Source of the DNA: Saccostrea echinata
Lineage: Eukaryota
Assembly: GCF_033153115.1 (NCBI RefSeq)
Contig: NW_026889805.1
Location: 17,608,001 to 17,672,000, forward strand
Direction of reading: 5' to 3'
DNA: 64,000 nucleotides
The position numbers and the translations under genes were made by a program. Shown here piece after piece: positions 1-64,000 of the stretch (position 1 is the stretch's first letter; every line of letters begins with the position of its first letter). The notes beneath the pieces are model-generated. The model was not told the origin of the DNA. It ran no database searches and saw nothing but the letters and a program-made list of their open reading frames with translations.

Positions 1-28
1 GGAAAAACAGAGACAGAATGGTTAAAAT

Positions 29-52
29 CTCTCTCTCTCTCTCTCTCTCTCT
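29..52. repeat. (CT)n microsatellite
   Basis: Run of ctctct... seen directly. Confidence 0.9.
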
Positions 53-638
53 ATGTAGAAAAGACGATTTTGAAAATTTCTAATCAAAATGTAAGGAAGG
101 AAAAAGAAATCATGTACCCAGATGAGTCCCAACCCATGTTTAAACATGGTTTTTGAATGATATAAGTCGATAACAAATCTCATATTTGTTAAGAAAGGCG
201 AGGCAGAGTAAAGGATATACTGTACGTTTAATCAAGACATTGATGATCTTCAAAAGGTAATGACTAACGCCTGGAATTCCGGTTTTCTTGTTTAAGGGTA
301 ATAAGGGTAAATGAGATTTGATTTAAAAAATTGTACATAAATTTGAAGCACAATTTTAGCATTCAAATGTCGGCTTGAGAAAATTTATTATTGCACTAAA
401 TTAAAAAGCACAAAATTTTTGTAAACAAAATTTTAGAAATAAATGTAAGGCTAAGTTCCCAGGAACTTGTACCCGAGAGAAGCTTTGTATAATACCCTTT
501 TGTATGCCATACATTATCTCTCACAATCTACACACAAAAACATCAAATAAAATTGGACGATAAGAACCAATATATCATTTATTAGTGCATTTTGTCACCC
601 TGAATGCCATGCTGCTATTCATGGAGTTAAAAGTTAAT

Positions 639-1691
639 TTAAAGGTATTGACTACCTTGGGATTTTCTCAAGCATTTATCGCCACAAAAAAAAGTCAGTA
701 TAAATTGAATTAAATAAAAGAACACTTTCAGGAATTGGATAATGATGTTTGCAAAAATCTTGTTAAGAGTTTTTGTGTCAAATGCGATTTATGACGTCGG
801 ATTACGATGTAATCGGATATTATAGTACATAAGTATCTTAAAATATACGGAGAAATTCTACATGTATATTCGACAGAGTACCGAATGAGAGTTCGTTATG
901 TGTATTTAAGCAACAAAAACATTCAAATGTCGAAGTTTTAAGAAAGTTGTCAACAAAATAAAATCCTTTCCGGCAAATTCAAGAAAGTTTCATGCTGCGC
1001 TGTTGCGTTTTGACACGGATCTTTCAGCCGGTTTTAAACTCTTCAGCGCCATAGCTTACTTTAAGCTGAAAATTATTTCAGTTGTTAGTTCAGAGAGTAA
1101 TAATAAATGTATCTTGATTTAATGGAACTTTTTATTATATTTATCCTCTACTTTTATTTTGGTCTCTGTACACTTTGTACTTATACTTCAAAGCAGAAAA
1201 TAAACTCCACATTCTGTGTTATAAAATTCTACATACAAAATAGGATCAAAAGGCTTATCTAAATACTGAATACTGGGTCTTGCCATAAAAAGAAATGAAG
1301 AATTGAACATCGTTCATTGATTAAGCCACTGGGTTCCTTTAATGTATGTCTTCTTTTTTTCTCTCATGTTAGCTACATGTATTATTCCATTCCACATGAT
1401 CAACCATCGTGTGTGTTAAACTGGTTCGCCATAGAATTACAACTGAAGTGTAAAATTCTATTGACTTGGGGAAATCCTTTCTTATCATTAAAGCGTATTG
1501 TGGAATATTATCTTCGTATCACTCAATATGAGAAAAAAATAATATAACTTAAACCATTTAATACAGAATCAATATCTCGTAACAATAATTACAAATGAAA
1601 TTAAAAGGATTTTGCTGGCTTCTTACTTATATCTTTGTTAATTTAATGTTAAATTATTGAGTGGTGTCAAAAAAGTGTCAAAAACCCTTAA
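639..1691. mobile_element. Possible degenerate non-autonomous DNA transposon with TTAA-flanked ends (Kolobok-like)
   Basis: ttaaaggtattgactac at ~639 and gtgtcaaaaacccttaa at ~1675-1691 form a weak terminal inverted repeat bounded by TTAA. No coding remnant recognised. Confidence 0.3.
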
Positions 1692-3215
1692 GAATGTACG
1701 ACATGCAAGAGGCATAGAGTGTAAAAACTTTACTTAAACATGCACACCAAGTATTGGTTTCAATATGTGTCAACCGATACAAACCCCCATTTACCAAATA
1801 CTTTTCGTGACTCGAAGCGGCTATATTTGTTCCCGAAGAACTTTAGGTCTTTCCCACTTATTTTTTTCCTGTCAAATTGATTTTTTTTAAAATAAGTAAT
1901 TTTTCATTGGCACAAACAGAACGTTATTGAAAGTGCATTCTCACTCAGCAGGTGGATATTTGTATTATCTCTTTCCTGGGTGCCTGCGCATTTCGATTCG
2001 ATCAGCCGCACGCATTTCACGCTAATTCGCATTCTCATAATGTGACACACGCAAAATCCTTCGAAAAAAGACAACCTCTGAAATCGAATATTGTAATTAA
2101 TAAGTCATTAGAAAGCTGGTGAGAGTTAATGGCGAGCACGTGTTGTTACAGCGTGTTTTACAAGGATTATCTATTTTGCGGAACTACAAGGCACCATGTG
2201 ATGAGTCGTAAAAACATCACGTGAAGTTGCGTCCGACGCAAGCGCCAAGACTTGTCCGCACTAACAAGGATGTGTTTTATCGCGCCCAGTGAATTATAAA
2301 CCAGCCCCTGAACAAATACTCCACTAATTAGGTTCATATAGAGAGATTGTGTAAAATACACAGAGTACATGAATTGCCGATTTGCCAAAACCTATTGGCG
2401 AACATGACTTGTATCAAGAAAATCTGTTACAAAGGCCTTTCATTATTTTGGTACAATAACTTGCCACCTGGTGATATAACAGAAAATTAGCAAACGAAAG
2501 GGAATAAAATATCTATTATAAAGATTTTACAGTTTTTTTCTGAATTGTTTGCAATCCAATTCTGCCTTTTCAGTCAATTCTTTAACATTTGTCATTGCCT
2601 TTAAACCTAAACAAATCATTAGAATATTTTTAAATCGTTATCAAAATGGACACAAATGATACATTTCCGACAGTACATAAATAAATATTTAAAATCAGTT
2701 TTTCAACTTCGATTTTCTGTTGTTAATGGAGCCGGTCCATGAAATTCAAGCTCGTGAACAGCCAATATGCCCTGAATACAACGACTGGTTGTAAACTTTG
2801 GTTCCACATTTTTCTTTCTATGGTCTGCAAGTCTGGTTTGTATTCCAGTATTTCAGCAAAGTACCATGAATGATTTACCAGCTGAGCAAAATTTGTTTTT
2901 TTAAGCCCTACGATTCATTTAATGTTTAATCGTTAAAGATCATGCAACCAAATTTTATTTGCACGTGTCACTGTTTTAGATTTTAACATTTTTTGTATTT
3001 TCAGGAATAGTCCTAATTATATCAAATGAAATTTGTATGAGAAATACAACAAAATTAAATTGTTCCTATGCAGTGTCCCTTGCTACCTTTTACTAATGTT
3101 TGTTGTTCAAAAATTAGTTTGTTAATTGTTTAATTTTGTACTATGCACTAAAGGTCAACTCATTTGTACTCTATTGGATAAATAAGTTTAATGGTTCAAA
3201 ATAATTTTTTTTCAG

Positions 3216-3428
3216 TTGAGTAGAAGTCCCCAAGAGCCGGAAGTTGTATCTGATGACGTAGTTATTTGGGACTGGGCTGCAAGCGAAGCTGGGGAAACCT
3301 TTTACCCAAATAATGACCTCTATTCCTCATTACAGAGGAAAAGGCAGATTCCGAACCTTTATAGCAAGAACCAAATAGAATGGGCATCTGACAGCGAGAA
3401 TACGCAGTGGACACCGAACTCTGACGTG
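3216..3428 (+). CDS. Internal coding exon of an unidentified gene, probably starting upstream of the window
   Basis: Strong acceptor (tttttttttcag|TTG) and donor (GTG|gtaaga). 213 nt, phase 0/0, open frame LSRSPQEPEVVSDDVVIWDW...WTPNSDV. GC content higher than the flanks. Confidence 0.6.
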
Positions 3429-5593
3429 GTAAGAAAACAGTTTAGCCACTCAGTCAGGGTTAATTACAGCTCTCCACCACTTTCTGTCAGTGTTATTCAA
3501 ACATTGATATTCAATATCAAAATATTTTCATAAGTCATTATCGGAATCAGTTAACACTGGAAAAGAACATTTAAAATGTAAACATGAAATTAAATTAATA
3601 GCTCTTTATTGACAATATGTTCAAAAGAACAAGAAGAGTAAATTCGAATTCTTAGTTATTGAGTGCTTATTGCTTAAATTGGTGCATGATATTCGGTTGT
3701 GAAATGGAACTAGAACAAATTAGACAACACTTTGAAGTAGCAGAACATGTAAAACATTTATAATCCCTAGTCTACATGGTAAAGGGTACCTTAATCCTAA
3801 CGAGATAGGCCGAAATATAAAAAAAATAATTCCTCATAAAAGCCAATAAAGAAAGAAATTGGATTCCTTTATCGAACCATTTTGTAGACCGTTTAGCACT
3901 TTTGTTTGGTGAAGTGCCATCCTTTCTGATTTTTAAATCATTTTCGCCTCTCCAAACAAATGTCCATTAATCGACCGAGGCATATCGAAATATAATCCCA
4001 TTTTGTCCAGCCCATAACCACTGAAAACAATTTTTATCTGCCGGTCGATTTAGGTTCATATTTACTTGGTAAATGTAGTTTGACAGGTCAAAAGTGTGAA
4101 GGAGATACCAGGTTACTAGCAAAGACAGGTGAAATCATAAAGGTTTCAACATCTGTCACATTTACATAACTGAAAATAAACAAATGTAATTTGTCATACA
4201 CGATTTCTGATTTGGCAGATTTGCATGAATATATCCCCATTTTAGTTTTATTATAACATGCACTTAGTAAAATTTTTATTCCATATGCAATTTATAAACC
4301 TTAAACATTTCTAAACTATATGTACTCGCATTAACAAGATAAAATGTCCAAATGTTCATTAAAATTGAATATTCACAAAGTGTGCTTCTAAATCAAAATA
4401 CCTACATGGTTTTATTGGTTTTCTAATCTTTAAAAATGCTGAATGTGGATATTTTGCTAAGATTTTGGAAACCGATTAATTTGTCAGTGTGGAAGTACTA
4501 ATATTCAAAGCATGCTTCCATTTTTCTTCAAAAATAACAGATATTCAAATTCCCAGCGTCCGACAGCCTTTGATTTTTATTTTGATTGTGTTTTCTACAT
4601 GATTTTCTTTTTTGAATTTTGTAGATGATATGACGGCTGCTTGGACATTGGATTTTTCTGATTTTTTTTTATTTTTGGAAAAAAAGTGTTTATTTAAAGT
4701 GTAGCATCAAAAAAACTTTTTAAAAAATATTTATACATTGTATGGATCAGCATTAGTTATCTGTATGTAACAAAGCAGTTCCCATTCCGCAGAAGTGTGG
4801 ATTGCTTCAAAACTGAAAAATTGGGAAAATGTTTACAAAAAAATAAACATCGATATGACAACAAATCACCTAGAAATACTGAGACGTGGAAGCGTATAGG
4901 AAAAATTACCATCCAAACCAGGATAATATGTATTAAACATCGATCCTTGCCGACAGCCAGCAACATATAATCAAGGTAAGAATTATACTTGACTTGAAAA
5001 AAAAAAATAATGAAGGTGTCCAATCTGCATCTGTATTGAATTTTTGTTATTAACACGTCTGAATGCTGAGACTATAAATTAGAAATCCCGGACATTTTTT
5101 TCTACCTGCACAAAGATGTAATATTTAGAATAACTGACATGGTTTTGTGGAATCATCTCAATCTCAAAGCTCTCCTGTCTTCAGATGAAATCAATATCTG
5201 TTTATAAAACACAATTGAAAAAACCCCGAGGGGAGGAGTCAAAATGGAAGACAAAAGACTTCTTTTTCAATAGACTTTTTTTCTTAAAAAGTCGACTATT
5301 GATATTTTCTTGAGAGCTATTTAATAACTGTGTTGTGATAAAGAGATGTTAGTTGAAGTTAAAAGGGTTAGAGGTAATCCAGACAATCGCTCAGAAGACT
5401 AGACGTGCATGTCTTGTGATTGATGATGTCTACCGGCATTATTTCCCGCAATTCAATACGGCCGTCGAAGATTCTTAATGTTTCTTTTGTACATAATTGC
5501 ATCACTGAATCTGAATTCGATGAAACACACATCAATACGAATGAAATTATGCATGAGTGTACTAATATGTGTGATCTTTTGTGCTCTTTTCAG

Positions 5594-5857
5594 GTGTGCA
5601 CCCGTTATCTACCTCACGACCGACGTTCTTTGTTGGTCAACGACGGTCATGTGGTCGGATGCGGAATCGGAATGCACGTGACTGGGTATCGAACCGGAAA
5701 CGAAGGAGGGTCATCAATGAATTTGACCAATCATCTAAAGATGTACATGAACATGCGTTATTTTGCCAGTGTCTTTCATTTCAGGAAAAAGGAGATAATA
5801 CATATTTTATTTATTCAGTATTATGTATATGTACATAGAAATGTCAATGAACACTAA
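5594..5857 (+). CDS. Probable terminal exon of the same unidentified gene (frame uncertain)
   Basis: Acceptor ctcttttcag|GTG followed by a GC-rich stretch. Phase-0 reading VCTRYLPHDRRSLLVNDG... is open to 5857; another frame is open to 5838. Confidence 0.35.
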   Translation: MCTRYLPHDRRSLLVNDGHVVGCGIGMHVTGYRTGNEGGSSMNLTNHLKMYMNMRYFASVFHFRKKEIIHILFIQYYVYVHRNVNEH

Positions 5858-6194
5858 TAAAATTATATAAAACAATGTTTGATTTGATTGAAAATGGACT
5901 TATACGTGGACATGCATGAGAATATGAATCCAAGCTGTGCATTGGTAACAAAGAGGATGGAATTCATATTTTTAGTTTCAATGGCTACAATATATACGGA
6001 ACTGACTACATGTTTTGAATTTTTCTTTTACCATTTGTATCCCAGTTCACTCTTATTACAGATGACATAACATCAACACTACATAGTGATTTTAACAAAG
6101 CCCCGTTTTATTAACACATTCTGACGGTATCCTCATTTTAAAACACTTCTGATGAAGTCCAGAAAGCAAGTGGTTGGTCTGTAGAGCTGTATTA

Positions 6195-7270
6195 CGAGGG
6201 TTGTTCGAAAAGTTCGTGGACAATGTCAATCCTCGTTATACTACTTTCAAGAAATTTAATATAAGCATATTATCATATGTAAAAATATTTATTTTGTTGA
6301 TGTGTGAAGTTTCATTCCATTCGATTTAATAGAAATCAATTTACTTTATTTTAAAGTCAGCATGTTTGGTAACCCCAGAGCAAACTAGATAATATTATAA
6401 CGTCAAAAATATAGCATCATGAGGTTCTCAAAATATTCCCCCTATACATTTCACACAGTCTGGTCCAATATCTACTCATTTAAAACGTTTCTCTATCATT
6501 TGAAATTCATTTTGTTAACAATTTTTCCAGTAGCATAATTTTGATTGTCAATGTTTTCTTTTTTTACCGCTTAACTATGCTTTCACAAGACCAGCAACCG
6601 TGAAATACCTTTTTCTTTCCAAGACGTTACTAGTTGAACGTTTTTGGGTTGATTCTTTACAGATAATCCGTTTTCTTACAGATCGTCCTCGTCTGATAGA
6701 GAGTCTCTTTTATTCAAATACCGCCTGGGCCATTTACACACACATATGCATGACCCGCTTTTGAGATATTTCATGTTTCTTACAACATTTTCAGATTTTA
6801 TTCTGACGTTTTCCAGAGTACAACAGAAAATTGTATCGTAAAGTGCTGCTCCGTGACGTTCTACGACGAAACCTTTTTCGCCTTCTTCAAGGAGAACTAC
6901 TTATCTTCAGAAATTGATTTCTTTTCCATGAAGTAAACTATTAAGTCATAATTTGGAATATGAAACCACGTAACAATTCTTAATTTGATGGTCTAGATTT
7001 ATTTTCATTTTCAGCCATTTTACAGAGGATATGACTACAGAAATTAATTAGTGTAATGTTTGTAAATTACTAAATTTTGACTTGCTCCGCGAGCCAATTT
7101 TTGCAGTTTTTAACTCTTAATAAGTTTAAAATAAAATCAAAATATTTTAAAATTTTTCAATACAAATCATTTGAATTTATTGTTAAAATATTTCTACCAA
7201 ATTTGGATATAATATGACGTTAAATAAAAAAGATATGACAGAAGTCCACAAACTTTCCGAACAACCCTCG
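6195..7270 (-). mobile_element. Tc1/mariner-family element, internally deleted and degenerate
   Basis: TA-flanked TIRs: cgagggttgttcgaaaagttcgtggac ... gtccacaaactttccgaacaaccctcg. A decayed mariner-like N-terminal transposase remnant may be present on the - strand at ~6680-6840. Confidence 0.8.
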
Positions 7271-8099
7271 TATTATAATTTAAAATTATTTTTTCAACAC
7301 ATTTTACACAAAATATCCATTTTTCTTCTATAATAGAATTGTGTAAATATAGACTTACAGGAGAGAGAGTTACAGAAATAGTTGGTTCCACCTGTTCCAT
7401 TGAGTGTCAAATTTCTCTTTTTTTTCTCTGTCCCAACCCAGGTTATACCAGTATAACTAGGGTAGCTAATGAATTCATTCCTTAATTAACTGAAAATGAG
7501 AATTAAAAAAAGTTTCATCTGTTTAAAAATCTAAGGTTAACGACAACGTAATACAGTGAAATTAATATAACTTAAAACTTAGTATTTGACATGTTCATCT
7601 TGTTATTGTATACATGTCAATGTAGAAAATATCTTAAGAGTAGAAGTGGTTAATTTATAAGAATACATGTGTGATCAGTGTTAATGACGATAATTCTTAC
7701 GACTACATTTTTATTGGAGTGAAATTTAGATGTACCTCAGAAGATTATAAATTCAGTGACATAAATAATACATGTATAACAGCTGTTACTTATGTCTCTT
7801 TGTCTCTGATAAAATGAACGTCAAAAGAAAGAAAACTGATTTGACAAAGTGAAAAAGTAAACGAGACTATCCATATTCCATATTTTGCTCTTAGACTTGC
7901 AAAAGAGGATTAGAGGAATTGCATGGAACATTAATCTATGAATTTTTCAAAGTTTAAGAAAATCATGAACAGAATAAATTGATAAATAATTTATTAAAAT
8001 TTTAAAAATCAAATGGCTATTTTTGTAATTTTTATGTAATAAAATGTGAAGATAACGAGCAGTGATCATGCTCAAAAGTCCATTTAAGAGATAAAATTT

Positions 8100-8245
8100 T
8101 GAGCAGAGCCAACACGGACCTCTGAAAACTGAGGTGGGATCAGTTGCCATGGAGGAGTAAGCATTCCCTGTCGACCGGTCGCACTTCCGTGTGCCCCTTT
8201 TCATGATCGGGTAAACGGAAAAAAATCCGTGGGAAATTCAATGTA
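8100..8245 (-). mobile_element. 3' end fragment of a non-LTR/Penelope-like (Naiad-type) retroelement
   Basis: gaggtgggatcag..g..tggaggagtaagcat.ccctgt.gaccggtc block shared with 46850-46940 and 55155-55240; the latter adjoins an RT C-terminal remnant. Confidence 0.65.
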
Positions 8246-8326
8246 AAAATAACATGCAGGTGATAATGGTATATTGCTAATTATTACATTTTCAACAGTG
8301 AAATACTGTGATTTATTTATTGAATG

Positions 8327-8398
8327 AAAGTGATATTCTGTCACAGTGTGAAAGGATACCAAAGTGATATTCTGTCACAGTGTGAATGGATATCAAAG
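8327..8398. repeat. Short tandem direct duplication (~33-bp unit x2)
   Basis: aaagtgatattctgtcacagtgtgaa occurs twice in tandem. Confidence 0.8.
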
Positions 8399-11300
8399 TT
8401 AGTAAAAAAATCATTTCTGGCCTGTCATAAGATAAAGATAGTAACTAGATCATCTTGATAGAGACTAAAACTGCCAATTTCTTCCCAAATACGTTGCTAT
8501 GTTACAATATTTTCAATCTCACAATTGCTAAGCTATTATGTCTCAACCACTCAACTATGATGTCACAGCCTATGACACTGTGTTAAGAAAAGACAGAGGC
8601 AAAGGGAAATCAATGAACAGAATAAAGTTGATAAAGTTGCACTCGTGAAAATATTAAAAAAAAAAATCCTGTCCCACTCGTGAAATAAAATCCATATCCA
8701 ACTACAAAACATTGAATATCCTCTATAGAAATAATAAGGGAAATTGACGATAGAAATCTTGAAGTTATCACGTTTATCATAAAGTAAATTATATCAGTTC
8801 GCCATCCATGCCTTTCTCTAATAAATATCCAAACGTAATATGTATATATAATAATGTGTATAATACATGTATAATGTAAAATATGTATAATACGGAAATA
8901 TGTAAAAGATGTGTCAACCTTTGTGGTATTTTTTGTTTCGAGATTAAAGGGATATATCAAATCAACGTAGGAATGAAAATAAATATTTTTATTGATAAAA
9001 CGTCGTTGATATAATGTTGAATTGAAGGCTACAACAATAGACTTCTTTTCATGTAGAAGTTTTTTAATAAATTTTGCTTTATTAGAATTCCAAAGGATTG
9101 TTGGAATACATGGCCTCCAAAAAAAACCACAAATATATTGTAATTGAGAAACTCTAGTATTAATTATTGATAAAATTAATATTATTCATTGTTCAATATT
9201 TTAAAATCACATATTTAACATATATACATAAAGAAAATGAATTGAATTAAAAATATGAAAAGCTCAAGTTTCATTACAATATACACGAAAGTTGTTTCAT
9301 GGCTTTTAAAGTCAAGATATTCGCAACCAATTTTTCATTAACGCAATTTAAAATCATAAAATGTAACCCTTGGATATTTTTATCGGACACATTAAGCCGC
9401 AAATTCATGTTCATCGCAGGAAAATAGATAAAACTCGTTTTTGACGCTGTGTATTTCTTTCCAATTTCCCTTCCCGATGGGGAATTGCACGTGTCATCTG
9501 CTGGGTATCCATGCCAACAGGTAGACTAGGCGTAATTTTGGCGGGAAATACCGAAGTGGGTTTTTTTTTATTCCTTTTTTTCTTACTCAGTTTTAGACAG
9601 CTGTCATTGATAATGTATTTACTGATCATATGGTAGCTTTTAATGTATTTTCTCGCTGAATTCAAATCAAAGGCAACCCTATTCAATATCCCGGTGCCAC
9701 CGTCACCCCAATGGGAATTCATTAGGAACCTCATTGCCGTGATCAAAACATCTATTTTTCGAATTGATGTTTATAATGATAGTAAATAATATCCCACTGC
9801 TGTGTAATTAAATTAATATTGGATACCGTAACAAGCTTGTCCTCTGGGTTAATATGATTTATAACGTAGCGGAATTAATTACAATAACTGCATCAAAAAC
9901 AGCCAGCAGTGCCGTACGTACAAGATTATCTCTTACATCTAGAATATTAGCTTAAAATATAGATAAAGTTCATAAAATGCACATTGATGAGGAAAGGAAC
10001 ATGACTTCTGTATATTATTTTTTTAGTTTAATCAGTAAATTGCATAAAAATAAAGTGGCTGGAGTTCACAGGGGCCTTTGATTTGCTCCCATTGGCCTAT
10101 TTAACGTGACTGATATTTTCTGTGACATATACACTGGAGTGATGCTTTATATTAGATAGCTTTTTTCCGATGTTAATCCACAAAAAGTTCATCTAAATAA
10201 AAAAAATCAATCATTCTTCACTCGATTTACGTAATGAAGTGAAAAGTTATTCTTGTATTCCGGCTTTAAAATGGTAACTGAAGTAGGAGAGGTTACTTTG
10301 CATGGTAAAAAATGGCCGTGGTACATCAACTTATTTCCTACATTAAAACACAGAAGTAAGAATCTATACACATGCGGAATGTGAAAAAGACAACAGTACG
10401 TTACTGAAATCTTATAGAAATAAAGTCATAGTCTTATCACTTTATTCTAAAAATTACATCACATGGCGAGAATCTTCCATGATTGAAAGTAGAGATGCAC
10501 TTCTCCAAGCATACAGTTGAAAGTATGTAAGATTCCATATCATTTGTTCTGTGTCATTTAAAACGATAGAATCTAATGCGTTTTTAATGGAACTAAGTCC
10601 TGTCTCAGGGCAAAGGCAGATGGTATTTCTTCAATATAATCCACCAGAAGACAAAGGAAGAACCGGATGACAAACTGTCTGTTTTATCAGGAGTCGTAAT
10701 ATTCTTTTGTGTTTTCCCCAGATCTTCTGAAATTGAAACCCCAAAGCAGTTACCATTAATAAAAAGTGAGCATACATAAAGTGACGTTTGTATTCTTTAA
10801 ATTCATTGCAAATGCACCGAATGATCGTGAATAAATACATTAGGCTAATATTGTTTTTTCATCTACATCTACATGTATGTAACACTTCTGCATAATTCAT
10901 GTAAACTTAACAAGTTTCCATACTTGTCATCGACAATGCCGTTACTCGGTATTATACAATATAAGGCAAATAATAAATGCATTAAAATCTGATTTCTCTA
11001 ATTTCAGATTTTCAAAGTGGCTCTTTCATACATTGATTATGGACAGCCTTTTTATTTACTAAAGAAGGAGTTTGAGGGGCACGTGGTTCATATCTTGGAA
11101 TAACATCACGTCAATCTCACAAAACGAATTTATTTCATTTTACGATCCCGACACAGAGTCCTTCGAGGAATATTAGATTGGCGTCTGTTTATTCCAGATA
11201 GAGGGGAAAATTGCAGATTTGCTCTTCGAGATAAGAGTGAATTTGCATGCATTAAAACAGCCATGTGACACGCAACTGAAAGAGACTGTGAAATTAATTT

Positions 11301-12339
11301 GATACTGGCCATTTCTATTTCCATATTCAGTCGCCATTATCCGTGGATAATGTCCGTAAAATGGCAAAAGGGATGCGTTATTTTGCCCATGAATGTGAAA
11401 ATTGAATCGCAGATTGAGGCGTTAAGCCATAAAGATATAATAGGGCCATGATAACCAAATTTATACCAGAAATGACCAGTACGTTGAAAAGGAACACTCA
11501 ACATTCGCGTTTCGTAAAATGTCAACGAATCCGTTATGTATAGAAGTAAAAATACATTTTATTATCCAGGGAATTAAACAAAAATATCTATTGAAGTGTA
11601 ATAGAATTAGAACTTTTAGAATTGCACAAATTTTATTTTGAATTGTATATAAAAAGATAATAAAACAAGGGCACTTGATTTTATAGGATATTACAAATGA
11701 TATATTTTATATACATGTACAACTGTACATGATATATTTATGATCAAGGTGCATGTGCGTGGGATATATGAATTTCGTAGTACACTCGAGGTTTACCATT
11801 TCTAAACAAGAATAGAACATGCAATGTAAACATGTACGTGTCATTCTAACTTATAATCTTCACGTATAATTACAATAATTACACGTACATGTAAGCGTAC
11901 GTACACATAGGTGTGCTAAACCTCTTTAATATGGACAAATTTATATGCATTTTATTTTGATTGCACTTTAAGGCGATTATATGAAAAAAAAAACTGAATT
12001 TTGAAATTATACACTGTAATGTACTTCATTTGTAAAAAATCGCTTGCGAATAAAGTTTGGTTACCCAGTCAGCTACATCCTAGACCCATTAATTCTCTTG
12101 TAACATGCCATTTTGCATATTTTGTAAGGTTCGAGTCGTTTTATTCTAATTGGTTGGGGGCGGGGGGGGGGGGGTTAATGACAAATATCCCAACTCATCC
12201 AATTAATTTTGATTTCCCAGCTCATACCAAAGCATGATTTCAGTTTGAGTTATACACTTCTAATTAAAAAAAAAAAGTCCATGCACAACTTATCTAATAC
12301 ACACATAAAGAATGACAGCGAAAAGAACTATTGCTTGTG

Positions 12340-13315
12340 TTTTTTAAGCTCGCCTTACCCCCCCCCCCCAAAAAAAAAAAATCTGATCGTCTGACTTCTG
12401 ATGAAATGTTAACTTTTTACATTAATTCTGACCTTTATAGAACCACTGAGCCTATCCCAAACAAATTCAAAGTGTCCTTTGATGACAAAAAACCTTATCT
12501 GTACGAATAAGAACAGATGTCCATTCAAGGGGGATCATTAAGAAATAGTAAAAATAGTGTCTTCCCACAAATTTTTATTAAAATAGAAAATCTGGTGTTA
12601 TGACTAGACAATAGGATAGGGTCATCTAAAAAAAGACAAAACCTCCCTTTTCGAATACAATCGAATACAAATTTGTACAAATAATGGTACCAGGGTTAAA
12701 GAATAATAATGGGGGGGGGTGTCTTGTAAATATGTTTCTTCAGATGGTATATGTATATAAGATATGAAATAAAAAAAATCTTAGGTAACAGGGTGAGGCC
12801 ACAATAATGATTAGTCAATTAGACTTGTATGGGACTGCAAAAAGAAGTCAAAGATCTAAATAGGAACAGATCAGGAAAAACGTAAAATATACCCTCAAGA
12901 ACAACAGAACTACATATAATAGTCAAAATGATATGAAAGCATTCCATTGGTTTTGGTTCAAGTTTGTTAAATTCCTAACTCCCAGGGCTAGGATGGAGCC
13001 ATAAAGGGAGATAAAGTTTGCGTATAGGAAAATACAGGAGCGTTTTTAATTTGTTTTCTCGAATTTGTTTTCTCTCAAGAAGAACAGGGTCAAAATTGTC
13101 AAATACTAAGTCACGTACACGTACAACATACATTAATGTCTGTGTAGGTGTTGATTCTACTCACATCGAAACCATCAGATCTACGGCGGGCCCACAAAGA
13201 GTGAGGAAATATTTTTTCATGGGAATAATATAAATTTATTCTTTAAAATAGCAGATCCTTAATAAGTTGAATCAAAATGAAGGTCTAAGGTAGGGCCACA
13301 GCAGGGATAAAAACC
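12340..13315. mobile_element. Degenerate Helentron/HINE-like element with diverged internal satellite units
   Basis: Starts tttttaagctc; recurrent diverged blocks (aa.tttgt.caaat..tgg/cccagggc, agggccacaa.agggata) resembling the reverse strand of the satellite at 38-38.7 kb. Boundaries approximate. Confidence 0.35.
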
Positions 13316-14114
13316 ATACACATTGTAGCTGACCGCGGCCAGTTCTTGGATATCTTTGAGTGACATTGAGTGCATCGAGTGTGACGTTGAGTGTGACCAA
13401 AATTGTTCAAAAGTTCGATTCAAACTATATTTTGATAAAGTCTTAAGAGGACATATAATCAGTAATTTTTTGCGAATAATTTTACATGAGGCTCATTCGA
13501 AAAGGGCAAACGTGTGATTATTTCCATTGAAATTTCTATAAATTTTGTAATGCTGTAAACTAAGCTCATACATGCTTTCTTTTTATAAAGTGATTGCATG
13601 TACTTGGTCAGTACATGTATATTGAATTCCTTATTCATTTGGTTCATTCGAAGACTAAAAGATTTCGGAACTGATGAAAAGGAACAAGAATTCAGTTATA
13701 ATATACTCTTCCAAACTTCTGAAGGGGATGTAAACAGGCAGTAAAACATCTAGAGTGTTCCAAGGAACGCAGTGTAGCCTGCTTTATAGCTTCGTAAAAG
13801 ATGTAAATAAATCTAATGGTCAGCTGTTTATTTGCTACTAGCGTTATAGTTCATTTATCTGCAAAGAAAAAAAAACATCCATGTATAGTAAGACTACAAT
13901 AGAATCTGACAATGAAAGATACTTCCCTAATCCTCAAATGGATAATGAAATTGAAATTATAAGAAATGATCATTCATCATTTTAGTATTAATACAGTTTC
14001 CACCAATCGTCCAAAAAGATTTTACAACAGTCGTCAGTCTACGCGATGCATTGTGGAATACCGATTACGACGGGGTTTTTTTTTTCATGTGAAATCTCTT
14101 ACATTCCTTGAGAT

Positions 14115-14200
14115 ATAACGTTTGACAGACAGACAGATAGACAGACGCTGGATAAAGTGATCTCTACGTGTCGCGCTGCTACACTAAAAGACACTAAAAT
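14115..14200 (+). mobile_element. HINE/Helentron-like 3' end fragment
   Basis: (gaca)n microsatellite, then aaagtgatctct and a short gtgtc...gacac stem, then A-run; same layout as 39105-39196. Confidence 0.5.
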
Positions 14201-55074: not shown

Positions 55075-55740
55075 ACGTAAAAGGTAAAGATAACAAACAG
55101 TGATCAATCTCAAAAAATCCAAAAACAATACAAACATGTGAAGAGGGCATAAAACACGGATCTCTGGAAATTAAAGAGGTGGGATCAGGTGCTTAAGAGG
55201 AGTAAGCATCCCCTGTTGACTGGTCACACCCGCCGTGAGCCCTATGTATCGAGCAGATAGATGGAACTATCAGTACAAAAACAAAGGCCTAACAATCGTA
55301 ATGAAACAAGTCAGCCAAAATACGACCCAATTATAGGTTATATTTACTAACAAGGTCATTATAACGACCATAAAATTTACGAAATACTGACTTTTACGAG
55401 GTTGTTGAAATCCCAGTAACATCAACTCATCAGTGAGTAGCCTGCCTCGCTTTAAAAATTGATCGTACTCGGAGCATTGCCAAGCTCTTGAGTAGCAAAT
55501 AAGTTGGGAGACATAAACACCATAAGCAGGAGAAAGTGGAATATTACTACATAAATAAGGAAAGTTGACGATGGAAAAGCTAAAGTCTCGCTTGTCATAC
55601 AATTTAGTTGTTAATAGGCCTTTATCGTCTATAGACGGTAAAATATCTAAATATGAAACAAATGTGGCATACTCTGTGGTGTCTTTATTTCAAGTTCACT
55701 GGGATATATCGAGTCGACATACGAATGGAAATATTGCATT
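55075..55740 (-). mobile_element. 5'-truncated, frameshifted reverse-transcriptase retroelement (Penelope-like Naiad-type C-terminus plus 3' UTR)
   Basis: LYDKRDFSFSIVNFPYLCSNIPLSPAYGVYVSQL..YSRA..CSEYDQFLKRGRLL is a recognisable RT C-terminal region. Disrupted frame; 3' block shared with the 8.1 and 46.9 kb copies. Clade assignment is from recall. Confidence 0.8.
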
Positions 55741-57348
55741 CATCTGTGTTGAAGCAACAGATTTACATGTACCTACTTGGCAGCTGACCCTGGGGGTCCA
55801 AGACTGTTTCTACCAATTCATTAAAGATTCTCTAAACAATGAATATATTCTGCAATTCATTCACTGACAAGGGGGCTTTTTTCTGGAGAATGGGGCAATG
55901 ATTTGCGTGTCTTTAACATGTTCCTTCATATTTCGTACAAATGTCTCATATATTATAATATTAGTTTATAAAGGCGGCAATAGACTAATGCCTTCCAAGA
56001 GTGTCAAATTTTACACACTACATGAAAATATTGATTGTTTTTCTTAAGACATCATTTATATAATAGGTCTAAATTGAATTTTAAAGAGTCATTGCACTTT
56101 TTATAAATTATCAGTAATATGATAAGCATTAAATTTTTTACTAAATGAAGGTTGCCATTTAAATAGAAAAAAACCCCATAAAATCACAGAACATTAACAT
56201 AAAAAAAGCTTGGGATTTTTTAAAATTATCAGTCAAATTGTAGTTTAAGATTTTTTTCATTCAAAATATGACTTTTCTTTGATTTGGCACTTCCTTCAGA
56301 AAACTATCACATCAAAGTATTTAAAATCAAGCAGACACAACAATTGAATAAACAGAGGTCCAAATAAAACTCCATAAATTTTTGTCATGTACATTGCTAA
56401 AATTTACAAGCTGTAGTGTTCTACAGGTTTAATTTTATAAGGACCAAATCTGCTTTGAGTGCATCAAACATTTGCATTTACATTTCTGTATTGATTTTTA
56501 AATCTTTCAATCTCTATATCTTTAAACAGACAAAATGATCTTTCTGATAGTTGAGGAGATCAGTTTGTTTGGCAGTAGCTTATTGTATATATACTAAAGA
56601 ATGGTCTTTGAAATATTTCGGATCGAACTGAGGCCAACACAGGGAAAACATAATGGAACAAAAGATTTTTTTGTTCCTTTATAATAGAATAATTATACAA
56701 CATAATTTGAATTGTTTTTTCTGTAGAATTATTGAATGCTTTCTGAGTACTGCAAAATACAATAATTCTAGGGTAACCTTTTGTTTTTACTGTTAAGTAA
56801 TTCTGACAAGAGTTACGGGCCATACACTGTGTAGGGTGACGGCCAATCTCCAATAAAGCCAGATGGAGGGAATTCTTATTGGAGTGGGTTTTTTTTTTTA
56901 AATATAGAGGTACACACATAACCTCAGTGACCCTGTTATCCACCGTGTCAGTTATTCTTTAGTTAAGATCACGATCTTTTTCAGAAGATAATATATAGTA
57001 GAGTAGGTAAGTACTAACAGCTTATTGAATGTGTTTGTATCAAAATATGGAATAAAAAGAAAACAGTACAATATTCAGTTTAAAATCAATGTCTAATTTA
57101 CAAACATTACTTCATAAATTTGATGTATAATCAATTAATTGTATGTTTTACATTGTCAGCTATTTGAACATTTAAAGTAATTGATTAATAGATTGATAAC
57201 AACATCGCGCACACAGGGATTTGTATAGGAATTGTCTGAAGGTAAACACTGCACGTCAGTCAAAGTCTATAGTGTTATAGAAGTCAATTTAGTTAAGACT
57301 TTATTCGTTTATTATAGAAAAAGAGGTTACAGGTGAGGAGAAATAAAG

Positions 57349-60300
57349 ATGTCTGACAAATACGCGTATTTGAAGAAAGTTTTCGACAAAATCCATCAGT
57401 GTAAATATTATGAGAGCGACTTCAGTTCATCAGATGTAGAAATAGCCATTCGAGAACTTAACGCAATATGCCAGACTATACCCATGCTGATTCCCGACAC
57501 ACAGGTGAGTGTAGAGAGGAAGTGTGTCTACCATTATAATAAATTCTGTTCAGAGAACCATGCATTTAAAACTTGACATGTTTGAAATTAACTACTTTGC
57601 GCTAGGTTCGAGAAAAATTCGACCTCATCATTTGAAAAACAGGCACTTAAAAATGCCAAAGATTATTTCTTTCGCTCAGATCTCGAGATTGATGAACCTA
57701 ATGTACCATAGAAATGAAGCTGCAATTGTTGTGCGCTGTAATTGAATGGCTGGGGTGGGGGTGTTTTAACAATTATGTGTTACTTTCCAAAGTTAAAAAA
57801 TAAAAATTTATAACATTTTTATCAACTCTCTGTTGTTTTTAAATCGATTTTTACCTTACTGTATTCATTTTTGAAATCATTAGATAAAAAATTCAAATAT
57901 TTGTAGATTACTTGCAATAATTTGTTTGTACATTTGCATTCTATATTTCGTTATTTATCATTTACATCATAGGCGCTCCCAGTGTAAATCTGTAAATGAC
58001 GAATGATGAGTACAGTATATATTGTACAATTAATCACCCTTCATGAGGTCAACATGGTGAAATGATGACCCGAGACCTGACCCACGAGGTGACCTGACCT
58101 GACCGAGGCCAACGGCCGAGGTCAGGTCAGGTCATCGAGTGGGTCAGGTCAAGGGGCATCATTTCACCATGCTGACCTCATGAAGGGTGATCAATTGTTT
58201 TATTATACCGACAATAATAATAATCAATTTTAACACATATGTAACATTTTATTTCAACAGAATAATGCATATTCTGAAATAACGATTTAAGCAGCAATAA
58301 CTTTGAATTTGAATGTTCAATTGAAAAGTGAAAAAACACATCTTAGAATCATTAAATGATTTACAGAGTCCAATAAAGAACTTTACAGTATCTTTACTTT
58401 TGTTGTTCTTTTCCCACGTAATAGTGAATGTGCACTTGACCGACATTTTTGAATAATGGGCCACAAGAGTTTTGAGGCGTTTGGTCAACTTTAACATTCT
58501 CCTTTTCTTCTGGAACATTTGCAAACAAATCTGAACCATTTTCATCATGTAGGACTTCAGATAGCAATTGTTTGGTACTGACAGTCTCAAATTCACAGTT
58601 ATTCAAATTTAAGAGCTGACTTTCTGAAGTACTGGTACAAGAATTTGTTGGAACAACTGGGTTTTCTAGCCCTAGCTTTGGTGATGGGTAAACCACAGAT
58701 GACAATACATCAAACATTTCTTGCTTTTTTGTTTCACTTACACATCTTGAATAGCTTTTTATGGAAGTTTCGGACTTATGTCCACTGACAGACATGATGT
58801 GTCGAGCTTCTATCCCACCCTGATCCAAACTAGTAATACACGTGGCACGTATGCAGTGGTTTGTATACAGAGTTGAGAGTTCGGCTTTCATAGATATTGT
58901 TTTCATAAAATTTCCCAAAGTATTATGACCTACTGGAGAATTGTCATACCAAACAGCATCTGAATCGTTGATATGGCGCTTCGGTCTCTGCCAAAAATTT
59001 GGATTCAGCTTTCCGAGGTATTTCTCCAGACTAGACACAGGACACTTCTCATCACCTACATGGACATATTAATATGAAAAATTGTAAATCAGTTGAATTC
59101 ATGAAAATTGTCACATAGACAAATATATGATCTAATATTAGTAAATGCTGAAGTTTACATTAATTTTATTTTACATGTATTTTAAGAAGTATATTACCTG
59201 GTATTTCATATATTCTTGCTGAAGATGCATCATGGTCATTCACATCACTTCCTCTGTGATTTTTGGTTTCATACTGAGCGACATTAAGATAATACCTCCT
59301 TCCTTGGCCATCTGTCCTCAAAACAAAATCAGTTTTCTTCATGCTTCTCAGATTTTCCCTTCCTCTTCTACATGTGTAGAACATCACATCAAGAAAAACT
59401 TTATATTGCAATCCCTGTGGACTGTTTCCGTTTAGGACGCCGCTACTATACAATGTTGCCATGTCAGCATCGCTGATAATTTCCTTGTGTTGAGTGGTTC
59501 CCTTTCCAGTTCGTTTGATGTTTGTCAAAACTGCCTTGAACATTTCGTTTGATAGACGAAAATCTGGGTCATTAATAATGTCATATTTATTTTTTTGGAA
59601 AAATCTCTGCAAACCAAACCTGATGCTGATCATGGAAGATCTACTATACAATTCACCATCTTTTCTTCGGAGTTCAGCGTAAAAGTTGATCAGAATTTCA
59701 GCAATTTCACCTTTTGTTTTTTGCAGTATGTTGTCCACAATCAGTCCTTTTTCAGTGCAGTATGTAATGAACACTCGTTTCGCTGAGTCTGTACATTGTT
59801 TTGTGTTGGAACTATCGCGGTTTTCTAGGATTGCTTGTAGTTCCTCACTTGTCAGAGTTGCAAACCTCGATTCGCCAGCCATCGTTTTTGTAAACAGACG
59901 ACAAATTACTCATGAGAAGTGACGTAGTACACAATTTTATAGTCTGTATCTTATTTCTCGAGAATAACTTACAGTTATAGTCTTTATCTAAAAACGGTAC
60001 AGTAAACATGAAGAAAAAACGAAGCGGTCATATGTTCCGCCATTTTTATTTTCTGCACAGGTCAGGTTCAGCGGTCAATAATATTAATGACCGGTCAATA
60101 TCTCATATACATGCAAAAATCAAGTCATTAATGGTCATGTGACACAAAAACGGGTCATAAGCTAATTTTAATGTTTTCTCATCAACCAATCAGATTCTTT
60201 CATTCTAATTGGAGGTATAATAAATATAGGTGTACCCCTCTATAATAAGTTGATTTTTATAGTATAGAGGAAGAGACCTATATATATTGTACTTGTCATT

Positions 60301-63300
60301 TTTCATTTACAGAATTACACGGGGAGCGCCCATGATTTACATCTGCATCGCATATTACACTGTGTGTATTCTGTAATGTTTCAATTTGTCTTGTATTTGA
60401 CTCCCATATGTATTCGGTAATAAAAGTTATTTGTATTCTATAATTGAATAATCGAATACAAATTGGCATGTTCTACTTTATTCTTTTTTAATTTCAAAAA
60501 GGATGTTTACAGAATAACAGATAATGTGCAGTTTAAAGTCTTTTTCCCCATTTACAGAGAGATATAATGAGGCTTTTGAATGCTGCCCAGTCTAGACATT
60601 TACAAGAAATATTAAAATACAAGGCAGACGGCGAGGAAAAATTCCACAATCTGTTGAAAGAATACCAAAACTACCTCCAAAGACAATCAGTTGTTCCAGA
60701 GTTTATCTTCAGTGTAAGTATATGCAAAAGTATATTTAAGGTCAGACGACACGTTCCTCAATAATATAACCTTTTTCAAAAATTTTGTCATTGAAGTATT
60801 GCTACTTTAACAAGTTTCCTCACAAAAATTTAAGTTACATTACCAGGCATTTGTTCAAGATACCATAAGATGCTATTTACTATATTATCCTATTTGAAAT
60901 CACTGACACTGCCAATATCGCAATTTGTTGGTATATTTATCTACTTAGAAATTTTAGAAATAGTTTAAAAATCACAAGACATTGATAATTATCATGCGAT
61001 AAATTTGTTGTATATTACGAAGAGATACAAATCAGATACTCGAGCAACGTGTCGTCAGACCTTAAATGCACAGATCCTAAAATATACATTAAAAAACCCT
61101 GCAATTTCTCGTCCCAAAATGAGAAGAACATAAACATCTTGTGAATATATATTTTTCTAAAAAAAAAAATAATAAGAAACTAAAACATGTATTAACGAAT
61201 CAAATAAAAAGAAGTATCACACTATTGATAATTCTTTTATTTTTTTTTTAAATGTGTTTTGAAAATTAAAATGAATGTACAATTTTTCCTATGAAGAATT
61301 CACCTGCAGGATCTACTAATTCAGAATATTTGGAAACAAGTGAGGATCGCAAATCAAGGTACGTAATTCTTAGAAAATTTTTCCGCAGAAAATATTCTAA
61401 AATGATAGTGTATTCCTGATACGGTACGTGCATGTGACCATAACATTACTTGCTTGAATCGTCTTCATTACTGCATTCTATTTTAGTTTGTCCATGGTTG
61501 ATGACAAGAAACGAAGAGACCACCATCGGACTAAAATAGATCTTAGTGATCTGAATACGCCAGAAAAAATAGCTGAGTACTTCAAAGATCTCTACCATAG
61601 GGAGTGGACTAGCGCTTTTAAAGCATTAAAAGACATGGGTCAAATAAGAAATGAAGAAGAAATAATTAGGAGATTGAGCAAAATGTTAGAAGTAAGTTAT
61701 GTGAAGTAGATAGTGGAGTTTGAAATATATTAGGGGGAGGGGTATTTTCATAAATATAAGACAGAAATAAATGCTTATGTTCATGTATACATGTATATAT
61801 CTGCTCCGATTTTTGGTTTTAAAACCACCATGAACATTGATGTTATTAAAAGATATTGCATATAAGTGCATATTTTAGGAAGATTCAGTACATGTATATA
61901 TACTGGTAAGGGTTTTAACAGATGGCATATGAATTATGTCGAGAAGAAGCTAGAAAACACAGAGGAAAAATAACAGAGGCTCTAGTTCACCCCTTAGGAT
62001 TACCAGCAATAGCAAATGTAAGTGACACCGAGAGTGGGTAAAAATTAATATGTGTTCCATATGTGAGCGTTTCTGCCTCATTTTTTATTTATCTTGAACA
62101 AGAGTATCATTACACCTTTATCATTTCCAAACCATTTTACTCTGTTTCGATGCATGCTTAAAACCTGAAACAAACCAGTAGATAGCATTTTTCCTTGATG
62201 TCTAGAAATTTAAATATGAATTTTGTTAATTCTGTCAAATTGTCTTTGGCCAGAAGATCAGAAAATGTATTATCTCCAAATCGATTCCGAACCTGAGAAA
62301 ACTCATTACGTCACTGAAGGCAAGCAACAGAAAATCACAAAATCATCGTTGATATACCAATAGCATTTTCCAAATTTTCGGCCATTTATTTTCGGCCATT
62401 TTTGTCAAACTTTTAAACACTTAAACACCCGTATAAAATGTTATTGCTATGATTAAAAATACACCAGTTTCAGAAGTGGATCCTATCAAAGCAAAAACCT
62501 AAGGAAATTTTTTTTATCTCATAATTTTCTCGAAACTTTTTGGATTTTTAGATATGCAATCTAATGCAAAAAGAAGTGGCGCTTGAACCGTGGGACAGAC
62601 TGTACTATACATAAAAAAAATGCTGTATAAGTTTTGTTTGTTTGTTTGTTTGTTGTTTAACGTCCCTCTGGAGAATTTTTCACTCATATGGAGACGCCAC
62701 CACTTGCCGGTGGAGAGCTGCAAATTTTGTCCTATACTCGGCACTTACGGCCATTGAGCAGTGAGGGATCTTTTTCGTGCCAGCACCTACTGCGACACGG
62801 GACCTCGGTTTATACGGTCTCATCCGAAGGACCGGTCTCCACGTCCCACAGTGGGATTCGAACCCGCGACGTAAGGATCAACTCCTTACTTCGCGACTCT
62901 AGAGCAGACGCTCTAACCACTGCGCCACGCGGGCGACGTGCTGTATAAGTAGTATACTTTATAATCATTTTGAATTATGTTTCTCGACAAGAAGTAAATT
63001 AATGTACATGATTATAAAAAAAAAAAGGCGTAGCAGTCGGCTGTACGAAAAAAATAACCCTCTTACAAGAGAGATAACTCTAATTGACCCTCTAACAAGA
63101 GAGATAACTCTCACTGACCCTCTTGCAAGAGAGATAACTCTCACTGGCAAAAAAAGTATTCTTAAATTGTCTAGTGAAAATTCAATGTCAGACCAAAGTT
63201 TCCCCGCAGGATACTATAAAACACTTTTTATTCGCGTGAACGTAACTACACAAGACCGTCTGCTCGCGAAAATCTATATAATTCTACTTTTAAAGATTAT

Positions 63301-64000
63301 ATAGAGCAATAACCAAAATTCCTGAAAAATATATTTTGCTTGATAAATACCAAACTGCAATCTCGCAAAAATAAGCTGTCGCAAAACTTAAGTGACCTAC
63401 AATGTACAGTATGCAGAAATTGTGTATTTTAATCATAATGGTTTCTATTATGAAATAATTAGCGTTGAAGAATTTTATATGAGTGAACAGAGAAACGGCA
63501 AACCTTAACTTCAATTTTTTCTATGACATGCTCTTTAAAACAGTAATTTCTGAATAATCTTACCATATGTTTTAAGCCCTGTTATATTTCTTAGGCCAGA
63601 GTAAGCCCTAATATAGAACAGAAGCTACAGCCCAGAGTTCACCAGATACAACAAGAGACGGGCTTATACGCTGTACCTGCTGTTCAGGAGGTAAATATTT
63701 TGAGGGTTTTGACAAAACACACAGACTTTATACTGTTCCTCAAATTTATTTGTATTCAGAGGAAGGTCGAATTTACTTAAATATGTATTAGATATTACAA
63801 TCTCATGTTTCCTTGTTTTGATTTTACGAATCGTTTAGAATAAACACAGTCTTGCATTTTTTTTAAAAAATCATTTTACAGATCTTTTGGTATACACACG
63901 GTGGTGCATTTGCAGAAACAGGATGGGATAAATCTAAAGAAATAATGAACTATGTTGAGAGCTGTGTTCGAATATGCTGGTTATTTTCAATTCAGGATCC
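57349..64000 (+). CDS. MIEAP/SPATA18 C-terminal-domain-like protein, paralogue C (3' end runs off the window)
   Basis: Exons 57349-57504, 60558-60713, 61297-61358, 61487-61691, 61922-62017, 63595-63690 and 63882->64000 join in frame. Exon sizes 156/205/96/96 equal those of B. N-terminus MSDKYAYLKKV..YYESDFSSSDVE.A.REL is homologous to B; last exon reads ...YVESCVRICWLFSIQD. Confidence 0.85.
58021..60226 (-). mobile_element. Crypton DNA transposon (tyrosine recombinase), apparently full-length
   Basis: Contains the YR gene, a ~170-bp terminal hairpin (58026-58198) and an 11-bp inverted pair tttattatacc / ggtataataaa. Boundaries are defined by interruption of the host MITE palindrome in a TATATA run. 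Confidence 0.85.
58394..59882 (-). CDS. Crypton tyrosine recombinase (DUF3504/KCTD1-ZMYM-related, CryptonA-like), 448 aa, 2 exons
   Basis: Exons 59882-59198 and 59055-58394 are joined by a 142-nt GT-AG intron (CCAG|gtaata...catgtag|GT), giving RIYEIPGDEKCPV. Motifs FYAELRRKDGELY, CRRGRENLR (R), YTNHCIRAT (HxxR), VSGHKS (H) and SIKSY (Y); no internal stops. Confidence 0.92.
62633..62938 (-). mobile_element. Full-length tRNA-derived SINE (Meta/MESC-like core) in an intron of paralogue C
   Basis: - strand A-box (tggcgcagtgg) and B-box (ggttcgaatccc), core ggtccttcggatgagac..taaaccgaggtcccgtg, (aaac)n tail. 12-bp TSD TGCTGTATAAGT at 62621-62632 and 62939-62950. Confidence 0.9.
63057..63146. repeat. 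30-bp tandem repeat x3
   Basis: accctct(t/a)(a/g)caagagagataactct(a/c)a(t/c)tg three times. Confidence 0.9.
63212..63410. mobile_element. Degenerate TA-flanked MITE
   Basis: tactataaaacactttttattcgcg ... tcgcaaaacttaagtgacctaca with internal tcgc(g/a)aaa repeats. Confidence 0.4.

What the first reader, a model, noticed from the sequence alone, without database searches (positions are those of the whole stretch)
58021..60226. Apparently intact, intron-containing Crypton with all recognisable catalytic residues
Seen: the two ORF-track frames are one gene split by a 142-nt GT-AG intron. The spliced 448-aa product keeps R...HxxR...H...Y with no stops, and both ends of the element can be defined. 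Established: Cryptons are tyrosine-recombinase DNA transposons thought to move through circular intermediates; their mechanism is poorly characterised and they gave rise to KCTD1/ZMYM/QRICH1-type domains. Inference: a young, possibly active animal site-specific recombinase with its cis sites, usable for mechanistic study.
Basis: partly seen in the sequence, partly recalled or inferred. Interest (0 to 1): 0.75.

Follow-up and report, generated by a model that had tools for sequence, protein, structure and literature searches.

The report
Young spliced Crypton transposon in oyster
This is one recent copy of a small jumping gene that encodes a Cre-like DNA recombinase, belongs to a known transposon type, and is transcribed and spliced, although this copy has lost three codons that its sister copies keep.

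Summary
On the minus strand, 58020-60223 is a 2.2-kb element with one gene: exon 1 59882-59198, a 142-nt GT..AG intron 59197-59056, and exon 2 59055-58394. Contigs of 4 of 4 sequencing runs skip exactly these 142 nt. A public NCBI gene model of a sister copy uses the same junction. R, K, HxxR, H and Y are all present.

The genome holds 10 full-length copies that differ by 0.1-3.5%; 4 of the 10 have both exons open. A non-autonomous family of about 820 bp, older and far more numerous, shares both ends. A homologue folds like Cre. It is a DUF3504-type (CryptonA-like) tyrosine-recombinase DNA transposon.

Two qualifications:
- The window copy alone lacks 9 nt (three codons, C-E-S). All 9 other copies and all four runs' contigs have them.
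- Recent Crypton-A mobility in oysters is already reported.

New details:
- The ends are short, imperfect inverted repeats.
- An 85-nt-arm palindrome near the 3' end is kept by compensated changes.
- There is no fixed target-site duplication.
- Target sites resemble the element's 3' end.
- The intron position is shared by distant relatives.

The scan had noted this family before, on this stretch (s1-812263) and on other DNA of this genome (s1-803343).

The parts
58020..60223 (-). Whole autonomous element (2204 bp), from 5' TTATTATACC... to ...ATTAATTGTACA+ATA
   Evidence: Similarity to 9 other full-length copies stops at these points and the flanks are unrelated.
60214..60223 (-). 5' terminal motif TTA+TTATACC. 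With a 4-nt indel it is an inverted copy of the 3' end (TATTATAC...AATTA).
   Evidence: TTA|TTATACC is found in 33 of 34 independent insertions. Inverted repeat I4. Read directly from the sequence.
59883..60213 (-). 5' non-coding region, presumed promoter and 5' UTR; contigs reach 59935
   Evidence: The X4 contig covers 59443-59935 and there is no depth beyond 59999. The promoter role is inferred.
59198..59882 (-). Exon 1 coding part (ATG at 59882): N-terminal QRICH1/SAM-like domain and the first half of the catalytic domain, with R173 and K207
   Evidence: ORF. Pfam QRICH1 domain PF25561, E=1e-6. 45% identity to residues 15-240 of the 446-aa homologue P0003.
59056..59197 (-). Spliceosomal intron, 142 nt, GT..AG, phase 1 in a Gly codon
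   Evidence: Skipped in contigs of 4 of 4 runs. The NCBI model P0154 reads YEIPGDEKCPV across it. The donor is kept in 10 of 10 copies and the acceptor in 9 of 10.
58394..59055 (-). Exon 2 coding part including the stop: HxxR (58847-58858), GH (H at 58778-58780), nucleophile Y (58751-58753) and a poorly conserved C-terminal tail
   Evidence: Pfam Phage_integrase E=6e-6 and DUF3504 E=3e-5. 54% identity to P0003 residues 244-363. The XerA alignment places HCIR, GH and Y on HVLR, GH and Y.
58995..58996 (-). Site of the private 9-nt (3-codon, C-E-S) in-frame deletion of the window copy
   Evidence: The 9 nt are present in 9 of 9 other copies, in contigs of 4 of 4 runs and in P0154. No other row of alignment A1 has a gap there.
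58199..58221 (-). Internal site ...CGGTATAATAAA just before the palindrome, a 23-nt inverted copy (83%) of the 5' end
   Evidence: the repeat finder I4. Shared by the non-autonomous family.
58025..58198 (-). Subterminal palindrome with 85-nt arms, G+C-rich in the centre
   Evidence: I1, 88% complementary. Across 29 copies there are 75 pairs, 98.7% of cells are paired, and 7 pairs changed on both sides yet still pair, against 0-2 in slid controls.
58020..58034 (-). 3' terminal motif ATTAATTGTACA followed by a variable trinucleotide (ATA here)
   Evidence: The 43 terminal nt are 93% identical in a subfamily whose exon 2 is 73% identical.
57968..58019 (.). One arm of the host MITE into which the element inserted (not part of the element)
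   Evidence: 63-nt inverted repeat I2. Many uninterrupted copies elsewhere.
60224..60334 (.). Other arm of the host MITE. Its 8-bp target duplication ATTTACAT lies at 57960-57967 and 60335-60342.
   Evidence: Read. The uninterrupted paralogue L042 shows the empty site ..CCTATATATAC...

Best explanation
The stretch is one copy of a young family of Crypton-type DNA transposons of the DUF3504 (CryptonA-like) group, in an oyster genome. The closest named protein, 97-99% identical, is from Saccostrea echinata. The 2.2-kb element carries a single two-exon gene for a Cre-like tyrosine recombinase, and nothing else.

Shown here:
- The gene is transcribed and its 142-nt intron is removed.
- Near-identical copies sit at unrelated places in the genome.
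- A short non-autonomous family shares both ends.
- Insertions make no fixed-length target duplication.
- The DNA to the left of insertions resembles the element's own 3' end: ATTAATT, a few nt, then TTA.

Inferred: the recombinase joins the two ends (3' ...ATTAATTGTATA - TTA - TTATACC... 5'), probably as a circle. It then recombines that joint with AT-rich genomic sites that look like it. The element moves as DNA, since every copy keeps the intron. The conserved 3' palindrome and the repeated GTATAATA/TATTATAC motifs are taken to be its cis sites.

The window copy inserted recently into a hAT-like MITE. It later lost three codons, so its own protein may be impaired, while sister copies look intact.
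For: Gene and splicing.

Family assignment:
- Exon-wise Pfam hits to QRICH1, Phage_integrase and DUF3504 fall just under the cut-offs.
- Full-length relatives pass the DUF3504 cut-off; P0010 scores 64.7 bits against 29.7.
- 3476 representative relatives have E<=1e-3.
- Both exons are collinear on an uninterrupted 446-aa homologue.
- R, K, HxxR and G(H) are nearly invariant in 29 rows.
- The AlphaFold model of homologue P0003 (pLDDT 79.5) matches Cre best (E 1e-7, about 350 columns), then QRICH1, Xer, Tn1549 and lambda integrases.

Mobility and youth:
- 10 full-length copies differ pairwise by 0.1-3.5%, and the window differs from L002 by 0.2%.
- The flanks are unrelated.
- 4 of 10 copies have both exons open.
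- pN/pS falls to 0.14-0.44 in comparisons with older subfamilies.
- The non-autonomous family gave 392 first-look candidates; the 40 scored are 90-94% identical to the query copy, and both ends are shared.

Mechanism:
- There is no fixed TSD: the flanking trinucleotides are equal in 9 of 26 insertions.
- The 5' junction is TTA in 33 of 34 insertions.
- Position -11 of the left flank is A in 33 of 34.
- The left flank matches the element's 3' end at 47.8%, against about 30% for controls.
- A head-to-tail joint TTGTATA-TTA-TTATACC exists in the genome.
- Palindrome pairing is preserved through 7 two-sided changes.
Against: - No circle, excision footprint or empty allele at this locus was seen; reads were laid once and only as contigs.
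- The window copy has a private 3-codon deletion, and no laid contig lacks the 9 nt, so this copy's own expression and activity are unsupported.
- pN/pS between close copies is 0.3-1.2 on a handful of changes, so it says nothing about constraint on this copy.
- The exon-wise Pfam scores of the window protein itself are all below the gathering cut-offs.
- The 5' junction is almost invariant while the 3' one varies, and the ATTAATT motif sits 1 nt closer to the junction in targets than in the element. The simple crossover model does not predict either asymmetry.
- Three of the four runs are only guessed to be RNA.
- Placement among named CryptonA families (Repbase) was not tested.
Confidence: 0.85

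Rival explanations
1. The element is moved by a separate DDE transposase (for example PIF/Harbinger, which makes 3-bp TWA duplications), and the recombinase gene is a passenger. MarCry-1_FO, a Crypton carried inside a Mariner, is a precedent.
For: The ends are short inverted repeats, TATTATAC / GTATAATA. TTA lies at the 5' junction in 33 of 34 insertions and a W-T-A trinucleotide mostly follows the 3' end. One database protein, P0004, fuses DUF3504 with DDE_Tnp_4. MarCry is described in PMC3212892 (passages read).
Against: The two flanking trinucleotides are equal in only 9 of 26 insertions, and in none of the 10 autonomous copies listed. No offset gave a consistent duplication. No DDE ORF lies in the 2.2 kb. 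The left flank resembles the element's own 3' end, which fits site-specific recombination. P0004 may be a chimeric gene model.
Confidence: 0.06
2. It is a domesticated Crypton-derived host gene (like KIAA1958, ZMYM or QRICH1) and not a mobile element.
For: It has an intron, is transcribed and spliced, and NCBI annotates a sister copy as an ordinary gene. The domain set is the same as in domesticated genes, and the homologue's model matches QRICH1 9hjt_H.
Against: At least 10 near-identical copies with sharp common ends sit at unrelated loci, and 6 of the 10 carry stops or frameshifts. Hundreds of non-autonomous derivatives share the ends. All catalytic residues are kept, whereas Kojima & Jurka's abstract says DUF3504 genes have lost them (PMC3212892). 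This copy lies antisense inside a MITE.
Confidence: 0.03
3. The family is alive, but the window copy is a dead or crippled copy: the 3-codon loss in the segment LNPN[CES]FWQRP impairs the recombinase, or the copy is silent.
For: The deletion is private: 9 of 9 other copies have the 9 nt. All 4 runs' contigs carry the 9 nt. None of the other 27 rows of A1 that cover this region has a gap there, and a Cys is common at the first deleted position.
Against: The frame stays open and all catalytic residues are kept. The deleted residues are not among the nearly invariant columns. Contigs drop rare variants, so absence of the window allele in contigs is weak evidence (tool note).
Confidence: 0.5

Closest known systems
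CryptonA elements of animals (Kojima & Jurka 2011, PMC3212892; abstract and passages read)
   Same: A single tyrosine-recombinase gene with the R-H-R-Y residues and no reverse transcriptase. The recombinase is related to DUF3504. There is no GCR1_C-type C-terminal domain. Non-autonomous derivatives outnumber the autonomous copies.
   Different: That paper found no terminal repeats in animal Cryptons. Here the ends are short imperfect inverted repeats, with an 85-nt-arm palindrome near the 3' end and a third copy of the end motif. Placement in a tree with the named Repbase families was not done.
CryptonF-1_cRei of Chlamydomonas (PMC9977147; passages read)
   Same: [quoted passage not shown] Here a W-T-A trinucleotide plays that part, together with an arm that resembles the 3' end.
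   Different: That element was seen to move in mutation-accumulation lines and belongs to the CryptonF group. Here mobility is inferred from copies only.
Glomhopper, DUF3504-encoding CryptonA of Glomeromycota (PMC13465315; abstract and passages read)
   Same: DUF3504/QRICH1-type recombinase; many copies have introns; transcribed.
   Different: That paper reports no consistent intron positions. Here one intron position is fixed in all 10 copies and shared by 10 of the 23 distant relatives whose junction was scored as intron or no intron.
Cre, Xer, lambda Int and Tn1549/Tn916 integrases
   Same: Two-domain tyrosine-recombinase fold and catalytic residues. As with Tn916-type elements, the nucleotides next to the ends vary from site to site.
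   Different: The element is eukaryotic and its gene has an intron. Sequence identity is 10-15%. No accessory excisionase gene is present.
Crypton-A polymorphic insertions in Crassostrea ariakensis (bioRxiv 10.64898/2026.02.10.705023; passages read)
   Same: Recent Crypton-A mobility in oysters.
   Different: That is a population survey at superfamily level. It gives no element anatomy, splicing or target-site analysis in the passages read.

Membership tests
Crypton (tyrosine-recombinase DNA transposon) | Encodes a tyrosine recombinase with the catalytic R, HxxR, H/W and Y (plus K) | tested here: met
   RGRENL, TKNHR, HCIR, SGH and SY are located, aligned to XerA and conserved in 29 rows. The homologue's model matches Cre.
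Crypton (tyrosine-recombinase DNA transposon) | No reverse transcriptase or RNase H and no long terminal or split direct repeats (which would make it DIRS, Ngaro or PAT) | tested here: met
   The 2.2 kb hold only the two recombinase exons. The repeats found are a short inverted pair and one palindrome. All 10 genomic copies keep the intron sequence, though one (L010) has lost its acceptor AG, which argues against an RNA intermediate.
Crypton (tyrosine-recombinase DNA transposon) | Multicopy, with common ends at unrelated loci and no DDE-type target duplication | tested here: met
Crypton (tyrosine-recombinase DNA transposon) | Moves through excision and a circular intermediate | not testable with these tools
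   The only indirect support is one genomic head-to-tail joint. Read laying was used once and showed no end-to-end joint.
CryptonA / DUF3504 clade | Recombinase matches DUF3504 (PF12012) and the QRICH1-type N-terminal domain | tested here: inconclusive
   The window exons score below the cut-offs when searched apart: DUF3504 24.6 against 29.7 bits and QRICH1 29.2 against 30.8. Of the five full-length relatives of 446-487 aa, all pass the DUF3504 cut-off (30.1-64.7 bits) but none reaches the QRICH1 cut-off. P0154, 97-99% identical to the window exons, has PF12012 and PF00589 precomputed. The joined window protein was not searched, by rule.
CryptonA / DUF3504 clade | Groups with named CryptonA families in a phylogeny | not tested
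   Repbase sequences were not on hand. The supplement of PMC3212892 that lists the families is closed.
CryptonA / DUF3504 clade | No terminal repeats (as reported for animal Cryptons) | tested here: not met
   The ends are TATTATAC(CTCC)AATTA / inverted TATTATAC-AATTA, and a 23-nt inverted copy of the 5' end lies before the palindrome. This is a descriptive trait of the 2011 survey and not a strict criterion.
Domesticated DUF3504 genes (KIAA1958, ZMYM, QRICH1, KCTD1) | Single-copy host gene whose catalytic residues are lost | tested here: not met
   It is multicopy and decaying, and the catalytic residues are kept.
PIF/Harbinger-type DDE element | 3-bp TWA target duplication at both ends and a DDE transposase | tested here: not met
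   The flanking trinucleotides are equal in 9 of 26 insertions. There is no DDE ORF.

The most novel reading that the evidence does not exclude
The element's cis apparatus is a new kind of Crypton recombination site. It would comprise three copies of an 8-nt motif (GTATAATA/TATTATAC) at the 5' end, just before the palindrome and at the 3' end, plus an 85-nt-arm palindrome whose pairing is actively maintained. In this reading the palindrome folds or extrudes to bring the internal site next to the joined ends. The recombinase then integrates into genomic pseudo-sites that mimic the joint (ATTAATT-N4-TTA). That would make this the first animal Crypton with a defined att-like donor and target site, ready for a recombination assay.
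Probability: 0.25. Interest if true: 0.65.

Novelty: new member of a known kind. Interest (0 to 1): 0.4.

Why it matters
No animal Crypton has yet been shown to move in an experiment. In the passages read, the only direct observations are in Chlamydomonas (PMC9977147), and oysters have population-level Crypton-A polymorphism (2026 preprint). This family offers what a bench test needs:
- intact, expressed and correctly spliced sister copies;
- sharply defined ends;
- an abundant non-autonomous partner that marks the minimal cis sequences;
- a conserved palindrome;
- a target-site signature that predicts what a good acceptor site looks like.

The family also shows that a spliceosomal intron can ride in a DNA transposon over long periods. 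The same intron position occurs in relatives only 31-45% identical. This is in itself evidence for DNA-based, not RNA-based, transposition. As a genome feature it is otherwise an ordinary transposon copy in an intron.

Tried and rejected
- **Fixed-length target duplication.** I scanned all offsets 0-7 and k=2-5 on 26 insertions with a permutation control. No offset was consistent and the best cases came from TA microsatellites, so I rejected it.
- **'Solo 200-bp palindromic MITEs'.** This was my first reading. The hits are in fact the 3' ends of an ~820-bp non-autonomous family.
- **Tree of intron-bearing against intron-less relatives.** 15 of 23 loci were dropped for short or stop-containing matches. 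The 9-row tree had weak support, so it does not decide between one or several intron gains or losses.
- **PDB sequence search.** Exon 1 gave no hit at E<=1. Exon 2 gave only XerA at E=0.067.
- **Rfam on 57800-60500.** Nothing at E<=1.
- **Joints.** X4's joint 57958->60370 (side 21 nt) could be an empty allele, but it does not fit the MITE's duplication borders and lies in a local repeat (D7), so I left it unexplained. X7's joint 58112->60077 may be a deleted derivative in another organism; I did not follow it.
- **pN/pS among close copies.** There are too few changes for it to mean anything.
- **Supplements of papers were closed.** Additional file 1 of PMC3212892 (family list and termini) and the supplementary tables of the 2026 preprint could show whether this family is already named.
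Full report
**1. What is there**

On the minus strand the window holds two ORFs, 59166..59882 and 58394..59038. The sequence shows a donor CCAG|GTAATA, so the exon ends at 59198. It shows an acceptor CATGTAG|GTGATG, so the next exon starts at 59055. The intron 59197-59056 is 142 nt and phase 1. The exons are 685 and 662 nt, which gives 448 codons plus a stop.

**2. Splicing**

The look-up of sequencing runs listed 20 runs holding part of the stretch. I laid four of them (X1, X3, X4, X7) on 57900-60400.
- All four have a contig with the joint 59053->59196, 'skips 142, CT..AC (cut +2)'. This is the predicted GT..AG intron on the minus strand.
- Depth is zero in the intron bin 59076-59159, beyond 59999 on the 5' side, and in bin 58152-58235.
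- Coverage is therefore transcript-shaped (about 58316-59935) and not genome-shaped.
- X7 is on record as RNA; the other three are guessed to be RNA.
- Independently, the closest named protein P0154 (NCBI, Saccostrea echinata LOC133198896, 368 aa) is 99% and 97% identical to the two exon products. It reads ...ARIYEIPGDEKCPVSS... across the same junction.
- The two exon products are also collinear on an uninterrupted 446-aa homologue: exon 1 on residues 15-240 and exon 2 on 244-363 of P0003.

**3. One flaw in this copy**

All four runs' contigs have 9 extra nt behind 58995. So do 9 of 9 other full-length genomic copies and P0154 (LNPNCESFWQRP against LNPNFWQRP in the window). The window copy therefore has a private, in-frame loss of three codons. 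The loss arose after it split from its nearest paralogue L002, which differs from it by 0.2%. In the 29-row family alignment no other row has a gap at these columns. A Cys is frequent at the first deleted position, but it is not among the nearly invariant columns. No transcript contig laid here came from the window copy itself.

**4. The protein**

- Exon-wise Pfam hits are QRICH1 domain (E 1e-6), Phage_integrase (6e-6) and DUF3504 (3e-5), each just under its cut-off.
- Five full-length relatives pass the DUF3504 cut-off, up to 64.7 bits against 29.7.
- phmmer of exon 1 against 1.84 billion representatives gave 3476 hits at E<=1e-3 and 140 at E<=1e-30.
- The catalytic residues are all present: R173 and K207 in exon 1, and H66, R69, H92 and Y101 in exon 2.
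- They align with those of XerA (E 0.067) and lie in conserved columns.
- An AlphaFold model of homologue P0003 built on that alignment (pLDDT 79.5) matches Cre first (E 1e-7, about 350 aligned columns). QRICH1 (9hjt_H), archaeal Xer, Tn1549 integrase and lambda integrase follow.

**5. Copies**

- The genome (923 Mb) holds the window copy plus nine other full-length copies at 96-99% identity on other contigs. It also holds interrupted and older copies at 84-92% and about 75%.
- Similarity stops at the same two points in all copies and the flanks are unrelated.
- Pairwise divergence is 0.1-3.5%.
- Both exons are open with GT..AG in 4 of 10 copies (window, L003, L004, L005). L002 has one stop. 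The other five have frameshifts or stops.
- Between close copies pN/pS is 0.3-1.2 on very few changes. Against older subfamilies it falls to 0.40-0.44 (L015, L016), 0.29 (L020) and 0.14 (L022). This is the usual pattern of selection on active lineages and neutral decay after insertion.

**6. Ends and a non-autonomous partner**

- The 5' end is TTATTATACCTCC... (from 60223) and the 3' end is ...ATTAATTGTACA+ATA (to 58020).
- Read inward, both ends share TATTATAC, then (with a 4-nt indel) AATTA.
- A better inverted copy of the 5' end (23 nt, 83%) lies at 58199-58221, just before an 85-nt-arm palindrome at 58026-58198.
- What looked like hundreds of solo 200-bp palindromes are the 3' ends of an ~820-bp non-autonomous family that shares both termini.
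- A search with the internal part of that family gave 392 first-look candidates. The 40 scored are 90-94% identical to the query copy.
- Kojima & Jurka (PMC3212892, passages read) found no terminal repeats in animal Cryptons but did report non-autonomous derivatives.

**7. The palindrome is maintained**

I aligned 29 palindromes, 9 from autonomous and 20 from non-autonomous copies.
- 75 pairs are predicted and 98.7% of cells pair.
- 7 pairs changed on both sides and still pair, against 0-2 when the partner is slid by 1-3 columns.
- 0 of 500 shuffles reach the observed covariation score.
- Six of the seven changes separate the two families and one varies within the non-autonomous family, so the number of independent events is small.
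- Homogenisation between the arms is an alternative to selection.
- The last 43 nt of the element are 93% identical in a subfamily whose exon 2 is only 73% identical (one case).

**8. Insertion sites**

I collected both junctions of 34 independent insertions, 10 autonomous and 24 non-autonomous. One duplicate flank pair was dropped, and one locus was lost because its 5' end fell outside the fetched piece.
- The trinucleotide before TTATACC is TTA in 33 of 34.
- The one after TTGTAYA is ATA 13, TTA 9, GTA 3 and others 9.
- The two are equal in 9 of 26, and no offset gives a fixed duplication.
- Eight nt upstream of the 5' TTA the flank has A in 33 of 34, preceded by T-rich positions.
- The left-flank consensus aTTAatt..tt resembles the element's 3' end ATTAATTGTATA. 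The best match is 47.8% at a 1-nt shift, against about 30% for distal flanks (33 insertions, the pure TA-microsatellite case also dropped).
- The right flank resembles the 5' end only weakly (36.6% against about 32%).
- One non-autonomous copy is followed head-to-tail by a 250-nt 5' fragment, with the joint TTGTATA-TTA-TTATACC.
- L005 sits in a tandem repeat whose other units give the empty site GGTA|TTATTGAC.
- The window copy sits in a MITE whose uninterrupted paralogue reads ..CCTATATATAC.. at the insertion point.

Together these fit the model that PMC9977147 cites from Goodwin et al. 2003 (passages of PMC9977147 read; the 2003 paper was not seen). In that model the joined ends recombine with genomic sites that resemble them. 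The asymmetry between the two junctions and the 1-nt spacing shift remain unexplained.

**9. The intron is old and argues for DNA transposition**

- All 10 copies keep the intron sequence. The donor is kept in 10 of 10 and the acceptor in 9 of 10. None of the matches lacks it.
- Of 12 short database relatives examined, 11 end 0-16 residues after the conserved PG at the exon border, as expected for ORFs that run into an intron.
- Of the 28 metagenome loci whose exon-1 match reaches the border, 3 had no exon-2 match downstream. Of the other 25, 10 have a gap of 96-397 nt at the same codon position, 9 of them with a visible AG|GT donor and 9 with an AG-type acceptor. 13 have no gap and 2 were unclear.
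- A tree to count gains and losses was uninformative.

**10. Context**

- The element lies inside a MITE (57968-60334 with the element removed).
- The MITE has 8-bp duplications ATTTACAT at 57960-57967 and 60335-60342 and many copies elsewhere.
- The plus strand shows exon-like ORFs with splice-site-like borders on both sides, so the whole nest probably lies in a host intron, antisense. I did not test that.

**11. Comparison and verdict**

This is a Crypton by every feature I could test, and DUF3504/CryptonA-like by domain content. Circles and excision are untested. It is not a domesticated gene, a DIRS/Ngaro element or a DDE-mobilised element.

Active Cryptons have been seen in Chlamydomonas (PMC9977147). 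Crypton-A insertions are among the most polymorphic in an estuarine oyster (bioRxiv 10.64898/2026.02.10.705023). Intron-bearing DUF3504 Cryptons are described in fungi (PMC13465315).

The finding is therefore a well-documented new member of a known kind. It has useful anatomical detail and one caveat about this particular copy. The scan had already noted a like element on other DNA of this genome (s1-803343; not checked by me).

Noticed in passing
window 57960-60342: The Crypton sits inside a MITE of about 160 bp (57968-58019 plus 60224-60334). Its terminal inverted repeats begin CATRGGCGCTCCC and an 8-bp duplication ATTTACAT flanks it, which is hAT-like. Dozens of uninterrupted copies lie elsewhere in the genome.
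   Followed up: partly
window 57349-57504 and 60557-60713, plus strand: Exon-like ORFs with a donor-like CACAG|GTGAGT and an acceptor-like TTTACAG| lie on either side. This suggests that the MITE and the Crypton lie antisense in a ~3-kb intron of a plus-strand host gene.
   Followed up: no
L027:877-1704 and about 40 scored places in G000: An abundant ~820-bp non-autonomous family shares both ends and the palindrome with the autonomous element. There were 392 first-look candidates, and the scored copies are 90-94% identical to the query copy.
   Followed up: partly
L061 and L087 (G000:C62:2596050-2598030): A full non-autonomous copy is followed head-to-tail by a 250-nt 5' fragment of another copy. 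The joint has a single TTA between the two ends.
   Followed up: partly
Alignment A1, columns about 650-710: A short C-terminal motif (F-x-N-C-x-V/F-x-I) is conserved in most full-length relatives after a variable linker. The window has NVGQVHIHYY. Animal Cryptons were described as lacking a C-terminal domain.
   Followed up: no
window 57900-60400, read laying: Two unexplained joints. In X4, 57958->60370 has only 21 nt on its shorter side. In X7, 58112->60077 skips 1964 nt with 7 other letters between, and may be an internally deleted derivative in another organism.
   Followed up: no
P0004 and P0007: These database proteins of 1129 and 1314 aa carry two DUF3504 units, and P0004 also carries a Harbinger-type DDE_Tnp_4 domain. 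They may be chimeric gene models or nested transposons.
   Followed up: no
window 60734-60759 and 61042-61067: A 26-nt inverted repeat (92% complementary, 282 nt apart) lies downstream of the exon-like ORF. It is probably another small MITE.
   Followed up: no
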